In this document: one piece after another, positions 1 to 37,161 of the stretch
How positions within the stretch are numbered: the stretch's first letter is position 1
Layout of the letters: each line of letters starts with the position of its first letter
Virus genome (UHGV): UHGV-0110762
Direction: 5' to 3' (one strand)
DNA: 37,161 bases
Source of the DNA: a virus
The notes under the pieces: model-generated
What the model was told of the DNA's origin: nothing
The model's database searches: none
What the model saw: only the letters and a program-made list of their open reading frames with translations
Translations under genes and position numbers: made by a program

Positions 1-49
1 TATTCGGGTAGATGGCGGTATTCTCTTTTTCTTGGCCTGGCTGCCATGG

Positions 50-259
50 TTAACCCTCACTGATAAGCTGGCGAACCGTATGATTAACCATTGAGTCGAC
101 CCCCCATTTTTCAGACTCGCAGACCCAAACAGATCCGTCTACGATTTTGCCTGTGAGAAGTCCGTTTTCAACCCAACGTTTAATGGTTCGATTATCCGGG
201 ATCGAGTCTTTGGTAAATTCGCGTTTACCCCACTGACTCGCCTTCATTAGTTTTGCCAT
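50..259 (-). CDS. Phage excisionase (Xis/AlpA-like small DNA-binding protein); ORF track gives 50..340 but internal ATG at 259 with GGAGAA RBS is preferred
   Basis: Translation MAKLMKASQWGKREF...IKRWVENGLL...GKIVDGSVWV resembles the excisionase/AlpA winged-helix family; position at the prophage left edge next to where an integrase is expected. Confidence 0.6.
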   Translation of the reverse strand: MAKLMKASQWGKREFTKDSIPDNRTIKRWVENGLLTGKIVDGSVWVCESEKWGVDSMVNHTVRQLISEG

Positions 260-309
260 GACAGATTCTCCATACAGCCCGGCTGCACCCGGGCTTTCAT
301 ATTTATAAA

Positions 310-873
310 TTATTGCTGGTGGGGCAGTAGACGTTGCCAAATTGCTGAAACGTATTTGGCCTGGTGGCGGGCATCGGCCAGTGCGTTATGTGCAACCCCA
401 TCGAATGGCATATCTCGCTTAGGATCGAAACCCACAACTCTGCCTAATGTGACGATGGTTCTGACGTCGTGATCGTTCCAAAATTGCCACGGGCAAACCT
501 GGCCGGCGCGCTCATATGCGCCGCGCAATATAACGTTGTCGAAAGTAGCTCCATTGCCCCAAACTTTTAAATATTTCGGGTTATCAGAATGTCGGTTAAT
601 GAAATGGCTCAGTTCAGATAGGGCAGACGATATCGGCATCGCATCATCAACACAGATTGCTGATCGTGCTTCTGAGCTTTGTCTTAACCACCACAGAATA
701 GTGTCACCATCTGGCACCGCTCCCTGCTCCATAGCGCTTTCAAGGTTAACGGCGGTGTAAAACTCCTGACCCAGTTCACCGCTTTGCGGATCGAAGAACA
801 CGGCACCAATGGAGACAATAGGGGCATTCGACTTTTTGCCCATAGTTTCAAGGTCGATCATTAAGTTGTTCAC
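310..873 (-). CDS. 3'-5' exonuclease, DnaQ-like DEDDh family
   Basis: N-terminal MIDLETMG (Exo I motif) and C-terminal H-NALADA (Exo III motif with His); 187 aa, typical of small phage exonucleases. Confidence 0.7.
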   Translation of the reverse strand: MNNLMIDLETMGKKSNAPIVSIGAVFFDPQSGELGQEFYTAVNLESAMEQGAVPDGDTILWWLRQSSEARSAICVDDAMPISSALSELSHFINRHSDNPKYLKVWGNGATFDNVILRGAYERAGQVCPWQFWNDHDVRTIVTLGRVVGFDPKRDMPFDGVAHNALADARHQAKYVSAIWQRLLPHQQ

Positions 874-894
874 GTTAAATATTCTCCTGTTTGG

Positions 895-1149
895 CTATTC
901 AGTAATCTTGCCGCGACGCATCGCACGTAGGTTTTTCAGGTTTGTTTCCTGCTCTATTTCGGCACATATTTTGCGATACTCATCATGTTCCACTCGTTCA
1001 AAATCTTCGTTAAAGCGTTTGATGCTAATCGTTCTCAGCCCGCCATCATTGCGTTTGATTCGGACCGAGTGATCGCTACAGCTATGGATAATTACGGGCC
1101 AGTTGCTACTGTCCGTGTAGATTTGACCGCGCCGAATCAGGCTAAACAT
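895..1149 (-). CDS. Hypothetical phage protein (84 aa)
   Basis: Intact ORF tightly packed in the leftward operon; no recognisable motif. Confidence 0.45.
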   Translation of the reverse strand: MFSLIRRGQIYTDSSNWPVIIHSCSDHSVRIKRNDGGLRTISIKRFNEDFERVEHDEYRKICAEIEQETNLKNLRAMRRGKITE

Positions 1150-1151
1150 TC

Positions 1152-1856
1152 TTATTTTTTCTCCTGCTCTGACTGTTCTTTGATATGCAATCGAGGTTCC
1201 CCGTCTTTCGGCTCAGGCCACTGGCGCGCCATGTTCACTTTCAGCTTTTCTTCCATCGCAGCTGTGATTTCACCGTCACTGATACCGGCGCGCCGCTGGG
1301 CGTCCCATAACAGGAACTGCATGTCAGCCCACTCGCTGAGGTCGTCAGGTTCTGCGGCAGCTTCCAGCGCCTCTTTCGACAGGTGTTTAAACGGGCCAAC
1401 GGGACCAACATCGCCGAAAGTCTTATCTGACCATTCAGCGTGTTCACGGCGAACCTGTTCGCGCTTACTTACAGGTTGGCTACCCTGAAGCATGGCGGCG
1501 CGGCAACGATTCCAGCCCTCTGCCATCCATTTTCTATGCGTGTCGAGTGCAGGGTCATTAACGTCAATTTCATCCGGTACCGCTGGATGCGGTAACTGTG
1601 GTGCTGCGTAGAGTGGCGTCAGATCATAGCAACTAATGCTGTAGCGATCTGCGTCAACCCGATTGGTTATTGCCGTGCGTTCATCATCGCAAAATTCCTT
1701 CTGCATAGTCACCCAAGCCATAGGCTCCTGCTCCATGCTGGCGAGTAGTTGGCGGGCCATTGATTTCAGCATTGCAATATCAGCATGCCCCAGGGTGTAA
1801 CCAACCTTTAAATCGTAAACTGCTTGCACCTGTTGCTCTTTCGTAAATTTATCCAT
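1152..1856 (-). CDS. Hypothetical phage protein (234 aa); C-terminal region weakly reminiscent of MazG-like all-alpha NTP pyrophosphohydrolases
   Basis: Long ORF with 1-nt spacing to neighbours; C-terminal segment EWADMQFLLWDAQRRAGISDGEI resembles the E..aD.l..l..la...gi pattern of MazG-like proteins (tentative, from memory only). Confidence 0.5.
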   Translation of the reverse strand: MDKFTKEQQVQAVYDLKVGYTLGHADIAMLKSMARQLLASMEQEPMAWVTMQKEFCDDERTAITNRVDADRYSISCYDLTPLYAAPQLPHPAVPDEIDVNDPALDTHRKWMAEGWNRCRAAMLQGSQPVSKREQVRREHAEWSDKTFGDVGPVGPFKHLSKEALEAAAEPDDLSEWADMQFLLWDAQRRAGISDGEITAAMEEKLKVNMARQWPEPKDGEPRLHIKEQSEQEKK

Positions 1857-1857
1857 C

Positions 1858-2334
1858 TCATTCCCCCTTTACGCCAATGCCAGCGGCGGCACGTTCGGCC
1901 TCACTTTGTTCCCAAAACCACTTGTGAAGCGCCATAAGCTCTTCGTCAATCGGTGCATATTTGCGGTCAAAGTAGGCCTGAGCATCTTTCTCAGATTCGT
2001 CAGGCAATTCGCCAGGTCCAAACAGCGTGTTATAAATCCATGCCAGCCCATTCTTAGCGTCGCCAGTTGCCTGCCATTCGATAATTGCAGCCTGCATGAC
2101 CAGAATGTTTTTCCCAATTAACAGGTCCAGTTCTTTGTTCCGGTTGCGGATGTATGCATTCTCACTTTGTAATTCAGCGTTTCGCTTCTCTGCGGTTTCC
2201 AACTCATCCAGCAGCGCCAGCACAGCTTCCGGGCTTGCTTCATCCTGCCAGGCGTCAGAGGTATCACTGACAGAGCGGAGCATTATTTCTTCCTGCGCCG
2301 CTTCACGCAGCGCCTGTTTGTTGAGTGCTGTCAT
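1858..2334 (-). CDS. Hypothetical coiled-coil protein (Ead/Ea22-like, tentative)
   Basis: 158-aa ORF with predicted coiled-coil N-terminus (ELETAEKRNAELQSENAYIRNRNKELD); start overlaps the upstream gene stop (ATGA-type overlap with 2331..2585). Confidence 0.5.
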   Translation of the reverse strand: MTALNKQALREAAQEEIMLRSVSDTSDAWQDEASPEAVLALLDELETAEKRNAELQSENAYIRNRNKELDLLIGKNILVMQAAIIEWQATGDAKNGLAWIYNTLFGPGELPDESEKDAQAYFDRKYAPIDEELMALHKWFWEQSEAERAAAGIGVKGE

Positions 2335-2585
2335 TGGGCTGCTCCCTGTCTGGCCCTATTCAATAGCTGGTTAAACATCATGGTTAGGCTGTTACTGCAA
2401 CCAAACGGCATATCGTTAATGCGGTATGTTGGAATGCCCTTGCGAACACCAGACTTCACGATCCGGCCGGTGCCATAGAGCTGAGATAATGCTCCGGCGA
2501 CCGCGGGTGTCTTTTTGTTCATACCTTTGGCGATTTCACCGCTGGTGGTATTCGGATGAGCCTGGAGATATTCAAATACGGTCAT
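2331..2585 (-). CDS. Hypothetical small protein, possible winged-helix DNA-binding fold
   Basis: 84-aa ORF; translationally coupled to neighbours on both sides. Confidence 0.45.
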   Translation of the reverse strand: MTVFEYLQAHPNTTSGEIAKGMNKKTPAVAGALSQLYGTGRIVKSGVRKGIPTYRINDMPFGCSNSLTMMFNQLLNRARQGAAQ

Positions 2586-2749
2586 GGCGTTTTACCTTTA
2601 CGTTCCTGTTCCAGTTGCACCAGAGACTCTTTTAATGCTGCGAACGTAGCGTCCAGTCTGGTGGCGACTTCGCGCATAAGCGGCGCATGTTTTGGTGGCA
2701 ATTCAGCAACGGAGGCAAACGCCTCCGCTACGAGTTCTTTTACCTTCAT
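2582..2749 (-). CDS. Small hypothetical protein (55 aa), absent from the ORF track (below length cutoff)
   Basis: ATG at 2749 overlaps the stop of the upstream HD-domain gene (tcat at 2746-2749 = ATGA on minus strand) and its TGA overlaps the ATG of the downstream gene (tcat at 2582-2585); translation MKVKELVAEAFASVAELPPKHAPLMREVATRLDATFAALKESL... Confidence 0.35.
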   Translation of the reverse strand: MKVKELVAEAFASVAELPPKHAPLMREVATRLDATFAALKESLVQLEQERKGKTP

Positions 2750-3312
2750 GCGGCGCATTGGCGCTGCTCCATCAACTCGTTAAAGCGATTGATGAACATG
2801 CCGTATGACTGGCCAGGACGAACTGGGTTGATAATGAATAAATCCGTTGGGACAACTCCCTCGAGGCATGGCCAAATGGAACCTTCGTCAATCTCAAAAT
2901 CTCGGCGTTCGCTGGCAAGCATCACCAGGTCGGCATATTTCACAGTTGGGTGTTGTTCCGTCGGTAGGCCAAATTTCTGGCGAATAGCAGCGTCTACGCG
3001 AGCTTCGATCGCCTGGTAATCCGGTAGCAGGCGCTTAAGAGGCGAGGGGATATCCTGCAGGTAGGCTTCGGCGGCATCATGAAGCAGTGCTTCTAATGCA
3101 AACTCCTGCGGAACGAGGTGGCTGGTTAAAACGCTATGCTGGCCGACGCTATAAAACTCAGGAAGATGCCCTGCAAAACGGCAGATATGAGACAAAGCGG
3201 TAGCAATATCCTCGATCACGATATCGTCCTGTTGGATATCGAGGTAATTAAAATGTTTGCCGGATAATGTCTGAATGTAGCTCATGGTTTTCCCCATATT
3301 GGCGCGCTGCAC
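2746..3312 (-). CDS. HD-domain metal-dependent phosphohydrolase, YfdR-like (5'-deoxynucleotidase family); start may be at 3285 (MSYIQ)
   Basis: H..LTSHLV and LLHDAAEAY motifs (HD signature); size about 180 aa as in E. coli CPS-53 YfdR. Confidence 0.7.
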   Translation of the reverse strand: MQRANMGKTMSYIQTLSGKHFNYLDIQQDDIVIEDIATALSHICRFAGHLPEFYSVGQHSVLTSHLVPQEFALEALLHDAAEAYLQDIPSPLKRLLPDYQAIEARVDAAIRQKFGLPTEQHPTVKYADLVMLASERRDFEIDEGSIWPCLEGVVPTDLFIINPVRPGQSYGMFINRFNELMEQRQCAA

Positions 3313-3377
3313 CGCGCAGATTTTGGTTGTACGAATCCCTCGCCGGTTGGCGATAATTAATGGAATTACGCTTCAAT

Positions 3378-3401
3378 AAATCCCCGCGGCGCCGGGGATT
3401 T
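3378..3401 (-). terminator. Hairpin (AAATCCCCGCGGCGCCGGGGATTT) followed by T-rich tract on the minus strand, downstream of the YfdQ-like gene
   Basis: Near-perfect GC-rich inverted repeat flanked by A/T runs in the 100-bp gap between two minus-strand genes. Confidence 0.45.
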
Positions 3402-3413
3402 AATGCAGAGCAA

Positions 3414-4241
3414 TTAGGCTTTAAAGTTACCGATGAAAGTTTCCACTGATTCACCTTCGAACTTGCTGATCAGCAAATCGCGGAATTCGTTGGCGATCTC
3501 TTCTTCCTGGGCTTCAAGTTGGACGATGCGCAGAACAAAGCAGGGTTCATCGCTGGTCAGCAGGCTGTTACGCAAGCTAAAGCGGCGTTCACCCAGACCT
3601 TCATACGGCACACATTTGAACTCGAACGCCACAGGCATTACGTCTTTGCTGCTTGCTTCAACGCTTTGCATCAGAGATTTTTTACCAGCGAAATCACCAG
3701 TTTCATGGTCCTGCTGTGTTGCTTGCTGAATAGTGATACGACGCACAGCCTGAGCCGCCTGTGAAATCTGCATCGTATTGCCATCAGCATCAAACGCCAG
3801 CAGGTAATCGCTCCAGTCTTCCAGCCATTCCGCGATTTGCTTTTGCTTCAGGCGTTGACCATCGATCTGCAGTAACGCTCGGAACGGGGCGGTTTTCTTC
3901 AGGGTGATTGAAGCAACGTTATCGGCGTGACCTGGATTATCCAGGGTGCCGATGTTGAACACTGAACGGGCGGTCATGTTGTCAGCGTCAATGAAGCAAC
4001 GAGCTGGCTCGCTGGCGCTGGCATAACCTTTAGAATAACGGGCGAAGTCGTCAATACTGGTTGTGGTCATTGCGCCACGAAAGCGGAAACGCTCCAGAGA
4101 AAAACGCTCGAGGCTTTCAACGCCAGTACCCTCTGGCAGTAATGCGGTCGGGCAAGCCAGGTCCTGAATATCATCCAGGTGATAACCGGAAAGAACCAGG
4201 TCTTTGACCTGCTTGAAGGTGCCGCTGTCTAACTGAGACAT
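3414..4241 (-). CDS. YfdQ-like protein (DUF2303 family, function unknown)
   Basis: 275 aa, the size of E. coli CPS-53 YfdQ, and sits between YfdR-like and YfdP-like genes in the same order as in CPS-53 (recalled, not searched). Confidence 0.6.
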   Translation of the reverse strand: MSQLDSGTFKQVKDLVLSGYHLDDIQDLACPTALLPEGTGVESLERFSLERFRFRGAMTTTSIDDFARYSKGYASASEPARCFIDADNMTARSVFNIGTLDNPGHADNVASITLKKTAPFRALLQIDGQRLKQKQIAEWLEDWSDYLLAFDADGNTMQISQAAQAVRRITIQQATQQDHETGDFAGKKSLMQSVEASSKDVMPVAFEFKCVPYEGLGERRFSLRNSLLTSDEPCFVLRIVQLEAQEEEIANEFRDLLISKFEGESVETFIGNFKA

Positions 4242-4297
4242 AAAAATTCCTTAATTGCTGATGTTCGAAGTGGTATCAGTGAGTTTGTTGCTGCGGA

Positions 4298-4669
4298 TCA
4301 CTGAGCCGCTTTAAGCTTTCCATCCACCGCGCCGGTGATCCCGAATAGTTGCCCCTGATCTTCCTGCAGTATGGTGAGCTTCCCGCCTTTGTTGACCCAC
4401 ATAGGGGTTTCGGTTGTGTCCTCTTCGGAGGCTTTACCACGAGGTGTCGGGGTGCTGTAGTTCAGCTTGTGCTTGATCTTCACGCGCTTCTCTTCAACGG
4501 AATTACCCATGCGCTCAAAATCAAAGGTGAGGACTACTTTGCCTTTGTTGCCGTTGTTCAGAACGCCAAGCGCGGTGGTATTAAGTGCTGCCGCGATTTT
4601 GTTCATGAACACGCCGGCATCCAGTTCGCCAAGAAAATCTGGCACTACGGTCATGCGGTCATTACTCAT
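4298..4669 (-). CDS. YfdP-like hypothetical protein; ORF track extends to 4855 but the ATG at 4669 (MSNDRMTVV) with GAGGGT RBS is preferred
   Basis: C-terminal 124 aa look protein-like; the N-terminal extension in the ORF track is Cys/Trp/Gly-rich and lacks an RBS. Confidence 0.55.
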   Translation of the reverse strand: MSNDRMTVVPDFLGELDAGVFMNKIAAALNTTALGVLNNGNKGKVVLTFDFERMGNSVEEKRVKIKHKLNYSTPTPRGKASEEDTTETPMWVNKGGKLTILQEDQGQLFGITGAVDGKLKAAQ

Positions 4670-5280
4670 GGTTTTACCCTCGTTAAGGCGGCTGCCACCG
4701 CCGAACTTTCTCCATACACAACAGAGAAGGGCACCTGCATTGGTTGGCGGCTTGAGAGACCGCTTTCTTTTTGCCCGGGTGGATTGGGTTATGAGCCCGT
4801 CGCCCGGTGATGCCCTTGTCTGTTGTGTAAAAAGGGCGGTACCGAGGTAGAACATTATCTTCGTCCCCCTTGCATAAGGTTGAAGACCCTGGTACCGCCA
4901 AGACTACACACAGCATCTGGTACAGCTACTACGGGTTTACCACATCAAAAAGAGCACTACCGCGTTCTGCCGCCCCATCCTGGCTTTTGGTACTGCAACG
5001 GCTGCGAGATGTTTTTTGCATGCCAGCGCTCTTTTGGTTATGGACTCGTCTCTTCCGAGGTGTCACACCTGATCGCCACGCTGGTGAAACGTCTCTGGCT
5101 GCCGTACACGCCTGGCTTGCATATTCCGGCTACCCGCTGGATCTGGATATGTCTTGCAAGGAATCCCCGGACTGCTGCGGCACATGTGCCATATGCCGTA
5201 CTGCAACTGCTGCCTGTCTTTTCACCACATCAGGCTCAGTGGTATTCTTGGAGTTCTCACACAGCCAAGAAGATAAACCT

Positions 5281-5514
5281 ATGAATAACGATATTATTGA
5301 GTTAAGACTCACTGCTATTGAAGCTGCGATTAAGACCATTTCAGCTGCAATATGTGCTAATGAGGGCCCACTATCAGATGACCTGCATAACCAAATACAA
5401 TTATTGCGCGATCAACTGTCAAGCCCAGAAAACACTGTTAAACAGGAAGCCATCACCTATCAAACCATTAAGCTTCTTGATTCTCTTAATTGCGACCCGT
5501 GGGATCCGTTTTAA
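5281..5514 (+). CDS. Small hypothetical protein (77 aa) in AT-rich island of the immunity region
   Basis: ATG at 5281 begins a helical-looking peptide MNNDIIELRLTAIEAAIKTISAAICANEG...; sharp drop in GC content relative to flanks; weak RBS. Confidence 0.3.
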   Translation: MNNDIIELRLTAIEAAIKTISAAICANEGPLSDDLHNQIQLLRDQLSSPENTVKQEAITYQTIKLLDSLNCDPWDPF

Positions 5515-5689
5515 AAAACTTCTCATTGAAGGCCGCCATTTTAGATTTTGAACGAGCCCTTCGTTCGGAATGAAGGGTAAGTTGCATGTCCGATAGAGCG
5601 CTAAAAACGGCAGCATTGAATGCCAGAAACTCCGATTCATCACTGCACTCAGCAGTAATTTTCCCGTTAACAACCAACTCTATCTTCAT
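5486..5689 (-). CDS. Small hypothetical protein (67 aa) convergent with and overlapping the 3' end of the 5281..5514 ORF
   Basis: ATG at 5689 (MKIELVVNGKITAECSDESEF...); immediately downstream (leftward) of the OL-like operator repeats, so it would be the first gene of the leftward early transcript; RBS poor. Confidence 0.25.
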   Translation of the reverse strand: MKIELVVNGKITAECSDESEFLAFNAAVFSALSDMQLTLHSERRARSKSKMAAFNEKFFKTDPTGRN

Positions 5690-5728
5690 TCCTGATGCCC
5701 ACAATGTTCGTTGCTGATGGATTTAATA

Positions 5729-5774
5729 TTAGACATCTTACATTTACAGTCAAGTCTATTTTGTAAGTTTGCTT
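5729..5774. promoter_or_regulatory. OL-like operator pair: two inverted copies of the 15-bp motif also found at OR
   Basis: TTAGACATCTTACAT (5729-5743) and TTGTAAGTTTGCTTA (5760-5774) match the OR motif TTAGCAWTCTTACAT in 13/15 and about 10/15 positions. Confidence 0.45.
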
Positions 5775-5797
5775 ACTATATTTTCACAGGCATAAAA

Positions 5798-5819
5798 AAG
5801 CCCGCATGATCAGCGGGCT
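5798..5819 (-). terminator. Rho-independent terminator downstream of cI (minus strand)
   Basis: Stem AGCCCGC / loop ATGATCA / stem GCGGGCT followed on the minus strand by a TTTTTT run, 18 nt after the cI stop. Confidence 0.6.
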
Positions 5820-5836
5820 TGTAGGAACCAGAGGGG

Positions 5837-6469
5837 CTAAAGGTCAATGATAATTTGTTTAACTATCCCAATTAGATTGGTCTCTTGATTCACCTCAATG
5901 GGTTTAAACGCAGGATTCAGTGGGATTAGGTACGAAAACGGTGGGTCTATCGCCAGCTTTTTTAAAGTTGCCTCACCACCAGATACCGTTTGAGCAACGA
6001 CAATTTTACCGTTTGCCTCATCCACGAAGCCGAACTCTGGTTCAACAATAACAATAGAACCTTCAGGAATACTCAACTCCTGGCTAGAAGTCATTGAATC
6101 TCCCTTAACCCTCAAAGCAAAGGCGGAATCAGAAAGTTTTCGAGTGGTTTTCACTTGTTCATTATTAGGATTTCCAATTACTTCCGTCCAATTACCAGCT
6201 TGCACCCATGATATGAGAGGGACCTCTCTGGCAGACATCAAGTTGATGTTAATGCCATTTTCGATATCGCCTGAACCAAAAACCAACCATTCTGGCGAGC
6301 ACTGAAGGCATTTACACACCAATATCAAGTTCTCACCAGAAAGTTTTGTTAAATCACTTTCCCACTGGGTCACAGCAGACGCGCTTACTCCTGCCCACTC
6401 AGCCACATCGCGCTGGGTAAGTTTTTTCTGCTTTCTTCTAAATCTCAGTCTGCTGCCAACGGTATCCAT
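5837..6469 (-). CDS. cI: CI-like prophage repressor (N-terminal XRE HTH, C-terminal S24 LexA-like peptidase)
   Basis: N-terminal LTQRDVAEWAGVSASAVTQWE HTH; C-terminal ALRVKGDSM...KK Ser-Lys dyad typical of S24 autoproteolytic repressors; divergent from a Cro-like gene. Confidence 0.85.
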   Translation of the reverse strand: MDTVGSRLRFRRKQKKLTQRDVAEWAGVSASAVTQWESDLTKLSGENLILVCKCLQCSPEWLVFGSGDIENGININLMSAREVPLISWVQAGNWTEVIGNPNNEQVKTTRKLSDSAFALRVKGDSMTSSQELSIPEGSIVIVEPEFGFVDEANGKIVVAQTVSGGEATLKKLAIDPPFSYLIPLNPAFKPIEVNQETNLIGIVKQIIIDL

Positions 6470-6484
6470 AAAATCTCCTCGGAA

Positions 6485-6551
6485 TGTACGTTAGCAATCT
6501 TACATTTTATTGACGTAAGTATGCTGTCCATATACGATGTAAGAATGCTAA
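6485..6551. promoter_or_regulatory. OR-like operator/promoter region between cI and cro
   Basis: Inverted 15-bp repeats TTAGCAATCTTACAT (6491-6505) and ATGTAAGAATGCTAA (6537-6551; reverse complement TTAGCATTCTTACAT); TTGACG at 6510-6515 is a candidate -35 for the rightward promoter. Confidence 0.55.
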
Positions 6552-6569
6552 CTAAAGAGGATTCAAACC

Positions 6570-6773
6570 ATGCATAAAGGGACAGTCGTCGACTACTACG
6601 GCGGCATTTCTAAAACCGCAGTTGCCTTAGGGGTAACTCACAGTGCCGTATGTCAATGGGGTGAAGTAATCCCAGAAAAACAGGCTCTTTACATTGAAAG
6701 AATTACGAACGGGAAGTTGAAATACGACGCTTCTCTCTACAGCAAACTTAACAATTCTCAACACAAGCAGTAA
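6570..6773 (+). CDS. cro: Cro-like small HTH regulator
   Basis: 67 aa, AAGAGGA RBS, HTH-like ISKTAVALGVTHSAVCQW; divergent from cI across the operator region. Confidence 0.7.
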   Translation: MHKGTVVDYYGGISKTAVALGVTHSAVCQWGEVIPEKQALYIERITNGKLKYDASLYSKLNNSQHKQ

Positions 6774-6796
6774 CCACAGAGACAAGGGGGTTAGCC

Positions 6797-7348
6797 GTGG
6801 GTAATGAACCTAGTTGGAAAGTCGAACGTCAGCCAGCCTGGCTGGTGGTCGCAATAAAAAAAACCATTACCGACCTTCCTGGTGGGTATGCCGAGGCCGC
6901 GGAATGGTTAGGAACTTCAGAGAACGGGTTGTTCAACCGTCTCCGCACTGAGGGCGATCAGATATTCCCGTTGGGTTGGGCGATGGTTCTACAGCGTGCT
7001 GGTGGTTCGACTCATATTGCTGATGCCGTTGCGCGCCATTCTCAAGGCGTATTCGTACCGCTGGCAGATGTTGATGATTTGGATAACGCCGATATTAACC
7101 AGCGCCTGATGGAGTCCATTGAATGGATTGGTCGTCATTCTACCTTTGTGCGAAAGGCTACTGCTGATGGGGTGATTGACGCAGATGAGCGTGCTCAGAT
7201 AGAGGAGAACAGCTACCAGGTGATCGCGAAGTTTCAGGAGCACGTCACGCTGCTTTACCGAGTTTTTTGTGTCGCTGAAAAGAGTGACGCCCGCGAGTGT
7301 GCAGCTCCGGGCGCCTTGGCGAACAACTCTTCGAGTATGGAGAAATAA
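6797..7348 (+). CDS. CII-like / early regulatory protein (tentative functional call)
   Basis: GTG start with AAGGGGG RBS directly after cro; 183 aa; position equals lambda cII; functional assignment is by position and vague family recollection only. Confidence 0.45.
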   Translation: MGNEPSWKVERQPAWLVVAIKKTITDLPGGYAEAAEWLGTSENGLFNRLRTEGDQIFPLGWAMVLQRAGGSTHIADAVARHSQGVFVPLADVDDLDNADINQRLMESIEWIGRHSTFVRKATADGVIDADERAQIEENSYQVIAKFQEHVTLLYRVFCVAEKSDARECAAPGALANNSSSMEK

Positions 7349-7353
7349 TCCGC

Positions 7354-7680
7354 ATGAGCAATTTAATCGTAAATCCTCACTTACCGCAACTACGAATGAT
7401 CCCGGTGCCGGGTCTTCCGCTGTTTCGGTATGAATGCAAAGTATCAAATCGCTGGGTGTCATGTAACCACAGCCAGGCTGCCGTAATTGTGGGGGTCTAC
7501 TATCGGAGGGCAAAACGCCTGTGCGCGAACTTAACCGAAGGTTCAAAGATCACCGCGGAGTGCCAGTCCGTGTTATCCGCTGGGAGCCAGAAACACAGCG
7601 CGTTATCTACCTGCGAGATGGCTATCCACACGAATGCTTCAGCCCACTTGAGCATTTCAGGCAAAAGTTCAGGGAGATAA
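7354..7680 (+). CDS. Hypothetical ORF (109 aa); may be spurious, see alternative ORF 7521..7700
   Basis: ATG with GGAGAA RBS 9 nt upstream, but the translation is Ser/Cys/His-rich and not protein-like. Confidence 0.2.
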   Translation: MSNLIVNPHLPQLRMIPVPGLPLFRYECKVSNRWVSCNHSQAAVIVGVYYRRAKRLCANLTEGSKITAECQSVLSAGSQKHSALSTCEMAIHTNASAHLSISGKSSGR

Positions 7681-7700
7681 CGGACGATCATGAGCACTAA
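7521..7700 (+). CDS. Alternative small ORF (59 aa, GTG start) upstream of the replication initiator
   Basis: GGAGGG RBS 11 nt before GTG 7521; translation VRELNRRFKDHRGVPVRVIRWEPETQRVIYLRDGYPHECFSPLEHFRQKFREITDDHEH looks protein-like; overlaps the start of the O-like gene by 11 nt. Confidence 0.3.
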   Translation: MRELNRRFKDHRGVPVRVIRWEPETQRVIYLRDGYPHECFSPLEHFRQKFREITDDHEH

Positions 7701-8556
7701 ATTAACCGGCTACGTATGGGATGGTTGCGCAGCGTCGGGCATGAAGTTGTCCAGTGTTGCGATCATGGCTCGCCTTGCTGACTTCAGCAGCGATGAAGGT
7801 GTGTGCTGGCCGTCAATTGAAACTATTGCTCGCCAGCTTGGCGCAGGCCCGAGCACTATCAGAACGGCAATCGCAAAGCTTGAAAAAGATGGCTGGCTCA
7901 CACGTACACAGCGCCGTAATGGTAACCGTAATGCTTCGAACGTGTATCGGCTGAATGTGGCGAAACTTCAGACTGCCGCATTTTCTCAACTGTCAGATTC
8001 TGACACGTCAAAATCTGACGCATCAAAATTTGACGCCTCAAAAACTGACCCGTCGAAATCTGGCAAAAACGATGGTTTTGACCCGTCAGAATCTGGCGGG
8101 GATCCGTCAGTAAAATCAAAACAAGATCCACAAGTAACTTCAAAACCCTCTTGTCCGGTTGCGGCGCAACCCGACCCTGAGGTTGTGATTACTGATCAGG
8201 CCAGACAGGTCTTGTCTTACCTGAACCAGACAACTGGCTCACGCTACCAGGTATGCAGTACGTCGCTGGAGAATATTCGCGCCCGTCTTCGGGAACAATT
8301 CACGGTTGATGACCTGTGCCTGGTAGTGGATTACAAAAATGCCGATTGGCGTGATAGCGAGCAGGCGCAATACCTCCGCCCGGCAACTCTGTTCATTCCA
8401 AAAAACTTCCCTGGTTACCTGCAAAGCGCGACCAAATGGTCCAGTGCTGGCCGGCCTGAACGCGTTAACGGCAAATGGGAGACTAACTCAGCCAGCCGCG
8501 CAAACTTCCAGAGTGTTGATTACTCACTGCCAGAAAATTCGGGGTTCCGTTCATGA
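7690..8556 (+). CDS. Replication initiator, lambda O-like (N-terminal HTH origin-binding domain, low-complexity linker, conserved C-terminal domain)
   Basis: N-terminus SVAIMARLADFSSDEGVCWPSIETIARQLGAGPSTIRTAIAKLEKDGWL is a typical phage replication-protein HTH; contains tandem DNA iterons inside the coding region as lambda O does. Confidence 0.7.
   Translation: MSTKLTGYVWDGCAASGMKLSSVAIMARLADFSSDEGVCWPSIETIARQLGAGPSTIRTAIAKLEKDGWLTRTQRRNGNRNASNVYRLNVAKLQTAAFSQLSDSDTSKSDASKFDASKTDPSKSGKNDGFDPSESGGDPSVKSKQDPQVTSKPSCPVAAQPDPEVVITDQARQVLSYLNQTTGSRYQVCSTSLENIRARLREQFTVDDLCLVVDYKNADWRDSEQAQYLRPATLFIPKNFPGYLQSATKWSSAGRPERVNGKWETNSASRANFQSVDYSLPENSGFRS
7992..8118. repeat. Iteron array (candidate phage origin): five tandem 15-bp repeats of the GTCARAATCTGAC type (7992-8064) plus two degenerate copies (8084-8096, 8106-8118)
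   Basis: Direct repeats gtcagattctgac / gtcaaaatctgac / atcaaaatttgac / ctcaaaaactgac / gtcgaaatctggc at a 15-bp period; each unit has inverted ends (GTCAG...CTGAC); they encode the repetitive SDTSKSDASKFDASKTDPSKSG peptide. Confidence 0.55.
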
Positions 8557-9872
8557 TGACCAATAAATATTGCCAGGTGCTGGCGGCACTGCGTAGCAAA
8601 CCAGCTCACGAATTGAAAGAAGTTGGCGATCAGTGGCGGACACCGGATCTGCTTTTTTGGGGGATCAACGCGCTATTTGGTCCATTAGTTCTGGACTTGT
8701 TTGCTGACGACGACAACGCGAAGTGCCCAGCATGGTACACCGCCGAAGATAACGCGCTGACACAGCACTGGTCTGAACGTCTGGCAGAACTGGGCGGCGC
8801 TGGTTATGGCAACCCTCCGTATAGCCGTTCGCAGTACCACGAGAAGCAGGCGATCACCGGCATGACGCATATCATGAACTACGCAGCAGCCCAGCGCGAG
8901 AAGGGCGGTCGCTATGTATTCCTGATAAAAGCCGCGCCGAGTGAAACGTGGTGGCCAGAAGATGCCGATCACATTGTATTCATTCGTGGTCGTATTGGGT
9001 TCGATCTGCCTGTGTGGTTTGTACCTGCTGACGAAAAACAGAAACCCACCAGCGCGTTTTTTGCCGGTGCCATAGCTGTATTCGATAAGTCGTGGCGTGG
9101 TGAGCGGTTCAGCTATATCAACCGCACAGAACTGGAGGCAAAAGGGCGGGCGTTTATGACTTTGGCGCAATTTGCTGCCAGCAAGTCTCAACCTGCAACT
9201 GCCACACCTCCTGCAGCTGATAAGCCAGAAGCTGAGTTGCCACTCACTCAGAAAGATATTTTTGATGTCAGCGGCGTCGAGGCGTGGGCATGCGTTAGAG
9301 CTGCGTTTGGCGATAAAGAAGAATACACATTCAGTGAATCGAAGTTTGGGCATACCTGGGCGGCGGATTCTGTTGAAGCACCGGAATTCACTCAGGTATC
9401 ACCATTAACGATCGACAAAGCGAAGCTGCTTATTCGTGAGAGTATTTTGTTCGGTGTGGATGAGTGGTTGTTGTCGATTGAATTCGATGACGCTGCAGTG
9501 CGCCTGGATATGTCGGAACGTATTCGCACTGTTGCCCTTGAAGCATCCGGTGAATATGGCATGAACAGCACTGATTTCATTGCAGCCATGGGAAGCCTGG
9601 ATGTTTCCAGATGGTCCAATATTCGCCAGATCCGCATGCACATCCGTGAGAAAGCTAAACCAGTAGCGGATCCGCTTCCCGAGTCCCGTATCTGGCCACT
9701 GGAGGTTGGGATTGTGTTCAACCAGGTAGATGGCGCTGACATGTTGGATGAATCACAGCAGAACAAGCTGAAAGCCAACATCAATCAACTCTGGCTGGAA
9801 CGAACGGCCACCAGCGAAATCATTACTGCCGCTTCTGAACTTGTTCGCAATATGCGGGGAGAGGCCGCGTGA
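8553..9872 (+). CDS. Phage Dam-family N6-adenine DNA methyltransferase fused to a roughly 225-aa C-terminal domain of unknown function
   Basis: N-terminal about 215 aa carry the phage Dam family pattern (WRTPDLLF...LDLFADDDNAKC..YTAEDNAL...GNPPYS); ORF continues uninterrupted for a further 225 aa; ATGA overlap with the O-like gene. Confidence 0.65.
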   Translation: MMTNKYCQVLAALRSKPAHELKEVGDQWRTPDLLFWGINALFGPLVLDLFADDDNAKCPAWYTAEDNALTQHWSERLAELGGAGYGNPPYSRSQYHEKQAITGMTHIMNYAAAQREKGGRYVFLIKAAPSETWWPEDADHIVFIRGRIGFDLPVWFVPADEKQKPTSAFFAGAIAVFDKSWRGERFSYINRTELEAKGRAFMTLAQFAASKSQPATATPPAADKPEAELPLTQKDIFDVSGVEAWACVRAAFGDKEEYTFSESKFGHTWAADSVEAPEFTQVSPLTIDKAKLLIRESILFGVDEWLLSIEFDDAAVRLDMSERIRTVALEASGEYGMNSTDFIAAMGSLDVSRWSNIRQIRMHIREKAKPVADPLPESRIWPLEVGIVFNQVDGADMLDESQQNKLKANINQLWLERTATSEIITAASELVRNMRGEAA

Positions 9873-10255
9873 AACTGATCCTGCCTTTTCCTCCGAGCGT
9901 GAACACTTACTGGCGCGCCCCTAACAAGGGGCCGCTGGCCGGTCGTCACCTCATTAGCGCTGATGGCCGTAAATACCAGAGCGCTGCCTGCGTGGCGATC
10001 ATTGAGCAATTACGACGTCTCCCGAAGCCATCGACTGAACTGGCTGCGGTAGAAATCACTCTGTACCCGCCAGATGCGCGCCGCCGGGATATCGATAATT
10101 ACAACAAAGCCCTGTTTGACGCGCTGACGCATGCGGGTGTCTGGGAAGACGACAGCCAGATTAAGCGCATGCTGGTGGAATGGGGACCCGTAGTGCCGAA
10201 AGGTCGGGTAGAGATAACGATCAGCAGATATGAACCGGCGGGTGCAGCCGCCTGA
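9869..10255 (+). CDS. rusA: RusA-family Holliday junction resolvase
   Basis: MKLILPFPPSVNTYW N-terminus and overall 128-aa size are characteristic of RusA; GTGA-type overlap with the upstream gene. Confidence 0.85.
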   Translation: MKLILPFPPSVNTYWRAPNKGPLAGRHLISADGRKYQSAACVAIIEQLRRLPKPSTELAAVEITLYPPDARRRDIDNYNKALFDALTHAGVWEDDSQIKRMLVEWGPVVPKGRVEITISRYEPAGAAA

Positions 10256-10268
10256 TATGGAGAAAAGT

Positions 10269-10952
10269 ATGAGCCAATTAGCAACAACAGCATTAACCAT
10301 GTCCAGCAGCGATATTGCTGAGCTGGTGGAATCACGACATGACCATGTTAAACGGTCCATTGAACGCCTGGCAGAGCGCGGTGTTATTGAACTCCCCCCA
10401 ATGGGGGAAGTTAAAAATCACCTCAATCAGTCGGTATCGGTTTATCTGATAGGGAAGCGGGACAGTTATATCGTTGTCGCGCAGCTGTCGCCGGAGTTTA
10501 CCGCGCGTCTGGTTGATCGCTGGCAGGAGCTTGAGCAGGCACAGCAGCAGACGATTCCTCAATCATTCTCTGAAGCCCTACGTCTTGCAGCTGACCTTGC
10601 AGAACAAAAACAACAGTTGACTAACGAACTGGCTGCCGCTGCGCCGAAGGTAGCGTTTGTTGATCGGTACTGTACAGCCAGTGGGTCAATGTCATTCCGC
10701 CAGGTGGCAAAACTGCTTAAGGCCAAAGAGCCAGATCTGCGGTTATTCCTCCTTGAGAACGACATCATGTATCGCCTTGGCGGAACGATGACCCCACGGC
10801 ATCAGCATATTGATGCGGGCCGTTTTGAAATGAAAACCGGCACATCCGTAACCTCAAATCATGCATTCAGCCAGGCACGTTTCACGGCGAAAGGCGTGCG
10901 CTGGATTGGTGGACTGTGGGCAGAACACATTGCCAGGGGGCAGGTCGCGTGA
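10269..10952 (+). CDS. Antirepressor-like protein (Rha N-terminal domain plus KilA-C/ANT C-terminal domain)
   Basis: ATG 10269 preceded by GGAGAA; N-terminal SSDIAELVESRHDHVKRSIERL Rha-like; C-terminal FRQVAKLL...LENDIMYR.GG ANT-like. Confidence 0.65.
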   Translation: MSQLATTALTMSSSDIAELVESRHDHVKRSIERLAERGVIELPPMGEVKNHLNQSVSVYLIGKRDSYIVVAQLSPEFTARLVDRWQELEQAQQQTIPQSFSEALRLAADLAEQKQQLTNELAAAAPKVAFVDRYCTASGSMSFRQVAKLLKAKEPDLRLFLLENDIMYRLGGTMTPRHQHIDAGRFEMKTGTSVTSNHAFSQARFTAKGVRWIGGLWAEHIARGQVA

Positions 10953-11944
10953 GAGCTCTGCTTACCCCCGAGATCGCCCATCGTATGGGGATTGTGCTGT
11001 TCCGTCCCGGTACGGAACTGATGCACCTCTTCATGCGTGGTCGCGTTCTGCTCGAGCCTGAACCAGAAGAAATGGCGTCATTCAGTACCGGGGCTGTTCC
11101 GGCAGCCATTCAGCCGCTAGCTGATGATCCGGTAATGCGTCAGGTCTTCGAGAATGAGAGGGTTATTCAGCGTGCCGGTGGGCTTCCTTCCCTTGAGCAA
11201 TGGTTGAGTAATCGGTTTGAATGCCAGTGGCCACATTCAACGTGGCACGACAAGAACTTCACAACAATGCGGCACCCACCAGGAAGTATTCGCCTGTGCT
11301 GGCATTGCGATCACACTTTGTCGGGGCAGCATACCGAACAGCTTGCAGGTATAGCGGCCGGAAACCTGGTATCCTGGATTCTGGAAGTCATTCGGCGTGA
11401 TTCTGGTTTTCCCGAGTCGCATATCCTGACGCTTCCTGAACTGTGCTGGTGGATGGTCAGAAACGACCTGGCTGATGTTATTCCGGAAAGCGTTGCGCAC
11501 AAAGGGTTGCGCCTTCCGGATGAGAAGATCCGTTCTGTCATGAGGGAAAGCGACATAGTGCCTTCCTCGTCAGCAACCAGACTTGTGCAGGAGAAGGCGA
11601 AGAAGATCCTCACGCTCTCTGTTGATCCGGAGTCGCCAGAGTCTTTTATGCTCAGGCCAAAACGTCGCCGCTGGATAAATGAGACGTACACCCGCTGGGT
11701 TAAAACACAACCCTGTGAGTGTTGCCGACGGCCAGCAGATGATCCGCACCATATCGTAGGGCACGGTATGGGTGGTACAGCAACAAAAGCCCATGACCTC
11801 TTCGTGATCCCTCTGTGCAGAGAGTGCCACGACGAGTTACACGCCGATGTACCAGCATTCGAGCAGAAGCATGGTACGCAGCTTGAGCTGCTACTGCGTT
11901 TTATGGATCGGGCGCTGGCGATCGGCGTAATTGCGAAAGCTTAA
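10949..11944 (+). CDS. DUF968-like protein with C-terminal HNH-like zinc finger (YdfU-like)
   Basis: GTG 10949 overlaps the upstream stop (GTGA); C-terminus CECCRRPADDPHHIVGHGMGG...CRECHDELH. Confidence 0.55.
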   Translation: MRALLTPEIAHRMGIVLFRPGTELMHLFMRGRVLLEPEPEEMASFSTGAVPAAIQPLADDPVMRQVFENERVIQRAGGLPSLEQWLSNRFECQWPHSTWHDKNFTTMRHPPGSIRLCWHCDHTLSGQHTEQLAGIAAGNLVSWILEVIRRDSGFPESHILTLPELCWWMVRNDLADVIPESVAHKGLRLPDEKIRSVMRESDIVPSSSATRLVQEKAKKILTLSVDPESPESFMLRPKRRRWINETYTRWVKTQPCECCRRPADDPHHIVGHGMGGTATKAHDLFVIPLCRECHDELHADVPAFEQKHGTQLELLLRFMDRALAIGVIAKA

Positions 11945-11960
11945 GAAGTATGGAGACCGT

Positions 11961-12791
11961 ATGAATCTGGACAATGTTTTAAAGTTTTTTGCGCCTAAAG
12001 GCATGCACATATCAGATACCAGTAGAGCGACAGCCAGTGAACAACTGACGGTTACTGATGTAATGGCTGCATTGGGGATGACTCAGGCCGATGCGGGGAT
12101 CGGGCTGGCAATGTTTTTAGGTAAAGCTGGTATCAGCAGCCAGGACAGAGAGGCGTCAATAACCTGGCTAACTGAGTACGCGAAAGAGCATGCGCCCATG
12201 GCCATTCGCAAAGCATCAGGGAAAAAGTTTCCCCTCTGCATGCGTATCCTTGCCCGGTTTGCCTATAACGATTATTCCTCATCAGCAGCTGATTGTGTGG
12301 CATGCCCAAAATGTAGTGGTAAAGGGTTGCTTACAACCACTAAAACCGTGACTAAAAGCCATTACACAATGCGATTGCCACAATGGGCAAAAGACCTGAG
12401 ACAGTCACCATCTGACTTTGAGGTAAAGCGAGAAGTAACTGACTCCGAGCAAAGTTTATGTTCGCGATGCCATGGTACCGGAAAGTTAAGTAAGCGATGC
12501 CAGTGTGGCGGAACTGGCAAGACGGTTGACCGTAAAGCGACAGAACTGCAGGGCGTACCAGTTTACAAAGAATGTAAGCGCTGCGAAGGGCGGGGATACA
12601 GCAGGCCAAAATCATCGGTTGCCTATCGAGGTGTTTTTTCTGAGTTGCCGAGTCTGCCTGACCGAACGTGGCGTTATAGCTGGAAACCATTCTATGAAAG
12701 CCTGGTGACCAAATGTTTCCAGGAGGAGAGTTATTCAAGCTCTCAACTGAATCGGGTGACTAAAAGTGAAGATGTGATAAATATCGCGTAA
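11961..12791 (+). CDS. Putative late-gene antiterminator (Q-like by position) with four DnaJ-type CxxCxGxG zinc-finger repeats
   Basis: ATG 11961 with GGAGA RBS; CPKCSGKG, CSRCHGTGK, CQCGGTGK, CKRCEGRG repeats; lies directly upstream of a strong promoter plus short-transcript terminator and the lysis genes, the position of lambda Q. Confidence 0.45.
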   Translation: MNLDNVLKFFAPKGMHISDTSRATASEQLTVTDVMAALGMTQADAGIGLAMFLGKAGISSQDREASITWLTEYAKEHAPMAIRKASGKKFPLCMRILARFAYNDYSSSAADCVACPKCSGKGLLTTTKTVTKSHYTMRLPQWAKDLRQSPSDFEVKREVTDSEQSLCSRCHGTGKLSKRCQCGGTGKTVDRKATELQGVPVYKECKRCEGRGYSRPKSSVAYRGVFSELPSLPDRTWRYSWKPFYESLVTKCFQEESYSSSQLNRVTKSEDVINIA

Positions 12792-12834
12792 TTTAGCGTC
12801 ATGATGTTTGCAATGTTGCCGTATTTGTGTATAT

Positions 12835-12862
12835 TTGACATCAATGATGGGCTTTGTATAAC
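12835..12862 (+). promoter_or_regulatory. Strong sigma70-type promoter (TTGACA-16 bp-TATAAC), candidate late promoter pR'
   Basis: Perfect -35 TTGACA at 12835-12840, 16-bp spacer, TATAAC at 12857-12862, 44 bp after the Q-like gene stop. Confidence 0.55.
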
Positions 12863-12880
12863 TATCGATCACTATGATAA

Positions 12881-12903
12881 CCTCACCTCGGTGGGGTTTT
12901 TTT
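12881..12903 (+). terminator. Rho-independent terminator (candidate tR') about 20-35 nt downstream of the promoter
   Basis: Hairpin CCTCACC-TCG-GTGGGG followed by TTTTTTT; promoter plus immediate terminator is the arrangement Q acts on in lambdoid phages. Confidence 0.5.
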
Positions 12904-12914
12904 ATGGTGATAGT

Positions 12915-13451
12915 ATGGAACTGACTAAAGAAAATGTTGCATTAATTGCTGCTTTGGGGATTTTTGTGGGTACATTGATAACTTCTCTTACAAGTTACCT
13001 CCAGAACAGTAGTAGGCAGTCGCATGAGTGGCGCTCAGAAAGAAATAGAAGGAAAATTGAAAAGGGTGAACAGCTTTATGAGGCATTAATACTTTATAAA
13101 AAATTGCTTTTTGCCAATCATATGAGCTGGATAAATTGTATTGATGGGTGTTTTAAATCTGAGGACATTGGCGATAAATCAGACGAAATTCTCAGTAAAA
13201 ACCCTGAGTATAAAGGAGTTGGTGATAGAATTATTTTAATCTCTGGTGTTTATTTTCCTGAGATTAGCGTTATGTTTGATGAATCTAGAAAATTGCTGAA
13301 ACCAGCCAATTCTGTTTTCTTCAAAATACAGTCAGGTGAAGTTGACGATAAGAAATTGGCGAAGAATATAATTCTAAACGCTGGTCATAATTTTGATAAG
13401 GAGGCTAATAAAATGTTGGACTGTTTATCGAAAGAGATTAGATCGTTGTAA
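12915..13451 (+). CDS. Moron: membrane-anchored hypothetical protein (179 aa, one N-terminal TM helix)
   Basis: AT-rich codon usage distinct from surrounding phage genes; N-terminal hydrophobic segment VALIAALGIFVGTLITSLTSYL followed by a charged soluble domain; between tR'-like terminator and holin. Confidence 0.5.
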   Translation: MELTKENVALIAALGIFVGTLITSLTSYLQNSSRQSHEWRSERNRRKIEKGEQLYEALILYKKLLFANHMSWINCIDGCFKSEDIGDKSDEILSKNPEYKGVGDRIILISGVYFPEISVMFDESRKLLKPANSVFFKIQSGEVDDKKLAKNIILNAGHNFDKEANKMLDCLSKEIRSL

Positions 13452-13469
13452 CAACTCAAAATTAACGAA

Positions 13470-13493
13470 GGTCACCAGATGGTGGCCTTTTTT
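13470..13493 (+). terminator. Rho-independent terminator after the moron gene
   Basis: GGTCACCA-GA-TGGTGGCC hairpin followed by TTTTTT. Confidence 0.6.
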
Positions 13494-13539
13494 ATTCCCC
13501 TCGTTCTGAGAGGACTCACAGCAATAAAGAGGGGGCTAA

Positions 13540-13926
13540 ATGTCCGATCCGATTTCCGGTACTGGGCTGGCTGGTGGTGTCCTGACGGGAGCTAGCGTCT
13601 ATGGATTTCTGTCCGGAACCGATTACGGCGTGGTGTTTGGCGCATTTGCCGGAGCTGTATTTTACATTGCAACAGCTGCGGACCTTAGTGCAACGCGTCG
13701 GCTGGCGTATTTTGTCGTGTCCTACATCGCCGGGATCATCTGCTCAGGGCTGGTGGGTTCAAAGCTGGCTGACTGGACTGGTTACAGTGATAAGCCTCTG
13801 GATGCCATCGGTGCCGTAATCGTTTCGGCTTTAGCTGTCAAAATCCTGACGTTCCTGAACAACCAGGATGTCGGCTCGCTGGTGGCGCTGATAACGCGCC
13901 GGGGAGGTTCAGGTGGTACTAAATGA
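13540..13926 (+). CDS. Holin (multi-TM small membrane protein)
   Basis: AGAGGGGG RBS; 128 aa with several Gly/Ala-rich hydrophobic helices; first gene of the lysis cassette upstream of the endolysin. Confidence 0.6.
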   Translation: MSDPISGTGLAGGVLTGASVYGFLSGTDYGVVFGAFAGAVFYIATAADLSATRRLAYFVVSYIAGIICSGLVGSKLADWTGYSDKPLDAIGAVIVSALAVKILTFLNNQDVGSLVALITRRGGSGGTK

Positions 13927-14194
13927 CCCATCGGCAACAATCAATGCGCTTCTTTGCGCTGGGGTAGTGCTGACCCTGATGTTTTACCGTCGCGGTGACT
14001 CCAGACATCGACCGTGGATATCTCGCTTAGCCTGGCTGCTTACGGTCATTTATAGCGCCGTACCGCTGGCGTATCTGTGCGGTATCTACCCTTATTCATC
14101 GTGGGCCACTATCGGGGCCAACATTATTTTCCTGTCCGTGCTGGTCGCCGTCAGAGGCAACGTGGCACGCCTGGTTGATCATCTGAGGCAATAA
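13913..14194 (+). CDS. Second small membrane protein of the lysis cassette (holin or antiholin-like)
   Basis: 93 aa with 2-3 hydrophobic helices; overlaps the holin stop and the endolysin start (TAATG). Confidence 0.5.
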   Translation: MVLNDPSATINALLCAGVVLTLMFYRRGDSRHRPWISRLAWLLTVIYSAVPLAYLCGIYPYSSWATIGANIIFLSVLVAVRGNVARLVDHLRQ

Positions 14195-14808
14195 TGAACC
14201 AATCACAATTTCAGCAGGCGGCTGGTATCAGCGCCGGGCTTTCTGCACGCTGGTTTCCGCACATTGACGCGGCAATGAAAGAGTTTGGAATTACAGCGGT
14301 TAATGATCAGGCTATGTTCATTGCACAAGTCGGGCATGAGTCTGCTGGCTTTACTTCGTTGGCCGAGAGTTTTAACTACTCGGTTGAAGGGCTGAAGAAA
14401 ACCTTCGGTAATCGCCTGACATCGTATCAGTGTGAAATGCTGGGGCGTGTTGATGGTAAACAGGTCGCTCACCAGCCACAAATAGCCAATCTGGTTTACG
14501 GTGACCGCATGGGGAATAACAGCCAGGGTGACGGCTGGAAATATCGCGGTCGTGGCCTGCTGCAAATCACTGGTCGTGAGAACTACACCAAATGCGGTAC
14601 GGCGCTAAAGCTTGACCTTGTGAGCACTCCGGAACTATTGACGCAAGAGCGACACGCGGCCCGTTCGGCGGCATGGTACTTCACGTTACGCGGTTGTCTC
14701 CTCTATTCGGGGGATGTGGAACGCGTCACGCAGATTATTAACGGCGGGCAGAACGGCATTAAAGACCGCCGTGAACGTTACGCCAAAGCTAAAGCCGCAC
14801 TGGTGTGA
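14194..14808 (+). CDS. Endolysin, glycoside hydrolase family 19 (chitinase-like lysozyme)
   Basis: Motifs FIAQVGHESAGF, NYxxxxxxxxG, GRGLLQITGRENY typical of GH19 phage endolysins. Confidence 0.8.
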   Translation: MNQSQFQQAAGISAGLSARWFPHIDAAMKEFGITAVNDQAMFIAQVGHESAGFTSLAESFNYSVEGLKKTFGNRLTSYQCEMLGRVDGKQVAHQPQIANLVYGDRMGNNSQGDGWKYRGRGLLQITGRENYTKCGTALKLDLVSTPELLTQERHAARSAAWYFTLRGCLLYSGDVERVTQIINGGQNGIKDRRERYAKAKAALV

Positions 14809-14815
14809 GGTCACT

Positions 14816-15085
14816 ATGGGACTTGAAATGATTATCGGCCTGATTGTTGCCGCGCTGGCAGCAATTGCAGGTGCCTTTGGTCTGGGTAAATCTCGCGGTA
14901 CCAGTATCGCAGAAACAAAAGCGGACCAGCAACGCACTGAAGAGCGTGCAGCAGCTACAGAAGCGGTAGCCGAACGCCGGGTAGAAACAACAAAAGGAGC
15001 CAGGGATGTACAGCAGACTGTTAATCATCTTCCTGATGACGATGTTGACCGCGAGTTGCGCGAAAAATTTACCCGCAAAACCTGA
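14816..15085 (+). CDS. i-spanin (Rz-like), N-terminal TM helix plus charged periplasmic domain
   Basis: ATG 14816 after GAGG; MGLEMIIGLIVAALAAIAGAF TM segment followed by Glu/Arg-rich helical region; directly after the endolysin. Confidence 0.6.
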   Translation: MGLEMIIGLIVAALAAIAGAFGLGKSRGTSIAETKADQQRTEERAAATEAVAERRVETTKGARDVQQTVNHLPDDDVDRELREKFTRKT

Positions 15086-15248
15086 AGTAACGGACACGGC
15101 CTGTGACTGGGTGAGCATCATCTACCTCACTGAGCACGATATTGCCGTGCTGGATAAACAGACGAAGCGGGACATATTGGCGCACAACAAATCAGTGCAG
15201 GCTAACTGCATGAAGGAGCCAGGTCGTGAACGTAGAGAACCTAAGTGA
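15006..15248 (+). CDS. o-spanin (Rz1-like) lipoprotein candidate, overlapping the 3' end of Rz in another frame
   Basis: Signal-peptide-like N-terminus ending LTASC (lipobox-like Cys); overlapped Rz/Rz1 architecture. Confidence 0.45.
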   Translation: MYSRLLIIFLMTMLTASCAKNLPAKPEVTDTACDWVSIIYLTEHDIAVLDKQTKRDILAHNKSVQANCMKEPGRERREPK

Positions 15249-15456
15249 CGCGCATTACATCTATAACGAGATGAAAGAGCTACAGCGACAGAAAGGCATA
15301 CTGGAAAGCGGTGCCGGACTTGGGGTGACAATCCAGTCGACCTATCAGGATAATGCCTTTCTTGATGCCATACGCCCGCATGCAGTGGATGAACTTGATC
15401 GGCGTATAGAGGAGAAAAAAGATGTACTGGTTAATTTGGGCCTCTCCTTCTCTTAA
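15226..15456 (+). CDS. Hypothetical small protein (76 aa)
   Basis: GTG start 7 nt after a perfect AAGGAG RBS (15213-15218). Confidence 0.45.
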   Translation: MNVENLSDAHYIYNEMKELQRQKGILESGAGLGVTIQSTYQDNAFLDAIRPHAVDELDRRIEEKKDVLVNLGLSFS

Positions 15457-15472
15457 ACTATCATGCATTACA

Positions 15473-15495
15473 GCAGGCACGTATCAGGTGCCTGC
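15473..15495. terminator. Palindromic hairpin between convergent genes (possible bidirectional terminator, no clear U-tract)
   Basis: GCAGGCAC-GTATCAG-GTGCCTGC perfect 8-bp inverted repeat between the stops of 15226..15456 (+) and 15502..15942 (-). Confidence 0.35.
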
Positions 15496-15501
15496 CATCA
15501 G

Positions 15502-15942
15502 TTAATAGGATATTTTATCGGAAGACTTGAGCGCTTTTAATGTAGCTTCAAGTATATCGAGAAATAGATCAACATCTTCATAATCATAAGATGGATTAGG
15601 TTTGTACTCCCCAATGTAAACCAACCCATTTTTACCTAAAAAGAAGCTAATTACTTCCTTGTTATTTTCATCAGTTGAGTCAGTTGCAACGAACTTCAAA
15701 AGAGGGGCTTCATTGATGACTACCAGTTTCTCATTGAAAACGAGTTCTAACCCATATGTTGAAAGTTCTAGGGTTAGTCTGTTTTCTGCATCTTGATTGA
15801 AAATCAAGGTGTTAGAAGTTAAAGAACTTTCTTTGCATGAGTCAATAACGTTTTTCTTAAGTTTGATTGCTTTTTCATCTAAAGCCTTTTTGTGTTCTGC
15901 ACACTTAATAACCTTACGGACGTCTAAATAGTCGATGCTCAT
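15502..15942 (-). CDS. Moron: hypothetical acidic protein (146 aa), opposite strand to the late operon
   Basis: ATG 15942 with AGAGG RBS; strongly AT-rich; no TM segment; no recognisable motif. Confidence 0.5.
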   Translation of the reverse strand: MSIDYLDVRKVIKCAEHKKALDEKAIKLKKNVIDSCKESSLTSNTLIFNQDAENRLTLELSTYGLELVFNEKLVVINEAPLLKFVATDSTDENNKEVISFFLGKNGLVYIGEYKPNPSYDYEDVDLFLDILEATLKALKSSDKISY

Positions 15943-16033
15943 AATTAAACCTCTTATTGATGAGTTAATAAACATTGAGCCATTAAGGCCAATATCAATA
16001 CTAAAGAATGAGAAAGTTTAAGTTATTAGAGTT

Positions 16034-16321
16034 ATGTCTCAATTTGATGCCACTTCGAACACAAAAATGAACCTAACAAGAGGTCATATGCGTCTAACTG
16101 TATTAGATGACGATCCCGGCAGGAAGATTAATCTCGGTGTAGAGCGATACGCTGTTTTTCTCGATGGTATAGAGGTTAAGCATGTCTTCACTGCTGACGA
16201 TGAGAAGGGCGAAGTAATCGCAGCCGTTCCTGATGAGCGTGGTTATATGACGACAGAGAACGGTGAAGTGAAGCGGCATACGCTTCACGGCTCTGTGAGG
16301 ATTGAACCATGCCAGCGTTAA
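16034..16321 (+). CDS. Hypothetical small protein (95 aa, or 77 aa from ATG 16088 which has an AGAGG RBS)
   Basis: ORF divergent from the 15502..15942 gene across an AT-rich intergenic region. Confidence 0.4.
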   Translation: MSQFDATSNTKMNLTRGHMRLTVLDDDPGRKINLGVERYAVFLDGIEVKHVFTADDEKGEVIAAVPDERGYMTTENGEVKRHTLHGSVRIEPCQR

Positions 16322-16446
16322 TCCCTCGCGCATGTCGCAAGAGAGGTTGTCCCGGTACGACTACGGACCGTTCAGGCTACTGCGCTGATCACAAAGACTT
16401 TACCGCAGGCCATGTAGTCTTCGCGCTTCAGATGGCTCGGTGGTAG
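16309..16446 (+). pseudogene. Probable N-terminal remnant of a phage HNH endonuclease (45 codons)
   Basis: Translation MPALIPRACRKRGCPGTTTDRSGYCADHK matches the characteristic N-terminus (C...GC......YC..H) of HNH endonucleases found next to terminase genes, but the ORF stops after 45 codons and lacks the HNH core. Confidence 0.35.
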
Positions 16447-16478
16447 GATTATCCTCTTTTTAAATAAGGGATATATCA

Positions 16479-16778
16479 ATGAAAAAGACAATTCTGGGTG
16501 TCATTGCTTTGGGTCTGGTCGGTTGCGCGACGGTGGGTAAAGACTTTTCGGAAGCAGATGTCACCTCAATCCAAAAGGGGGTTACGACTGAGCAGGCTGT
16601 TTTGCAGAAGTTCGGTAAGCCAACCTCAGTAACTGCCGATTCCGAGGGCAATAAGATTTATGGTTGGACCTACGCTCATGCAACAGCGTTCAGCGTGGGG
16701 CAGGGCAAATCGCTCGTCGTCAAAGTAAATAAGGACGGCGTGGTGGATTCATACATCGTGAGCACTTCAAGACCGTAG
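16479..16778 (+). CDS. Lipoprotein with SmpA/OmlA (BamE-like) domain; moron in the bor-equivalent position
   Basis: Signal peptide MKKTILGVIALGLVGC with lipobox LVGC; mature domain pattern G.T..QV...G.P.......Y.W.Y.......L.V.F...G.V as in BamE/OmlA. Confidence 0.7.
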   Translation: MKKTILGVIALGLVGCATVGKDFSEADVTSIQKGVTTEQAVLQKFGKPTSVTADSEGNKIYGWTYAHATAFSVGQGKSLVVKVNKDGVVDSYIVSTSRP

Positions 16779-16931
16779 CATGCTATTTGCAGCCTCGCTC
16801 TCGCGGGGCTGATAGTTAACATCATCATGTGAAGACACATGCTCATGTCAATTACCCCTCAGCGCACCCGGCGCAACGAACGTAATACCTATTCTTTTAA
16901 CCTGCTTATCAGGCATAACCAGAGGCCCAAT

Positions 16932-17273
16932 ATGGCTAAAAACTACTACCAGGACGGCAATACAATGGACTGGCATAACGGGACCACAAAAGATGTGGTG
17001 TCAGGTCAACCGGTGATTGTTGGTGCGATCATCGGTATCGCTCAGCACGATATCGCCGCCAGCGGTGATGGTGTTCTGATGATGACCGGAGTATTCGTCT
17101 TGCCGAAGGTTGCAGCTGAGACCTAGCAGCGCGGGGTCCGACTCTGGCTGACGAAAGATGGCAAGTTGACCAGTAGCTCGAAGGATGGCACTGATGACAA
17201 CGCCGTTGCAGGCACTGCGTGGATTACCACCAATGCAAACGACCCTGAGGGTCGCGTTCGCCTCGGCTTCTAA
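16932..17273 (+). pseudogene. DUF2190 / phage cement (head decoration)-like paralog interrupted by an in-frame amber codon (TAG 17124-17126); uninterrupted product ends at 17126
   Basis: ATG 16932 with AGAGG RBS; translation aligns residue-for-residue with the decoration gene at 23859..24182 (LPKVAAET*QRGVRLWL vs LPKLAADDIAQGKTVYF) and the frame stays open after the TAG to a TAA at 17271-17273. Confidence 0.5.
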
Positions 17274-17380
17274 CCATCAGCCCCATCCAGCGCCCAGACT
17301 AGCCGGGCAACCCCGCCAGATCCCCACCTCAACTGATAACCATTCTCATATGGACGGGTCCTCCCGGAGGGGTGGCCTGC

Positions 17381-17410
17381 CACGAGGCGGCGGGCACGCG
17401 GAAAACGGCT
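17381..17410. other. Candidate cos (cosN-like) site upstream of the terminase small subunit
   Basis: AGGCGGCGGGCACGCGGAAAACGGC resembles the lambda cohesive end region GGGCGGCGACCTCGCGGGTTTTCGC (recalled); position immediately 5' of the Nu1-like gene. Confidence 0.3.
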
Positions 17411-17501
17411 AGTTTTCGTGATCCAGGGTCATCATCATCATGTGCATAACTGTATGATTTTTATCAGTGACGTTTTGCAATGATGTCGAATCGTTCAAAA
17501 A

Positions 17502-18002
17502 GTGTTCACCATCATGGACCAGGAGCTTTCCACCCTGAAGCTGAACATCAATCAGCTGGCAGGGATCACCGGCGTTCATCGCCAGACCGTTGCCGCCAGG
17601 CTTAAGCAACTCGAGCCTGCGCTGGGCAGCAACAACAAACTCAAACTCTACCTCATCACTGATGTGCTCACCGAACTGATGGCGCCCGTCGTCGCGTCCA
17701 GCGCCGAAGATATGACGCCCTCGGACAGGCTCGCCCACTGGAAAGCGGAAAACGAGCGGCTCAAATTTGAGCAGGATACCGGCCAGTTAATCCCGGCAGA
17801 TGAGGTGGCCCGTGAATTTTCTGTCATGGCAAAAGCTGTGGTGCAGGTGCTGGAAACGTTACCGGACATTCTGGAGCGTGACTGCGCGCTGAACCCCGCA
17901 GCTGTCAGCCGCGTGCAGAGTGTGATTGACGATCTTCGCGACCAGATTGCGCAGCGCGTGCTGGACGCAGAACCGGAGGAGGATGAGCCAGAGGAGGACT
18001 GA
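17502..18002 (+). CDS. Terminase small subunit, lambda Nu1-like (start may be ATG 17514)
   Basis: N-terminal HTH-like KLNINQLAGITGVHRQTVAARL as in Nu1; overlaps the start of the large subunit gene (TGATG). Confidence 0.7.
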   Translation: MFTIMDQELSTLKLNINQLAGITGVHRQTVAARLKQLEPALGSNNKLKLYLITDVLTELMAPVVASSAEDMTPSDRLAHWKAENERLKFEQDTGQLIPADEVAREFSVMAKAVVQVLETLPDILERDCALNPAAVSRVQSVIDDLRDQIAQRVLDAEPEEDEPEED

Positions 18003-20104
18003 TGGCGAAGCGGGCATCTGCCCGGGGGATCCGAAAGGATGTCCCTGGAATACTTCGTGCCCCACGCCGCATGCTGGTGGCCGATGCAGTCAGTAAATTT
18101 ATGCGCGTGCCAATGGGTGCCGGTAACTCCGTTCCCTGGGATCCGAACCTGGCTCCGTATGTACTCGAGCCAATGAACTGCCTGGCGTCGCGTGAGTATG
18201 ACGCGGTGGTGTTTGTCGGCCCGGCGCGAACGGGGAAGACAATCGGCCTGATTGACGGGTGGGTGGTTTATAACGTGGTCTGCGACCCGTCTGACATGCT
18301 GATTATTCAGATGACAGAGGAAAAGGCCCGCGAGCACTCGAAGAAACGACTGGATCGCACATTCCGTTGCAGTCCGGAAGTGGCAACCCGCCTGAGTCCC
18401 CGCAGGAACGATAACAACGTTTACGACAGGACATTCAGGGCGGGTAACTACCTCAAGATAGGCTGGCCGTCGGTCAATATCATGTCCTCGTCGGATTACA
18501 AGTGCGTCGCCCTGACAGATTATGACCGCTTCCCGGAGGATATCGACGGGGAAGGTGATGCATTTTCCCTGGCCTCCAAGCGTACCACCACGTTTATGTC
18601 GTCCGGCATGACGCTGGTTGAGAGTTCGCCAGGCCGGGACATTCGCGATACGAAGTGGCGCCGGAGCTCGGCGCACGAAGCCCCACCCACAACCGGCATT
18701 CTGTCACTGTACAACCGCGGCGACCGCCGCCGCTGGTACTGGCCATGTCCGCATTGTGGTGAGTTTTTCCAGCCAGAGATGACGGCGATGACCGGTTACC
18801 GGGAAATCAGCGATCCGGTAAAGGCCAGCGAAGCGGCCTGTATCCATTGCCCTTCCTGCTCCGGGGTGATCACCGCCGACCTGAAACGTTCCCTGAATAT
18901 GAAAGGTGTCTGGCTGCGTGAGGATCAGCAGATCGACAGCAGCGGAACAATAACGGGCACCGGACGGCGGTCGCGAATAGCGTCGTTCTGGATGGAAGGC
19001 CCGGCAGCTGCATATCAGACCTGGGCACAACTGGTTTACAAACTGCTGACCGCTGAACAGGAGTACGAGGCGACCGGCAGCGAAGAAACGCTGAAGACGG
19101 TCATTAACACCGACTGGGGACTCCCGTATCTCCCGCGCTCCAGCATTGAACAACGTAAAGGTGAGGAGCTGCAGCAGCGCGCCGAACCTGTTGAGCGCCG
19201 GCGCGTGCCTGCTGGCGTCAACTTCCTGGTGGCGACCGTCGATGTTCAGGGCGGTAAAAACCGGCGATTTGTGGTGCAGGTTGTTGGCTACGGCGCCCAC
19301 GGCGAGCGTTGGGTGGTTGACCGGTACAACATCATGCAGTCGATGCGCACCACGCCTGACGGCGAAAGCTACCACATCGATCCTGCCAGCTATCCGGAGG
19401 ACTGGGATCTGCTGCGCACCGATGTGCTGGAGAAAACCTGGGCGCTTGATGGCGAACCGGGCAAGCGAATGGGTCTGCTGGCCATGGCCGTCGACTCCGG
19501 TGGTGAAGATGGCGTTACCGACAATGCCTATGAGTTCTGGCGGCGCTGTCGCCGTGACGGTCTGCAGCGCAAAGTCTGGCTGTTCAAGGGTGACAGCCAG
19601 ACCAGGGCGAAGCTGATTACCAAAACCTACCCGGATAACACCGGGCGTTCTACCCGGCGCGCGAAGGCCGCCGGTGATGTCCCTCTCTACCTTCTCCAGA
19701 CCAACGCACTGAAAGACCGGATCAACAACGCGCTTTGGCGCGATGTGCCGGGGCCGAACTTCGTGCATTTCCCTGACTGGCTGGGAGGGTGGTTTTACGA
19801 CGAACTGACCTATGAGGAGCGATCAGCTGATGGGAAATGGACGAAGCCTGGTAAGGGGGCTAACGAAGCGTTTGACCTTATGGTTTACGCACATGCCCTG
19901 GTCATTCTTCATGGTTACGAAAAGATTAAGTGGCCTGATGCCCCTGAGTGGGCGCGCCGGGAGAGTTATCTGGTGGTTGAGCCATCGCCAGACGCGCCTG
20001 CAGTGGCACCGGAGCCGGTTGCAAAACCGTCAGTATCAGAGCCTAAGGCTAAGAAACCAGCCCGTGAATCGGCATGGTCATCATCATCAGGAGGCTGGGT
20101 GTGA
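18002..20104 (+). CDS. Terminase large subunit, lambda gpA family
   Basis: 700 aa; N-terminus and Walker A-like VFVGPARTGKT, size and gene order as lambda A. Confidence 0.9.
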   Translation: MAKRASARGIRKDVPGILRAPRRMLVADAVSKFMRVPMGAGNSVPWDPNLAPYVLEPMNCLASREYDAVVFVGPARTGKTIGLIDGWVVYNVVCDPSDMLIIQMTEEKAREHSKKRLDRTFRCSPEVATRLSPRRNDNNVYDRTFRAGNYLKIGWPSVNIMSSSDYKCVALTDYDRFPEDIDGEGDAFSLASKRTTTFMSSGMTLVESSPGRDIRDTKWRRSSAHEAPPTTGILSLYNRGDRRRWYWPCPHCGEFFQPEMTAMTGYREISDPVKASEAACIHCPSCSGVITADLKRSLNMKGVWLREDQQIDSSGTITGTGRRSRIASFWMEGPAAAYQTWAQLVYKLLTAEQEYEATGSEETLKTVINTDWGLPYLPRSSIEQRKGEELQQRAEPVERRRVPAGVNFLVATVDVQGGKNRRFVVQVVGYGAHGERWVVDRYNIMQSMRTTPDGESYHIDPASYPEDWDLLRTDVLEKTWALDGEPGKRMGLLAMAVDSGGEDGVTDNAYEFWRRCRRDGLQRKVWLFKGDSQTRAKLITKTYPDNTGRSTRRAKAAGDVPLYLLQTNALKDRINNALWRDVPGPNFVHFPDWLGGWFYDELTYEERSADGKWTKPGKGANEAFDLMVYAHALVILHGYEKIKWPDAPEWARRESYLVVEPSPDAPAVAPEPVAKPSVSEPKAKKPARESAWSSSSGGWV

Positions 20105-20322
20105 ATCTCAATGATATTCAGGACATGGTTCGCCGCTATACCGAAGCGGAAATGGCGATCCTGCAGGGTAAGTCCATTACGTTTAACGGTCAGCAGATGA
20201 CCATGGAGAACCTGAGCGAGATCCGGAAGGGCCGCCAGGAGTGGGAGCGAAAGCAGGCTGCTGCCGTGGCTGCCGCAGCGGGCAGGGGTGGCCCCTTTAA
20301 ACTGGCGAGGTTCCCGCGATGA
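20101..20322 (+). CDS. Head-tail joining protein, gpW-like
   Basis: GTG 20101 after AGGAGG RBS, GTGA overlap with the terminase gene; about 73 aa, position and size of lambda W. Confidence 0.55.
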   Translation: MNLNDIQDMVRRYTEAEMAILQGKSITFNGQQMTMENLSEIRKGRQEWERKQAAAVAAAAGRGGPFKLARFPR

Positions 20323-21821
20323 GCGCCCTGGATAATCTGATAGGCATGTTTTCCCCGGGCTGGAAAGCGGAGCGCCTGAAGTCGCGCCTGATGATCCAGG
20401 CATATGAGGCTGTCATTCCTACCCGGACGCACCGGGCAAAACGCGAAAACCGCTCCGCGAATCAGTTGACGCAATTCGGCGGGCGATCGCTGCGCGAACA
20501 AGCCCGGTGGCTTGACTGTAACCACGATCTGGTGATCGGCCTCCTTGATAAACTCGAAGAGCGCATTGTGGGGGCAAAAGGCATCATCGTGGAGCCGCAG
20601 CCCCTGATGAGTAACGGGGGCATCGCTACTGACCTTGCTACACAGATCCGCGCCAAATGGGCGGAGTGGTCCGTTTCTCCCGATGTTACCGGGCAGTTTA
20701 CCCGACCAGTGCTTGAGCGCCTGATGTGCCGGACCTGGTTACGTGACGGCGAGGTGTTCGCGCAGCTGGTCAGTGGCACCGGGAACGGTCTGTCGCCGGT
20801 GGCAGACATTCCTTTCTGGATTGAGGCTCTGGAACCGGATTTTGTGCCGATGGAGCGGACAGAGCCGGGTCAGAAGTTATGCCAGGGCATTTACCTGAAT
20901 GACTGGGGCCGCCCGACCCGATACATGGTCTACAAAAACCTTCCGGCGGAAGGCATGCGCCAGGGAGATACCAAGGATATTCAGGCGGAGAATATGCTTC
21001 ACCTGAAGTTCATGCGCCGCCTGCATCAAATCCGGGGTAACTCACTGCTTGCCGGGGTGCTGATGCGTCTTTCGGCGCTGAAGGAGTACGAGGACGCCGA
21101 ACTGACCGCTGCCCGCATTGCTGCGGCACTGGGCATGTTCATTAAAAAAGGTGATGGCCAGACTTATGACGAAGGCAGCAGCGGTCAAAGGGAGCTAAAC
21201 ATCGAGCCCGGCATGCTGTTTGACGATCTCCGCCCGGGTGAAGACATCGGCATGATCAAGTCAGACCGACCAAATCCCAACCTCGAAACTTTCCGTAATA
21301 GCCAGCTACGTGCTGTAGCCGCTGGTTCGCGCGGTAGCTTTTCAAGTATCGCCCGTAACTACGACGGAACATACAGCGCGCAGCGCCAGGAGCTGGTGGA
21401 GTCAACCGAAGGCTATTTCATTCTTCAGGACGCATTCATCGCGGCGATCACACGACCTATGTACCGGGCCTGGCTCAGGATGGCGATTGCTTCAGGCGAG
21501 ATCACGGTCCCGAAAAATGTCGATAAAGCCACGCTCTTTAGCGCCGTGTTCTCCGGGCCCGTTATGCCCTGGATTGACCCGGTCAAAGAGGCGAACGCCT
21601 GGAAAATTCTGCTGCGTGGCGGTGCTGCGACAGAGAGTGAATGGGTGCGCGCCCGCGGCGCAAATCCTGATGATGTTAAGCGCCGCCGTAAGGCGGAGGT
21701 TGACGAGAACCGTAAACAGGGGCTGGTGTTTGATACCGACCCGGCAAATGACAAAGGAGACACTCGTGTCCAGGAAGCAAAACCGGGTAAAGAACCGCCC
21801 GAAAGCCCAGGCAAAAAATAG
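20319..21821 (+). CDS. Portal protein, lambda gpB family
   Basis: 500 aa following the W-like gene with ATGA overlap; size and order as lambda B. Confidence 0.85.
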   Translation: MSALDNLIGMFSPGWKAERLKSRLMIQAYEAVIPTRTHRAKRENRSANQLTQFGGRSLREQARWLDCNHDLVIGLLDKLEERIVGAKGIIVEPQPLMSNGGIATDLATQIRAKWAEWSVSPDVTGQFTRPVLERLMCRTWLRDGEVFAQLVSGTGNGLSPVADIPFWIEALEPDFVPMERTEPGQKLCQGIYLNDWGRPTRYMVYKNLPAEGMRQGDTKDIQAENMLHLKFMRRLHQIRGNSLLAGVLMRLSALKEYEDAELTAARIAAALGMFIKKGDGQTYDEGSSGQRELNIEPGMLFDDLRPGEDIGMIKSDRPNPNLETFRNSQLRAVAAGSRGSFSSIARNYDGTYSAQRQELVESTEGYFILQDAFIAAITRPMYRAWLRMAIASGEITVPKNVDKATLFSAVFSGPVMPWIDPVKEANAWKILLRGGAATESEWVRARGANPDDVKRRRKAEVDENRKQGLVFDTDPANDKGDTRVQEAKPGKEPPESPGKK

Positions 21822-23778
21822 CTGGTTCCGTATGCAGGCCAGTTCGGAAAACGAAGCCGAAATCTACATCTACGACGAGATCGGCTACTGGGGGGTAACG
21901 GCGAAGCAGTTCGTCGCAAACCTTAAGGCGCTGGGCGATGTCACCCACATCAAACTGCATATCAACTCCCCTGGTGGCGATGTCTTTGACGGTATCGCCA
22001 TTTTTAATGCCCTGAAATTCCACGGCGCGGCGATCACCGTTTATATCGACGGTCTGGCTGCCTCAATGGCATCAGTCATCGCCATGGTAGGAAACCCGGT
22101 CATCATGCCGGAAAACACCATGATGATGATCCACAAGCCGTGGGGTTTTGCGGGTGGTGATGCTGATGACATGCGCGACTACGCCGACCTGCTCGACAAA
22201 GTGGAGTCGGTGTTGATCCCGGCATACGCGCAGAAGACGGGAAAAAGCACCGAAGAAATTGCGGCAATGCTGGAGGAAGAGACCTGGCTCTCCAGCACTG
22301 AATGTCTGGAGCTGGGCTTCGCTGACCAGGTCACACCATCCTTGCAGGCAATGGCCTGCATCCATTCGAAACGTATTGAGGAATTTGAAAAGATGCCAAA
22401 CAGCATTCGCAACATGGTCACCCCGCCGCGCAATACCGCTACGCGCGAAACACAGCAGCCAACTGTCACCCAGCCGGCTCCGGCGGCAGGTGCCAGCGAA
22501 ACTGATATCCGTGCGCAGGTTATTGCGGAGCAAAAGGCACGCGTGAACGGTATTCAGGATCTCTTCGCCATGTTCGGCGGAAAGCATCAGGAGCTGCAGG
22601 CTAAATGTATTGCCGATCCAGAGTGCTCGGTCAGCCAGGCGAAAGATGTTCTTCTGGCAGAGCTCGGTAAAAATGCCACGCCGTCCAACACCACTACGCA
22701 GGGGCAGGCCCATGTGTATGCCGGGAACGGTAACTTTGTTGGCGACGGGATCCGCCAGGCGCTGATGGCGCGTGCCGGTTATGAAAATGTTGAGCGTGAC
22801 AACGTCTATAACGGTATGACGCTGCGCGAATACGCCCGCATGTCCTTGACCGAGCGCGGCATCGGGGTCTCCAGTTACAACCCGATGCAGATGGTCGGTT
22901 TTGCGCTGACGCACAGCACCTCCGATTTTGGCAATATCCTGCTCGATGTCGCCAACAAAGCGCTGTTGCAGGGCTGGGATGAAGCGGCAGAGACCTTTGA
23001 ACTCTGGACCAAAAAAGGCCAGCTCTCTGACTTCAAAACGGCGCATCGCGTCGGCATGGGGGGCTTCCCGTCCCTGCGTCAGGTGCGAGAGGGCGCGGAG
23101 TATAAGTACATCACCACGCAGGATAAGGGTGAAACCATCGCGCTGGCTACTTACGGTGAGATCTTCTCCATCACCCGCCAGGCCATTATCAACGATGACC
23201 TGAACCAGCTGACTGACGTTCCGATGAAGATGGGCCGCGCTGCAAAAGCCACTATCGGTGACCTGGTCTACGCCGTGCTGACCGGTAACGGGAAACTTTC
23301 AGATGGCAAGGCGCTCTTCCATGCTGACCATGCCAACCTTTCAGCTGGCGCCATCAGCGTTGACAGCCTGGATAAGGCCCGCCAGAACATGCGCAAGCAG
23401 AAAGAGGGCGAGCGCGCCCTGAACATTCGTCCGGCCTACATGCTGGTTCCGGTGGGTCTGGAAACATTAGCCAGCCAGACCATTAAGTCAGCAAGCGTGA
23501 AAGGGGCTGATATCAATGCCGGCGTGGTGAACCCGCTGCAGAACTTTGCCGAAGTGATCGCAGAAGCGCGTCTGGATGACGCCGACCCGGCGGCCTGGTA
23601 TCTGGCTGCCGCACAGGGCACCGATACCATCGAAGTGGCGTACCTCAATGGCATTGATGCCCCGTACATCGACCAGCAGGAAGGTTTCACCACTGATGGT
23701 GTTGCGACGAAAGTCCGCATCGATGCTGGTGTGGCGCCGCTGGATTATCGCGGCCTGGCGAAATCATCCGGTAAGTAA
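21766..23778 (+). CDS. Prohead protease (ClpP/S14-like) - scaffold - major capsid protein fusion; start uncertain (GTG 21766 after AAGGAG, or ATG 21748)
   Basis: N-terminal WF..AEIYIYDEIGYWG...INSPGGDVFDGIAI ClpP-like protease signature; C-terminal about 300 aa capsid-like; ORF track start 21487 lies deep inside the portal gene and is rejected. Confidence 0.75.
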   Translation: MSRKQNRVKNRPKAQAKNSWFRMQASSENEAEIYIYDEIGYWGVTAKQFVANLKALGDVTHIKLHINSPGGDVFDGIAIFNALKFHGAAITVYIDGLAASMASVIAMVGNPVIMPENTMMMIHKPWGFAGGDADDMRDYADLLDKVESVLIPAYAQKTGKSTEEIAAMLEEETWLSSTECLELGFADQVTPSLQAMACIHSKRIEEFEKMPNSIRNMVTPPRNTATRETQQPTVTQPAPAAGASETDIRAQVIAEQKARVNGIQDLFAMFGGKHQELQAKCIADPECSVSQAKDVLLAELGKNATPSNTTTQGQAHVYAGNGNFVGDGIRQALMARAGYENVERDNVYNGMTLREYARMSLTERGIGVSSYNPMQMVGFALTHSTSDFGNILLDVANKALLQGWDEAAETFELWTKKGQLSDFKTAHRVGMGGFPSLRQVREGAEYKYITTQDKGETIALATYGEIFSITRQAIINDDLNQLTDVPMKMGRAAKATIGDLVYAVLTGNGKLSDGKALFHADHANLSAGAISVDSLDKARQNMRKQKEGERALNIRPAYMLVPVGLETLASQTIKSASVKGADINAGVVNPLQNFAEVIAEARLDDADPAAWYLAAAQGTDTIEVAYLNGIDAPYIDQQEGFTTDGVATKVRIDAGVAPLDYRGLAKSSGK

Positions 23779-23796
23779 TCACCCCGACATTGAACC

Positions 23797-23817
23797 GGCC
23801 CGTAAGGGCTTTTTTTA
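23797..23817 (+). terminator. Short hairpin plus T7 tract between capsid and decoration genes (probable partial terminator)
   Basis: GGCCCGTAAGGGC followed by TTTTTTT; a second perfect 8-bp inverted repeat ATGGCCCC-GGCA-GGGGCCAT at 23827-23846 abuts the decoration gene RBS. Confidence 0.45.
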
Positions 23818-23858
23818 TATCTGCAACATGGCCCCGGCAGGGGCCATACGGAGAGCTC

Positions 23859-24182
23859 ATGAAGAATTTCGTACAGGATGGTCACACTATCGATTTGACC
23901 AACTCGGGGTCGGCGGTGATTGCCAGTGGCACGCCGGTTGCCGTTGGGGATGTTCTGGCGATCGCTATCGCTGATATTGCCGTCGGCGAAACTGGTACGG
24001 GCCTCACCAGTGGCGTAGTCCAGTTGCCGAAGCTGGCGGCGGATGATATCGCCCAGGGCAAGACCGTTTACTTCAAAAGCGGGAAAGTGCAACTGGAGGC
24101 CACCGGCGCGACCCCCGCAGGGAAAGCCTGGCAGGCTGCCGGTGCGAACGCCGCCGCCGTACTGGTTAAGCTTAATGGCTAA
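23859..24182 (+). CDS. Head decoration / cement protein (DUF2190 family)
   Basis: ATG 23859; MKNFVQDGHTIDLTN...GVVQLPK...VYFKSGKV...VLVKLNG pattern of the family; located just after the capsid gene. Confidence 0.7.
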   Translation: MKNFVQDGHTIDLTNSGSAVIASGTPVAVGDVLAIAIADIAVGETGTGLTSGVVQLPKLAADDIAQGKTVYFKSGKVQLEATGATPAGKAWQAAGANAAAVLVKLNG

Positions 24183-24450
24183 TCCCTTCGACGCGATGGT
24201 GGCCCGTATGGACGCGGCCACCGTCAATCTGATGGCGGATAAAGTCACGATCAACGGGGTCATTTTTGATGCTGTAGAAAGCCAGTTTGTCGCAGAAATG
24301 GGGCCGCTGGTGGGGGATGGCCTGTCACTGGTGGTGTTCTCCCCGGCAGTGTCGCCACGCAAAGGCGATGTCATTCACTGGAAGGGCCAGGACTACACCG
24401 TTACCCGCAAACAGTTGTTCAACGGTAAGCCACAGATCTGGATTGAGTAA
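24178..24450 (+). CDS. Head-tail attachment protein, lambda FII-like
   Basis: 90 aa, position between decoration and Z-like genes. Confidence 0.55.
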   Translation, partial: ANPFDAMVARMDAATVNLMADKVTINGVIFDAVESQFVAEMGPLVGDGLSLVVFSPAVSPRKGDVIHWKGQDYTVTRKQLFNGKPQIWIE

Positions 24451-24460
24451 TGGAGGCTCT

Positions 24461-25015
24461 ATGTCCATTAAAGGGCTCGAACAGGCGATCGCTAACCTGG
24501 AAAGCATCAGCAAAACCGCTGTGCCACGTGCATCCTCTCAGGCGGTGAACCGTGTGGCCACCCGGGCCATCTCCCGCAGCACCCGTCAGGTTGCGAAGGA
24601 AACCCGGGTGCAGCGAAAACTCGTCAATCAGCGTGCACGCCTGAAGAAAGCCACGGTACGTAAACCGCAGGCCACTATTCGGGTCAACCGGGGCAACCTC
24701 CCGGCGATCAAGCTGGGCGTGGCCAGCGTGCGTCTTTCCCGGCGAAAACGTGACAAGGCCGGTGTCCGAAGCGTTCTGGTCATCGGGCGGTTTCGCTTCC
24801 CGGGCGGATTCATTCAGCAGCTCAAAAACGGGCGCTGGCATGTCCTACGGAGAACCACCAAAAGCCGCTACCCGCTCGAGGTGGTGAGCATTCCTCTGGC
24901 GGTACCGCTGACGGAGGCATTCAAGCAGGAAAGCACCCGCCTGACGGCAACGGATCTTCCGAAAGAGCTCTCAGCGGCCTTACGCAATCAACTGAGGATA
25001 ATCCTGACCAAATGA
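24461..25015 (+). CDS. Z: Minor tail protein Z (tail completion)
   Basis: MSIKGLEQAIANLESISKTAVP... closely resembles lambda gpZ as recalled (MAIKGLEQAVENLSRISKTAVP...), including the C-terminal FIQQLKNGRWHV...LPKEL. Confidence 0.8.
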   Translation: MSIKGLEQAIANLESISKTAVPRASSQAVNRVATRAISRSTRQVAKETRVQRKLVNQRARLKKATVRKPQATIRVNRGNLPAIKLGVASVRLSRRKRDKAGVRSVLVIGRFRFPGGFIQQLKNGRWHVLRRTTKSRYPLEVVSIPLAVPLTEAFKQESTRLTATDLPKELSAALRNQLRIILTK

Positions 25016-25410
25016 AACATCCACTGATCCGCCTGGCGGTTCTGGATGCGTTGAAAGCTGGCATTACCGATCCTGTAACGTGGTCTGATGGCCGTCCCGC
25101 TGTACTTGAGTCCGAAGATCTCCCTGCTGTCGCCGTCTATATCACTGACGCGCAGTCCACGGAGGAATCCATCGACGAAGATATCTGGCGCGCCACGCTT
25201 CATATCGAGGTGTTCCTGAAAGCGAGCGAAACGGATACAGCGCTGGATACCTGGATGGAAAGCAAAATCTATCCCCAGCTTAACGCACTCCCCGGCCTTT
25301 TCCCCTTAATCGAAACCATGTCAGCTCAGGGCTATGACTATCAGCGCGATGACGAAATGGCGACATGGGGATCGGCTGATCTCAAATACTCAATTTCATA
25401 CGTAATGTGA
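25012..25410 (+). CDS. U: Tail terminator protein U
   Basis: [17 protein letters not shown]...[22 protein letters not shown]...LHIEVFL closely resembles lambda gpU. Confidence 0.85.
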
Positions 25411-25417
25411 GGTAAAC

Positions 25418-26155
25418 ATGCCAACACCGAACCCGCTTGAGCCCGTAAAAGGGGCAGGCACAACGTTCTGGATTTACAACGGCTCAGGCGACCCTTATGC
25501 CAATCCGACCAGTGACACCGACTGGACCCGTACGGCCAAAATCAAAGACCTGACGCCAGGTGAACTGACCGCAGAGTCCTATGACGACACCTACCTTGAC
25601 GATCCGAATGCAGACTGGGCAAACACAGCGCAGGGGGAGAAGTCAGCCGGTGAAGCCAGTTTCACCCTGGCCTGGAAGCCGGGTGAATCAGGGCAGCAAT
25701 CTCTGGTGGACTGGTTCTATAGCGGCGCCGTGCGCGCCTACAAAATTAAATACCCGAACGGGACGATCGACGTCTTTAAGGGGTGGGTCAGCAGCCTCGG
25801 TAAAACCATCCCGGCGAAGGAAGTCATTACCCGCAGCGTGAAGATCAGCAACAACGGCAAGCCATCGCTGGCGGAAGAAACGCGCGCGCCTGTCGTGCCG
25901 GTTACCGGTGTGACGATTGATAAAGCAACCCTGACTGTTGCCGCCGGCGCGTCTGACACCGTTAACGTTACTGTCAACCCTGCTGGCGCTACAGACAAAT
26001 CTTTCCGTGTTGCCTCCTCTGATCCGGCGAAAGCGACAGTTACTGCTAACGGCGATGTCCTGACCATCACCGGCGTAGCCACAGGCGCTGCTGAAATTAT
26101 CGTGATGTCCAACGACGGGCTGAAAGTCGCGATCTGCAAAGTCACCGTTTCCTGA
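25418..26155 (+). CDS. V: Major tail protein V with C-terminal Ig-like (Big_2) domain
   Basis: [30 protein letters not shown]...[13 protein letters not shown] is near-identical in pattern to lambda gpV; C-terminal [16 protein letters not shown]...VTV is Big_2-like. Confidence 0.9.
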
Positions 26156-26195
26156 CAGGCGGGGCGCTGGCCCCGTCATTTTCCTGGAGTACTCC

Positions 26196-26606
26196 ATGAG
26201 CTTTCTGAAATCTGAGCCGTTCACCTATAACGGCAGCACCATCCAGTTGTTTGAGTTGTCTGGCCTGCAACGTATTGAATATCTGCAATACCTGGCGAAG
26301 GAAGAAAAAACATTGCCGAAAGACGAAGGTGATGAGGGATATCTCCCGTTACGGGTTAGCAGCAATCTCCGGAGCGGCGCGATGGTGATCGCGTTATCGC
26401 TATGGCAGGGGGACACCTCTAAAGAGATCGATTCTCTGCATTATGAAGTGCTGTCCGGCTGGCCGCCGGGAATGATTGGCGCTGGCGAACTTTTTGTGAA
26501 AACGCTTTCTGACATGATCCCTGTATCGGAACCGGTACCGGCGGACGAAGAGAAAAGTACAGACGTAGTGACGGAAGACGAGCCCATCAGCGCGGAAAAG
26601 CATTAG
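26196..26606 (+). CDS. G: Tail assembly chaperone G
   Basis: MSFLKSEPFTYNGSTIQLFELSGLQRIEYL resembles lambda gpG; followed by a -1 frame T ORF. Confidence 0.8.
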   Translation: MSFLKSEPFTYNGSTIQLFELSGLQRIEYLQYLAKEEKTLPKDEGDEGYLPLRVSSNLRSGAMVIALSLWQGDTSKEIDSLHYEVLSGWPPGMIGAGELFVKTLSDMIPVSEPVPADEEKSTDVVTEDEPISAEKH

Positions 26607-26935
26607 CCGGTGAGCTGAGCTTTGTAATGAAGCTGGCGCGCGAGTTTCGGCGCCCCGACTGGCGCGTCATGCTTGCCGGCATGTCATCGTCCGAGCTGGC
26701 TGAATGGGGGCGTTACTATCAGCAGCAGTATTTTGAAGGCGATCTTCTGGACACCCATTTCTCCCGTCTCAGCCATCTTATGGTTTCAATGCTGTGTTCA
26801 AAAGCCGAATTTACGCCCCGTGATTTTAGCCTGCTTAACCCACCTGAGCAGGATACCTTACCGATGGATGACGATGTGATGATGTCTGCGGCGGAAAGCC
26901 TGGGAGGAGTGCGCTATGGCCCAGTCAGTGGGTGA
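26598..26935 (+). CDS. T: T portion of the G-T tail assembly chaperone, expressed by -1 programmed frameshift from G
   Basis: ORF 26627..26935 is in the -1 frame relative to G and open back to the candidate slippery heptamer GGAAAAG at 26594-26600, just before the G stop. Confidence 0.55.
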
Positions 26936-29609
26936 CCTGATAGTAAATCTGGATGTTGATTCGACTAAATTCACGGAGCAGGTTAATCGTGTAAATAAGC
27001 AGCTCAAAGGCACTGGTCAGGCCGCAAATGACGCTGCCCTTCAGGTCCAAAAGTCCTTTACCCGCCATGAAGTAGCAGCAAAAAGAGCGGGCTTGTCCGT
27101 AGGGCAGTACAGCAATGCTATGCGCATGTTGCCTGCACAGTTTACGGATGTTGCCACACAGTTAGCAGGGGGGCAGAACCCCTGGCTGATTCTGCTCCAG
27201 CAGGGCGGGCAGGTAAAAGACATGTTTGGCGGGATTCGACCAATGCTGGTTGGTCTTGCCAGTTCAATCTCACCTGTAATGCTGGGCGTTGGTGCGTTAA
27301 CCGCTGGCACCGCGGCGCTGATGTACTCGTACTATCAGGGATCAAGTACATTATCCGAATTCAATAAAACGTTGGTGCTCACCGGGAACACTGCCGGGCT
27401 CACTGCAGTCCGTATGCAAACTATTGCAGCAGCCGGCGAAAAAGCGGGATTAACTTTCAATCAGACCAGTCAGGCATTGACGGCACTAGTTAACGCTGGC
27501 GTTCGCGCGGGTGCTAACTTTGAAGGGCTTGCGATCTCGGTTGCGAAATTCACAGATGCATCCGGTCTGCCGGTCGATAAGGTGGCCGAAGCATTTGGAC
27601 GCATGGTCAACGATCCGGCGTCAGGGCTGCTGGCGATGGCGCAGCAGTTTCACAATGTCACGGCTGAACAGGTTGAATATGTTGCCGCTCTGCAGCGCTC
27701 AGGAAATGAAGCAGGGGCTCTACAGGCGGCAAACGAAGCAGCAACCGCCGGGTTCAACAAGCAGACTGCCAGTATCCGCGACAACATGGGCTCGATTGAA
27801 TCCGCTGCGGACTCTCTGAAAAATGCCTTTAAATCCATGTGGGATGCGGCGCTGGATATCGGCAGGCCGGATACCTCTCAGGAAATGCTGAGCAAGGCAG
27901 AGGCGGCCTTCAGGCGGGCGGATGAAATCTGGGATTTGCGAAAGGGCGATCGTTATGTCAACGATGAAGCGCGCGCCCGCTTCTGGAATGACCGTGAGAC
28001 AGCCCGCCAGGCGCTGGATATGGCGCAGCAACAGGCACGCAATTCTCAACTCGCCCAGGAAAGCGCTACCCGTGAGGCAGGACTGGAAGCCGATCGCCTC
28101 AAGTACGCGCAACAGGCCCAGGCGAATTACAGCAAATCGCAGACGGCTCTGGAGAAGTACACCGATCGCCAGAACGAACTGAACAAAGCGTTGAAAGAAG
28201 GTAGGATCCTTCAGGCTGATTACAACATCAATCTGGCCGCGGCGAGAAAGGAATATGAGGACTCGCTGAAGAAACCGACGAAAGTCAGGACGCCGGGTGG
28301 AACGAAGCTTACCGACAGTACCAGTGCTCAGACTCTGGAATTGCAAACTCAACTGGAGGTTTTACGGCAGCATACTGGAATCAACGACAAGATCAGCCTG
28401 CAGCGGCAGCAGTTATGGAAAGAGCAGGCCAAATTCACTGTACTCGAGCAAGCTGCGAAAAATCGCGTACTCACTGATGATGAAAAATCAGTGCTCGCCA
28501 GCAAAGACAAGGTGCTCGCCCAGGCGGAGATCAATGCCGGATTGGGAGATCAGATCGTCATTCAGGAACGCCTCAACCGCCTGCAGGACTCATCTCAGAA
28601 ATATGTGACCCAGATGGGTGAGAAAACCCGCGCGCTGGCCGATAGTGCTGGCATGAGCAGTCGTCAGGCACAGCGCCGTCTTGAAGAGGCCCAACTCCTT
28701 CAGGGCTGGAAAAATTCGGGCGGCAATGAAAGCGATAAAGGCTATCAGAATGAGTTGACCGCGCTCAGGAATTACTACGGTCAGCAGGATGCGATCAGGC
28801 AGAACTGGCAGGCTGGTGCCTTAACATCCATGGCGAATTTCGCCGATGAAGCTTCTAACTATAACCTGACGGCTGCTAACGCAGCATCTTCGTTACTTAA
28901 TCAAACAACTAATTCAATGGCTAATGCTTTTAGCGGAATTATCACCCAAGCGAAATCTGTCGGTGATGCATTCGGGAATATGTTCTCCAGCATGGGCGAG
29001 ACGGTTATTCAGACCCTGTCGCAAATGGCTGCTCAATGGCTCGTTTACCAGGCTGTTCAGCTAATGGTTGGTAAAGGCACCCAAGCTTCAGCCGCAGCCG
29101 CAATGACCAGCAATGCCACAGCCAGTGCATTAATGGCCCAATTAAATGCCTACGCTTCTACTGCGGCGATCCCTATCGTGGGGCCAGCGCTCGCACCCGC
29201 TGCGATGGCTGCGGCTGCGGCAGTAACATCGCCAATGGTTGCGGCCATATCAGCCGCCTCTCTGATGGGTATGGCTCACGATGGTCTTGATAAGGTTCCA
29301 GCGACGGGGACTTGGTTGCTTCAACAAGGAGAGCGAGTCGTTAAGTCTAATACCTCAGCAAAATTGGATGCGACTCTCACCGATATTCAAAAACAACGTG
29401 AAAATAACGCAATGCAGGGTCAATTCAATTATTCACCAACCATTCAGGTTAATGGTGATCCTGATGCACGTACAATTGCGATGATGGAAGCGGCTGTGAA
29501 ACGCGGGGCGACCCAGGGCTTTGACATGGTCGTAAATAGCTTGTCGAAAGGGCAGGGGAAAGTTCATGACGCGGTTAATGTTATGTACGCAAAAAGGAAG
29601 GCTAGATAA
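26916..29609 (+). CDS. H: Tail tape measure protein H
   Basis: 897 aa; N-terminal MAQSVGDLIVNLDVDSTKFTEQ and long stretches (QYSNAMRMLPAQFTDVATQLAGGQNPWLILLQQGGQVKD) match lambda gpH as recalled. Confidence 0.9.
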   Translation: MAQSVGDLIVNLDVDSTKFTEQVNRVNKQLKGTGQAANDAALQVQKSFTRHEVAAKRAGLSVGQYSNAMRMLPAQFTDVATQLAGGQNPWLILLQQGGQVKDMFGGIRPMLVGLASSISPVMLGVGALTAGTAALMYSYYQGSSTLSEFNKTLVLTGNTAGLTAVRMQTIAAAGEKAGLTFNQTSQALTALVNAGVRAGANFEGLAISVAKFTDASGLPVDKVAEAFGRMVNDPASGLLAMAQQFHNVTAEQVEYVAALQRSGNEAGALQAANEAATAGFNKQTASIRDNMGSIESAADSLKNAFKSMWDAALDIGRPDTSQEMLSKAEAAFRRADEIWDLRKGDRYVNDEARARFWNDRETARQALDMAQQQARNSQLAQESATREAGLEADRLKYAQQAQANYSKSQTALEKYTDRQNELNKALKEGRILQADYNINLAAARKEYEDSLKKPTKVRTPGGTKLTDSTSAQTLELQTQLEVLRQHTGINDKISLQRQQLWKEQAKFTVLEQAAKNRVLTDDEKSVLASKDKVLAQAEINAGLGDQIVIQERLNRLQDSSQKYVTQMGEKTRALADSAGMSSRQAQRRLEEAQLLQGWKNSGGNESDKGYQNELTALRNYYGQQDAIRQNWQAGALTSMANFADEASNYNLTAANAASSLLNQTTNSMANAFSGIITQAKSVGDAFGNMFSSMGETVIQTLSQMAAQWLVYQAVQLMVGKGTQASAAAAMTSNATASALMAQLNAYASTAAIPIVGPALAPAAMAAAAAVTSPMVAAISAASLMGMAHDGLDKVPATGTWLLQQGERVVKSNTSAKLDATLTDIQKQRENNAMQGQFNYSPTIQVNGDPDARTIAMMEAAVKRGATQGFDMVVNSLSKGQGKVHDAVNVMYAKRKAR

Positions 29610-30070
29610 TGGCTGATATTTTCTACCCTAAAGAATTACCGATCCCATTAAAAGATGGTTTTGGGCTCGAGCCCATAAGTCCTTTTCTTCGTACCAAATT
29701 AACCTCAGGCCGTTCCAGGCAACGCCGAATTTATAGCTCGGTTCCTACGCAAGCGAGCGTGAAATGGTCATTTAAGAGAGATAATGAAGCCCAGTTATTT
29801 GAGGCATGGTTTCGGGACGCTCTTACAGATGGTGTTGCCTGGTTTTATATGCGCCTTAAAACTCCTTTGGGGATTCAACCTTATAAGTGTCGTTTTGTAG
29901 ATATTTATCAGGGCCCAATTTTGGCAAGCGGTAAATTCTGGCAATTTACCGCAACGCTGGAATTGTGGGAACGGCCACTATTGCCGCCAGGTTGGGGATT
30001 ATTTCCCGAGATGGTGGCTGGTTCTGACATTATCGATCTGGCGCTGAATAAGGAGTGGCCCGAAGCATGA
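29609..30070 (+). CDS. Minor tail (tail tip) protein, in the gpM position
   Basis: TAATG overlap with H; 153 aa; assignment by position, sequence not obviously lambda M-like. Confidence 0.55.
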   Translation: MADIFYPKELPIPLKDGFGLEPISPFLRTKLTSGRSRQRRIYSSVPTQASVKWSFKRDNEAQLFEAWFRDALTDGVAWFYMRLKTPLGIQPYKCRFVDIYQGPILASGKFWQFTATLELWERPLLPPGWGLFPEMVAGSDIIDLALNKEWPEA

Positions 30071-30555
30071 CCAGTGCGGTTCTCAACCGGCTTTACGCAT
30101 CCGGTGGTGATGAGGTCATCCTGGACACGCTACAAATCACCGTTGGTGGTCAGGATTACTGGCTGACCCGCGGATGGGATGACATAACTGTTACCCTGGA
30201 AACGGGCAGCGAGGCGACATTCACCGGTTCTGCCATTGATGTGGCGCTGCCAGCGCGCAACGCCGACGGCACGCAGGATCTAAAATTCGCCATCAGCAAT
30301 ATCGACGGCATTGTATCAACGGCGATCCGTAATGCGCTCGACAATTTGAGCAATGCATCACTGACCTTTCGACGGTACGTCTCCACCGATCTGTCAGCAC
30401 CCGCAGCTCCCCCGTTCACCCTCGCGATTAAAGAGGGTTCCTGGACAGCAACGGAGGTGCAGATCACCGCCGGCTACATGAACATTCTCGATACGTCATG
30501 GCCGCGCTACCGTTACACGCTGCCGGACTTCCCGGGACTTCGTTACCTGCAGTAG
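30067..30555 (+). CDS. Minor tail (tail tip) protein, in the gpL position
   Basis: ATG 30067 with AAGGAG RBS and ATGA overlap; assignment by position. Confidence 0.5.
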   Translation: MTSAVLNRLYASGGDEVILDTLQITVGGQDYWLTRGWDDITVTLETGSEATFTGSAIDVALPARNADGTQDLKFAISNIDGIVSTAIRNALDNLSNASLTFRRYVSTDLSAPAAPPFTLAIKEGSWTATEVQITAGYMNILDTSWPRYRYTLPDFPGLRYLQ

Positions 30556-30564
30556 GAAATCATT

Positions 30565-31119
30565 ATGGCTAAATACAATACCGGAAATCCGCTGCCGTCA
30601 GAGAATCCTCGTAATATCCACCATGAATGTCACGACCAGCCTGATCTCATCACACGAGCAGAGGAAGAAAAGAGATTAAGGAGCCGAATGGTGAGCTTAT
30701 CAAACGCCTCAAAAATGAATTCATCCTCCAGAGAAGGTCGGTTTAATCCTGAAAAATACCTCTCGGTTACATGGCAGATGGGCGGCCGCGATTACCCGGT
30801 TCTCGACTGTTATGGCGTAATTCATGAGGTGAGGCGCGATCTAGGTCTGCCGGACTGGCCTGTTTTTGAGGGTGTTATTAACGAAGGCTCTCAGATGAAT
30901 GACACCTGCAACGGCTTCCTCAGCAGTATCGAAAAATGCGAGCCAGAAGAGGGTGCGGTAGCGGCGTGTTATACCGCGGGACTAGTAACGCATCTGGGAA
31001 TCGCCGTCACCGTTAATGGCGCTTTGCACGTCCTCGAGGCTAACCCTAAACGCAACGTGACCATATTACCTCTGGCCCGATTTCTCCGGCAGTACGTCAA
31101 AGTGGAGTTCTATAAGTGA
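30565..31119 (+). CDS. Tail tip assembly protein with NlpC/P60-like Cys-His peptidase motifs (gpK-like)
   Basis: VLDCYGVIHEV ... HLGIAV ... GALHVLEAN pattern; position between tail tip proteins and the J-like gene. Confidence 0.55.
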   Translation: MAKYNTGNPLPSENPRNIHHECHDQPDLITRAEEEKRLRSRMVSLSNASKMNSSSREGRFNPEKYLSVTWQMGGRDYPVLDCYGVIHEVRRDLGLPDWPVFEGVINEGSQMNDTCNGFLSSIEKCEPEEGAVAACYTAGLVTHLGIAVTVNGALHVLEANPKRNVTILPLARFLRQYVKVEFYK

Positions 31120-34100
31120 CGATCCGAATTTATCCCTCCCGAATCGAAGGCGAACCGCTGGAGTCGCATCAGCACGCCAGCACCACCATTGCCGACTGGT
31201 TCACCAGAAACGTGCAGGGCTGGCAGCCTGACATGACCCACCCGGTGGCGCTGGAGTTGAATGGTGTGTCTATCCCTCCGAATGAGTGGAGTGCGCAGAT
31301 TATCGCACCGGATGATGATGTACGCCTGTATCCCGTTCCGTTTGGCCCGGCGGCGCCAGCCTGGCTGGTCTGGACGGCAGTGGCAATAGCCGTCGCCTCT
31401 GCCGCCTACTCCATCTACATGATGAGCACCATGCAGACCGGCGGCGCCAGCCAGCCCGGCAACGGGGATCAACTCGAGCTCAACCCTGCAAAGGCCAATA
31501 TGGCAAAACTGGGCGATCCCATCCGGGAGATATTTGGTCGCTATAAGGTGTGGCCGGATTACGTCGTCCAGCCGGTTTCGCGCTTCGATTCCGCCGATCC
31601 CAAAAAATACGTGACCAGCATGTTTTTATGCGTGGGGGTGGGCGACATGGCACTGCCCGCGTCGGCGATACGCATTGGCTCCACGCCAGCATCCGCGTTC
31701 GGCAGTGATGTCAGCGCCACCATCTATCCACCGGGTGCCAGCGTTGCGGCCGATAGTCGTTCCGAGAACTGGTTCAACAGCGGCGAGGTGGGGAATACCA
31801 CTTCGGGTACCGCAGGCCTCGACCTCGGCTCAACCGGCCCGCAGACGGTCAGTATCATCTCTGATGCCATTCTGGTGAGCGGTAACACTCTTTCCCTGAT
31901 TGCGGCCACGGCCAGCGACGGTGAAACGGAGATCCCGGCGGCCTGGGTTGTTGGCACAGTAATCACGGTAGTAGCACCAAACTCCTACCGGGTTGCCAAT
32001 GCCGGCGGGTACAGCGTGATTTATGGTGATGTTGCTGAGCTACGGCCAGCTGCAGGCATGCCTGTCTCGGTGACGTTTAATGAGTCGGCTTATGATCTGT
32101 ATATCGCCAGTTACGCAGCAGGCGTTCCGGCGGTGCCCGGGGTGGGTGGTTCGACAGCGAGCATTACCGCCAGCGCCGCGCCCACCACGTACGATTTCAC
32201 GGCAACGCCGGTTACGTTCACGATCGGCTGGAAAGGCACGACGTATGCTATCTCACTCATTACCAGTTACGTCACGATGTCCGGACTGGTTAATACCATA
32301 TCAAACCAGCTCACCGGTTCCGGCCTGATCGCGCGCGATACTGGTGGCCGGCTGCAGATTGCCGAGGAAAGCAGCCCGTTTGCCGGGGGGGCCATCAGTC
32401 ACAGCGCTCTTCCGGTCTCCGTATTCGGCAGCGCTACGGTAGATGTTACCGGGGTGGCCTCGACGGGCGGTACCGCGGCGGTTGAGGCAAATATCACGCT
32501 GGCGTATGACAGTGCGACAGGCAAGCCTTTCACCGGCATCCCTGATGGCGTACAGCGGATCGGTATCGGCTATGCCGACGGCCAGTTCCGCATTACCGAT
32601 ATTGATGATCAGACCATCACGGTTGAGCGGGTGGTCGTCACCCAGGACACCAGTGGTAATGATGTTGTCACCGTGGACCCGACCTGGCCGGGGTTCACCG
32701 AGCGTACGCTGCTCGATGCCCAGGTCACCGGCGTGAATGATGATTACGCCTGGCTGGGGCCCTTCCTTGCCTGTCCGGACGGAGAAACCACGACTGCCAT
32801 CGAGAATAACTTCATTTTCCCCAATGGCCACATCCAGTACAAAAAGAACGGAGATCCCCAGTCGCACACCGTGCGGGTTCTGGTTCAGTACCGCAATGCC
32901 GCCTCTGCGGGAGCCTGGTCGCAGGTGGTTTATAACTTCACCAACAAAACCGCAGATGGCCACGGTTATACCCGGCGCATCAGCGGGCTGGCGGCAGCAC
33001 AGTATGAAGTCCGCGTGCGGCGCACGACAAAAATTGGCGGCGCAAGGACGGTGAACAATCTTTACTGGCAGGCGATGCGCTCGCGGTTAAGCAGACGCCC
33101 GGGGAGCTATGCCGGTGTGACGACCCTTGCGATGACGGTACGGACCGGTAACCGCCTGGCGGCCCAGTCCGATCGCCGCGTTAACGTCACTCCCACACGG
33201 CTATATAACGGACACGCTTCGCGCAGTATCAGCGGGGCGCTGTATCACGTTCTGGAATCTCTGGGTTTCCGCCCTGAGCAAATTGACCGCGCAGCGATTG
33301 ACGCCCTCGAGCAGACCTGGTGGACCCCTCGCGGGGAAACGTTCGACTGGGCCACCGGTGACAGTAAGTCGGCACTCGAGGTGCTGAAAATTATTACCGG
33401 CGCAGGGATGGGGTATTTCCTGCTGTCAGATGGACTGGTATCCGCCGGGCGGGAGGGCGTGAAAAACTGGACCGGAATGATCACCCCTCAGGAGACTACT
33501 GAAGAGCTTCAGACCGCGTTCAAGGCACCGAGCCAGGACGATTATGACGGCGTGGATGTGACGTATATCAACGGCACGACCTGGGCAGAAGAAACCGTAC
33601 AGTGCCGTCAGCCCGGAAACTCCACGCCAGTGAAGGTGGAAGACTACAGGCTGGAAGGGGTTGTGGATCAGGATCGGGCGTACCGTATTGGCATGCGCCG
33701 CTTGCGCGGATACCAGCTCCAGCGCCTGCAGCATACGACCAGTACGGAGATGGACGCGCTCTGCTACCAGTTTATGGACCGCATCATCCTCACTGATGAT
33801 ATTCCCGGTAACCAGACACTGAGCTGCCTCATCACTGAAATGAGCTGGGACAGCACAGCGATCATCATGTCGGTCAGCGAGCCGCCGGACTGGAGTTTTC
33901 CAAATCCGCGGGTGGTGATCCGCCACCAGGACGGACGGGCGTCGCCGCTACAGGTTCCGACGCGCATCGATGATTACACCCTGCGTATTCCATACAGCGC
34001 CGCGCTGGCACCGGAAGAATGGGAGATGGACAGTCCGTACATTGAGCCGCCGCGCCTGCTGTTCTGTTCGTCATCCCGTGTCGGGTATGACGCGCTGGTT

Positions 34101-34208
34101 GGCGAGATTTCTCCCGGAGGTGATGGGACCAGCAGTATTTCAGCCATTCAGTACCATCCCGATAAATATAAGTACGATGACGCCAGCTACCCCGGCGATG
34201 TCTCCTGA
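31116..34208 (+). CDS. Central tail fibre / host specificity protein (J-like), with an N-terminal region resembling a fused gpI-like segment
   Basis: 1030 aa, GTGA overlap with upstream gene; N-terminal about 100 aa contain a hydrophobic stretch (AAPAWLVWTAVAIAVASAAYSIYMM) as in lambda gpI; no separate I-like gene present. Confidence 0.75.
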   Translation: MTIRIYPSRIEGEPLESHQHASTTIADWFTRNVQGWQPDMTHPVALELNGVSIPPNEWSAQIIAPDDDVRLYPVPFGPAAPAWLVWTAVAIAVASAAYSIYMMSTMQTGGASQPGNGDQLELNPAKANMAKLGDPIREIFGRYKVWPDYVVQPVSRFDSADPKKYVTSMFLCVGVGDMALPASAIRIGSTPASAFGSDVSATIYPPGASVAADSRSENWFNSGEVGNTTSGTAGLDLGSTGPQTVSIISDAILVSGNTLSLIAATASDGETEIPAAWVVGTVITVVAPNSYRVANAGGYSVIYGDVAELRPAAGMPVSVTFNESAYDLYIASYAAGVPAVPGVGGSTASITASAAPTTYDFTATPVTFTIGWKGTTYAISLITSYVTMSGLVNTISNQLTGSGLIARDTGGRLQIAEESSPFAGGAISHSALPVSVFGSATVDVTGVASTGGTAAVEANITLAYDSATGKPFTGIPDGVQRIGIGYADGQFRITDIDDQTITVERVVVTQDTSGNDVVTVDPTWPGFTERTLLDAQVTGVNDDYAWLGPFLACPDGETTTAIENNFIFPNGHIQYKKNGDPQSHTVRVLVQYRNAASAGAWSQVVYNFTNKTADGHGYTRRISGLAAAQYEVRVRRTTKIGGARTVNNLYWQAMRSRLSRRPGSYAGVTTLAMTVRTGNRLAAQSDRRVNVTPTRLYNGHASRSISGALYHVLESLGFRPEQIDRAAIDALEQTWWTPRGETFDWATGDSKSALEVLKIITGAGMGYFLLSDGLVSAGREGVKNWTGMITPQETTEELQTAFKAPSQDDYDGVDVTYINGTTWAEETVQCRQPGNSTPVKVEDYRLEGVVDQDRAYRIGMRRLRGYQLQRLQHTTSTEMDALCYQFMDRIILTDDIPGNQTLSCLITEMSWDSTAIIMSVSEPPDWSFPNPRVVIRHQDGRASPLQVPTRIDDYTLRIPYSAALAPEEWEMDSPYIEPPRLLFCSSSRVGYDALVGEISPGGDGTSSISAIQYHPDKYKYDDASYPGDVS

Positions 34209-34227
34209 AAACACCCTTAATTGCATA

Positions 34228-34249
34228 ACCCGCTCCGGCGGGTTTTTTT
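34228..34249 (+). terminator. Rho-independent terminator between J-like gene and tail spike gene
   Basis: ACCCGC-TCCG-GCGGGT hairpin followed by TTTTTTT. Confidence 0.6.
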
Positions 34250-34265
34250 ATGCTGGAGAAATACA

Positions 34266-36629
34266 ATGGCACCATGCAACACTCTTAACCCGCCGGGTTC
34301 AACTGACCCACGCGATTTACGTGATAACGCTCAGAACCTGGATCAGGCGGTAAATGGAATTACCAACAAAACATGGACCGACAGGCTGGGTCGGATACGT
34401 AAATCGTGGAGTGGAATGGAATATGACTTCAATAATCAGATAGCTGATCAGGAAACGCGATTTCGCACCTTTATTGAAAATGCGGGCTATGACGTAATTG
34501 GAGATTATGAAGACGGCATAATTACTGTCTCTGAATACAATGAGCTGATTCGTTATGACGGTGAATTCTATAAGCTGTCTGCTGGTACCAAACCACCTTA
34601 TAAAACAGCCGGGACAACAAAAACTTCGTGGGATACAACTGACTCTTCCCATTTTGTCTCCGTAGGCGATGCCTCTCTTCGGCAGTTAATTCTCAGTGCT
34701 GCGGCACCATTATTTCAGGGACATATTAAAACCCTGGATTACTGGGCAGCAAAAATGCATGCCGGAGAGACGGTTATTATTACCAGCATAGCCGATTCGA
34801 CCGGTGATGGTAATGGCTCCACGGGGTGGACGGCAAACCCCACCACGCCTGTAACTGGCTTCCCGTGGGCCACTGCACCTCTGGCCAACAGTGACCATAA
34901 CGCAGAAGCGCCCAATGCATGGTGTGCCAGACTGCAGACAATCCTTCGGCAGTACCATCGTAACAACAACATTAGCGTTTATAACGCTGGGTATTCCGGC
35001 CAGCAAATGCAGAACGGCTGGGTAAATTATTACTTTGATAAAATCGTCCTGCAAAACCCCTATATTCCTTCTAACCCGGATATCGTGATCATCAGCTTCG
35101 GGCTGAACGATATTACAGACGCAGGAAATAAAATCACCGAGCATATCGCGCAAACAATCGAGGTCATGAAGAAGGTTATCGCAGCCGGCGCCACACCCGT
35201 ACTAACGACCTGCGATGCAAACTGGCGCTCCTACAACGGCTGGAACTCTGGTACTTCCGGGCGTGACAATGAAGAAGCTGCAGCCCAGATCGATGCCGCG
35301 AAAAAATACATGGCGGAGGTGCTGGGGGTGTCCATTATCGATCAGGACTTCATGCAAAAAACATGGATGTCCAAAAACAGCGATTACTCCAACCAGTATG
35401 AACTCCAGCCTGACGGCCTGCACTGGGGGGACGTTGGCCATGCGATGAAAGCGTCCTTTGTCGCTCAGTCGTTTATGCCTGACATTCTTCGCTGCTACGG
35501 TACTGATATTGAGCGTATCTGCTGGATGGACAGCCGGATGCGATATTCGAAGGACTACAATTCCAGCTGGGTTCCTGATACGGGGTCGGAGGGATATAAA
35601 TACTCGCGGTTCCCGCGGATCTGGTACATCCAGGCCGCAGACTATGTGGCGAGCGAGGTTATCTTTGACTTCTTCGTGTGGAGCGAGGGTAATCAGGATT
35701 CCCTGATATACCGCAATTTTGGCAACAGCAATATTGGATCTACATATGCAGCCGACCAGCTGCCGCGCGTGAGGGTCTTTTCACTCGGTAACTCTTCCGC
35801 CTATTACGATAAAGAGCTTCCGGACACCGGAGAGAACGAAGCAGCCATCAACGCGACAGACCGTCCATTCTATCTTACCAAGTTGAAATACGGGCTTAAC
35901 CGTATCCAGGTGATCGCGCCATCGGCGACAGTTCTCGGGGCATTCTGGGGCGGCTGGTTTGAGTTCAATCCGTTCTGGAAGGCCAGGGACACCTTTGGCT
36001 ACGTGAACAACTACGGCGCGCCAAATTATATTCAGGTGAATGCGCTGGAGAAAACCGGGCCTCTCGATTTCCGCTTCGAGGCGGATGCCACAAATAACCG
36101 CGTGGCGTTCATGAATCCTGAGATGTTTGACGGCACAAACTGCGCTGATATTGGACAGGTAGGTGACAAAGTTGAAATCCTGGTTGAGGGCTTCTTCGAC
36201 ACGGATACGGGTTTTCTTTTCTTTGGCGGGAAGTCCCTCAACCGAAACTCGGGAGCTGCAGATAATTATCAGGAGGATAATTGCCTGCTTTTGTATGCCA
36301 CGTCGAAAACATTTAACCTGCTACAGCTGCGCTATCCATACCAGGGTTCCGCTCCCTATCCTCAGATCCAGGCCGGGATAGACGATGTTTATAGTCCCAC
36401 CGATAGGGCAAGAAAGTTCCTCATCCGCTGCGAAAAAACCTCGCCTACAACTCAGACCGTTAAGGTCTACGACGGGTGGGAGACTATCGACACCCCTGTC
36501 CTGAACTATACGGGAGACTGGACGCAGGGGAAGTTCTGCGGCGGTGGGATTATTGGCGGAGTTTACGCAACGAGAAACATTGCCAGGACGGTGCGGATCA
36601 CTCAGTTGTTGATTCGTAAATTCAAATAA
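34266..36629 (+). CDS. Tail spike / side tail fibre with SGNH (GDSL-like) hydrolase domain, probable receptor-modifying esterase
   Basis: ATG 34266 after GGAGA; conserved tail-fibre N-terminus (NTLNPPGSTDPRDLRDNAQNLDQAVNGI); central IADSTGDG (block I-like) and ISFGLNDITD (GxND block) consistent with SGNH esterases. Confidence 0.65.
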   Translation: MAPCNTLNPPGSTDPRDLRDNAQNLDQAVNGITNKTWTDRLGRIRKSWSGMEYDFNNQIADQETRFRTFIENAGYDVIGDYEDGIITVSEYNELIRYDGEFYKLSAGTKPPYKTAGTTKTSWDTTDSSHFVSVGDASLRQLILSAAAPLFQGHIKTLDYWAAKMHAGETVIITSIADSTGDGNGSTGWTANPTTPVTGFPWATAPLANSDHNAEAPNAWCARLQTILRQYHRNNNISVYNAGYSGQQMQNGWVNYYFDKIVLQNPYIPSNPDIVIISFGLNDITDAGNKITEHIAQTIEVMKKVIAAGATPVLTTCDANWRSYNGWNSGTSGRDNEEAAAQIDAAKKYMAEVLGVSIIDQDFMQKTWMSKNSDYSNQYELQPDGLHWGDVGHAMKASFVAQSFMPDILRCYGTDIERICWMDSRMRYSKDYNSSWVPDTGSEGYKYSRFPRIWYIQAADYVASEVIFDFFVWSEGNQDSLIYRNFGNSNIGSTYAADQLPRVRVFSLGNSSAYYDKELPDTGENEAAINATDRPFYLTKLKYGLNRIQVIAPSATVLGAFWGGWFEFNPFWKARDTFGYVNNYGAPNYIQVNALEKTGPLDFRFEADATNNRVAFMNPEMFDGTNCADIGQVGDKVEILVEGFFDTDTGFLFFGGKSLNRNSGAADNYQEDNCLLLYATSKTFNLLQLRYPYQGSAPYPQIQAGIDDVYSPTDRARKFLIRCEKTSPTTQTVKVYDGWETIDTPVLNYTGDWTQGKFCGGGIIGGVYATRNIARTVRITQLLIRKFK

Positions 36630-36685
36630 CCCCCGGTGGCGTAGATTGATAGGTGTCGCCTCATTGATCTGCAACCCCTTTAAAA

Positions 36686-36705
36686 CTACTGTATATAAAA
36701 ACAGT
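36686..36705 (+). promoter_or_regulatory. LexA (SOS) box TACTGTATATAAAAACAGTG
   Basis: Matches the LexA consensus CTGT-N8-ACAG; lies 16 nt upstream of the umuD-like start codon. Confidence 0.7.
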
Positions 36706-36721
36706 GAAAGGAGTGCAGATC

Positions 36722-37111
36722 ATGGGCTTTCCTTCACCTGCTGCAGATTATGTTGAAACACGAATCTCCCTCGATCAGCAGTTAATCAGCCAGCCCGCAG
36801 CGACTTATTTCATGCGTGCATCGCGTTCACATTTCAGGGAAGGGATAATTCAGGGGGCGCTGCTTGTTGTTGATGCCTCACTTTCAGCCTGTGATGGCTC
36901 GCTGCTGATATGTGCGATAGACGGGGAATTCAGGATCAAGCGATATCGGACTCATCCTCAACCCCACCTGGTTAATCTGGAGAACGGGAGAAGGGAGGCG
37001 TTGCCAGTAGATGATGACGGTTACAGTTCTGCACCCGCTATATTCGGGGTGATCACGTACATCATTAATGATGCCAGGAACGCGGAGTTTGATGACTGCC
37101 CGGTGATGTGA
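36722..37111 (+). CDS. umuD: UmuD-like protein (S24 family, error-prone polymerase V accessory subunit) beginning at the position of the UmuD' cleavage product
   Basis: ATG 36722 lies 8 nt after AAGGAG; MGFPSPAADYVE...ATYF...LLVVD...DGEF.IKR matches E. coli UmuD from Gly25 onward as recalled; no coding capacity for the N-terminal arm. Confidence 0.75.
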   Translation: MGFPSPAADYVETRISLDQQLISQPAATYFMRASRSHFREGIIQGALLVVDASLSACDGSLLICAIDGEFRIKRYRTHPQPHLVNLENGRREALPVDDDGYSSAPAIFGVITYIINDARNAEFDDCPVM

Positions 37112-37161
37112 ATAGTTGAAACTTTACGGTAAAGTCGATGTTTTGTGTCGGGGTTTTTCCC

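Follow-up and report, generated by a model that had tools for sequence, protein, structure and literature searches.

The leftward gene block beside the immunity region of this phage genome is a two-layer mosaic that carries several functions rather than one unit. Its first layer is a conserved head, consisting of a structured RNA leader and the genes yfdP, yfdQ and yfdR, usually followed by a 58-aa ORF. The second layer, which lies before xis, is exchangeable and holds genes for a winged-helix-like (wHTH) protein, an Ead/Ea22-like protein, a MazZ-type fusion, a DUF4222 protein and a DEDDh exonuclease. The best overall explanation, that the head would act on the host replication initiator while the MazZ-like domain and the exonuclease appear to be independent add-ons and not partners of YfdR, has a probability of about 0.5 in our estimation; the specific mechanism of operon action, which we infer, is put forward tentatively. 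Throughout, "the window" means the whole stretch of DNA analysed (UHGV-0110762, 37,161 nt).

Near certainly, the block is the early-left operon, driven by pL, of a temperate phage that is lambdoid, belongs to the LLS/ST64B/phiNP type and probably comes from Citrobacter. Genes for a repressor, cro and a CII-like protein adjoin it immediately upstream, which agrees with the early-left setting in a lambdoid prophage proposed in the initial annotation, and the candidate pL lies just downstream of the cI terminator, a position that agrees with the immunity region (Table 1). The gene content named there (DEDDh exonuclease, YfdR, YfdQ, YfdP and a MazG-like C-terminus) was mostly borne out by Pfam, PHROG and identities to K-12 proteins. 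On the minus strand, the order is yfdP, yfdQ, yfdR, two small ORFs, the Ead/Ea22-like gene, the DUF550/MazZ-type fusion, DUF4222, the DEDDh exonuclease and the putative xis, which is the last operon gene seen in the window and whose product recurs in 21 of 80 relatives. Coupling of all genes by overlaps of 1–4 nt had also been proposed, and this applies to part of the operon: there are three overlaps (13 nt across the yfdR stop into the 58-aa ORF, then 4 nt on either side of the 84-aa ORF), whereas the remaining junctions have spacers of 1 nt (Ead/DUF550), 2 nt (DUF550/DUF4222) and 21 nt (DUF4222/exonuclease) and gaps of 56 nt (yfdP/yfdQ) and 128 nt (yfdQ/yfdR; 101 nt if yfdR starts at the GTG at 3312). 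Position 4669 is the conserved yfdP start; a longer 185-aa ORF reaching 4855 was rejected because its extension is not conserved as coding sequence.

Table 1. Features of the early-left operon and adjoining immunity region, in window coordinates
Feature	Position	Strand	Basis
Putative Xis, small basic protein	50..259	-	Excisionase position only; sole family match is a weak HTH
DEDDh 3'-5' exonuclease, 187 aa	310..873	-	PF16473 (Rv2179c-like), full length, E 1.5e-75
DUF4222 protein, 84 aa	895..1149	-	PF13973, E 4e-10
234-aa fusion, N-terminal domain + C-terminal DUF550/MazZ-type pyrophosphohydrolase	1152..1856	-	PF04447
Ead/Ea22-like protein, 158 aa	1858..2334	-	PF13935, E 9.5e-7; phrog_18739, E 2.7e-60
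Winged-helix-like protein, 84 aa	2331..2585	-	phrog_1687 'MarR family', E 5.5e-25
58-aa ORF	2582..2758	-	phrog_12248, E 1e-34
yfdR-like HD-domain phosphohydrolase, 179 aa from ATG at 3285	2746..3285	-	phrog_318, E 3e-98
yfdQ / DUF2303 gene, 275 aa, acidic, pI 4.8	3414..4241	-	PF10065, E 5e-66; identity to K-12 YfdQ
yfdP-family gene, 123 aa	4298..4669	-	Identity to K-12 YfdP
Structured leader RNA, ~160 nt	4667..4830	-	Fold energy, covariation
Terminator-like hairpin GGCGGUACC...GGUACCGCC then CUUUUU, directly 5' of leader RNA	4829..4899	-	MFE fold
Candidate pL promoter, TTGACT-16-TAATAT	5726..5753	-	Consensus scan only
cI terminator (strong)	5798-5820		
cI-like S24 repressor	5837-6469	-	
P22-type cro	6570-6773	+	
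CII-like gene	6797-7348	+	

Chi sites in the window are one-sided, with 13 on one strand and 2 on the other, where about 0.7 would be expected per strand. Among the early genes, Pfam and PHROG gave no match to an Exo, annealase, SSB or anti-RecBCD protein; a lambdoid Rec module calls for one or more such proteins to be recognisable in the early-left operon, and this operon has none. [quoted passage not shown] The window fits the class that PMC12315714 (Zheng, Casjens et al. 2025) describes as "no Rec module, high Chi" and that includes the LLS functional type, which is rich in Chi sites and without a Rec module. It shares with that type the absence of N and of a Rec module, the O-only replication module and the one-sided Chi excess, and with LLS, ST64B and phiNP the order of repressor, long untranslated gap, yfdP, yfdQ, yfdR, small ORFs, DnaQ-type exonuclease and xis. 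However, its yfdP-yfdQ-yfdR DNA is only 78–81% identical to theirs, its immunity region differs and carries a 77-aa ORF on the opposite strand, and the wHTH protein, the Ead-like protein, the MazZ-type fusion and DUF4222 go beyond the LLS type.

In the cryptic K-12 prophage CPS-53/KpLE1, the cluster also starts with yfdP, yfdQ and yfdR, in that order (Noguchi & Katayama 2016, PMC4776307); as in the window, it sits immediately inside the arm of the prophage whose end is xis/torI. Identities to the window proteins are 59% for YfdP, 57% for YfdQ and 64% for YfdR (over 178 aa). CPS-53 continues with yfdS and yfdT, whereas the window carries six other genes before xis, and CPS-53 has lost the repressor side.

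The division into two layers comes from a co-occurrence table of 80 relatives carrying YfdQ. The trio yfdP-yfdQ-yfdR is together in 78 of them and the 58-aa ORF is present in 57, while the wHTH-like protein (32/80) and DUF4222 (2/80) are less frequent. A conserved set of three nucleotide or nucleic-acid enzymes is contradicted by the same table, in which the counts of relatives are 78 for YfdR, 46 for the exonuclease and 9 for the MazZ-like gene. Eleven distant phages or prophages keep yfdP and yfdQ, adjacent in every case, and a tblastn search of these found neither the window's YfdR nor its MazZ-like protein or exonuclease beside the pair. In the loci L002 and L105, rdgC takes the place of yfdP-yfdQ. 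The three enzyme genes are not co-inherited, so the enrichment in nucleotide functions that had been pointed out is real in the window (three enzyme domains among nine genes) but is a property of this mosaic and not of a conserved system.

Taken singly, the enzymes look catalytically intact. The exonuclease is a full-length family member, as had been proposed, its residues 2–179 aligning with positions 1–177 of the 177 in the PF16473 profile; it also matches PDB 8ken/8kel, "Exodeoxyribonuclease" (E 5e-11), and the motifs DLE, FDN and H..AD can be seen by eye in its translation. The suspected MazG-like C-terminus is likewise genuine: PF04447, "dATP/dGTP pyrophosphohydrolase", covers residues 136–230 of the fusion (E 4.5e-44), the domain matches S-2L MazZ (PDB 7ody, E 0.0075), and its four acidic ligands (E..E / E..D) and catalytic Arg are in register with the S-2L residues given in PMC8342488. 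The Ead/Ea22-like protein is a coiled coil at its N-terminus, and its acidic C-terminal domain is portable.

These three apparently intact catalytic centres, together with the early-left position, could suggest that the HD protein, the MazZ-like enzyme and the exonuclease reshape dNTP pools or destroy second messengers or the signals of depletion-based immunity, i.e., that the operon serves anti-defence or takeover. DUF550/MazZ enzymes hydrolyse dGTP, or dATP as well as dGTP (PMC8342488), and HD and MazG-like enzymes cooperate in Z-genome phages, where the S-2L-type cluster comprises DatZ (an HD dATPase), MazZ and PurZ (PMC8342488). The window resembles that cluster in having an HD phosphohydrolase and a MazZ/DUF550 enzyme with its metal ligands kept in one operon. 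However, the two genes lie three genes apart and are not co-inherited, YfdR falls in the YfbR/Atu1052-like nucleotidase branch rather than with DatZ, and there is no hint of modified DNA. PurZ, an adenylosuccinate-synthetase homologue, is absent from the early-left and early-right proteins scanned, nor was an unassigned ORF of the right size seen in the ORF list, family scans having covered part of the long ORFs; we therefore rejected a Z-cluster identity. PADLOC models gave no informative defence match for the nine operon proteins and the opposite-strand 77-aa ORF, returning a generic DEDDh match for the exonuclease and an odd one to "DpdH" for the Ead/Ea22-like C-terminus (E 6e-36). Literature searches gave no anti-defence data for these families, and the account in PMC4776307 puts the nucleotide affinity of K-12 YfdR far below that of YfbR. 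A role in nucleotide pools or anti-defence may be possible for single genes, judging from their catalytic residues; for the block as a whole we consider it unlikely, and the mosaic with a head directed at host replication is better supported.

YfdR is the member of the head with a published target. It matches PDB 2gz4 (E 2.5e-13), and YfbR and Atu1052 align with it over the HD segment. Missing metal ligands in the HD protein had been named beforehand as a sign against its proposed function; the ligands H ... HD ... D are intact, and the motifs QH, HDAxE and AD are invariant across 63 distinct YfdR-like sequences, from which nucleotidase activity is predicted to be retained. YfdR was rejected as a YfbR 5'-deoxynucleotidase equivalog, scoring 21.7 bits with PF12917 (cut-off 25.9) and 17.7 with NCBIfam NF003009 (cut-off 122), so by sequence it is related to YfbR, yet is not YfbR itself.

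The CPS-53 orthologue is a nucleotidase of poor affinity; it binds domain I of DnaA at Phe46, competing with DiaA and DnaB and reducing initiation at oriC (PMC4776307). In the same study, multicopy yfdQ and yfdR plus either yfdS or yfdT inhibited oriC initiation, and YfdP was dispensable. These are the sole experiments on orthologues, and by analogy they would point to DnaA and away from a nucleotide-pool reading of the operon. The effect was seen only with multicopy overexpression of the cryptic prophage cluster, which the authors concede may be an artefact, and deletion of the cluster had no replication phenotype (PMC4776307). Two observations speak against carrying it over to this phage: the K-12 effect requires YfdS or YfdT, and the window has no homologue of yfdS (DUF551) or yfdT; and the orthologues are only 57–64% identical.

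The yfdP-yfdQ pair is a widespread, evolutionarily conserved unit, with yfdP adjoining yfdQ on its 5' side in all 11 distant loci and in 78 of the 80 close ones. YfdP is predicted to fold into two helices and a three-stranded sheet, with a disordered tail, and PF27127 is found in 120 of 120 YfdP homologues among the matches listed. The YfdQ family profile matches PDB 9o7m, "YfdQ protein" (E 5e-87), an unpublished entry with 36 YfdQ chains, which suggests that YfdQ forms a large assembly. YfdP is dispensable in the K-12 assay, and distant phages conserve the pair but not yfdR; YfdP-YfdQ therefore probably has a core function other than the effect on initiation.

One candidate for that function is a DNA-transaction module (ssDNA, ends or recombination), possibly including the 3'-5' exonuclease, in the slot of exo/bet/gam, erf/abc or rdgC. 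The invariable adjacency in distant loci, the possible large assembly, the lack of a Rec module and the substitution by rdgC behind the same leader are all in keeping with this, as is the position of the pair between a DEDD exonuclease and an SSB in Vibrio podophages and related metagenomic contigs; PMC4776307 also cites mild MMS and H2O2 sensitivity of a K-12 yfdQ deletion. However, models of YfdQ and YfdP have no informative match to any solved fold and are unlike annealase, SSB, RdgC/RexA and nuclease folds, and the charge of both families ranges from acidic to neutral. The distant exonucleases belong to PF00929, another DEDD subfamily than the PF16473 of the window, and in Xanthomonas phage Usaquen the pair coexists with the phage's own recombinase, exonuclease and SSB. 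Phage ArgO145 has the cluster together with a complete Rec module, and a recombination role was judged unlikely in PMC12315714; we too regard it as doubtful.

Still less probable, in our view, is a head that serves mainly the lysogen, by stress tolerance or superinfection exclusion at low expression, like lambda rexAB. Tolerance to H2O2 and acid is reduced by deletion of CPS-53 and by yfdQ/yfdS deletions (Wang et al. 2010, cited in PMC4776307), the cluster is kept in that defective prophage, and the alternative occupant of the slot, rdgC, is compared structurally with RexA in PMC12315714. However, a strong terminator follows cI and a second one stands ahead of the leader, so read-through from the repressor transcript looks unlikely. 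The pair is also present in Xanthomonas/Xylella phages and Vibrio podophages with no repressor or integrase gene in the stretches examined.

The leader RNA has a 20-bp closing stem, P1 (4809–4829 paired with 4715–4735), which encloses a three-way junction with a conserved P2 and a variable P3. Hairpin P4 (GGCGGU-GGCA-GCCGCC, 4687–4702) follows, and then the Shine–Dalgarno sequence GAGGG and the yfdP ATG (4667–4669). The fold energy is -99 kcal/mol (z -4.9), and the leader model R1 gives 180.9 bits for the sense and 38.8 for the antisense strand. In the alignment, 96.6% of cells are paired and 10 pairs show double changes, a result reached by 0 of 500 shuffles; P1 is kept through compensatory changes while the interior varies. 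Depending on the prophage, the leader precedes yfdP, rdgC or another gene. R1 finds the same RNA in phages LLS (166.5 bits) and ST64B (114.1 bits) and has no match in CPS-53, which is without the leader. At the site of the terminator-like hairpin, relatives have non-homologous GC-rich hairpins followed by a U-run.

An RNase III site is defined by about two turns of near-perfect dsRNA in an mRNA leader and by cleavage by the enzyme, and the lambda N and T7 early mRNA leaders are processed in this way. Like the lambda N leader and put, the window has a long near-perfect helix in the 5' leader of its first early-left gene, and the 20-bp helix is, by analogy with the lambda N leader, probably an RNase III-type processing signal. 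Alternatively, the leader may act on transcription elongation and in this way set how strongly the first-slot gene is expressed; both roles are suggested by structure and position. The phage lacks N, as does HK022, whose put RNA exists as two related copies downstream of pL and pR, each made of two adjacent hairpins upstream of the terminators that are overridden. The window's leader, however, does not consist of two free hairpins but has a closing stem and a three-way junction. We rejected it as a put RNA: there is one sense copy in the window and no putR-like partner, R1 reaches at best 6.2 bits in the HK022 pL-pR region, and the element follows a terminator rather than preceding one.

Upon induction or infection, the operon would be transcribed leftward from pL, and the leader helix would be processed in RNase III fashion or else tune elongation into the first-slot gene. 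YfdR, with YfdQ, would then act on the host replication initiator as its CPS-53 orthologues do, binding DnaA domain I and lowering oriC initiation, and may keep a nucleotidase activity that is weak in the K-12 orthologue. With an O-type initiator and no helicase or loader of its own, the phage would have to obtain host DnaB, a need that DnaA inhibition would suit. As an independent add-on, the MazZ-like domain may convert dGTP/dATP to dNMP and PPi. The operon type is ordinary and already in the literature, both in CPS-53 and in LLS/ST64B phages, whereas the leader RNA, which is supported by covariation and has no match in Rfam, is a new element here.

Ten consecutive ORFs on the minus strand (50-4669) were identified by family searches, and their matches are listed in the table. 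The initial annotation had described a leftward early operon, and its gene calls were right: the family matches, together with the adjoining immunity genes (cI, a P22-type cro and a CII-like gene, all directly upstream) and a candidate pL, place the block as an early-left operon. Its claim that all the genes are coupled by 1-4-nt overlaps holds in part, as there are two overlaps of 4 nt, but a third overlap is 13 nt long, three junctions have spacers (1, 2 and 21 nt), and yfdQ is flanked by true gaps of 56 nt on one side and about 128 nt on the other. The operon is real but ordinary: gene blocks of this kind have been discussed in print before, and one more example changes little. The one feature that appears undescribed is the leader RNA at its head.

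Features of the window and of related loci, with presence among the 80 relatives
Feature	Position	Strand	Match or remark	Relatives (of 80)
Small basic protein	50-259	minus	excisionase position (position only)	
DEDDh exonuclease	310-873	minus	PF16473, E 1.5e-75	46
DUF4222	895-1149	minus	PF13973	2
234-aa MazZ-like protein	1152-1856	minus	PF04447, E 4.5e-44; DUF550 'dATP/dGTP pyrophosphohydrolase' domain = C-terminal 95 residues	9
Ead/Ea22-like protein	1858-2334	minus	PF13935	4
84-aa winged-helix-like protein	2331-2585	minus	phrog_1687	32
58-aa ORF	2582-2758	minus	phrog_12248	57
YfdR-like HD phosphohydrolase	2746-3285	minus	phrog_318, E 3e-98	78
YfdQ/DUF2303	3414-4241	minus	PF10065, E 5e-66	
YfdP family	4298-4669	minus	phrog_204, E 1e-41	78
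Leader RNA with terminator	4667-4899	minus	about 160 nt without terminator; heads yfdP, upstream of its Shine-Dalgarno sequence	
Leader: terminator-like hairpin and U-run	4829-4899	minus		
Leader: P1			20-bp stem closing three-way junction	
Leader: P4 and Shine-Dalgarno sequence			P4, short hairpin	
77-aa acidic ORF	5281-5514	plus	phrog_28250	
72-aa ORF	5486-5704	minus	unassigned; Arg-rich stretch SERRARSKSK	
Candidate pL	5726-5753			
Strong terminator after cI	5798-5820			
cI repressor, LexA/S24-type	5837-6469	minus	directly upstream of operon	
cro, P22-type	6570-6773	plus	upstream of operon	
Replication module	7690-9872	plus	O/DnaD-like initiator, Dam methylase	
Chi sites	315, 2541, 6841, 6998, 10171, 10322, 11445, 13570, 13749, 13878, 18073, 21392, 24306	plus		
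Chi sites	9046, 9808	minus		
rdgC in yfdP-yfdQ slot	L002 5695-6612; L105 2103-3017 (oriented copy)		related loci	
Vibrio-type gene string	L005 2155-5675; L007 2881-5320; L093 4821-8544; L094 5249-9599		podophages and related contigs	
YfdQ of Xanthomonas/Xylella phage	L006 3839-4663		example of the 9o7m sequence	

Two small ORFs lie between pL and the leader. The 77-aa ORF, on the strand opposite to the operon, is annotated in an E. coli relative (L002) too, and a Citrobacter murliniae locus (L101) has an identical copy (100%). None of the 80 viral relatives shares the segment that holds this ORF and the 72-aa ORF.

Citrobacter has the closest YfdQ proteins, at 96-98% identity. Of the window's first 6.5 kb, any one E. 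coli genome or sequenced phage covers about half at most, a patchiness that is typical of lambdoid mosaicism. Phage LLS and Salmonella phage ST64B have the same gene order from repressor to xis, while the E. coli K-12 cryptic prophage CPS-53 has the same first three genes, with identities of 59% (YfdP), 57% (YfdQ) and 64% (YfdR). A described class of lambdoid phages has no recombination module and no N, carries many Chi sites and often encodes an O-type replication protein only (PMC12315714), and all the points checked in the window agree with it. Family searches of the early genes found no Exo, annealase, SSB or Gam/Abc gene. The replication module encodes an O/DnaD-like initiator (HTH_36 and Phg_2220_C domains) and, immediately after it, a Dam methylase that has an additional C-terminal region. 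As in LLS, neither a helicase nor a helicase loader is encoded; RusA is present in the nin region. Chi (GCTGGTGG) occurs 13 times on the plus strand and twice on the minus strand of the whole window, against about 0.7 per strand expected from base composition, and this bias agrees with the 'no Rec module, high Chi' class as published (PMC12315714). Ten of the 13 plus-strand sites lie between xis and the lysis region; if cos or pac is near the terminase gene, this stretch would form an end of the packaged genome.

The initial annotation had read the operon as a nucleotide-processing set, and inheritance undercuts this, because the nucleotide genes do not travel together. Co-occurrence was assessed in 80 viral contigs encoding a YfdQ 79-99% identical to that of the window (a locus search with a smaller YfdQ alignment yielded close relatives only). 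YfdR is present in 78 of these, the exonuclease in 46 and the MazZ-like protein in nine; some of the few loci lacking YfdP end at a contig end. YfdR identity does not follow YfdQ identity across the 80 relatives and is often about 70% where YfdQ has 98%, implying a recombination joint within the yfdQ-yfdR gap. In a distant set of 11 phages and prophages (from Vibrio, Xanthomonas, Halomonas, Thalassomonas, Psychrobacter, one Cellvibrionaceae genome and metagenomes), a YfdP homologue is directly 5' of YfdQ in every case, and tblastn found no homologue of the window's YfdR, PF16473 exonuclease or DUF550 protein in any; the contigs of some other distant YfdQ representatives end too soon to give context past yfdP. 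The unit conserved in evolution is therefore yfdP-yfdQ; yfdR is an addition in enterobacterial lambdoids, and the remaining 'nucleotide' genes are independent passengers. This pattern also guides which genes to delete and co-express, i.e., the pair rather than yfdR or the nucleotide enzymes.

The enzymes themselves look intact. For the HD-domain protein, the initial annotation had named missing metal ligands among the things that would refute its idea. None is missing: the His in GQH, the HD pair in LLHDAAE and the Asp in KYAD show no variation across 63 distinct YfdR-like sequences, and they align with the HD segment of YfbR and with Atu1052. The protein, a YfdR rather than a YfbR, falls below the curated cut-offs of the YfbR models. 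The suspected MazG-like C-terminus proved to be a DUF550 domain, with the E..E and E..D metal ligands and an Arg in register with S-2L MazZ (residues from PMC8342488). DUF550 corresponds to the 'MazZ-2' type, which hydrolyses dGTP or both dATP and dGTP (PMC8342488). A Z-genome cluster or phage was considered and rejected because no PurZ is found among the early-left and early-right proteins scanned. The exonuclease matches its family over the full length and is related to a solved 'Exodeoxyribonuclease' of 227 aa. Defence-system models (PADLOC) gave no informative match, only a generic DEDDh match and an odd match of the portable Ead/Ea22-like C-terminal domain (residues 46-145) to 'DpdH' (127 positions, E 6e-36).

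The best available mechanistic lead comes from K-12, where multicopy yfdQ and yfdR plus yfdS or yfdT suppresses over-initiation mutants and inhibits initiation at oriC (Noguchi and Katayama, PMC4776307). In that study, YfdR bound DnaA in a Phe46-dependent manner and competed moderately with DiaA and DnaB, and yfdP was dispensable for the effect. The authors note that the nucleotide affinity of YfdR is much lower than that of YfbR; they propose that the ancestral phage used it in a lambda-P-like role, and grant that overexpression may be misleading. We hold with modest confidence, on these orthologue data, that the most likely action of the conserved part would be interference with host replication initiation by YfdR and YfdQ. 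This suits a phage that borrows the host helicase, and it is still a weak lead here because the window has no homologue of yfdS or yfdT and orthologue identity is 57-64%.

The yfdP-yfdQ pair is a very widespread early gene pair, found in phages of enterobacteria, Vibrio, Xanthomonas, Halomonas, Psychrobacter and others. The YfdQ family comprises 1,394 clusters at 50% identity (E up to 0.001) and is consistently acidic. A model of YfdP (pLDDT 81.9) has two helices packed on a three-stranded sheet plus a disordered tail, and gave no informative match in fold libraries. The "slot" in this context is the position between the leader RNA and yfdR. In some E. coli and Enterobacter prophages, rdgC fills exactly this slot, between the same leader and a yfdR-like gene. 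Vibrio podophages and related metagenomic contigs carry the string RNase_T-type DEDD exonuclease, CsrA-like protein (missing in one locus, L007), yfdP, yfdQ, in some cases a RyR-domain protein, and SSB. Because of these two arrangements, we tested YfdQ for RdgC/RexA-like, annealase-like and SSB-like folds and found none in libraries that do not hold PDB entry 9o7m. A hidden annealase or SSB was rejected on fold for both YfdQ and YfdP, and charge gave no support.

By sequence, the PDB contains one relevant entry, 9o7m ('YfdQ protein', 36 chains of a single sequence), which postdates the fold libraries (these run up to April 2026) and whose sequence is the YfdQ of a Xanthomonas/Xylella phage. 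The searchable literature yielded no paper on it, and the PDB has neither the YfdP-like protein nor the 470-aa protein encoded next to this YfdQ in the phage. All that the entry reveals is that YfdQ makes up, or is part of, a large assembly, and chains A and B might be something other than YfdQ. The state of that assembly could decide what YfdQ is.

Upstream of the yfdP start, 246 nt are conserved in 50-67 of the 80 relatives, and nothing further upstream is. This region is non-coding, as its indels are not multiples of three. A longer yfdP (4298-4855, 185 aa) was ruled out by such indels and by paired covariation in the upstream ~250 nt, and a small upstream ORF (MEKVRRWQPP) was discarded because its frame is not kept across variants. 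The segment 4667-4905 folds at -99 kcal/mol (z-score -4.9 versus shuffles), with P1 closing a three-way junction that has a conserved P2 and a variable P3. A covariance model built from 15 sequences finds one sense copy in the window (180.9 bits; antisense echo 38.8) and one copy in each of 71 relatives, and scores LLS at 166.5 and ST64B at 114.1 bits; it detects no copy in CPS-53, the distant phages or the rest of the window.

Among 54 distinct sequences, in an alignment fitted to the model and so biased toward structure, standard pairs occupy 96.6% of cells and both partners have changed in 10 pairs (79 cells). All 500 column shuffles fall short on every one of these measures, and sliding the 3' partners lowers pairing to 41-50%. 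In variants outside that alignment (loci L069, L070 and L081), P1 is kept, by eye, with largely different sequence. G·U pairs on the sense strand favour RNA over a DNA cruciform. Representative genomes of 14 species contain the core motif. Twelve of these species belong to Enterobacterales, and the records of the remaining two, under the labels Chryseobacterium and Geobacteraceae, may be contaminated or misassigned. The first gene after the motif is yfdP in 11 species, rdgC in one and an unrelated gene in one (the last motif is at a locus edge), and it also precedes rdgC in the E. coli relative L002.

The leader therefore belongs to the slot rather than to a particular gene. This speaks against autoregulation by YfdP or YfdQ and favours a more general function, in transcription or processing. 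RNase III-type processing of leaders is familiar from the lambda N leader and T7 early mRNAs. By analogy, our preferred reading is that the leader would be such a processing site with a 5' stabilising hairpin, since the long helix is kept while its interior is replaceable. A put-like antiterminator, which the LLS authors suspected in their phage, is less well supported: the leader is a single copy with no second, the model finds no similarity in the pL-pR region of HK022, and the leader lies after, not before, the neighbouring terminator. Rfam has no match to the leader, which is uninformative on put by itself because Rfam misses put in HK022 too.

A bolder reading is tentative, at a probability of roughly 0.3: the leader would be an undescribed cis-acting RNA that heads the early-left operon of N-less lambdoid prophages across Enterobacterales, and yfdP-yfdQ would be an early system with a new fold and a large assembly. 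The leader would then control read-through, processing or translation of whichever gene holds the first slot, and could serve as the antitermination or processing device whose existence the LLS authors assumed. The yfdP-yfdQ system would extend to phages of several Gammaproteobacteria (enterobacteria, Vibrio, Xanthomonas and others). About one-fifth of enterobacterial lambdoid phages have neither N nor a recombination module, and often no helicase loader. With its conservation and covariation, the RNA that heads their early-left operon offers a concrete, testable way into the early programme of such phages.

Follow-up and report, generated by a model that had tools for sequence, protein, structure and literature searches.

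A conserved structured RNA and a convergent pair of small genes in the early-left leader of an N-less lambdoid prophage

Layout of the early-left region

The window analyzed here is the viral genome UHGV-0110762, a stretch of 37,161 nt. Between its YfdP-like gene and cI lies the pL leader of an N-less lambdoid prophage, read leftward and built as a mosaic of independently exchangeable modules (Table 1). The promoter scan placed a pL-like promoter (TTGACT-16-TAATAT) at 5753-5726 on the minus strand, with the -35 element at 5753-5748, the -10 element at 5731-5726 and a predicted +1 at about 5719. The operators near it had originally been described as OL-like, and the 17-nt operator-like repeat at 5729-5745 indeed recurs in the OR region at 6491-6507 and, inverted, at 6537-6551. 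A sub-threshold match to Trp_leader (25.8 bits vs. 41) is due to the hairpin of the cI terminator. Pfam and PHROG scans of ORF67, ORF77 and the three YfdP/Q/R-like ORFs gave no N-like family, nor did a scan of six further left-operon ORFs with PHROGs, the sole library used for these six. This agrees with the original prediction that a recognizable N-like antiterminator is missing.

Table 1. Features of the early-left region of the window. Positions on the minus strand may run from high to low.
Feature	Position	Strand	Basis or detail
cI (LexA/S24 family)	5837-6469	-	
cro	6570-6773	+	
OL-like operators and pL-like promoter	5725-5775	-	promoter scan, repeat matches
Intrinsic terminator of the cI transcript	5798-5820	-	AAGCCCGC...GCGGGCTT then TTTTAT; terminator scan
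ORF67, first gene of the pL transcript	5486-5689	-	67 aa
ORF77, transcribed towards cI	5281-5514	+	77 aa
Promoter-like module upstream of ORF77, with 5' UTR	5211-5280	+	TTCACC-N16-TGgTATTCT, extended -10
Core structured RNA	5044-5207	-	about 165 nt; covariation, sharp borders, covariance model
P1	5198-5178	-	9 bp, top UGGCACA invariant
P2	5174-5127	-	three-part stem
Invariant junction	5127-5116	-	GGAAUGUGCAAG
Junction helix	5116-5114 with 5077-5075	-	GCC/GGC
P3	5113-5093	-	variable hairpin
P4	5092-5078	-	
Pseudoknot, H-type	5086-5083 with 5069-5066	-	CACC/GGUG
P5	5060-5044	-	loop GAAGAGA
Domain 2, long helix	4940-5043	-	inverted repeat I2, direct repeat D2, fold
Terminator-like long hairpin, candidate tL	4824-4912	-	GGCGGUACC...GGUACCGCC then CUUUUU; inverted repeat I1
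YfdP-like gene, first long early-left gene	4301-4672	-	phrog_204, E 5e-42 (124-aa version)

The leader RNA contains more G than C. The left border of the ORF-poor stretch had been set at 4856, a position that tracks the longest YfdP-like ORF. The most likely start of this gene is the ATG at 4672 with its GAGGG Shine-Dalgarno rather than 4855, and in prophage L171 a 97.5% conserved copy of 4682-5045 stands upstream of a different gene, rdgC. The untranslated leader between ORF67 and the YfdP-like gene would therefore span 813 nt (5485-4673).

The composition and content of 4856-5280 had to be revised. It was said to be GC-rich, but its GC content of 0.532 is close to the window mean (0.529), and it appears GC-rich because an AT-rich island adjoins it. 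It was also called ORF-poor; mechanical ORFs of 153 and 214 aa are present, and it is the comparative data rather than the lengths of its ORFs that establish it as non-coding. Although treated as filler, it holds a conserved structured RNA. The covariance search suggested for it at the time was run here and decided for such an RNA.

The ORF67/ORF77 cassette

The cassette at 5211-5719 contains two convergent small genes, with the lengths and the 29-nt overlap of 3' ends (5486-5514) originally reported. The AT-richness of the island at 5281-5704 also held, its GC of 0.42 falling in the lowest 5% of 425-nt windows. ORF67, taken before to be the first reading frame leftward of the operators, is the first gene after pL, and the homology of the cassette to L159 stops at about 5719, roughly the predicted +1 of pL. 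The dN/dS ratio is 0.14-0.25 for ORF67 and 0.02-0.10 for ORF77, compared with 0.97-7.6 in five other frames. By this measure both are real genes under purifying selection, and they deserve a name.

ORF67 has 17 homologues with 72-99% identity. A motif, ERRxRxKxKM, is conserved in them, and the basic stretch is internal, not N-terminal. AlphaFold predicts a beta-hairpin and one long helix for ORF67 (pLDDT 83) and three helices for ORF77 (pLDDT 61). The latter model was too weak for a fold search, which was run for ORF67 alone. ORF77 matches phrog_28250 over its full length (E 2.9e-39), has homologues with 75-100% identity and is annotated in E. coli VREC0761 as hypothetical protein WP_001058060.1. 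Neither protein had a significant match in Pfam, NCBIfam, PADLOC or PDB sequences, and the ORF67 model had no fold match. With tblastn against phage records neither small ORF was matched, whereas protein searches yielded the homologues.

The two genes occur together in the checked cassette homologues (L159-L168), and they stay convergent and overlapping beside at least three different repressor/cro types. The pair is a separate moron, that is, an inserted accessory gene unit. Upstream of ORF77, the module at 5211-5280 is shared with SfII, SfV, Rac-SA53 and Klebsiella phages; in SfII the module stands before a different small plus-strand gene. Read from the letters rather than called by the promoter scan, it is a candidate promoter for ORF77. 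In lambda, rexAB and sieB are morons between cI and the early-left genes. Like morons of this type, the cassette is AT-rich, has mosaic joints, adjoins cI and includes a gene with a promoter-like module. It differs in having no homology to Rex, SieB or defence families and in its convergent overlapping layout.

A structured RNA within the leader

Covariation statistics for the core RNA were taken from a 76-sequence alignment, with slid pairing partners and 500 shuffles as controls. The alignment supports hairpins P1, P2, P4 and P5 and the pseudoknot. Within the core helices 93.0% of the cells are paired, compared with 25.9-46.2% when the partners were slid. Compensatory changes were seen at 16 pairs, in 160 cells; with slid partners the counts were 5-9 pairs and 10-31 cells. 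The observed pairing and covariation values were not reached in any of the 500 shuffles, and RNAalifold recovered P1, P2, P4 and P5 independently. G-U pairs outnumber A-C pairs 250 to 32, and the functional strand is therefore the minus strand. In more than 100 relatives conservation breaks off sharply at 5045 and at 5207, and the loop and junction sequences of the core are invariant. The covariance model matches the window once (167 bits, E 6e-49), with no copy in the pR operon. We regard it as almost certain that the core RNA is real and that its structure is under selection on the minus strand.

Folding of 4856-5290 or of the core alone gave ordinary energies (z = +0.5, -0.2 and -0.04), so the structure is visible from comparative data only. 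P3 is called a variable hairpin because no single register fits all subgroups. Two further contacts were considered and rejected: a second pseudoknot between CCUUG of the P2 loop and CAAG of the junction, which is 70% paired and does not covary, and a kissing contact between the P2 and P5 loops, for which no covariation was seen by eye. A coding role for the core was also dismissed, as relatives differ by 1-, 2- and 5-nt indels in the P2/P3 loops and carry compensatory changes. Several published phage genomes draw "hypothetical protein" genes over the core RNA, an annotation that can now be corrected; the annotated CDS in mEp390, for instance, is a translation of the RNA. The mEp phages, a collection that judging by its name includes mEp390, have been described as Nus-dependent (PMC11893012).

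Just downstream, the 5' strand of the domain 2 helix begins 5-7 nt past the core; the boxA-like AGUGCUCUUUUUGAUGUGG forms the 3' strand of the helix. Enclosed by it is a diverged copy of the P1 flank (GTACTGCAAC.GCTGC). The helix is kept with compensatory changes in relatives, where it spans 65-650 nt. The motif AGUGCUCUUUYYGWUGUG was found in 53 copies in the loci, invariably on the strand of the core. In the window the boxA-like motif (4946-4958, minus strand) is base-paired in the helix with P1-like hairpins nearby; about one third of the core copies have the motif. An ops/RfaH-like GCGGTAG in domain 2 is not conserved in relatives and was dropped. The candidate tL hairpin beyond domain 2 has a fold z-score of -2.3, and its module is also present in SfII, L163, L144, L147 and L132.

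About 150 copies of the core were found in viral and genome contigs, and the context was counted for 151. A cI-type repressor lies upstream on the strand of the core in 98 of the 151 and on the opposite strand in none. In 61 of those 98 the cI homologue ends 100-199 nt upstream of the core. Another arrangement, with 45 of the 151 copies, has the core diverging from the portal gene of epsilon15-like phages. The core thus occurs in two unrelated phage groups, lambdoid and epsilon15-like, and recurs at the starts of early operons in well over a hundred enterobacterial phages. In 733R5 the predicted pL is about 50 nt upstream of P1. The module moves independently of its cargo genes, and the genes downstream vary, none being N-like and no metabolic theme being common to them. 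A near-identical prophage in E. coli VREC0761 retains domain 2 and the tL hairpin and precisely lacks the core, which is therefore dispensable or replaceable there.

Termination sites near the core were also surveyed. SPN1S and epsilon15 have intrinsic terminators between the core RNA and the cargo gene on the same strand. The truncated epsilon15 form of the core has an intrinsic terminator at its end, which would make it a discrete RNA of about 190 nt; the epsilon15 record carries an RNase III site here, as an annotation and not from experiment. In one relative a perfect rrn boxA lies 35 nt past the core. Two home-made scans for intrinsic-terminator-like sites downstream of the core detected no enrichment in the sense direction (106 vs. 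105 and 87 vs. 100), and no canonical terminator was found in about 1.6 kb downstream of the core in 733R5.

Comparison with known systems and possible roles

The core is an RNA family absent from Rfam and from the literature searched. With Rfam 15, no match reached the gathering score in the whole window, and in 4780-5300 only chance-level matches (to E 10), to miRNA and snoRNA families, were obtained. Literature searches on put/HK639, the mEp phages, epsilon15 and the invariant-motif sequences yielded no description of it; King et al. 2011 was outside their scope.

The closest functional parallel is put. HK022 put acts alone, suppressing pausing and termination without other factors through the zinc-binding domain of the RNA polymerase beta-prime subunit. 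Like put in HK022 and HK639, the core is a structured, portable, operon-oriented RNA just past the early-left promoter of an N-less lambdoid phage. HK639 has a putL-like RNA annotated at the same map position (34187-34312), a single, left copy. However, put RNA consists of two stem-loops in about 70 nt (PMC9378689), whereas the core has about 165 nt, five helices and a pseudoknot and is also found in epsilon15-like podoviruses. An nhmmer profile search of the HK022 immunity region was empty, as were covariance-model searches of HK022 and HK639.

Other known elements were compared with the leader. Using the consensus sequences of boxA and boxC, we noted a likeness to lambda nut and rrn boxA in the boxA-like GUGCUCUUU followed by a GUGUG-type motif. 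The lambda N/nut system differs, in that here a search for an N protein was negative, the motif resembling boxA sits in a helix rather than being single-stranded, and P1 is not a boxB-type hairpin. DicF of the Qin prophage (RF00039) is also at home in an early-left leader or operon, and the candidate tL hairpin, here taken at 4912-4834, has the stem (GGCGGUA/UACCGCC) and U run of the DicF terminator. Its loop is 51 nt rather than the 23 nt of DicF, the DicF 5' seed is not conserved, and the match is below threshold (16.6 bits vs. a gathering score of 48, E 0.17). The C4 RNA of P1/P7 and the CI RNA of P4 are likewise structured and arise by processing of the leader of a phage operon under repressor control, but they differ in size and fold and have no Rfam match over the core region.

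Many lambdoid phages have no recognizable N with which to pass their early terminators and long untranslated leaders, and the core RNA lies at exactly this map position. We favor the reading that the core is a cis-acting antitermination or anti-Rho leader, with a probability of about 0.35. The nascent core RNA would fold directly behind RNA polymerase and act in cis on the elongation complex, either unaided, in the manner of HK022 put, or by way of the boxA-like motif together with host Nus factors. Transcription might thereby resist Rho in the long untranslated leader with its excess of G over C, and RNA polymerase could pass the tL hairpin and continue into yfdP and the genes that follow it. 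In the epsilon15-like phages the core RNA would play the same role before a short cargo unit behind an intrinsic terminator.

The cis-acting leader is consistent with the position of the core after cI on the same strand (98 of 151) and with the pL predicted close upstream in 733R5. A need for antitermination is suggested by the lack of a detected N, the 813 untranslated nucleotides, the G-rich leader and the tL-like hairpin; the terminators between core and cargo in SPN1S and epsilon15, with downstream genes that are not N-like, point the same way. The 53 sense boxA-like motifs, the perfect rrn boxA in one relative and the Nus dependence described for the mEp phages are a lead to Nus factors. 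As precedents there are the putL-like RNA of HK639 and the put-like mechanism suggested for LLS, an N-less related phage (PMC12315714). Against it, terminator-like sites are not enriched in sense downstream, with none that is canonical in the 733R5 stretch, and the VREC0761 prophage keeps domain 2 and the tL hairpin without the core. Moreover, the window has a single copy and none in the pR operon, the boxA-like motif is paired in a stem and limited to about one third of copies, and the core has no sequence or structural similarity to put. As the downstream unit of the epsilon15-like phages is very short, a processive antiterminator seems excessive there. More tentatively, the core may be the founder of a new class of leader RNA, unrelated to put and independent of phage proteins, that directly reprograms the elongation complex in N-less lambdoid siphoviruses and epsilon15-like podoviruses infecting Enterobacteriaceae. 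RNA-only antitermination is, to our knowledge, so far known from ten put sequences, a very small family. If true, this would be a second, independently evolved RNA-only system. With well over 100 distinct copies, the core is a concrete and readily testable candidate.

The core might instead be an autonomous early non-coding RNA, made from pL or from another promoter under repressor control and excised at the long-range helix, for example by RNase III. In trans it would regulate a conserved host factor or serve as its decoy, or it would be an immunity or anti-immunity RNA. We consider this only somewhat less probable than the cis-acting leader. The module is sharply delimited and mobile independently of cargo, near-identical prophages differ in its presence, and it has entered two unrelated phage groups. 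The helix that opens 5-7 nt past the core and closes 65-650 nt later resembles a processing stem, the annotated RNase III site and the discrete RNA of about 190 nt in epsilon15 would fit excision, and the invariant loops and junction of the core suggest recognition by one conserved partner. However, most copies have no terminator of their own, no complementarity to a target was noticed, the RNase III site is an annotation, and a cis role would account equally well for a placement that is strictly near the promoter and in the same direction as the genes downstream. If processed, the core would be a widespread phage non-coding RNA acting on a host target. That it is a ligand-sensing riboswitch or a self-cleaving ribozyme in the early leader is improbable. 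Its several helices, pseudoknot and invariant junction nucleotides, its place in a 5' leader and the terminators downstream in SPN1S and epsilon15 would all be in keeping with such an RNA. Yet none of the riboswitch or ribozyme families in Rfam matches it, the genes downstream have no metabolic theme in common, and no expression platform is conserved, since P5 is without a U run and the next helix spans up to 650 nt. Least likely, and disfavored, is conservation at the level of DNA, for instance of a recombination boundary or a site bound by a protein. The mosaic borders, a Chi octamer within P4 in one subgroup and a palindrome in P1 would suit it, but it is opposed by the compensatory changes in 16 helix pairs, and the strand-specific excess of G-U over A-C is unexpected for duplex DNA.

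Two further proposals concern the cassette. ORF67 could be a small N-like antiterminator whose arginine-rich ERRARSKSK binds P1-like hairpins, which together with the boxA-like motifs would make up nut-like sites. As the first gene past pL it occupies the map position of lambda N, its basic motif is conserved, and boxA-like motifs adjoin P1-like hairpins. We find this very unlikely: more than 100 phages have the core without ORF67, L159-L168 have ORF67 without the core, the basic motif is internal, no N family matches, and the invariance of P1 argues for a conserved host partner. Unlikely, but less so, is that ORF67 and ORF77 are a module for toxin-antitoxin function or superinfection exclusion under sense/antisense regulation, with ORF77 expressed in the lysogen and ORF67 on derepression. 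No toxin, antitoxin or defence family or fold matched, the convergent arrangement differs from the usual type II layout, and neither protein, as read from its sequence, has a hydrophobic helix like those of type I toxins. On the other side, both genes are under purifying selection and always occur together, convergent and overlapping, next to different repressors. A conserved promoter-like module of its own lies upstream of ORF77, and the island is AT-rich and moron-like. SfII has an analogous convergent pair of unrelated small ORFs in the same place.

A structured RNA family beside the small ORFs

The stretch 4856-5280, where the original prediction had suggested looking for structured RNA, does contain a conserved one, at 5045-5207. 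This element, here called the core, comprises helices P1, P2, P4 and P5, a variable P3 and a pseudoknot. By BLAST against phage records it recurs in many temperate phages, its copies mostly unannotated or beneath doubtful "hypothetical protein" calls. A pattern scan of IMG/VR gave at least 120 loci. When one genome per species was scanned, 24 enterobacterial loci passed a profile check; they come from Escherichia, Citrobacter, Klebsiella, Kosakonia, Phytobacter, Enterobacter, Kluyvera and Erwinia, among others. The module has sharp borders: among the matches listed, the number of relatives covering the window climbs at 5045 from 46 to 104 and drops at 5210 from 114 to 26. Searched with a covariance model derived from the alignment described below, the window yields a single copy (167 bits), and HK022, HK639, SfII and the loci carrying only the two-gene cassette yield none. 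The neglected neighbour of the small ORFs is a widespread structured RNA family; none in Rfam 15 matches it, and no description was found in the literature searched, literal motif sequences included.

We aligned 76 sequences, pairwise less than 97% identical, with MAFFT, fitting the alignment to no structure. The proposed helices are paired in 93.0% of cells, compared with 25.9-46.2% after a shift of the partners by 1-3 columns. Changes on both sides affect 16 pairs (160 cells) versus 5-9 pairs (10-31 cells) in the shifted controls, and the observed values were not attained in any of 500 shuffles. RNAalifold independently recovers P1, P2, P4 and P5 and adds a GCC/GGC junction helix. The pseudoknot, in which CACC of the P4 loop pairs with GGUG downstream, is intact in 75 of the 76 sequences, with a C-G pair replaced by A-U in three. 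The core RNA is almost certainly a real, selected structure. In helix pairs G-U outnumbers A-C by 250 to 32, and pairing drops from 95.8% to 87.0% on the opposite strand; both point to the minus strand of the window, the direction of the early-left promoter pL, as the functional one. That 5045-5207 acts instead as a DNA-level element is hardly credible. Invariant unpaired stretches (UGGCACA at the top of P1, AGCGG, GGAAUGUGCAAG, GGCGAU and the loop GAAGAGA) suggest recognition by one conserved partner.

The "hypothetical protein" genes drawn over the core are probably misannotations. The mEp390_036 CDS (2677-2919 of its locus) translates the structured RNA itself, and CDS calls also overlie the core match in 733R5, BUCT554 and vB_VIPKPNMC05. 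One IMG/VR locus (IMGVR_UViG_2791355294_000005) has two copies on the same strand, at 3998-4161 and 4805-4971, 810 nt apart. On the plus strand, P4 and the pseudoknot loop spell out the Chi octamer GCTGGTGG in members of the 733R5/KPC2phi6.3 subgroup; the aligned position of the window (5083-5090, plus strand) has GCTGGTGA.

Position in the early-left operon

The window has a lambdoid immunity region. A 17-nt sequence at 5729-5745 overlaps the promoter-like site left of the repressor terminator; between cI and cro it returns twice, at 6491-6507 and in inverted orientation at 6537-6551. These repeats agree with the predicted OL-like operators, and together with the promoter-like site they form a normal OL/pL arrangement with minus-strand transcription. 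The early-left genes code for YfdP-like (phrog_204), YfdQ-like (DUF2303) and YfbR-like 5'-deoxynucleotidase proteins, the last called yfbR in the LLS paper (PMC12315714), and for several unknowns. As the original prediction held, N is not recognisable: family searches gave no N-type antiterminator match among these genes.

Features of the immunity region and early-left leader
Feature	Coordinates	Strand	Basis
LexA/S24-family repressor gene (cI)	5837-6469	-	family match
P22-Cro-type gene	6570-6773	+	family match
CII-like gene	6797-7348	+	family match
Intrinsic terminator closing the repressor gene	5820-5798	-	terminator scan
Promoter-like site, TTGACT-16-TAATAT, left of the repressor terminator	5753-5726	-	promoter scan
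Helix following the core	5043-4940	-	fold, repeats
Long terminator-like hairpin, GGCGGUACC...GGUACCGCC, then CUUUUU	4912-4824	-	fold z = -2.3

The stretch 4856-5280 is not GC-rich as had been stated (GC 0.532; window mean 0.529), and its left border is artefactual, following the longest ORF. The sequence 4682-5045 is conserved, 97.5% identical, ahead of another gene (rdgC) in E. coli VREC0761, and the ATG at 4672, preceded by a good Shine-Dalgarno sequence, is the likely start of the YfdP-like gene. The leader is therefore taken to be untranslated from 5485 to 4673 (813 nt). G exceeds C in the leader RNA, a composition unfavourable for Rho. The 185-aa ORF at 4298-4855 overstates the YfdP-like gene, its upstream 183 nt (4673-4855) being conserved leader.

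We examined the context of 151 core copies preceded by 300 nt or more of sequence, checking upstream ORFs with Pfam. Among the matches listed, a cI-type repressor homologue lies upstream on the same strand in 98 of the 151 and on the opposite strand in none. It ends 100-199 nt before the core in 61 of these 98, again among the matches listed, a gap that fits no more than the terminator of cI, the operators and pL. The pL predicted in 733R5 is about 50 nt upstream of P1. The remaining repressor-linked copies have small morons between repressor and core, as in the window. In 45 of the 151 copies, among the matches listed, core and portal gene diverge at a distance of 300-600 nt, which is the layout of epsilon15/SPN1S-type podoviruses and a Klebsiella phage. 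Epsilon15 keeps just the 5' half of the core, running directly into an intrinsic terminator, beyond which lie a ribosome-binding site and a gene; its record annotates a repressor site upstream of the element and an RNase III site on it. In SPN1S three terminator-like sites share the strand of the core, and the opposite strand has none. Genes downstream of the core are varied and mostly without assigned function. In Klebsiella phage ST512-KPC3phi13.3 a tRNA-Arg (3847-3920 of its locus) directly follows the core on the same strand. Beyond it are a terminator hairpin of the CUUUUUAC type and a gene of the DUF2829 family.

A prophage of E. coli VREC0761 (NZ_LR536430.1), 99.9% identical over 5211-5900 and 97.5% over 4682-5045, lacks the core. 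Exactly 5046-5210 is swapped for 56 nt (1698-1753 of locus L171) matching the alternative 3' module of L014/L111-type cores, making window and prophage a natural presence/absence pair.

Elements 3' of the core and its possible role

A further helix begins five to seven nt after P5 and closes 65 to 650 nt downstream, bracketing variable inserts; it is kept via compensatory changes (GG/CC, AA/UU, GA/UC). Its 3' strand, AGUGCUCUUUYYGWUGUG, occurs 53 times in the loci compared, always on the core strand, and resembles boxA followed by a boxC-like GUGUG. Epsilon15-type copies have GAGUGCGCUUUCAG 11 nt before P1, and diverged repeats of the P1 flank are also found in the window. A perfect rrn boxA, UGCUCUUUAACAA (TTGCTCTTTAACAATC), lies 35 nt after the core in IMGVR_UViG_3300011603_000019. 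The terminator-like hairpin module also occurs in SfII and others. Its stem GGCGGUA/UACCGCC and U run (4834-4912, minus strand) are those of the DicF terminator, but the loop is longer, the DicF seed is not conserved and the Rfam match is sub-threshold (16.6 bits against a gathering score of 48).

The analysis establishes an RNA structure that is under selection, specific to one strand and located promoter-proximally in operons under repressor control. In the window a long untranslated leader and a terminator-like hairpin come after it, and the phage has no detectable N. We tentatively favour, at roughly one chance in three, a core that would act in cis on the elongation complex, by antitermination or protection from Rho. 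This reading draws on the promoter-proximal site, on a map position that is that of putL in HK022 and HK639, and on the put-like mechanism suggested for LLS, a related N-less phage (PMC12315714). The put antiterminator RNAs are nearest to the core in position and probable logic, but the core is no member of their family. Two things suggest that the mechanism could be a Nus-dependent variant: the boxA-like motif, and a paper that describes the mEp collection as dependent on Nus (PMC11893012), though that paper does not name mEp390, which is tied to the collection by name alone.

Several observations weaken the cis reading. Terminator-like sites are not enriched downstream of the core, and 733R5 has none in 1.6 kb; the window has no core copy on its pR side; the cargo in podoviruses is tiny; and the VREC0761 prophage does without a core between flanks 97.5-99.9% identical. 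The main rival, excision of the core as an early RNA with a role in trans, is possible but doubtful; it is almost as compatible as action in cis with the presence/absence polymorphism, with the module moving on its own and with the bracketing helix. A riboswitch or ribozyme is improbable, and ORF67, the 67-aa minus-strand ORF, is very unlikely to be an analogue of N.

The convergent gene pair

The two small convergent ORFs, ORF77 (77 aa, plus strand, 5281-5514) and ORF67 (5486-5689), have the predicted coordinates and overlap by 29 nt (5486-5514). Their island, 5281-5704, is AT-rich as described (GC 0.42, the lowest 5% of 425-nt windows). Homology to other prophages spans 5211 to 5690 or 5719, beginning at a conserved module upstream of ORF77 and ending close to where pL transcription is predicted to start. 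Protein searches gave full-length homologues of both, with identity down to 72-75%, and the two are together, convergent and overlapping in every contig examined that covers both. The pair directly adjoins repressors of differing types, with Cro of the PF09048 or P22_Cro kind. In a codon-level comparison of four diverged copies dN/dS is 0.02-0.10 for ORF77 and 0.14-0.25 for ORF67, against 0.97-7.6 in the five other reading frames tested over both regions; both are therefore real genes. The original prediction was thus largely right in what it observed, the ORFs and AT-rich island standing and the GC-rich stretch and 4856 border not, and partly right in interpretation: the small ORFs are genuine genes, but the "ORF-poor" stretch beside them is a structured RNA.

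ORF77 belongs to phrog_28250, a family without assigned function; RefSeq calls it a hypothetical protein in E. coli VREC0761 and leaves ORF67 unannotated. Neither gave a significant match in Pfam, NCBIfam, PADLOC or PDB-sequence searches, nor did ORF67 in a fold search. ORF67 is predicted to fold as a beta-hairpin and one long helix (pLDDT 83) and ORF77, with low confidence, as three helices. The 5211-5280 module, common to SfII, SfV, Rac-SA53 and Klebsiella phages, appears from its sequence to hold an extended -10 promoter (TGgTATTCT); in SfII it stands before another small plus-strand gene. Plausibly, ORF77 would be made in the lysogen and ORF67 only upon derepression, and the convergent overlap would couple both. 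At that map position (2529-2930 of its locus) SfII carries a comparable pair, likewise convergent and overlapping, behind the same promoter-like module: the annotated SfII_36 and an unannotated 68-aa ORF on the opposite strand (2724-2930) that begins with the arginine-rich MTARRPREEK.

Follow-up and report, generated by a model that had tools for sequence, protein, structure and literature searches.

The gene that follows the replication initiator gene in UHGV virus genome UHGV-0110762 (37,161 nt; the whole stretch is referred to as the window) is predicted from its sequence to encode an orphan phage Dam-family N6-adenine DNA methyltransferase. The catalytic head is joined to an internal domain, here called X, and to a C-terminal tail. 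Both additions are acidic, helical, non-catalytic and portable, and constitute two previously undescribed families, absent from Pfam and PDB. We propose, with a probability of about 55%, that this is an orphan Dam enzyme of an initiator-only lambdoid prophage, in which X and tail serve as protein-interaction modules positioning DNA-acting early proteins.

Orphan methylases of phages are usually regarded as single-domain anti-restriction enzymes, whereas the present one carries two portable accessory modules. X and tail are shared with ParB-like proteins and C5 methylases. Both merit definition as domain families, and their partners would reveal by what means the proteins that modify and coat DNA are placed or controlled in early replication of temperate phages. 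The novelty is modest, namely two undescribed domain families on a known type of methylase; a new mechanism of helicase loading is not revealed by this protein. Features of the region are collected in Table 1.

Table 1. Positions of the Dam-X-tail gene, its parts and its neighbours in the window
Feature	Coordinates	Strand	Basis
Small DUF4222 gene, overlapping the start of rep	7521..7700	+	PF13973, E=4e-17
rep, replication initiator (winged-helix HTH_36 + Phg_2220_C)	7690..8556	+	Pfam, PHROG, TIGR02220
Iteron array inside rep, 5-6 TGACnCGTCAAAATC-like copies at 15-nt spacing	7992..8097		Repeat search, inverted repeats, sequence
Dam-X-tail gene, complete, 439 aa	8553..9872 (stop codon included)	+	ORF list, ATG start
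Dam-family m6A methyltransferase catalytic domain, aa 16-199	8598..9149	+	PF05869, TIGR01712
Catalytic motif IV NPPY, aa 87-90	8811..8822	+	Translation; invariant in 30 homologues
X cassette at the DNA level	9178..9680	+	503 nt; 62 nt instead in short-form prophages
X domain, aa 229-372, acidic, all-alpha (9 helices)	9237..9668	+	AF2 model, alignments, ParB-like homologues
Tail, aa 375-439, three helices, acidic	9675..9869	+	Sb44/phiNP mtase alignment, phrog_16025, standalone homologues, AF2
RusA resolvase gene	9869..10255	+	PF05866; GTGA overlap with the end of the Dam gene

The catalytic head

The first-pass annotation had recognised a Dam-family N6-adenine methyltransferase with an NPPYS motif, and profile searches agree with it. 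Pfam family Dam (PF05869) matches residues 19-199 with E=4.5e-42 and 144 bits (cutoff 28.1), the alignment spanning positions 3-167 of the 169 in the profile. The NCBIfam equivalog TIGR01712, "phage N-6-adenine-methyltransferase", matches residues 16-197 with 203.8 bits (cutoff 97.05). NPPYS occupies residues 87-91 and is invariant across 30 homologues. An equally invariant stretch, L47-D48-L49-F50-A51-D52, is a candidate AdoMet-binding motif I, in a head whose structural model is of low confidence (pLDDT below 50 for residues 1-191).

The closest described relatives are Sb44 of Salmonella phage ST64B and the mtase of Citrobacter phage phiNP. Their heads are 78% identical overall to that of the window protein and share its NPPY, and their C-terminal tails are about 75% identical. 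In the early-right operon both genes likewise follow a rep gene of the HTH_36 type, often with RusA next. These proteins are 293-297 aa long; the window protein has, in addition, X of 140 aa between head and tail. Nothing specific was found in the literature on the Dam-X-tail subfamily or in that on the methylome of E. coli Nissle.

The C-terminal extension is composite

The part beyond the head had been described as one unknown domain of 225 aa. It is indeed without matches in Pfam and PDB, but it is not a single domain, and the tail proved to be already present in PHROG 111 and 16025. The extension consists of a linker, the optional X (about 140 aa) and the three-helix tail (about 65 aa). 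Residues 206-439 gave no Pfam match even at E<=10, and the extension (about 230 aa) none against PDB sequences. A Foldseek search of PDB with the full-length model, in which the Dam head is poorly modelled from a shallow alignment, also returned no match. Modelled alone with AF2, residues 225-439 yielded a confident all-alpha structure (pLDDT 87.8). Searches of PDB and BFVD with this X-tail model matched no known fold, helicase loaders included. We take X and tail to be non-catalytic and not DNA-binding on the grounds of this confident all-alpha model, the acidity of X and the absence of any family or fold match.

X is an optional in-frame cassette, set into the linker of an ordinary Dam-tail protein of 292 aa. 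Its borders were obtained by blastn of window positions 7690-10255 against the short-form prophages L014-L016, where the alignment breaks at query positions 1489-1991. Identity in the flanks is 96.5-97.3% on the side of rep and the beginning of the Dam gene, and about 93% on the other side. Long and short forms differ in frame by 441 nt (147 codons). In the short-form prophages the neighbours are again rep, RusA and DUF968, along with a Q-type antiterminator, and Dam is 292 aa long; X is thus dispensable for this replicon.

Two lobes of X differ in conservation. The N-terminal one is highly conserved (SGVEAWACVxAAFGxKxEYTFSESKFxHTWAADS), to about the same degree as the catalytic domain (pN 0.11 vs 0.10), and the C-terminal one is variable, with a conserved W-x-N-I-R-x-I-R helix. 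Blocks of ten residues across X have mean pLDDT of 90-95 in the AF2 model. The net charge is -8 to -9 over 144-145 aa (pI 4.7), and X is acidic in all members (pI 4.5-5.9). Neither its profile searched against PDB sequences nor Pfam scans of individual members at E<=10 found anything. Homologues were collected by exhaustive HMMER search; a word-indexed search in which X was the sole query had yielded only fragments. Small ORFs consisting of X only were found as well. X is confined to phages, with no occurrence in 72,556 plasmids. It stands almost exclusively beside HTH_36-type Rep genes and may thus be linked specifically to this initiator, although genes for the short form of Dam are found in the same setting.

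The tail is part of the short type of Dam, which is common and has about 292 aa. Its residues 379-434 are matched by phrog_16025, its net charge is -4 over 65 aa, and block-mean pLDDT across its helices is 87-91. It also exists as a free-standing gene of 85 aa, in more than 900 clusters, that overlaps the start of genes for C5-cytosine methylases (621-715 aa). An HMM built from Dam tails matches 120 of the 120 free-standing tail clusters among the matches listed. In prophages with the free-standing gene, the replication genes are of the ordinary O/P or DnaC type.

X on ParB-like proteins

A second kind of protein with X was found among the ParB-like proteins of temperate phages (PHROG 1033; HTH_ParB PF17762), whose X is 37-43% identical to that of the window protein; gp48 of Pantoea phage AH07 is an example. 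The heads differ, being a ParB/HTH domain in the former and a methylase in the latter. When IMG/VR loci were retrieved with ParB-type X sequences, 78 of 80 encoded such a ParB-like-X protein; one is ParB-X-tail. X forms the C-terminus of ParB-like-X proteins, and their gene occupies the same genome position, after rep. They match phrog_1033 over positions 15-257 only of the 334 in the profile, X following directly on the ParB N-domain and HTH_ParB, where typical phrog_1033 proteins have about 80 further residues.

Bacterial DpdA/DpdB provide a comparison system for ParB-like genes that stand beside TGT/DpdA-like genes (PMC10164549). A general phage DpdB/DpdA pair, made of ParB-like-X and a TGT-like gene, was considered and dropped, since no more than 11 of the 79 loci surveyed contain a DpdA-like gene; the equivalence of ParB-like-X with DpdB is accordingly not established.

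Replication module and its surroundings

ORFs of the region comprise cI/cro/cII, DUF4222, Rep, Dam, RusA, Ant, DUF968 and Q. The left arm of the window encodes an exonuclease, a phosphatase and unknowns, the right arm lysis, terminase, portal, head and tail genes. The Dam gene appears from its junctions to be translationally coupled on both sides, as the rep stop codon overlaps its start in ATGA and its own stop codon overlaps the RusA start in GTGA. The small DUF4222 gene recurs beside HTH_36-type rep, with the same pairing in loci L007, L015 and L020-L023.

Judged by its repeats, the iteron array within rep is the probable origin. Annotation of the region and of both arms revealed neither helicase nor helicase loader in the window, as had been noted at first pass, and none was present in the related loci L004, L005, L007, L014-L016 and L021-L023. 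Because the iterons lie in rep and neither the window nor related loci supply a loader or helicase, the module looks like an initiator-only one. A literature search on "initiator-solo" modules found nothing specific. GATC sites number 180 in the window against 144 expected, with only three just downstream of the iterons; no clustering at the origin, which might have linked Dam to replication control, was seen. Positions 6400-13000 contain no Rfam families.

Possible roles of X and tail

According to our proposal, the Dam gene would be part of the early-right (nin-like) operon of a lambdoid prophage in which DnaB loading is presumably supplied by the host. X and tail may mediate protein-protein interaction, either with themselves or with a partner to which they dock. 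In this way they could bring early proteins that act on DNA to the phage DNA during its replication, or assemble them there, and new phage genomes would then be methylated faster or in a more focused manner. Architecture and charge are what suggests this adaptor role. Two observations speak against it. The N-terminal lobe of X is conserved more strongly than is usual where a surface serves only for docking or oligomerisation, and it might contain a site that binds a ligand or has enzymatic activity. The invariant N-x-R-x-x-R helix of the C-terminal lobe could contact DNA.

Conceivably, though we consider it rather unlikely, X (with the tail) tethers unrelated early DNA-acting proteins to the initiator-only replication machinery of the phage. 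The anchor would be Rep/DUF4222 at the iteron origin or a protein of the host replisome, and the cargo would be the Dam methylase, ParB-like proteins and, through the tail, C5 methylases. If so, phage DNA would be modified or coated during its synthesis, a counterpart of the replication-fork targeting of maintenance methylases. In eukaryotes, DNMT1 is targeted to the replication fork. Plasmids encode the replication-associated methyltransferases M.EcoGIX and M.BceJIII, the action of which is tied to the replication machinery through accessory features (PMC7736820). All these enzymes are conceptual precedents, their domains not being homologous to Dam-X-tail, whose coupling to replication is hypothetical.

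A further tentative option is that X is mainly a self-association domain, which would replace the C-terminal dimerisation domain of ParB and would allow a dimeric Dam to methylate both strands of a palindromic site per encounter. Its placement where phrog_1033 proteins have their last 80 or so residues is consistent with this, as are its optional presence on Dam and its apparently compact helical bundle in the AF2 model. Sequence similarity to the C-terminal region of ParB is lacking, however: hhalign of the X profile with the ParB-like Gp35 of Klebsiella phage 5 LV-2017 gave a probability of 0.6%, and the match fell on the HTH, not on the C-terminus. That the N-terminal lobe is so highly conserved on Dam and ParB-like proteins alike fits a shared external partner as well.

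Less probable is an anti-defence function, with X and/or tail acting as inhibitor or decoy of a restriction or other defence protein of the host and so adding a second line of protection. Both modules are acidic, attached to or coupled with DNA methylases, and optional and mosaic, a frequent trait of counter-defence genes; the restriction of X to phages points in the same direction. On the other hand, no similarity to the fold of known anti-restriction proteins was detected in PDB or BFVD, and ParB-like-X genes mostly lack an adjacent modification enzyme, DpdA-like genes included. The charge of X (about -8 over 144 aa) is modest beside classical DNA mimics of the Ocr and ArdA type. These have a very high negative charge density, which X and tail do not share, and none of them was among the neighbours in the fold searches.

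It is likewise improbable, and we would place it a little lower, that X is a DNA-binding domain which guides the head to particular DNA, for instance that around the origin. In the model, the three C-terminal helices of X would resemble a helix-turn-helix, with invariant N356, R358 and R361 plus R323, and the gene adjoins the iteron-bearing origin. This is opposed by the acidity of every X, by the lack of any HTH family in Pfam scans of individual members and in the PDB profile search, and by the DNA binding that the Dam and ParB-like heads already provide; GATC sites, too, are not clustered at the origin.

The helicase-loader question

The first-pass annotation placed the gene in the slot of the helicase loader and implied that its extension may recruit host DnaB to the initiator in place of a missing lambda P- or DnaC-type protein; origin recruitment and anti-restriction, also named there, are conceivable roles. 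We consider such a replacement by X-tail very unlikely. Its appeal lies in the position of the Dam gene directly after rep with apparent translational coupling, in the window having no loader or helicase, and in the near-constant company of X and HTH_36-type Rep. Yet isogenic replicons whose rep is 96.5-97.3% identical do without X, and the tail occurs in prophages already encoding O+P or DnaC-like loaders. The second slot itself is not a fixed position, as ST64B and an Erwinia prophage have another gene between rep and Dam.

Remote homology and structure prediction, which had been suggested for the extension, produced no loader match by profile or by fold. Hhalign of the X profile gave a probability of 0.3% for a lambda-P-like protein and 0.1% for a DnaC-like one. 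The only likeness to the loaders lambda P (PF06992) and DnaC/IstB (PF01695) is the location straight after the initiator gene; DnaC/IstB possess an AAA+ alpha/beta core, whereas the AF2 model of X-tail is all-alpha and without AAA+ fold. By these comparisons, X and tail are not supported as a helicase loader and are apparently not required for replication of this replicon.

Integrity and conservation of the fusion

RefSeq homologue WP_000988891.1, labelled "phage N-6-adenine-methyltransferase", is 99.7% identical in nucleotide sequence to the window gene. The reading frame is free of indels in 24 complete E. coli genomes (96-99.7% nucleotide identity), and homologues of 439-448 aa occur also in prophages of Citrobacter, Salmonella, Klebsiella, Pantoea and Erwinia, with identity down to 64-66%. 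Altogether, an ORF of equal length is present in dozens of 90%-identity clusters from six genera. Comparison with phage Eeyore gave dN/dS of 0.13 for X and 0.10 for the tail. These data indicate that the Dam-X-tail fusion is conserved and under purifying selection, which answers the earlier concern that two genes might have been joined by a frameshift. Among 80 IMG/VR loci pulled out with Dam-type X sequences, 75 encode an intact protein; the other five, together with database entries P0075, P0119 and P0142, are shortened by truncation or carry a frameshift. Beyond these few entries nothing suggests that the fusion arose by faulty sequencing or assembly, and such an artefact can be rejected with near certainty, as frame and length are kept in the E. 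coli genomes and across genera, most IMG/VR loci are intact and dN/dS in frame is well below 1.

The PHROG-derived name "phosphoadenosine phosphosulfate reductase", borne by genes of the Dam-X-tail type, is a wrong annotation.

Results

The methyltransferase and its composite extension

The start of the Dam gene overlaps the rep stop (ATGA), and the start of the RusA resolvase gene overlaps the Dam stop (GTGA). Residues 19-199 of the product match the Pfam Dam family (PF05869, E=4.5e-42, 144 bits, cutoff 28.1) and residues 16-197 the NCBIfam equivalog TIGR01712, "phage N-6-adenine-methyltransferase" (203.8 bits, cutoff 97), with NPPYS at residues 87-91; the residual ~230 residues matched nothing in Pfam, even at E<=10, or in a PDB sequence search. 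The first-pass annotation of a complete Dam-family methyltransferase with a long in-frame unrecognised extension therefore holds in sequence. The catalytic part is ordinary, and the gene is already annotated in RefSeq and common among Enterobacterales prophages. Two of its relatives, ST64B sb44 and the phage Eeyore Dam gene, are labelled "phosphoadenosine phosphosulfate reductase" (RefSeq, Pharokka-style annotation). The label stems from phrog_33262, a family of PAPS-reductase+Dam fusions; the match is confined to its Dam half (profile positions 283-492 of 495), and the label is an annotation artefact.

Contrary to the window protein, the common short Dam forms lack a central segment: ST64B Sb44 (297 aa) and the phiNP methyltransferase (293 aa) align to its residues 1-231 and 374-439, leaving ~140 additional residues between. 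In DNA, three short-form prophages are 96.5-97.3% identical to window 7690-9177 and about 93% identical to 9681-10221, with 62 nt standing in place of 9178-9680 (503 nt), which makes them shorter by exactly 147 codons. As short forms match both flanks but not 9178-9680, the extension consists of a linker, an optional cassette (X) and a tail; the supposed 225-aa unknown domain is thus not one domain. In an AlphaFold model of aa 225-439 (mean pLDDT 87.8, confident), X is predicted to form two lobes with nine helices in all and the tail three helices, separated from X by a disordered hinge (372-378); when the whole protein was modelled, prediction of the Dam head was poor owing to a shallow alignment. 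New here are the splitting of the extension into optional cassette and tail, the portability of modules between heads, and the lack of family or fold assignment.

Joining of two genes by a frameshift is contradicted by homologues. In 24 complete E. coli genomes, among them Nissle 1917 (96.1%) and VREC0761 (99.7%), the ORF runs at full length with no indels and is annotated as "phage N-6-adenine-methyltransferase". Five other genera (Citrobacter, Salmonella, Klebsiella, Pantoea, Erwinia) share the architecture (439-448 aa) at identity down to 64-66%, and the tri-partite protein is intact in 75 of 80 IMG/VR loci, retrieved using the extension. Comparison with phage Eeyore, in which synonymous sites are saturated, gives a dN/dS of 0.05 in the Dam head, 0.13 in X and 0.10 in the tail.

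Coordinates of features in the window and in comparison loci (L-numbers)
Feature	Location	Description
DUF4222 gene	window 7521-7700	59 aa; overlaps rep start
rep	window 7690-8556	initiator gene
Iterons	window 7992-8097	5-6 copies, TGACnCGTCAAAATC-like, 15-nt spacing; inside rep; flanked by inverted repeats
Dam-X-tail ORF	window 8553..9872 (+)	439 aa
Linker, then X, then tail	X, aa 229-372; tail, aa 375-439	parts of extension; from protein alignment and DNA comparison with short forms
Rha/KilAC antirepressor, longest ORF	window 10230-10952	240 aa
DUF968/HNH-like protein, longest ORF	window 10916-11944	342 aa, GTG start
216-aa ORF	window 12801-13451	between Q antiterminator and holin
ST64B sb44	L003 4001-4894	
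Phage Eeyore Dam	L004 4308-5642	
ParB-like-X and TGT/DpdA-like genes	L005 (AH07 gp48-gp49) 4125-6199; L007 6001-8275	
ParB-X-tail protein	L152 4107-5621	505 aa
Two 184-aa genes	L017 2969-3523, 5001-5555	~1.5 kb apart
85-aa tail homologue and C5-cytosine methylase	L009 3435-5662; L010-L013 4001-6237	Klebsiella prophages; translationally coupled
KwaA (Kiwa) gene	L007 10579-11100	adjoins Q
RNAse_A_bac/CdiI_2 pair	L023 8176-9288	adjoins Q

Distribution of X and tail

Searched exhaustively with HMMER, 1.84 billion representative proteins yielded only 20 clusters with X: Dam-X-tail, ParB-like proteins with C-terminal X (435-446 aa) and a handful of short ORFs with X alone or half of it. None of 72,556 plasmids searched carried X. 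Conservation of its N-terminal lobe, SGVEAWACVxAAFGxKxEYTFSESKFxHTWAADS, roughly equals that of the catalytic domain; the C-terminal lobe is variable, except for R323 and a W-x-N-I-R-x-I-R helix. In all members X is acidic (pI 4.5-5.9).

Like the Dam gene in the window, the ParB-like-X gene lies 3' of an HTH_36-type rep gene in Pantoea phage AH07, with two small genes intervening, and in the related prophage L007, directly adjacent. L007 and the window share the order cI, cro, cII, DUF4222, Rep, X-bearing gene ... DUF968, Q. Of the loci from a second IMG/VR scan, 78 encode ParB-like-X and one a ParB-X-tail protein, whose tail homologue is 38% identical to the window tail; this protein shows X and tail travelling together on a non-methylase head.

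In AH07 and L007, the gene after ParB-like-X encodes a 251-aa phrog_887 "queuine tRNA-ribosyltransferase" (TGT/DpdA-like), and the two may form a phage pair for 7-deazaguanine DNA modification. That ParB-like-X proteins in general are DpdB-type partners of such enzymes is not borne out, as the gene occurs in only 11 of 79 loci. In L017, the second of two 184-aa genes encodes an X-only protein (P0014); the element also has a Pox_D5-like fragment together with an immunity gene, CdiI_2, a setting that does not resemble the lambdoid one.

The tail forms part of PHROG 111 and, by itself, PHROG 16025. Its free-standing homologue is an 85-aa protein (>900 clusters). In Klebsiella phage 5 LV-2017 and all four prophage contexts examined, the gene for it overlaps the start of one for a C5-cytosine methylase of 621-715 aa, and its product might serve these methylases as small subunit or regulator. 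An HMM built from Dam tails matches 120/120 of the 85-aa protein clusters listed. Prophages with the free-standing tail have ordinary replication genes, either Phage_rep_O plus lambda_P or DnaC/IstB-type. Following the Dam-X-tail gene stands a C5 methylase in about half of the IMG/VR loci (37/80) and RusA, as in the window, in 30/80.

Replication module

In Rep, a winged-helix HTH_36 domain is joined to Phg_2220_C. The iterons, which encode its repetitive SDSDTSKSDASKFDASK stretch, are probably the phage origin, as in lambda, where the origin likewise lies inside the initiator gene O. ORF-by-ORF family matches bear out the earlier statement that the window contains no helicase or loader, and none was found in related loci, X-less ones included. 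ST64B and an Erwinia prophage have a small extra gene between rep and Dam. The module is best read as initiator-only, presumably with helicase loading by the host, followed by variable nin-like accessory genes; "initiator-solo" replication modules are described in the literature. DUF4222 genes directly precede HTH_36-type rep genes also in L007, L015 and L020-L023, and may encode a small accessory protein for such replicons.

Discussion

The gene is best read as encoding a phage orphan Dam to which two portable modules, acidic, helical and non-catalytic, are attached. The modules serve ParB-like proteins and C5 methylases as well. Protein-protein interaction, the most economical mechanism for them, might be self-association or docking to a partner common to the heads, and would position Dam, ParB-like proteins and C5 methylases on replicating phage DNA. 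We give this overall reading a probability of roughly 0.55. A role as replisome or initiator tether common to unrelated DNA-acting proteins we regard as unlikely; anti-defence and DNA-binding roles of X and tail are weaker rivals of protein-protein interaction. The extension as substitute for a helicase loader, implied in the first-pass annotation by the slot of the gene, fails on comparative evidence: isogenic replicons do without X, and the tail is found alongside O/P and DnaC modules. In addition, hhalign of X against lambda-P-like and DnaC-like proteins gives probability <1%, and the all-alpha model of aa 225-439 has no AAA+ core.

Further genes deserve mention. The longest ORFs of the DUF968/HNH-like protein and the Rha/KilAC antirepressor overlap by 37 nt; since RefSeq starts both later, their true starts are probably downstream. 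The 216-aa ORF, without match in PHROG, has a RefSeq homologue named "heme biosynthesis HemY N-terminal domain-containing protein" and is probably a moron (lysogenic-conversion gene). Defence/toxin morons also adjoin Q in related prophages: KwaA in L007 and the RNAse_A_bac/CdiI_2 pair in the Erwinia prophage L023.

Follow-up and report, generated by a model that had tools for sequence, protein, structure and literature searches.

A cargo gene for an undescribed membrane protein family in the Q-to-holin slot of a lambda-type prophage

We analysed an AT-rich block that lies between a Q-like gene and the holin genes in the 37,161-nt virus genome UHGV-0110762 (the window). The block harbours a cassette of ~560-590 bp (about 12908 to 13469-13495), which is inserted between tR' and the pre-holin terminator and consists essentially of a single AT-rich gene together with the 5' half of the second terminator. 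The promoter-terminator pair upstream of this gene, which an earlier note had counted as part of the cargo unit, instead turned out to be the phage's own PR'/qut/tR', homologous to the corresponding modules of lambda and P22. Thus, the layout is that of the known Shiga-toxin-type cargo slot, and the protein family encoded within it is undescribed. As a whole explanation we tentatively favor that the gene is late-operon cargo read through from PR' and that its product is an accessory factor in phage competition.

The late-control region and the limits of the cassette

Sequence homology identifies in the window the late-control segment of a prophage of the lambda type, comprising a Q gene, PR' with qut elements, and tR' (Table 1). 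The upstream neighbor was confirmed as Q-like by its Pfam match and by the alignment of both halves of the protein to the lambda Q structure 7ubm (3e-44); the alignment begins at M11 of the ORF, and the RefSeq CDS is the same 831-bp frame. In contrast to lambda Q, the protein contains the additional zinc-ribbon insert, and its DNA specificity is therefore probably different. Downstream, the anticipated holin was found as a pair of genes, both also assigned to PHROGs labelled 'holin' (198 and 217), with a GH19 endolysin gene 3' of the pair. GC content is 0.33-0.38 over positions 12750-13500 compared to about 0.50-0.55 on both sides; the cargo gene itself has a GC content of 0.345, its flanks 0.52 and 0.49, and the backbone about 50%, in line with the foreign composition ascribed to the block previously.

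Table 1. Features of the late-control region and the cargo cassette, in window coordinates
Feature	Position	Strand	Description	Basis
Antiterminator Q gene	11961..12791	+	lambda-type, 276 aa, extra CXXC zinc-ribbon insert	PF03589 3e-46; PHROG 127 4e-93
Late promoter PR'	12807..12835	+	-35 TTTGCA/TTGCAA 12807-12813; spacer 16-17 nt; -10 TATATT 12830-12835	promoter scan
qut core	12835..12851	+	TTGACA, start site at about 12842-12843, -10-like pause element AATGAT then GGG (12843-12851)	alignment with lambda, P22
TATAAC	12857..12862	+	'-10' of the earlier note, about +15 to +20 of the PR' transcript	read from sequence
Extended leader stem	12868..12911	+	12868-12877 paired with 12902-12911; encloses tR', covers Shine-Dalgarno GGTGA (12906-12910)	MFE fold; RNAalifold
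tR'	12879..12903	+	intrinsic terminator of the ~60-nt PR' leader RNA, 8-9 bp stem, T7	terminator search; P22 t_late position
Cargo gene	12915..13451	+	178-aa bitopic membrane protein, undescribed family; TM residues 8-26, cytoplasmic four-helix bundle about 40-177	
Second intrinsic terminator	13467..13496	+	10-bp stem, T6; right junction with conserved holin-upstream backbone	terminator search
Holin pair	13540..14194	+	13540-13926 and 13913-14194; first lysis genes of the late operon	PF16931 2e-34; PF05449 8e-20

Just 3' of Q, the sequence contains a predicted promoter with a pause element in its initially transcribed region, the arrangement that marks the lambda type. TTTGCA-17-TATATT followed by AATGATGGG is collinear with lambda TTGACT-17-TAAATT and its pause element and with the annotated P_late of P22, and PR' is retained in six related leaders, including that of the close relative PCP07014 and five others. 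TTGACA at 12835-12840 is the counterpart of lambda TTGACT, and AATGATGGG is that of the pause element AACGATGGG; the qut core matches lambda TTGACTCAACGATGGG and P22 TTGACTCAACGATGG base for base, and AAYGATGGG or AACAATGGG is kept in every related leader compared. According to its annotation, the P22 transcript begins with the first A of AACGAT. From this homology we infer that the qut core acts as in lambda and P22. The general architecture of PR' and the position of the Q-binding element in the lambda spacer have been described (PMC4914094), and by analogy such an element would lie in the 16-17 nt spacer here, although the sequence between -35 and -10 is not conserved relative to lambda.

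The tR' hairpin is formed by a stem at 12879-12898 and seven T at 12897-12903, confirming the first terminator proposed earlier (12881-12903). It occupies the position of annotated P22 t_late, its stem is preserved in relatives by double changes (A-U to G-C, C-G to U-A), and terminator-like sites are enriched in the region (6 compared to 1.1 expected). Overall, the -35, -10, TTGAC(T/A) and AAYGATGG(G) elements are collinear with both PR'/qut/tR' of lambda (the 6S RNA leader) and P_late/qut/t_late of P22, and Q is homologous; the leader is ~60 nt long, similar to the 58 nt of P22, whereas that of lambda is 193-194 nt. PCP07014 keeps the Q gene and the PR'/tR' module and is without the cargo gene.

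Gene callers place the start of the cargo gene at 12801 and predict 216 aa; homologues instead begin at MEL. The longer call runs through PR' and tR' and is a likely annotation error, corrected here. Hence, the ORF reported previously as 179 aa is real, but its product is 178 aa long. The ATG lies 11 nt past the T-run of tR', whereas in P22 the holin gene is preceded by about 300 nt of non-coding DNA. The 11 nt leave no room for a separate promoter, and transcription of the cargo gene would therefore have to cross tR'.

At the other end, the second terminator of the earlier note (13470-13493) was recovered as a stem at 13467-13490 with six T at 13488-13493. Homology to many prophages with other cargo restarts at 13469-13495, and the 5' half of this terminator moves together with the cargo gene into a different backbone at locus L010. 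A terminator is found directly 3' of most copies of the gene, 15-60 nt past the stop codon in the window, L010, L015, L016, L026, L030, L034 and L038, and such terminators affect only polymerase unmodified by Q.

In the sense of Juhala and Hendrix, a moron is extra DNA of deviant composition with its own promoter and terminator. The cassette has the composition and the terminator but no promoter of its own, and thus is not a classical moron; what stands of the earlier moron proposal is foreign cargo in the Q-to-holin slot, missing from PCP07014. For copies of the gene in the slot between the lysis and terminase genes, an own upstream promoter was likewise unsupported, with one 10-of-12 match (L027) and match counts at chance level. 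The stx genes are also Q-dependent cargo between tR' and holin without a promoter of their own, and the anatomy of the window fits the suggested Q-dependent read-through from the late promoter at this Stx-type position.

The leader RNA is predicted to fold into an extended stem with an MFE of -27 kcal/mol (z = -5.0), and none of 200 shuffled sequences was as stable. RNAalifold on seven leaders gave the same outer stem, with most pairs kept and some broken in L024 and L025. Placed over the ribosome-binding site, the stem would probably lower translation of the cargo gene. An Rfam search returned sub-threshold matches only (istR 22.9 bits, cut-off 45; Phe_leader 23.2 bits, cut-off 55), which we take as chance.

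The cargo protein and its family

The cargo protein has one N-terminal TM helix (Kyte-Doolittle 2.19) and no second hydrophobic segment. The distribution of K+R residues across this helix (14 vs 90) predicts an N-out/C-in topology, and structure prediction yielded a four-helix bundle with a pLDDT of 88.5. These results support the membrane anchor proposed earlier and go part of the way to showing that the product is bitopic, spanning the inner membrane once, with only a very short N-terminal stretch in the periplasm and the four-helix bundle in the cytoplasm. E52 (in a KGEELY motif) and P115 (in a YFP motif) are invariant and Y113/F114 nearly so; motifs are conserved across 29 sequences, down to about 20% identity. 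From the helix order of the model we infer that E52 and P115 lie where the bundle is closest to the membrane.

Consistent with the earlier statement that the protein has no recognisable domain, neither it nor 29 family members gave a match above threshold in Pfam, PADLOC, PHROGs or NCBIfam. In PADLOC the window protein had no match at all and the 29 members only scattered single matches at E about 5e-3, a profile search against PDB sequences produced nothing below E 0.5, and our literature searches found no paper on the family. HemY_N (PF07219), from which RefSeq takes the name "HemY N-terminal domain protein", scored 17.5 bits against a cut-off of 31, covered residues 8-50 around the TM region, and was matched by 1 of 29 members; the name is an over-annotation and likely an error, corrected here. 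A ZapG-like match was marginal and limited to one member. So generic a fold as a four-helix bundle gives no clue to activity. The sensor domains of this fold (4HB_MCP, histidine-kinase sensors) share 6-12% identity with the cargo protein, a generic fold match; they are periplasmic, located between two TM helices and joined to signalling modules, whereas the cargo protein, whose bundle is predicted to be cytoplasmic, has a single TM helix and lacks an output domain.

The family is rare. It comprises 39 clusters among 1.84 billion proteins, and only 2 of 5426 complete E. coli genomes carry the cargo gene. Neither megablast with the cargo block nor tblastn with the protein found a match among 50,697 phage records, and a search of GTDB species representatives for related loci found no relative. 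Broad family alignments were too divergent for pattern searches. The gene is under purifying selection as judged from sequence comparison, with a dN/dS of 0.21 at dS 0.23 and roughly 0.1-0.3 in other estimable pairs, most of them near saturation.

All 12 enterobacterial prophage-borne homologues compared have a GC content of 0.33-0.38 within flanks of 0.48-0.58, and in all 12 lambdoid prophage contexts the gene lies on the late strand and adjoins the lysis cassette; other cargo in the same slots is sometimes on the opposite strand. In relatives, the slot carries DUF6602, HicAB, a DNA methylase or UspF. Horizontal acquisition, as had been proposed, is thus supported by the foreign composition, the presence in 2/5426 E. 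coli genomes, the gene's absence from PCP07014 and the varied cargo at the same junction. The Q genes upstream are of three kinds from two Pfam families (PF03589 and PF06530/DUF1133). Homologues 62-90% identical to the window protein adjoin three unrelated holin families, and a 34%-identical homologue accompanies a fourth, of the P21 S type (holin_8/3_7, holin_3_1, holin_3_3 and holin_2_1 in total). Distant members are placed after the spanins, and the L027 copy is found in the late operon between the o-spanin and HNH/terminase genes, without a terminator and with a 22-nt gap to the next gene. All members at E <1e-10 with readable context reside in lambdoid prophages, while weak homologues outside prophages (E 1e-6 to 1e-3) lie beside housekeeping or toxin-antitoxin genes. 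Apart from these edge-of-significance matches, the family occurs only in the two cargo slots on either side of the lysis cassette.

Several lysis functions were considered and rejected. The neighboring holin families are unrelated to each other, which speaks against a holin-specific regulator; no Pfam or PHROG lysis family was matched and there is no fixed holin partner, as would be expected of a holin, antiholin or spanin; and for an i-spanin, spanin genes are already present and the predicted topology is opposite. A homologue known as a holin-associated lysis regulator, which would have spoken against the earlier proposal of an exclusion or abortive-infection effector, was not found.

Expression and likely role

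On our favored explanation, every transcript of the cargo gene would begin at PR' and then pass tR'. After induction, expression would be strong, with Q-modified RNA polymerase ignoring both terminators. In the lysogen it would be weak at most, by an assumed leakage through tR', and the second terminator would shield the lysis genes from this leakage. The stx cargo of Shiga-toxin lambdoid phages lies between tR' and holin and is expressed by read-through from PR' with Q (PMC8065619); the window gene shares the slot and the orientation and would share PR'/Q read-through in place of an own promoter. In contrast to the secreted AB5 toxin, its product is a predicted membrane-anchored cytoplasmic bundle to which release at lysis would be of no obvious benefit, and no tRNA genes lie alongside.

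The likeliest role of the protein, proposed by analogy and with some hesitation, is that of an accessory phage-competition factor at the inner membrane, which may block incoming phage DNA or hamper a rival phage. Such a factor would act via a host or phage membrane component and not via its own phage's Q or holin; near-identical proteins are paired with unrelated holin families, which argues against a holin-specific role. The HK97 gp15 moron encodes an inner-membrane superinfection-exclusion protein (PMC3594210) and is likewise a late-operon insert of foreign composition, on the same strand and followed by a terminator, with a single-pass inner-membrane product. However, gp15 has 62 aa and its own promoter, whereas the window protein has 178 aa, most of them in a predicted cytoplasmic domain, and its gene is without a promoter of its own. 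Among lambdoid phages, the P22 prophage also encodes exclusion proteins that associate with the membrane, SieA and SieB, and these are similar in size to the window protein (164 and 192 aa); both genes, however, have their own annotated promoters and lie elsewhere in the genome. hhalign detected no relationship of the window protein to gp15 (probability 0.8%), SieA (0.9%) or SieB (0.4%). By analogy with these systems, an exclusion or defence role, as suggested earlier, is plausible. With respect to protection of the lysogen, the lack of an own promoter, the covered ribosome-binding site and the placement of the L027 copy fit a purely lytic-cycle function better.

A more specific and rather unlikely version is a single-gene competition effector wired to the Q switch, with the tR' hairpin serving a second purpose as the core of the extended stem, in which the ribosome-binding site is buried. 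Lysogens would then contain very little of the protein until the prophage commits to lysis. If true, exclusion or action against rivals would here be a 'late' function, unlike that of the classical Sie/Abi proteins expressed in lysogens.

Alternatively, the protein could be a lytic-cycle accessory, made only with the late genes and acting in lysis or assembly, for instance in lysis timing via membrane energisation or a host membrane protein, or in protecting the cell from superinfection or host abortive infection until lysis. We regard this as possible but on balance unlikely. It would agree with the adjacency to the lysis cassette on the late strand in 12/12 prophage contexts, with the lambda-Q contexts lacking an own promoter, with the terminator-less L027 copy, and with the gene's place as the first past tR', from which its product would be abundant late. 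However, the flanks of the lysis cassette are classical cargo hotspots (the Stx and bor positions), and adjacency to it alone carries little weight. Furthermore, near-identical proteins beside unrelated holins and endolysins make a specific holin partner unlikely, the lysis cassettes are complete without the gene, the gene is very rare and foreign in composition, and the downstream terminators of most copies suggest some transcription by unmodified polymerase.

It is improbable that the gene serves lysogenic conversion, being expressed at a low level by tR' leakage and giving the host a benefit that has nothing to do with phages, for example in a membrane process or in tolerance of envelope stress. 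Unrelated host-benefit genes in the same slot of relatives, among them that of a universal stress protein, the weak homologues outside prophages and the ZapG-like match would be in keeping with this, but all members at E <1e-10 with readable context are in lambdoid prophages and those outside phages are only marginally significant.

The earlier note had read TTGACA (12835-12840) and TATAAC as a consensus-like promoter, and an autonomous moron would be transcribed constitutively from this pair, its transcript attenuated by the hairpin at 12881-12903. The hexamers are present as described: the -35 is perfect, the -10 matches at 5/6 positions, the 16-nt spaced pair occurs once in the window compared to 0.06 expected, and several gene-carrying loci retain TATAAC. 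However, TTGACA lies between the PR' -10 and the start site, where it corresponds to TTGACT of lambda/P22 within PR'/qut, and so is not part of a separate promoter. The pair is also not conserved in homologous leaders, in contrast to the PR' upstream of it: gene-carrying EC43, L024 and L025 have no TTGACA, EC43 having TATAAC without any TTGACA upstream, and other leaders have TATGTC, TATACC or TGTGTG in place of TATAAC. Conversely, PCP07014 has the same hexamer and hairpin without the gene. Without the final T, which is critical in a -10 element, TATAAC was left uncalled by the promoter scan, and RNA started at about 12869 would meet the hairpin 10 nt on anyway. An autonomous moron is thus very improbable, and the pair could be a weak secondary promoter.

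Finally, a decaying or non-functional ORF kept by chance in a recombination-prone spacer can hardly be correct: the gene is rare, AT-rich and without a known domain, but its dN/dS values, its intact frame in all copies, its motifs conserved to about 20% identity and its confident predicted fold all argue otherwise.

The Q-to-holin slot carries Shiga toxin in lambdoid prophages, and its other cargo bears on prophage biology and phage-phage competition. The gene is so far another hypothetical cargo gene; nevertheless, it adds an undescribed family to the cargo known on either side of the lysis cassette, and its tight junction with tR' provides a clean model for distinguishing terminator leakage in lysogens from expression by Q antitermination only.

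The late switch ahead of the cargo gene

We compared the region around the cargo gene, an AT-rich ORF encoding a membrane protein between the Q gene and the holin pair, with positions 43800-45600 of lambda and the complete record of P22. The late-control region of the window, comprising the lambda-type late promoter PR', the Q-utilisation region qut and tR', the terminator ending the leader RNA, aligned base for base with both phages. Sigma region 4 reportedly (work by Nickels et al. in Mol Cell in 2002) binds the lambda TTGACT just 5' of the pause element as a -35-like site when the complex has engaged Q. In the P22 annotation, P_late spans 37852-37880 and the start site is the first A of AACGAT, at 37887; a qut site is also marked, and t_late occupies 37917-37945. 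The window hairpin lies at the position equivalent to t_late, with a predicted start near 12843 and an end at about 12903, giving a leader of roughly 60 nt compared to 58 nt from the P22 annotation.

Features of the late-control and lysis region, with lambda counterparts
Feature	Position	Window	Lambda
Q antiterminator gene	11961-12791	PF03589 at 3e-46, PHROG 127	
-35	12807-12812	TTTGCA	TTGACT
-35/-10 spacer		17 nt	17 nt
-10	12830-12835	TATATT	TAAATT
Hexamer between -10 and start site	12835-12840	TTGACA	TTGACT
Pause element	12843-12851	AATGATGGG	AACGATGGG
First hairpin and T-run terminator (tR')	12879-12903		
Cargo ORF	12915-13451	178 aa	
Second hairpin and T-run terminator	13467-13496		
Two holins	from 13540	downstream of cargo gene	
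GH19 endolysin	14194-14808	lysis cassette	
Spanin-like ORFs		lysis cassette, downstream of cargo gene	

In lambda, the AACGAT motif is a -10-like sigma-dependent pause element, and the Q-binding element has been placed between -35 and -10 (PMC4914094). The -35/-10 spacer of the window differs from lambda's, which suggests that its Q may have a different DNA specificity from lambda Q. Both halves of the window Q aligned with the structure of lambda Q (7ubm, 3e-44); between them the protein carries an insert of ~60 residues with extra CXXC pairs and a match to a DnaJ-type zinc ribbon.

The earlier note had placed the cargo gene behind a promoter, TTGACA-16-TATAAC, followed by a hairpin terminator. 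These hexamers do exist at 12835-12862 and are unique in the window (0.06 expected by chance). However, while the upstream -35/-10, pause element, hairpin and T7 run were conserved in all six leaders compared, TTGACA was replaced by ATGTTT, ATTTTC or GTTTTA in three gene-bearing loci (EC43, L024 and L025). Furthermore, E. coli PCP07014, whose Q gene is 75% identical in its 3' part at the DNA level, keeps the same promoter, TTGACA and AACGATGGG, and its hairpin shows compensatory changes, but it has no gene before the holin. The late module thus travels with Q and not with the cargo gene. The proposed pair is therefore the phage's own late switch: the 'terminator' is tR', and the 'promoter' a chance-looking overlap of PR' parts. 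The cargo ATG lies 11 nt past the tR' T-run and therefore leaves no room for a promoter. Morons are defined by foreign composition, an own promoter and an own terminator (PMC3594210); the cargo unit has the first and the last but lacks the promoter, and an autonomous moron, as proposed earlier, is disfavoured. An Rfam istR match to the PR' leader region (12775-12902) reached 22.9 bits (E 0.044), short of the gathering score of 45, and was taken as chance.

Leader RNA and predicted expression

Both terminators proposed earlier were recovered as strongly folding hairpins with T-runs, and the region holds six terminator-like sites against 1.1 expected. Cargo transcripts would begin at PR' and pass through tR', and Q would allow high expression; without induction, the lysogen would express the gene solely by leakage, and the second terminator would stop this short of the holin. 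A fold of -27 kcal/mol (z = -5) was predicted for the leader RNA (12842-12914), and an outer stem (12868-12877 / 12902-12911), pairing AUCACUAUGA with UUAUGGUGAU, surrounds tR' and takes in the Shine-Dalgarno GGTGA (12906-12910), hiding the predicted cargo ribosome-binding site. RNAalifold recovered the same stem in seven leaders, some of its pairs being broken in the two that diverge most. This model suggests that the stem may dampen cargo translation.

The segment 12866-12911 is identical in the window and locus L015, although synonymous sites of the gene are saturated between them (pS 0.78). An ATG abutting the tR' T-run opens a six-codon mini-ORF, MVIVWN* (12904-12924), which lines up with the authentic start (MVSIW...) of more distant members (L027 4001-4015; L025 4990-5010). 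What separates the two N-terminal types is a 5-nt indel following TGG and a T/A change creating the present ATG; the start codon has therefore shifted by 11 nt, the old start persisting as the Shine-Dalgarno region.

The cargo slot and its genomic contexts

As noted earlier, the block is AT-rich, with a GC of 0.33-0.38 across 12750-13500 compared to 0.50-0.56 on either side, and a complete lysis cassette follows. Homology with the gene-less relative extends to about 12907, and homology to hundreds of other-cargo prophages restarts at 13469-13495, within the second terminator; the inserted cassette thus measures about 560-590 bp and comprises the ORF and a portion of a terminator. The gene in L010 has taken the 5' half of that terminator with it into a different backbone. 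The earlier placement in an Stx-type slot was supported: relatives carry a DUF6602 protein, hypothetical proteins, a universal stress protein, HicAB or DNA methylases between Q and holin, the classical cargo slot of lambdoid phages and the stx position (PMC8065619). At the same junction, L002-L005, L024, L030 and L034 hold a DUF6602 protein, HicA/HicB, N6/N4 DNA methylases, a universal stress protein and several ORFs of no assigned function. Each has a terminator behind it, and the 3' half of this terminator (GGCCTTTTTTATTCCCC) is common to all. The terminator seems to be the recombination joint.

The gene was on the late strand, directly adjoining the lysis cassette, in every prophage context read: upstream of the holin in eight (window, L007, L010, L015, L016/L017, L024, L025, L026), and after the spanins, before HNH/terminase, in four, from more distant members (P0011, P0020, P0028, P0030). 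Downstream-slot copies showed no consistent promoter when one was looked for, and one of them, L027, has no terminator, the next late gene being 22 nt away. All 12 compared enterobacterial prophage-borne copies were AT-rich, most then having a terminator; L032, a weak non-phage homologue, has a GC of 0.45. Upstream-of-holin contexts involved three kinds of Q from two Pfam families (276-aa lambda type and 250-aa YdfT type, 37% identity, both PF03589; PF06530/DUF1133 type) and four holin families (holin_8 with holin_3_7, holin_3_1, holin_3_3, holin_2_1). A holin- or Q-specific partner is unlikely, since a protein 90% identical to the window's accompanies a lambda-S-type holin and T4-type lysozyme, not holin_8 and GH19.

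The other classical slot, between spanins and packaging genes, holds a second AT-rich block (15502-15975, - strand, GC 0.32-0.37) with a 157-aa ORF on the opposite strand that had no Pfam/PHROG match and a marginal PADLOC match (PDC-M24A, E 0.011). In the closest E. coli relative of the cargo region (VREC0761, L001 8391-12761), a second antiterminator gene lies beyond the lysis cassette, along with three tRNA genes and another holin-lysozyme cassette; this late region looks tandem or recombinant.

The cargo protein and its possible functions

The ORF described earlier is present, although one residue shorter than the 179 aa claimed; a 216-aa gene call from 12801 is an artefact, homologues starting at MEL. 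The single N-terminal TM helix was confirmed as residues 8-26, with no other hydrophobic helix in the protein. Summed over 29 family members, K+R came to 14 on the N side of the TM helix versus 90 on its C side, which indicates an N-out/C-in topology with most of the protein predicted to be cytoplasmic. AlphaFold2 on a seven-sequence alignment gave a four-helix bundle (pLDDT 88.5, pTM 0.74), helix 1 prolonging the TM helix. Helix order in the model would place the invariant or near-invariant E52 (KGEELY motif) and Y113-F114-P115 at the membrane-proximal end. In agreement with the earlier note, no family was matched in Pfam, PADLOC, PHROG, NCBIfam or PDB, and a viral structure library gave no significant match to the fold; the RefSeq name "HemY N-terminal domain-containing protein" reflects a sub-threshold match to the TM region. 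dN/dS was 0.21 between window and L010 (dS 0.23) and about 0.1-0.3 in remaining pairs with estimable dS, most near saturation; a junk ORF is disfavoured.

The family is rare: a word-indexed search gave seven clusters out of 5.8 billion representatives, which stand for about 15 billion proteins, and 1.84 billion proteins yielded 39 representatives with E no higher than 1e-3, of which 13 had E no higher than 1e-10; they are about 150-215 aa long, mostly 170-190, a few fragments aside. The gene occurred in 2 of 5426 complete E. coli genomes, seven IMG/VR contigs and none of 50,697 sequenced phage records. Locations outside prophages were seen for the weakest homologues (E 1e-6 to 1e-3), which may not be genuine members.

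We tentatively favor, at less than even confidence, an accessory factor that would act at the inner membrane in phage competition or exclusion. Prophage cargo that is membrane-anchored, sporadic and foreign in composition fits this profile, and the terminator after the gene, which implies some transcription by polymerase without Q modification, was counted in its favor. HK97 gp15 and P22 SieA are precedents for membrane exclusion (PMC3594210), neither being related to the cargo protein. A lytic-cycle accessory working with the late genes is only slightly less likely; the missing promoter, the predicted occluded ribosome-binding site, the invariable late strand and the copy embedded in a late operon (L027) speak for it. 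A Q-gated late exclusion effector, with tR' doubling as terminator and translational operator, is improbable, and some other lysogenic conversion slightly more so.

The order Q, PR', tR', cargo, terminator, holin follows the arrangement already known from Stx-type phages, with a late switch homologous to those of lambda and P22; the new elements are an undescribed family of small proteins and the very tight, conserved junction of its gene with tR'.

Follow-up and report, generated by a model that had tools for sequence, protein, structure and literature searches.

Gene content between the lysis genes and cos

We analysed the stretch that separates the lysis genes from cos in the viral genome UHGV-0110762, whose 37,161 nucleotides are referred to here as the window. 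The features of this stretch, together with the terminase genes and a head-module gene further downstream, are listed in Table 1. A left block contains a 76-aa gene, an antisense gene encoding a 146-aa protein, a 77-aa gene, and the 5′ end of an HNH endonuclease gene. It is followed by a right block with a lipoprotein gene, a paralog of a head-decoration gene, cos, and the genes for a DUF1441 small and a GpA large terminase subunit. Five of these elements (the 146-aa gene, the frame holding the 77-aa gene, the HNH stub, the lipoprotein gene and the decoration paralog) had been proposed in an earlier note, and all five open reading frames are present where it had placed them. The shift in base composition described there is also real, but it is limited to the AT-rich cassette, in which GC is 0.343 as compared with 0.528 in the whole window. 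The note regarded this site as the best location in the window for an undescribed defence function, a view that has to be seen next to a PADLOC search without a credible match (see below) and a second AT-rich gene without assigned role at 12801-13451.

Table 1 Features of the lysis-cos stretch and of the downstream packaging and head genes (window coordinates)
Feature	Coordinates	Strand	Remarks
76-aa small gene	15226..15456	+	Overlaps o-spanin end; last gene of lysis-linked block
AT-rich moron cassette, 623 bp	15457..16079		GC 0.343; presence/absence among related loci
8-bp GC-rich hairpin	15473..15495		GCAGGCAC-7 nt-GTGCCTGC; directly 3′ of 146-aa gene, at left cassette edge
146-aa acidic cytoplasmic protein, pI 4.9	15502..15942	-	Antisense to late operon; bor-like slot
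Candidate sigma-70 promoter of 146-aa gene	16015..16042	-	TTGAGA-16-TAAACT, 9/12 matches; inside cassette, weak
77-aa all-beta phage protein	16088..16321	+	ORF within 95-aa frame 16034-16321
HNH endonuclease 5′ stub, 45 codons	16309..16446	+	Joint between both modules
99-aa lipoprotein, BamE/SmpA-OmlA-like domain	16479..16778	+	Lipobox LVG before Cys; Ala at +2
Second Phage_cement_2 (DUF2190) head-decoration paralog, 113 codons	16932..17273	+	TAG at 17124-17126
Conserved cos region	17330..17500		cosN inferred at about 17385-17396 (AGGCGGCGGGCA)
Lambda-type terminase	17502..20104	+	DUF1441 small subunit 17502-18002; GpA large subunit 18002-20104
Canonical head-module decoration gene (Phage_cement_2)	23790..24182	+	Pfam E=2.3e-22; directly after protease-capsid fusion gene

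The 76-aa protein matches PHROG 5415 over its full length (E=1.9e-38), and its 90% cluster has 256 members from E. coli, Salmonella, Citrobacter and Klebsiella. Both ARL09/232 and SZQ1 list the gene as hypothetical, and its pN/pS against SZQ1 is 0.25. On the other side of the cassette, the true start of the 95-aa open reading frame is the ATG at 16088, because the first 18 codons are derived from the cassette and cassette-free loci begin at the position equivalent to 16088. The resulting 77-aa gene is a widespread and conserved phage gene (more than 258 protein clusters); in HK97-type relatives it shares 13 nt with the beginning of the HNH gene.

At the right end, homology to the phages mEp043, mEp213, Eeyore and LLS starts at 17330. 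The record of phage LLS begins at the cohesive end GGGCGGCGCGCT, opposite position 17385 of the window, and the cos region is conserved in Leclercia and Sodalis. The small terminase subunit matches Pfam DUF1441 (E=6e-42), and GpA_ATPase and GpA_nuclease were matched in the identical large-subunit genes of related loci. During lytic growth, a Q-antiterminated late transcript would run through the plus-strand genes, over cos and into the head genes, so that the lipoprotein and the decoration paralog would be produced at the same time as the virion proteins.

Two modules are joined inside an HNH gene

The HNH gene had been called truncated, and the comparison with its relatives bears this out: residues 1-25 of the stub are those of the 116-aa HNH protein WP_048217952.1 of E. 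coli ARL09/232. About 25-29 of the codons are HNH-derived, and the match to PHROG 144 (HNH endonuclease) covers residues 1-32 (E=5.8e-7). The catalytic motif is absent. Pfam found no match in the stub to the beta-beta-alpha-metal core (PF01844), which is located at about residues 65-110 of the intact protein; the reading frame of the stub stops at codon 45.

Window positions 15200-16382 are 99.7% identical to ARL09/232, in which the HNH gene runs to 116 aa and is followed by genes for a P27-type TerS, TerL, and an HK97-type portal, protease and capsid. In all 11 HK97-type loci, the DNA homology with the intact HNH gene stops at 16382-16384, and the junction of the two blocks lies inside the stub, near 16382-16395. 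Beyond it, all 11 loci read with this lipoprotein allele have the same stub tail and the same lipoprotein, cement, DUF1441 and GpA genes. A P27-type (Terminase_4) TerS is found beside the HNH gene only in the relatives, whereas the stub in the window is followed by DUF1441 and GpA.

PMC9410871 states that HK97 requires the HNH protein gp74 for cos cleavage and that lambda has no HNH. The first 25 residues of the stub are identical to a packaging HNH gene of this gp74 type (Kala et al. 2014, cited in PMC9410871). In contrast to such endonucleases, the stub has no catalytic core, and its neighbouring terminase is of the GpA type, cutting cos without an HNH partner. Since a packaging arm of lambda type, such as the right block, does not need HNH, the stub is the scar of a packaging-module exchange, and not the remnant of an inserted homing endonuclease. 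The left arm is of HK97-type origin and the right arm of lambda type, the two being fused within the HNH gene. The locus offers a clean, base-resolved example of an HNH-dependent HK97-type arm replaced by an HNH-independent lambda-type arm. One shared 3′ tail is joined to three different 5′ alleles of HNH, namely that of the window, that of the related loci L012 and L013, and that of L027, whose stub copy is frameshifted. These alleles are consistent with later exchange between both phage types inside the stub, which would now act as a homology patch for more of it.

We considered whether the five elements could instead be one coordinated island, a multi-gene defence or exclusion system gained as a unit. 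They are contiguous between two core modules, they include small proteins without an assigned role as well as an envelope lipoprotein, and block 15226-16382 hardly varies from one cassette carrier to the next. However, the elements segregate independently, which makes a common gain extremely improbable. The left genes are found with HK97-type packaging, and without lipoprotein or cement gene, in 11 loci. L006 and L008 have everything except the 146-aa gene, L012 has none of the 76-aa, 146-aa and 77-aa genes yet keeps the lipoprotein and cement genes, and the more distant relatives of the lipoprotein in Sodalis and Citrobacter occur without the cement paralog. Moreover, a PADLOC-DB v2 search with the proteins of the region gave no credible defence-family match, the sole hit being the 146-aa protein against PDC-M24A (E=0.0093, 14 bits). 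In place of the single island of the earlier note, we therefore see two independently travelling modules that are joined within the HNH stub.

The same note had proposed that insertions and replacements recur at this site, and related prophages indeed carry differing cargo at the equivalent junction. The 146-aa cassette is present or absent, and elsewhere a YnfU gene replaces it; Citrobacter has a gene of the gp49/66 family, a lipoprotein gene and a GT2 glycosyltransferase gene; Leclercia has a 150-aa antisense ORF that is unrelated to the 146-aa gene. With regard to which genes vary and which are core, the comparison shows that the 146-aa cassette is variable, but the 77-aa gene is widely conserved, and the lipoprotein and cement genes occur together in each of the 11 loci read with this lipoprotein allele. 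The lysis-cos stretch is an ordinary moron hotspot and recombination joint with two uncharacterised cargo genes, and most probably represents the right-end cargo zone of an E. coli lambdoid prophage, spanning the joint of two exchangeable modules.

A weakly BamE-like lipoprotein is paired with an interrupted decoration gene

The lipoprotein has a signal peptide and the lipobox MKKTILGVIALGLVG directly before a Cys that is invariant in 15 homologs. Its best family assignment is PHROG 3135 (E=1e-20), a family without functional annotation, and this match is far stronger than a weak one to PHROG 1119, the family of the superinfection-exclusion lipoprotein Cor (E=0.0012, 20 bits), that includes the signal peptide. 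Against Pfam BamE (PF04355), the lipoprotein itself scores 14.9 bits, under the cutoff of 23.2, whereas 13 of 15 family members match (best E=2.8e-6). Alignment to E. coli BamE with hhalign covers the whole domain (45% probability, E=2.2e-4), and a profile search against the PDB returned BamE chains at E=0.25-1.5. The resemblance to BamE/SmpA-OmlA, which had been suggested from the sequence, is thus weak but consistent: as in these lipoproteins, the lipobox is followed by a single small domain, which aligns over the whole BamE domain. It differs from cellular BamE in being much shorter outside this domain, and a role in BAM is not implied. Phage-borne BamE-like copies are known from PHROG 3135, including gp52 of Pseudomonas phage YMC11/07/P54. 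The homologs in temperate Pseudomonas phages are 31-35% identical and annotated as BamE/SmpA-OmlA, and one of them adjoins a repressor gene. A literature search turned up nothing relevant on BamE-like lipoproteins with an exclusion role in phages.

The lipoprotein gene has a pN/pS of 0.12-0.20, and it occupies this junction in three kinds of packaging context. The pair with the cement paralog is also present in the Leclercia locus, in which the lipoprotein is 92% identical. The lipoprotein can be regarded as a phage-borne BamE-like cargo gene and a testable candidate. Its product would be located in the outer membrane and would target a component of the envelope.

The neighbouring gene had been described as a DUF2190 paralog interrupted by an amber codon, and both parts of this description hold. 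It matches Pfam Phage_cement_2 with 69.6 bits (cutoff 24) over profile positions 2-103 of 103, across the TAG, and falls into PHROG 122 (head decoration, E=7.7e-25). The term paralog is correct because a second family member is present in the head module; the two copies share 39% identity (E=4e-16). Like the Phage_cement_2 proteins of mEp043, mEp213 and Hafnia phage yong2, the paralog matches the family over its full length, and its identity to the decoration protein of yong2 is 63%. Unlike these proteins, the paralog is a second copy, located upstream of cos and not after the capsid gene, and it is inactivated. None of 50,697 phage genomes has two cement copies in one record, and a literature search on DUF2190 returned nothing relevant.

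Inactivation is due to a G-to-A change at 17125, which turns codon 65 from TGG to TAG. The gene is intact in 10 of 11 related loci, the exception being L011 with an independent 5-bp duplication; the 10 relatives have TGG, and TAG is found in the window alone. On a wider scale, the intact allele was found on 142 contigs and the truncated 64-aa TAG allele on 5-7 contigs, and other truncated forms have 80-92 aa. The comparison with Leclercia gives 48 synonymous as against 17 non-synonymous differences (pN/pS 0.11). The cement paralog is a selected, normally intact gene that has been knocked out in this lineage by one G-to-A change. The independent knockouts (the amber codon here, the L011 frameshift and the 80-92-aa forms) show that the prophage state does not require it. 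As a second capsid-decoration gene under purifying selection, it is a testable cargo gene.

Alternatively, the in-frame TAG could result from an error of sequencing, or the stop could be programmed or suppressed and yield 64-aa and 113-aa products; the perfectly kept frame after the TAG and the Pfam match across the stop speak for this. We consider it very improbable. Since 7 contigs that come from independent samples carry the same allele, it is not a read error. Each of the 10 other full-length copies has TGG, and the sole difference over 342 nt is one base, so the preserved downstream frame simply reflects a recent mutation. No tRNA or tmRNA gene was detected in the window, and therefore no phage suppressor; no Rfam element was detected in 15000-17700 at E up to 1. 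The disruptions in other lineages are unrelated to this one. The TAG allele is a circulating minor allele and not a case of recoding. We also examined a 14-nt inverted repeat flanking the paralog (16805-16818 and 17271-17284) as a possible mobile-element end and rejected it, since about 0.4 such repeats are expected by chance (an estimate).

The HNH stump, the amber codon, the frameshifted stub of L027 and the frameshifted paralog of L011 might suggest that the whole stretch is decaying junk of a defective prophage, in which no gene is functional. This seems very improbable in view of the pN/pS values of 0.11-0.25 for diverged copies of the cement paralog, lipoprotein, 77-aa and 76-aa genes, of the intact packaging and head genes downstream, and of the 146-aa family, which keeps the same slot across genera.

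An AT-rich cassette carries a position-locked antisense gene

The cassette exactly fills the gap from the stop of the 76-aa gene to the ribosome-binding site that serves the 77-aa gene. It is missing from L002, L006 and L008, which have about 11-19 nt in its place. Among 11 carriers the cassette is at least 99.67% identical, and the endolysin genes of these carriers are 69-100% identical. The cassette was inserted precisely in the intergenic gap and is now almost unchanged in many mosaic backgrounds.

The 146-aa protein matches RefSeq WP_057107373.1 of E. coli ARL09/232. An AGAGG Shine-Dalgarno sequence is located 7 nt upstream of its ATG at 15942. The candidate promoter should be read with the observation that the region has no more promoter-like sites than shuffled controls have. 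The hairpin 3′ of the gene is without a U-tract and was not called by the terminator scan.

In Pectobacterium and other prophages, homologs with at most 52% identity lie in this slot, likewise antisense, and 39 invariant columns are retained in the family down to 51% identity. The family is small: in a profile search of 1.8e9 representatives only 9 proteins matched, two of which were discounted as long proteins matching over short stretches. A tblastn search against phage records returned nothing, there was no protein-family match, and a literature search on the RefSeq accession found nothing relevant. The predicted structure is unreliable (pLDDT 61.8, with only one of five models above 42). 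We tried the Leclercia 150-aa antisense ORF as a distant homolog and rejected it (hhalign probability 0.8%).

We propose that the 146-aa gene would be expressed from the prophage via its own cassette promoter, in the manner of lambda bor, and that its product would benefit the lysogen, most plausibly by excluding other phages. This position-locked antisense orphan is a candidate for exclusion screens. A joint reading of both cargo types can be offered as a rather unlikely possibility. According to it, the 146-aa protein would represent a small undescribed prophage family fixed in the antisense slot between lysis and packaging genes (in E. coli, Salmonella, Citrobacter and Pectobacterium), and this single gene, expressed in the lysogen, would serve for exclusion or anti-defence. 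Independently of this, the decoration paralog next to cos would work as an alternative capsid cement, so that these phages would have two interchangeable head-surface proteins.

Relation to the bor slot of lambda

In lambda, bor occupies the slot between the spanin genes and cos, where it is antisense and expressed in the prophage from its own promoter; Bor is an outer-membrane lipoprotein. The stretch analysed here has the same map position and likewise holds small accessory genes dispensable for lytic growth. Like bor, the 146-aa gene is antisense to the late operon and has its own putative promoter, and the window also carries an outer-membrane-type lipoprotein. Nonetheless, Pfam Lambda_Bor matched none of the proteins of the region at E up to 0.1. 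In contrast to lambda, the lipoprotein gene of the window is on the late-operon strand, and the antisense gene encodes an acidic cytoplasmic protein instead. These findings leave current views of phage biology unchanged, and their value lies in the annotation and in the candidates for exclusion screens. As a minor observation, the motif CATCATCATGTG is present twice in the region.

Mosaic junction between the lysis and packaging modules

The region between the spanin genes and the cos/terminase genes (15457-17300) is a mosaic junction and moron hotspot, well resolved yet ordinary. Window positions 15200-16382 share 99.7% identity with a prophage in E. coli ARL09/232. There the HNH gene extends to 116 aa and is followed by genes for a small terminase of the P27 family, a large terminase, and portal, protease and capsid proteins of HK97 type. 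Similarity to the window ends at 16382-16384 in all 11 loci of this HK97 type. Rightward of this point the window continues with the lipoprotein gene, followed by the cement paralog, the cos region, a DUF1441 small terminase gene and a GpA large terminase gene; from 17330 onward the cos region is common to phages mEp043, mEp213, Eeyore and LLS. A module swap explains the HNH truncation that the earlier note had pointed out. In HK97, cos cleavage is promoted by the HNH protein gp74, and lambda is without such a protein (PMC9410871), so loss of the HNH core is expected once a lambda-type arm has been swapped in. The HNH catalytic motif is wholly missing from the stub. Three different HNH 5' alleles, found in the window, in related loci L012/L013 and in the Leclercia locus L027, sit on the same stub-ORF 3' tail, and the Leclercia copy is frameshifted. 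From these observations we infer an old HNH-tail fusion whose remnant is now a homology patch for left-arm exchange; the stub presumably encodes no functional small protein.

Every ORF listed in the earlier note was found in the window. Its suggestion of repeated insertion and replacement at this site is supported, since related prophages bear other cargo at the junction: a YnfU gene in L013, a gp49/66-family gene and a glycosyltransferase gene in Citrobacter, and a 150-aa antisense AT-rich ORF in Leclercia L027 (3222-3674, minus strand). The Leclercia ORF sits where the window has the 146-aa gene, is alike in size and charge, and may be an analogous cargo gene. It matched no Pfam family, and we rejected it as a homolog of the 146-aa family, with no detectable homology (hhalign 0.8%).

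Features of the junction and related elements in the window
Feature	Coordinates	Strand	Match or location
Q antiterminator gene	11931-12791		
216-aa gene	12801-13451	plus	between Q and holin genes
76-aa gene	15226-15456	plus	
AT-rich cassette	15457-16079		
146-aa gene	15502-15942	minus	RefSeq gene model in E. coli ARL09/232
77-aa gene	from 16088	plus	
HNH stub, 45 codons	16309-16446		PHROG HNH endonuclease family
Lipoprotein gene	16479-16778	plus	
14-nt inverted repeat	16805-16818 and 17271-17284		
12-nt motif CATCATCATGTG	16820-16831 and 17433-17444		
Cement paralog	16932-17273	plus	Pfam Phage_cement_2 (formerly DUF2190), end to end, across TAG 17124-17126
Canonical Phage_cement_2 member	23790-24182		head module

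An AT-rich cassette between conserved small genes

The composition shift described in the earlier note exists but is confined to the cassette (GC 0.343 vs 0.528 for the whole window). The cassette is precisely missing from three related loci (L002, L006 and L008), where the stop of the 76-aa gene and the start of the 77-aa gene lie within ~19 nt. Across 11 carriers it is at least 99.67% identical, amid endolysin genes that are 69 to 100% identical to that of the window, a pattern that points to one insertion, later spread through recombination. The 146-aa family is very small: 5.8 billion proteins yielded 12 clusters of it, and 1.8 billion yielded 9 representatives. In all four divergent members with readable surroundings (the window copy, Pectobacterium P0012 at 52% identity, P0013 and P0014), the gene lies on the opposite strand between the spanin genes and HNH/TerS. 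Lambda bor has the same position and orientation, from which we infer that the 146-aa gene would be expressed from the prophage and serve an accessory role, with phage exclusion the most plausible. It is a true orphan and a reasonable candidate for an exclusion gene.

The adjoining 77-aa and 76-aa genes are both conserved small phage genes under purifying selection (pN/pS 0.21 and 0.25, respectively). They belong to the left module and are not variable cargo, which counts against reading the region as an accessory island. The ORF reported as 77-95 aa is present, but the longer form is not the gene: its first 18 codons are inserted DNA and insert-free loci begin at the equivalent ATG, so the gene is the 77-aa one. 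Homologs of its product form more than 258 clusters in Enterobacteriaceae, and the gene adjoins HNH in cultured phages. The confident structure model is all-beta (pLDDT 87.9); it has no counterpart in the PDB, and its only similarities in BFVD are to uncharacterised phage proteins. In ARL09/232 (L001), RefSeq annotates a 58-aa minus-strand ORF (6904-7080, equivalent to window 16103-16279) in place of the 77-aa plus-strand gene, a model that is probably wrong given the many homolog clusters of the 77-aa protein.

Lipoprotein and decoration protein as conserved cargo

The cement paralog and the lipoprotein are conserved cargo. The same lipoprotein is found where the lysis and packaging genes meet, in three arrangements: in E. 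coli and Leclercia it is accompanied by the cement paralog, in Sodalis it immediately precedes the small terminase gene, and in Citrobacter sp. OP27 it lies with genes for a GT2 glycosyltransferase, an HNH protein and a different small terminase. Thus, it is a mobile cargo gene, and it is under purifying selection (pN/pS 0.12-0.20). The 99-aa ORF contains a lipobox. The name BamE-like is supported by sequence comparison at the domain level only: the window protein itself scores under the Pfam BamE threshold, but 13 of 15 homologs match (best E=2.8e-6), and hhalign aligns the family with the whole domain of E. coli BamE (E=2.2e-4, 45% probability). Homologs in temperate Pseudomonas phages (31-35% identity) carry the annotation BamE or SmpA/OmlA; one of them adjoins the repressor gene. 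About 50 chromosomal homologs, 33-43% identical to the phage lipoprotein, were found in Marinobacter species and in other Gammaproteobacteria, marine or methanotrophic (L030-L083). The phage gene probably comes from a cellular small-lipoprotein family.

The decoration-protein gene was correctly called a paralog, since a second family member lies in the head module, 39% identical. The cos-proximal paralog is closer (63%) to the Hafnia phage yong2 protein, a canonical decoration protein; none of the phage records searched held two cement copies. The amber interruption is also real and is a private knockout. Of 11 related loci, 10 have the paralog intact, the exception being L011 with an independent 5-bp duplication, and over 342 nt the intact copies differ from the window solely in having G, not A, at 17125, where TGG (Trp65) has become TAG. 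The intact protein is found on 142 contigs and the truncated 64-aa product on 5-7 from independent samples, indicating that TAG is a genuine minor allele rather than a sequencing error. The window has no gene for a suppressor tRNA. Comparison of the E. coli and Leclercia copies gives 48 synonymous against 17 non-synonymous changes (pN/pS 0.11), a ratio indicating that the paralog is functional where intact.

The inverted repeat (13/14 complementary) flanks the paralog and its upstream region, and is close to chance expectation for 2.3 kb. The motif CATCATCATGTG has exactly two copies in the 37-kb window (expected 0.25), one ~100 nt upstream of the paralog and the other within the conserved cos region, where it precedes the small terminase gene by ~60 nt. 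Leclercia retains the two copies, and Sodalis retains the cos copy in nearly unchanged form (CATCATCATCTG); the motif might bind the small terminase or have a regulatory role.

A second cargo slot between Q and holin

A second AT-rich gene (GC 0.349), encoding 216 aa, occupies the slot where Stx phages bear stx. Its product has one hydrophobic segment, no match in PHROG or PADLOC and only a weak, below-threshold Pfam match (HemY_N), and the gene alternates with a 198-aa gene in related loci. The earlier note had ranked the lysis-cos region as the best place for an undescribed function; the 216-aa gene is at least as good a candidate. Two related loci (L017, 8435-9643; L019, 8718-9641) have DDE transposase (IS) genes immediately upstream of the holin genes, in or beside the gene occupying this slot, which appears to be an insertion target too.

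Follow-up and report, generated by a model that had tools for sequence, protein, structure and literature searches.

A mobile moron lipoprotein gene with a BamE-type fold between the lysis genes and cos of a lambdoid prophage

Between the lysis genes and cos, phage lambda carries bor, which encodes a serum-resistance lipoprotein. The prophage that we analyzed also has a small lipoprotein gene in this interval, and the first-pass annotation of the locus described its product as a BamE/OmlA-like lipoprotein in the bor-equivalent position. This raises the question of whether the protein is a relative of BamE, a relative of Bor, or something else, and of what a temperate phage might gain from it. 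We examined the gene within its window, which is the whole stretch of 37,161 nucleotides from virus genome UHGV-0110762. A cI-like repressor, a Q antiterminator, a J-like tip protein, and a GDSL-esterase tail spike are all encoded in the window, which is a lambdoid prophage.

A conserved lipoprotein with a BamE-type fold

The lipoprotein gene lies at 16479..16778 on the + strand (including the stop codon), exactly where the first-pass annotation had placed it, and encodes a prolipoprotein of 99 amino acids. This assignment draws on the sequence itself, on homologues, and on dN/dS. A Shine-Dalgarno sequence (AAGGGA, 16466..16471, + strand) ends 7 nt 5' of the ATG, and all of the homologous loci that we aligned have a purine-rich equivalent. 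As judged from the sequence and from conservation in the alignments, residues 1-15, MKKTILGVIALGLVG, are a predicted signal peptide (16479..16523, + strand), which ends with the lipobox residues L13-V14-G15 just before Cys16. Conservation also marks Cys16 (codon at 16524..16526, + strand) as the residue at which the mature protein is predicted to begin and to be lipidated: all 25 close homologues have it, conservation among 62 distant ones is at least 90%, and it is the sole cysteine among the 84 residues of the mature protein. The product had been called a secreted lipoprotein; it is probably exported, but the lipobox and Cys16 imply that it is lipid anchored rather than secreted. Under the sorting rule of the Lol pathway in E. 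coli, a lipoprotein without the Lol-avoidance aspartate at position +2 goes to the outer membrane. Because the +2 residue here is alanine, sorting to the outer membrane is predicted.

Several lines of evidence indicate that this is a genuine gene rather than an open reading frame that arose by chance: the best homologues match with E = 1e-52, the identical protein is recorded in 263 blocks of the assembly collection (its cluster entry comprises 141 contigs), and dN/dS is low. Across 33 unsaturated pairs (pairwise Nei-Gojobori estimates), the median dN/dS is 0.065 and the maximum is 0.19, values that show a gene evidently under strong purifying selection. Source annotations of the identical protein are either "hypothetical protein" or "Lipoprotein SmpA/OmlA domain-containing protein."

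When the protein itself is compared with libraries of families, its strongest match is phrog_3135 (unknown function; E = 1e-20). The match to the Pfam family for BamE (PF04355) has 14.9 bits and E = 0.023, which is below the gathering cut-off of 23.2. A match to NCBIfam lipo_J517_1871 covers residues 1-33 only and hence is uninformative. Relatives of the protein are more telling. A profile of 62 relatives matches E. coli BamE with E = 8e-7 across residues 20-93, which is the whole domain, and 44 of the 62 sampled relatives match PF04355 themselves (best E = 3e-10). In an exhaustive HMM search, the family comprises 3020 cluster representatives at E <= 1e-3 and 399 at E <= 1e-10; most members are lipoproteins of about 100-125 amino acids, and some have two domains in tandem.

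The predicted structure gives the same picture. An AlphaFold2 model that was built on 25 homologues (pLDDT 86.7, pTM 0.73) has two short helices followed by a three-stranded sheet (alpha-alpha-beta-beta-beta) and is globular, without a C-terminal transmembrane segment. This domain, which corresponds to 16527..16775 on the + strand, would be joined to the lipid anchor by a link of just three residues (A-T-V). The best 18 Foldseek matches in the PDB are all chains of E. coli BamE (TM 0.61-0.80). The fold matches also include the N-terminal domain of TpgA in complex with the barrel domain of AtaA; since BamE is part of the BAM complex and the TpgA domain sits with the AtaA barrel, domains of this type are found alongside outer-membrane barrels. 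Overall, the predicted fold and the intermediate profiles confirm that the lipoprotein belongs to the BamE/SmpA-OmlA superfamily, so the label "BamE/OmlA-like" holds at the level of fold and superfamily.

The lipoprotein differs in many ways from BamE proper (SmpA/OmlA, PF04355), which is a lipoprotein subunit of the beta-barrel assembly machinery. The two proteins are only 17-20% identical, and the NCBIfam equivalog for BamE (PRK11548) gives 13.3 bits, versus a cut-off of 93. Whereas BamE is a core chromosomal gene, the phage gene is prophage-borne and patchily distributed. The clearest difference is at the N-terminus. Both HMM alignments pair Gly20 of the phage protein with Gly35 of BamE, so that the spacer between the lipidated cysteine and the domain is three residues (A-T-V, Cys16 to Gly20) in the phage protein, as compared to 14 (Cys20 to Gly35) in BamE. 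The short C-A-x-x-G tether is a hallmark, in the consensus, of the whole phage-associated subfamily. In BamE, the N-terminal extension (C20 to I32), with the conserved Tyr28, contacts turn 2 of BamA and is needed for normal outer-membrane integrity and substrate assembly, and Tyr37 is reported to be important for the contact with BamA (bioRxiv 10.1101/2024.10.31.621230). The phage protein has neither the 11-residue N-terminal extension with Y28 nor the C-terminal tail of BamE. We also compared the residues of BamE that contact BamA or BamD (Y37, M64, and D66). Y37 pairs with Asp22 of the phage protein in both HMM alignments; across the loop that contacts BamD (BamE 62-69), the two alignments disagree, so the equivalence of D66 and Asp54 is uncertain. 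Judging from these comparisons, the phage protein is a minimal BamE-type domain that is pinned to the membrane, and it is not an orthologue of the BAM subunit. Thus, an effect on the assembly of outer-membrane proteins cannot be assumed.

The interval between the lysis genes and cos

Upstream of the lipoprotein gene, and in the same orientation, are genes for a holin (13913-14194) and a GH19 endolysin (14194-14808). They are followed by an i-spanin-like open reading frame with a transmembrane segment (14714-15085), which overlaps an o-spanin-like open reading frame with the lipobox LTASC (15006-15248). Four open reading frames or remnants lie between the spanin-like pair and the lipoprotein gene: 15226-15456, an AT-rich one at 15502-15975 that is antisense, 16034-16321, and 16309-16446, which contains a remnant (45 codons) of an HNH endonuclease (phrog_144 HNH, E = 6e-7). 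Downstream, the order is a paralogue of Phage_cement_2, the cos block, a DUF1441 small terminase, and a GpA-type large terminase. In a local alignment with the end-to-start junction of lambda, the region at 17334..17400 (+ strand) is homologous to cosQ/cosN of lambda, and it includes a cosN-like sequence, AGGCGGCGGGCA, at 17385-17396. The cos block is conserved in four divergent loci. Given the position of cos, the lipoprotein gene lies close to the right end of the packaged chromosome, at a distance of about 600 bp.

In lambda, bor (46459-46752, complement strand) likewise lies between Rz/Rz1 and cos. The proposed equivalence to bor thus stands as far as the slot is concerned, which runs from the lysis cassette to a lambda-homologous cos, but it fails for the strand: bor is antisense to the late operon, whereas the lipoprotein gene has the same orientation as the late genes. 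In addition, four open reading frames or remnants separate it from the spanin-like pair. As a separate observation, the arrangement of bor is copied by the neighboring AT-rich antisense open reading frame (15502-15975).

A mosaic junction lies just to the left of the lipoprotein gene, at 16357..16382 (not assigned to a strand), inside the HNH-endonuclease remnant. On one side, a prophage of E. coli ARL09/232 matches the window from 13484 to 16382 (with 99.7% identity over 15400-16382); beyond 16382, that prophage has an intact HNH gene and a P27-type terminase. On the other side, a second lineage (loci L005, L016-L020, and L036-L043 of our set) is 92-95% identical to the window from 16357-16408 rightwards; for L016-L020, the match begins at 16357-16381. 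Because the two lineages meet in the HNH remnant, the lipoprotein gene is immediately to the right of a recombination junction.

The contents of the slot vary. The lipoprotein gene is missing from E. coli prophages whose packaging module is related (about 78% DNA identity), and their slot is filled with a Ser/Thr kinase and a PP2C phosphatase, or with Rha and hypothetical genes. In locus L005, the slot holds a gene for a trypsin-like protease (Trypsin_2) as well as the lipoprotein. In DNA searches in both near and distant modes, the lipoprotein gene was found in none of 5,426 complete E. coli genomes, and a DNA search of 50,697 phage records gave no match. Because the contents of the slot vary and the gene is missing from those 5,426 genomes, we consider the interval from the lysis genes to cos to be a hypervariable cargo slot, and the lipoprotein is, on this comparative evidence, dispensable cargo.

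A mobile cassette and its expression

Carriers of the gene are almost exclusively prophages of Enterobacteriaceae, with distant relatives in phages of Pseudomonas, Stenotrophomonas, and Salmonella. Homologues with 62-77% identity, from prophages of Klebsiella, Raoultella, Citrobacter, Enterobacter, and Sodalis, stay at the junction of lysis and packaging genes, even as their neighbors change: the endolysin beside them may be GH19, GH24, or GH108, and the gene downstream is either DUF2560 or the cement paralogue. The packaging regions of three of these loci (L021, L025, and L028) have no similarity, or only 23% similarity, to the terminase of the window.

At 31-46% identity, relatives turn up at other classical moron sites. 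In Pseudomonas phage YMC11/07/P54 and Salmonella phage S107, the relative is directly 3' of the repressor and co-oriented with it; in Pseudomonas phage Lodos, it adjoins the integrase. In contigs of Stenotrophomonas type and in a family of Salmonella prophages, it is within the tail operon, just before the chaperone or tape-measure genes, and 1278 blocks of the assembly collection contain this tail-operon relative from Salmonella. Environmental or plant-associated bacteria, such as Stenotrophomonas, Sodalis, and Alteromonas, also have phages that carry members of the family. We found one chromosomal, non-phage relative, in Winslowiella (38% identity), which implies that the family is not exclusively a weapon of phages. 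The suggestion that the gene is an accessory moron is therefore borne out, given the variable contents of the slot and the presence of the cassette at lysis-cos, immunity, integrase, and tail-operon sites.

Comparing homologous loci also revealed two flanking elements, which were found in no other way. The first is a conserved motif, GGTAGGAT, at 16442..16449 (+ strand), about 30 nt upstream of the start codon, with a possible -10 element, TAGGAT. Of 16 aligned enterobacterial loci, 13 retain the TAGGAT core (L021 has TAGTAT and L028 has TACGAT), and the sequence further 5' is unrelated between lineages. In the E. coli lineage, TAGGAT has a TG extension, and there is no recognizable -35 element. 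Beyond the E. coli lineage, the full 8-mer is found in only a few others, and the 37-kb window contains just two copies of it. We regard TAGGAT as a possible promoter element. The second is a hairpin just 3' of the stop codon, GCAGCCUCGC-UCUC-GCGGGGCUG (16790..16811, + strand), with a terminator-like stem. Its fold energy is -19.4 kcal/mol (z = -4.2), and in the window, the U-tract is degraded (GAUAGUU). In homologues from Klebsiella, Raoultella, and Salmonella, the same stem (CCTCGC-N4-GCGGGG) precedes T5-6. The homologues at loci L007, L011, L023, L026, L028, L029, L031, and L032 have canonical terminators after them, and most homologues have a T-tract after the hairpin, including the one midway along the tail operon in Salmonella. 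Taken together, the best reading of these comparisons is that the gene is a mobile moron-type cassette, which would consist of a short upstream motif, a ribosome binding site, the open reading frame, and a terminator-like hairpin.

The location of the gene on the late-operon strand suggests that the lipoprotein is made late in lytic growth. It might also be made in the lysogen. A terminator within a late operon makes sense only with a transcript that starts just upstream, when antitermination is off, and this gives indirect support for expression in the lysogen; copies that are linked to the repressor point likewise to independent expression in the lysogen. However, a consensus scan of the + strand flanks of the lipoprotein gene called neither a sigma-70 promoter nor a terminator. 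Since the gene is co-oriented with the late operon, has no promoter call on the + strand, and is followed by a hairpin without a U-tract, expression in the lysogen is no more than possible, perhaps from a weak promoter of its own.

Possible roles at the outer membrane

The gene joins a known class of phage moron lipoproteins, and databases already annotate the product as a SmpA/OmlA-domain protein. We did not find any functional studies of phage BamE/SmpA/OmlA lipoproteins in the literature, including on serum resistance, receptor exposure, or permeability. Among the closest comparisons are proteins from Pseudomonas temperate phages that are annotated as "BamE" or "SmpA/OmlA domain" (YMC11/07/P54 gp52, Lodos, PP9W2, and B3). 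These are true homologues (31-35% identity over the full length), and the PP9W2 protein is the best viral structural match. They are also encoded by accessory genes at moron sites, but in other positions (downstream of the repressor or beside the integrase) and in other hosts.

Among the better-known moron lipoproteins, lambda Bor (a relative of Iss) shares the slot between the lysis genes and cos and is also a small outer-membrane lipoprotein (97 amino acids, versus 99 for the phage protein) encoded by an accessory gene. It differs in its fold family and in the orientation of its gene, which is opposite to the late operon. The likeness to Bor did not survive at the level of the protein: hhalign aligns 18 columns, all of them in the signal peptide, so we rejected homology to Bor. 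We also rejected Cor, for which there was a match to phrog_1119 (E = 1.2e-3); when compared with Cor from HK022, both BLASTP and hhalign align only the 20-residue signal peptide. T5 Llp was the top match in an initial sequence search of the PDB (E = 0.13), and it was rejected because the alignment covers residues 1-46, which are mainly signal peptide. Neither Cor nor Llp is among the fold-search matches.

Llp (from T5), Cor (from T1, phi80, and HK022), and Rtp45 (from Rtp) are nevertheless comparable in kind, as they are small phage lipoproteins on the inner leaflet of the outer membrane, which is the location that we predict here. Llp binds the periplasmic face of FhuA (PMC9586334), and Rtp45, which binds LptDE at its periplasmic interface, displaces extracellular loops (PMC12685063). 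Exclusion factors prevent the loss of progeny on cell fragments after lysis (PMC12685063), and protecting progeny in this way would suit a late-expressed gene. The known exclusion lipoproteins have an internal disulphide, and their genes adjoin the gene for the receptor-binding protein; neither holds for the phage lipoprotein. The J-like gene (31116-34208) and the tail spike (34221-36629) are about 15 kb from the lipoprotein gene. The type of J C-terminus that this phage has is present in 454 viral contigs, but the lipoprotein is present in only 16, and the overlap consists of only five lipoprotein contigs from the E. coli lineage. Only one of the lipoprotein contigs has the GDSL tail spike as well. 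Given these numbers, and since the type of tail spike varies among carriers, the lipoprotein gene does not seem to be tied to one receptor-binding protein, and comparing the J C-terminus and the tail spike with the lipoprotein contigs gave no sign of a dedicated partnership. Along with the lack of any sequence or fold relationship beyond the signal peptide, these points speak against a dedicated role of the Cor/Llp type.

Overall, we propose that the gene is a mobile moron that encodes an outer-membrane-anchored binding module for exclusion or envelope protection. Lipidation and Lol sorting (with Ala at +2) would place the protein at the inner leaflet of the outer membrane, where the domain would be fixed to the periplasmic face. 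The very short tether argues for a domain that faces the periplasm, and strong conservation across enterobacterial genera implies a conserved partner. The gene is, moreover, optional cargo at sites that phages use for exclusion genes and for genes that modify the host. The lipoprotein may then be a protein-binding module that acts on a conserved component of the envelope, most plausibly on the periplasmic side of an outer-membrane beta-barrel or of its assembly machinery. It would be made at least late in lytic growth, and perhaps in the lysogen too. The pay-off would be that the lysogen or the infected cell, and the progeny phage, are shielded from superinfection or from other attacks on the envelope. 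The mode would be similar to that of the periplasmic exclusion lipoproteins Llp and Rtp45, with an unrelated fold. The confidence that we attach to this proposal varies. We are highly confident of the structural and genomic description of the lipoprotein gene, and the explanation as a whole seems to us evenly balanced between right and wrong. The functional part, that is, a periplasm-facing modulator of the outer membrane for exclusion or envelope protection, is tentative, and we would sooner expect it to be wrong than right.

Alternatively, the lipoprotein could be an immunity protein or inhibitor, in which a BamE/BLIP-like domain binds and neutralizes a toxin or enzyme that acts in the periplasm (for example, a T6SS effector, a bacteriocin, or a cell-wall hydrolase), to the competitive benefit of the lysogen. 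The domain does resemble BtiO and BLIP (in fold only), but no cognate toxin gene is adjacent in any context that we examined. The lipoprotein also has no match in PADLOC, whose library does not cover T6SS immunity. We think this role is unlikely. Another idea takes the resemblance to BamE at face value: the protein might mimic BamE by docking on POTRA5 of BamA or on BamD, and either replace BamE or compete with it. The remodeled biogenesis of outer-membrane proteins could then affect receptor display, RcsF/Rcs signaling, or the entry of phages or CDI toxins that depend on BamA. In favor of this idea, nothing in the PDB matches the structure better than E. coli BamE, the profile homology spans the whole domain, and strong conservation across the Enterobacteriaceae fits a conserved target. 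On the other hand, the N-terminal extension is missing (three residues instead of 14), the BamA-contacting Y37 pairs with Asp22, the identity is only 17-20%, and the equivalog score is 13.3 bits (versus 93), so we consider docking of this kind to be quite unlikely. The bolder version, a stripped-down BamE mimic that docks from the periplasmic side on BAM or on another essential outer-membrane machine and is spread by the temperate phages of several Gammaproteobacteria, is a long shot. If it were true, the mimic would reprogram the display of outer-membrane proteins or block competitors that enter via BamA or other beta-barrels, and it would be a new, fold-distinct class of exclusion or host-takeover lipoprotein with an essential, conserved target.

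Two other explanations would follow from the location of the gene. A virulence or serum-resistance factor that is expressed from the prophage, as Bor is, would fit with the lambda bor slot and with the similar size of the two outer-membrane lipoproteins, both of which are small (99 versus 97 amino acids). Yet there is no homology to Bor beyond the 18-residue signal peptide, the strand is opposite to that of the bor arrangement, and the very short tether suggests a domain that faces the periplasm. Relatives are also found in phages of Stenotrophomonas, Sodalis, and Alteromonas, where serum is irrelevant. Such a factor is very improbable. A lysis accessory, such as a component of the spanin or a regulator of lysis timing, is suggested by the location of the gene downstream of the holin, endolysin, and spanin genes and in the same orientation. 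But an overlapping spanin-like pair is already present (14714-15085 and 15006-15248). Moreover, spanins differ from the lipoprotein, which is globular, has no C-terminal transmembrane segment, and in other phages is encoded away from the lysis genes: relatives are in immunity regions, beside the integrase, and in tail operons. The gene is also found with GH19, GH24, and GH108 endolysins alike, and related prophages with a similar packaging module do without it. A role in lysis is barely credible.

If the lipoprotein is instead an outer-membrane-anchored binding module for exclusion or envelope protection, it would have instructive company, since Bor, Cor, Llp, and Rtp45 have repeatedly proved to be specific modulators of outer-membrane proteins. 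The family to which it belongs is widespread and strongly conserved, and phages of Escherichia, Klebsiella, Salmonella, Pseudomonas, and Stenotrophomonas carry it at classic moron sites. If it has no measurable effect, then it is one more annotated hypothetical lipoprotein. If its target is a conserved machine of the envelope, then the lipoprotein would be a natural probe or inhibitor of that machine, and it would be an unrecognized determinant of phage resistance in lysogens, which would be relevant to phage therapy.

Junction between the lysis and packaging modules

The remnant of an HNH endonuclease gene, 45 codons long (16309-16446, plus strand), marks a recombination junction, at 16357-16382, between the lysis and packaging modules. 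To the left lies a lysis module that is shared with the prophage of E. coli ARL09/232; the packaging module to which it is joined is of the lambda type and comes from another lineage.

Upstream of cos is a paralogue of the head-decoration gene Phage_cement_2 (16932-17273, plus strand), whose reading frame is interrupted at 17124-17126, where a TGG codon has become amber (TAG). Among the loci that we compared from other prophages and contigs, the paralogue is uninterrupted and encodes 113 amino acids in L005, L016, L036-L039, L041, and L043; in L040 and L042, it is called as longer or shorter. Phages with this pre-cos paralogue have a second cement gene after the capsid gene. The cos region itself (17334-17400), which includes a cosN-like sequence (AGGCGGCGGGCA, 17385-17396), is recognizably homologous to cosQ/cosN of lambda and is conserved in relatives from Klebsiella and Raoultella.

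The right end

A plus-strand gene at 34221-36629 encodes a tail-spike-like protein of 802 amino acids with a GDSL/SGNH esterase domain; this protein may be a receptor-binding protein of the polysaccharide deacetylase kind. Next comes a 135-amino-acid Peptidase_S24 (UmuD-like) ORF (36704-37111, plus strand).

Palindrome beside the lipoprotein cassette

An imperfect palindrome, GGCATTCACTGAGTGCCTGTGATAAT, recurs beside the lipoprotein cassette, on a side that differs between prophages: it lies about 30-65 nucleotides upstream of the lipoprotein gene in L021/L022 and just downstream of it in L025. In L011, it is downstream of a DUF2560 gene. The palindrome may mark module boundaries or have a regulatory role.

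Cargo and the antisense ORF

The slot between the lysis genes and cos holds other cargo elsewhere: a Ser/Thr kinase and PP2C phosphatase pair in a prophage of E. coli 027_SK3 (L046, 1864-3377), and, in a prophage of Sodalis (L139, 3745-4074), a small TonB_C-domain protein that adjoins the lipoprotein homologue.

Among the neighbors of the lipoprotein gene, the one that is arranged like lambda bor is a 157-amino-acid ORF on the minus strand (15502-15975), antisense to the late operon. With a GC content of 0.32-0.37, against 0.50-0.60 for the flanking DNA, this ORF is markedly AT-rich. Its sigma-70-like promoter, also on the minus strand, lies at 16042-16015. Pfam assigned the ORF to no family, and PADLOC gave just a weak match (PDC-M24A, E = 0.011). 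It looks like a lysogen-expressed moron or a candidate defense gene.

Follow-up and report, generated by a model that had tools for sequence, protein, structure and literature searches.

The virus genome UHGV-0110762, a stretch of 37,161 nucleotides that is referred to here as the window, raises the question of why a gene for a capsid cement-like protein should stand just before the cohesive-end site (cos), outside the head genes, and why its reading frame should be interrupted by a single in-frame amber codon with the rest of the frame still open. A preliminary description, made from the sequence alone, considered a very recent nonsense mutation, a sequencing error or expression dependent on amber suppression, and argued against an old, decayed pseudogene.

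The frame consists of ATG and 63 sense codons, a TAG at 17124-17126 (codon 65), 48 further sense codons and a natural TAA at 17271-17273, as had first been described (Table 1). The conceptual product matches the PF09956 HMM with 69.6 bits (gathering score 24) over model positions 2-103 of 103, and the N-terminal fragment of 64 residues, which is on record as P0039, still matches the family by itself at positions 2-58 of 103. NCBIfam gave no meaningful match, and a sequence-profile search of the PDB gave a single weak match, the Pam3 cement protein (E 0.17). The similarity to the head decoration gene of the same window, noticed at the outset, proved to be real: BLASTP aligned the two proteins with 40% identity over 77 residues (E 2e-16) or, without composition adjustment, with 36.7% over 109 residues (E 4e-19), and both match PF09956.

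All orthologues begin with MAKNYY, which places the start at 16932; an alternative upstream ATG at 16839, opening an ORF of 95 residues, was rejected as the start. On aligning the upstream regions, it was observed that a purine run resembling a Shine-Dalgarno sequence (AGGAGG, AGGTGA or AGGT) occurs at the same place in diverged orthologues, so that start codon and ribosome-binding site are kept although the upstream sequence diverges. The same alignment revealed no conserved promoter, and a promoter and terminator scan around the gene returned nothing above shuffled expectation, with no plus-strand promoter ahead of it. An Rfam scan of the window found no match. PADLOC likewise found no match for the cement-like protein or its three upstream neighbours, and a role as a component of a defence system is unsupported.

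Table 1 Features of the window that bear on the pre-cos cement gene, numbered from the first nucleotide of the window
Feature	Position	Strand	Description
Opposite-strand ORF	15502-15942	-	146 aa, in a 41% GC island between spanin and lipoprotein
Upstream lipoprotein	16479..16778	+	99 aa, signal peptide, lipobox LVGC (MKKTILGVIALGLVG|C), phrog_3135
Shine-Dalgarno AGAGG	16921..16925	+	6 nt ahead of the ATG at 16932-16934
Pre-cos cement gene	16932..17273	+	113 codons, PF09956 (Phage_cement_2/DUF2190), in-frame TAG at codon 65
N-terminal 64 codons and premature TAG	16932..17126	+	Sole product expected without suppression
Former Dcm site	17122..17126	.	CCTGG in the parent allele (L014 and others), CCTAG in the window
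G-to-A transition, TGG (Trp65) to TAG	17125..17125	+	Sole difference from intact relatives in the 342-nt gene
Open C-terminal 48 codons and natural TAA	17127..17273	+	3 of 8 predicted beta strands; 11 invariant or nearly invariant residues besides Trp65
cosN (inferred)	17385..17396	.	12-nt cohesive end AGGCGGCGGGCA
Terminase small subunit, first gene past cos	17514..18002	+	phrog_141, E 9e-67; PF07278 in the identical locus L004
ClpP-type protease/scaffold/major capsid fusion	21766..23778	+	phrog_133, 1118 bits; PF00574 and PF25209
In-module cement/decoration paralogue, clade B, intact	23859..24182	+	PF09956, 80.7 bits; groups with the single copy of mEp043

The window represents a lambdoid, mEp043-type prophage. 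Ahead of cos it encodes, in this order, a Q-type antiterminator (PF03589), two holins, a GH19 endolysin, a spanin, a low-GC ORF on the opposite strand, a lipoprotein and the cement-like protein, and cos follows. Beyond cos lie the genes for the small and large terminase subunits, a W-like gene, the portal gene, the gene for a fusion of ClpP protease, scaffold and capsid, the in-module cement gene and lambda-like tail genes. The head genes are ~76% identical at the DNA level to those of phages mEp043, mEp213, LLS and Flotzy, and the fusion protein is the capsid that cement proteins would bind. The cohesive end AGGCGGCGGGCA was located by aligning the window with phage LLS, for which a 12-nt cohesive end, GGGCGGCGCGCT, is annotated, and the block is conserved in mEp043 and in the related loci L001, L003 and L010. 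With the cement gene ~110 nt upstream of cosN and the small terminase gene starting at 17502 or 17514, the location upstream of cos was confirmed. Cos separates the gene from the capsid gene, which lies ~4.5 kb farther downstream, and the cement gene so lacks the in-module, capsid-adjacent position that is a feature of PF09956 genes.

This layout, in which the cement gene is followed by ~240 nt containing cos and then by the small terminase gene, recurs in L001-L003, L007, L010, L011, L014-L023, L030 and L033. It holds despite different lysis cassettes and intervening accessory genes (L003, L030, L033), and the pre-cos cement gene is conserved in prophages of Leclercia, Kluyvera, Buttiauxella, Atlantibacter and E. 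coli. Since the layout is kept where lysis and accessory genes differ, it was concluded that the gene travels with cos and the head module and not with the lysis module.

The earlier remark on the unusual location of a structural gene away from the head module stood only in part. Two cement copies in one record were found in none of the 30 phage records matched in a collection of 50,697 records; the pre-cos position, however, is conserved across several genera and, in a circular or concatemeric genome, directly adjoins the head genes. In such a replicating genome, the gene would lie directly upstream of the terminase and head genes and, by analogy with lambda, would be read from a Q-antiterminated late transcript that runs on through cos to the head genes. 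If transcription runs in this way, its place outside the head module would be an artefact of the linear prophage map.

The lipoprotein gene upstream co-travels with the pre-cos gene in L001, L002, L007 and L014-L023 and is absent in L003. Its product shows a weak BamE/SmpA-like similarity, and phrog_3135 is a family of unknown function. Pfam, PHROG and PADLOC gave no match for the ORF on the opposite strand, which has the appearance of a typical moron cassette; it is present in L014, L015, L017 and L023 and missing in L016 and L019-L022. The position of the lipoprotein gene matches that of lambda bor, an accessory ('moron') gene between the lysis cassette and cos. The cement gene shares with bor-type morons this neighbourhood, an adjoining lipobox lipoprotein and a nearby low-GC ORF on the opposite strand, but it differs in that no promoter or terminator of its own was detected, it stays linked to cos and the head module, and its product is of the virion type and not a factor in host fitness.

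Copies of a direct repeat, GT(T/C)A(A/T)CATCATCATGTG, stand on either side of the gene and cos (16815-16831 and 17428-17444). The downstream copy, ~37 nt past cosN, is conserved in LLS, mEp043, L001, L003, L030 and L033 and is probably a cosB-side element; the upstream copy occurs in the closest relatives only (the window, L001 and L007). A 14-nt inverted repeat (16805-16818 and 17271-17284, 93% complementary) flanks the gene almost exactly. It was rejected as a cassette boundary, as it is not conserved in L001 and ~0.2 such pairs are expected by chance per 1.5 kb, and it is probably fortuitous. In Buttiauxella gaviniae ATCC 51604, two contigs of one genome (L008 and L009) each end ~120 nt past the pre-cos cement gene, which suggests two related prophages whose common cos/terminase region broke the assembly.

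The ancestral state of codon 65 was sought among relatives of the gene. A search of protein collections returned 38 of them, many exactly 113 residues long and up to 88% identical. In their alignment, position 65 is a nearly invariant Trp in the pre-cos orthologues that cover it, and the in-module paralogue alone has Ile. The protein P0040, of 113 residues, is found on 142 contigs, is named from E. coli drafts and shares a cluster with P0039; it carries Trp at position 65 and is identical to the conceptual product of the window at all 112 other residues. DNA of near relatives was retrieved by way of the window's own large terminase subunit, the exact sequence of which is present on many contigs. 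It was found that nine distinct near-identical prophages (L014-L017 and L019-L023; 98.6-99.9% identical over 14-16 kb) differ from the window within the 342-nt gene at one base only, having G at 17125. A tenth near-identical locus, L029 from a JGI metagenome (99.86% identical over 10.9 kb), also has G there, and the intact alleles match the window gene at 341 of 342 nt. These comparisons show that the ancestral codon is TGG and that the event is a single G-to-A transition to TAG; among the candidates put forward earlier as one step from TAG (CAG, TGG, TAC, AAG and GAG), the alignment of homologues thus singled out TGG.

Other collections were also scanned. GTDB genomes contained only 7 loci, all with the intact gene, and the JGI metagenome scan gave one contig, L029, with the TGG allele; a scan of IMG/VR with a degenerate 40-mer for either allele found no match. 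Neither megablast with 16780-17480 nor blastn with the gene detected the element in 5,426 complete E. coli genomes, whereas draft records labelled E. coli do carry it. Two further anomalous alleles of the pre-cos gene were seen in metagenomes, namely the frameshifted P0048 (80 aa, JGI; ending ...RLWREGWQVDQ) and P0035 (87 aa), the C-terminus of which is scrambled; they may be sequencing errors or further independent knockouts. In the NCBI drafts L015, L017 and L022, the portal gene is uncalled at 12318-13820 of the locus and the protease-capsid ORF is called longer (702 aa), which suggests a frameshift or a differing call in those assemblies.

A gap-free comparison of 13.7 kb with the five closest intact relatives showed three private differences of the window. 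The two besides the nonsense change, at 25023 and 25531, are both synonymous, and no other gene is damaged. As there are only three private SNPs in 13.7 kb, two of them synonymous, the mutation is very recent and not the mark of an old pseudogene, and it sits on an otherwise intact prophage. The first of the readings put forward initially is thereby upheld, given that a parent allele exists at a distance of one base, and the open downstream frame needs no explanation beyond recency.

The base that changed also points to a mutational origin. In the parent allele, the codon stands in the context ACCTGGC, and G17125 pairs with the inner C of the bottom-strand CCAGG. Dcm methylates the inner C of CCWGG on both strands, deamination of which leads to a T:G mismatch that very-short-patch repair corrects only partly; in E. 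coli and Salmonella genomes, the C-to-T rate at this inner C is raised roughly 8-fold (PMC9520237). The parent gene has only two CCWGG sites, that is four such positions, and a change at two of the four yields an amber codon (Gln7 and Trp65). The observed change is thus one of 2 Dcm-type changes among 31 possible nonsense substitutions, and a change of this type would arise by chance in 2 of 31 cases, or in 2 of 13 if transitions alone are counted. As the changed base pairs with the 5-methylcytosine of a Dcm site, unrepaired deamination is the likeliest origin, by which Trp65 TGG would have been turned into TAG; on this circumstantial evidence, and assuming a Dcm-positive host, the chances that it happened in this way are judged to be about even or slightly better. 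Classic amber hotspots were reportedly described by Coulondre and Miller at the CCAGG (Dcm) sites of lacI. The present case resembles them in being a C-to-T change on the strand that holds the inner C of CCWGG and in creating TAG, but the codon hit is TGG (Trp), on the opposite strand, and not CAG (Gln).

Whether the intact gene matters to the phage was judged from its orthologues. Among those of Leclercia, Kluyvera, Buttiauxella and draft E. coli, dN/dS is 0.03-0.17, with dS ranging from ~0.3 to more than 1 or saturation, and the pre-cos orthologues are at least as constrained as the in-module copy. By this measure, the intact pre-cos gene is under strong purifying selection. No paper on a pre-cos or duplicated cement gene was found in the literature on DUF2190, PF09956 or capsid cement protein, where a 'DUF2190 family protein' is listed, and no more, in two E. 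coli papers; nor was a description of a conserved, constrained pre-cos cement gene in phages with a cognate one found in the searchable literature.

The tree of cement proteins consists of two clades. Clade A unites all pre-cos copies with the single in-module copies of the myoviruses Hafnia phage yong2 (62% identical to the window protein) and Citrobacter phage Chris1 (50%) and of L012, L013 and L032; the capsid fusions of such in-module bearers (yong2, L012 and L013) are only ~54-56% identical to that of the window. The in-module copies of window-type prophages fall into clade B, together with the single copy of mEp043. The locus L031 has a yong2-type capsid (70% identical to that of yong2), the stop codon of which overlaps the start of the next gene (TAATG). 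It has no cement gene after the capsid gene, and its pre-cos gene, 67% identical to that of the window, is the only one in the 9.2 kb examined. The simplest history would be that a clade-A cement gene was relocated to the pre-cos position in a yong2-like lineage, and that later recombination brought in an mEp043-type head module bearing its own clade-B cement gene.

Compared with the in-module decoration genes of mEp043, mEp213 and yong2, the window gene belongs to the same family, encodes a protein in the same size range (107-116 aa) and falls in the all-beta fold class of solved decoration proteins; its identity to the mEp043 protein is 43%. It differs in lying before cos, across the packaging site from the capsid gene, in coexisting with a divergent in-module paralogue (37%) and in being interrupted by TAG. 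Phage mEp043, with one cement copy and no pre-cos gene, has a capsid fusion that is 84.5% identical in protein to that of the window, and the pre-cos gene is therefore probably accessory. As mEp043 forms virions without it and the in-module paralogue is intact here, its loss is probably tolerated. The strong purifying selection nevertheless implies that the intact gene does something useful, so that the loss could in fact be costly.

The likely effect of the truncation was deduced from an AlphaFold2 model of the 88%-identical orthologue P0001, computed with a 31-sequence alignment (pLDDT 90.1, pTM 0.79), which shows an eight-stranded all-beta protein. The top Foldseek matches in the PDB were all capsid decoration or cement chains, led by phiCD508 gp48 (9gb0/9gay; TM 0.75/0.73, E 5e-5/2e-4) and Pam3 gp6 'Cement' (8hdt; TM 0.66). 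Capsid chains of HFTV1, Sf11, T1 and TW1 were matched as well, and lambda gpD and phage 21 SHP overlapped in part. Both phiCD508 gp48 and Pam3 gp6 form trimers on three-fold or quasi-three-fold axes and clamp neighbouring capsomers (PMC11948020, PMC9942802). By analogy, the window protein would be trimeric and capsid-binding, although its sequence identity to the two is only 13-15% and the longer Pam3 gp6 (166 aa) has an additional domain at its C-terminus. With lambda gpD and phage 21 SHP (PF02924), it shares a structural overlap of ~60 residues (TM ~0.42) and the class of head-stabilising trimers, but these belong to another Pfam family, of which the window protein, with its partial fold match, is not a member; in addition, gpD is essential for full-length lambda genomes and its gene lies between C/Nu3 and E. 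The stop at codon 65 removes strands 70-73, 91-96 and 106-111 and, besides Trp65, the conserved residues R67, G68, L71, G77, G94, W97, T99, V109, R110, L111 and G112. For a small single-domain protein, the model suggests that the fragment of 64 residues is most likely unfolded and inactive, and the allele would then be a null.

Considered as a whole, the locus very probably carries a recent TGG-to-TAG nonsense allele of a second, accessory PF09956 cement gene, a loss that is probably tolerated and has a probable origin at a Dcm site. That second gene is the last one before cos, at the right end of the prophage; the intact in-module gene would make the loss bearable, and the allele would persist as a minority variant.

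Among the alternatives, full-length expression through amber suppression (by a host supE- or supF-like tRNA) or through leaky or programmed read-through, with a TAG that is regulatory or tolerated, is unlikely. In its favour, the downstream frame is fully intact and the base after the stop is C, reportedly the weakest fourth-base context in studies of termination in E. coli. Recency fully explains the intact frame, however, and none of the 38 orthologues or of the 10 near-identical relatives has the stop, which therefore is not a conserved recoding site. The tRNA scan found no tRNA gene in the 37-kb window, and the RNA downstream shows no structure out of the ordinary, the 100 nt from the TAG folding no better than shuffled sequences (z = +0.39). 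Moreover, the lipoprotein, portal and tail-chaperone genes naturally end in TAG, and a strong suppressor would add 17, 34 and 3 residues to their products. Common amber suppressors insert Gln, Tyr, Ser or Leu and would not restore the nearly invariant Trp. The earlier suggestion of suppression hence found no support, with the stop confined to this lineage. Reassignment of the genetic code was rejected: TAG ends 3 of the 27 other called genes, and that at 17124-17126 is the only one in frame. In the genes examined, all four TAG codons (16776, 17124, 21819 and 26604) are followed by C (TAGC), in what is a small sample.

It is also conceivable that the knockout was selected, the second cement protein being costly or a target in the host. 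The TAG allele occurs in several samples, the lineage has only three private changes, among them the nonsense change, and P0048 represents a separate frameshifted allele. Against these points, selection elsewhere in the clade is strongly purifying, the confirmed TAG contigs make up one identical clone, which gives no sign of recurrence or of a spread into other backgrounds, and a hotspot mutation arises without selection. Nothing in the data requires an adaptive loss, which is considered very unlikely.

A sequencing or assembly error, by which this record would show a spurious TAG in place of a true TGG, might be suspected because the intact allele greatly outnumbers the other (P0040 on 142 contigs, P0039 on 5-7) and because L006, one of the three places shown for the 64-residue product, ends one base before the codon. 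This contig (ENA ERZ28574855 scaffold_28194) corresponds to 14957-17123 of the window with 99.7% identity, and it was rejected as evidence for the TAG, since it stops ahead of the codon; its end could reflect a branch of the assembly graph at a polymorphic site in that sample or a coincidence. Support for the TAG allele comes from assembly-level contigs. A contig of ENA ERZ1303386 (3 samples) is 100% identical to the window over 20.2 kb and one of Logan SRR29027556 over 10.6 kb, the TAG included in each, and both assemblies also carry the two private synonymous SNPs. The window may itself derive from one of these assemblies, and the confirmed TAG contigs, all 100% identical to it, could be one clone sampled repeatedly. 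The agreement of two assemblies with the window across the TAG excludes an isolated error of a read or an assembly, and the error reading as a whole, raised at the outset, is highly improbable.

A pseudogene long in decay, or a non-coding piece of a head module that recombination left behind, would suit a gene in the moron-rich region between lysis genes and cos, away from the capsid gene, but such a reading, which the preliminary description had rightly set aside, has practically nothing left to commend it when there is no other lesion in a gene that matches its intact alleles at all but one position, when start and Shine-Dalgarno sequence are preserved and when dN/dS among orthologues is so low.

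The amber codon is most simply explained as an ordinary, very young loss-of-function allele from a known mutational hotspot, and its annotation should name a nonsense variant of a DUF2190/capsid cement gene, or a pseudogene of that kind, and no recoding event. As for the intact gene, a clade-A cement gene, of the type found with yong2-type myovirus capsids that are only ~55% identical to that of the window, is very strongly constrained next to cos in siphoviruses that already have a cognate cement protein. This raises the possibility, to be entertained with considerable reserve, that the pre-cos gene is not a redundant spare and that its product is a second capsid protein with a function of its own or a factor in interference between phages. 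If the function is distinct, the TAG lineage would offer a natural knockout for testing whether the two cement paralogues occupy the same sites on one capsid or divide them up; if the gene serves interference, one cement paralogue could poison the capsids of competing phages. Natural pairs of TGG and TAG alleles, three SNPs apart in 13.7 kb, are available for testing the role of the second cement protein. In L031, the only cement gene detected lies before cos, which shows that, in functional terms, the head module can extend to both sides of the packaging site. Phage biologists should find modest interest in a clade of enterobacterial prophages that have two divergent cement genes, of which the one immediately ahead of cos is strongly conserved.
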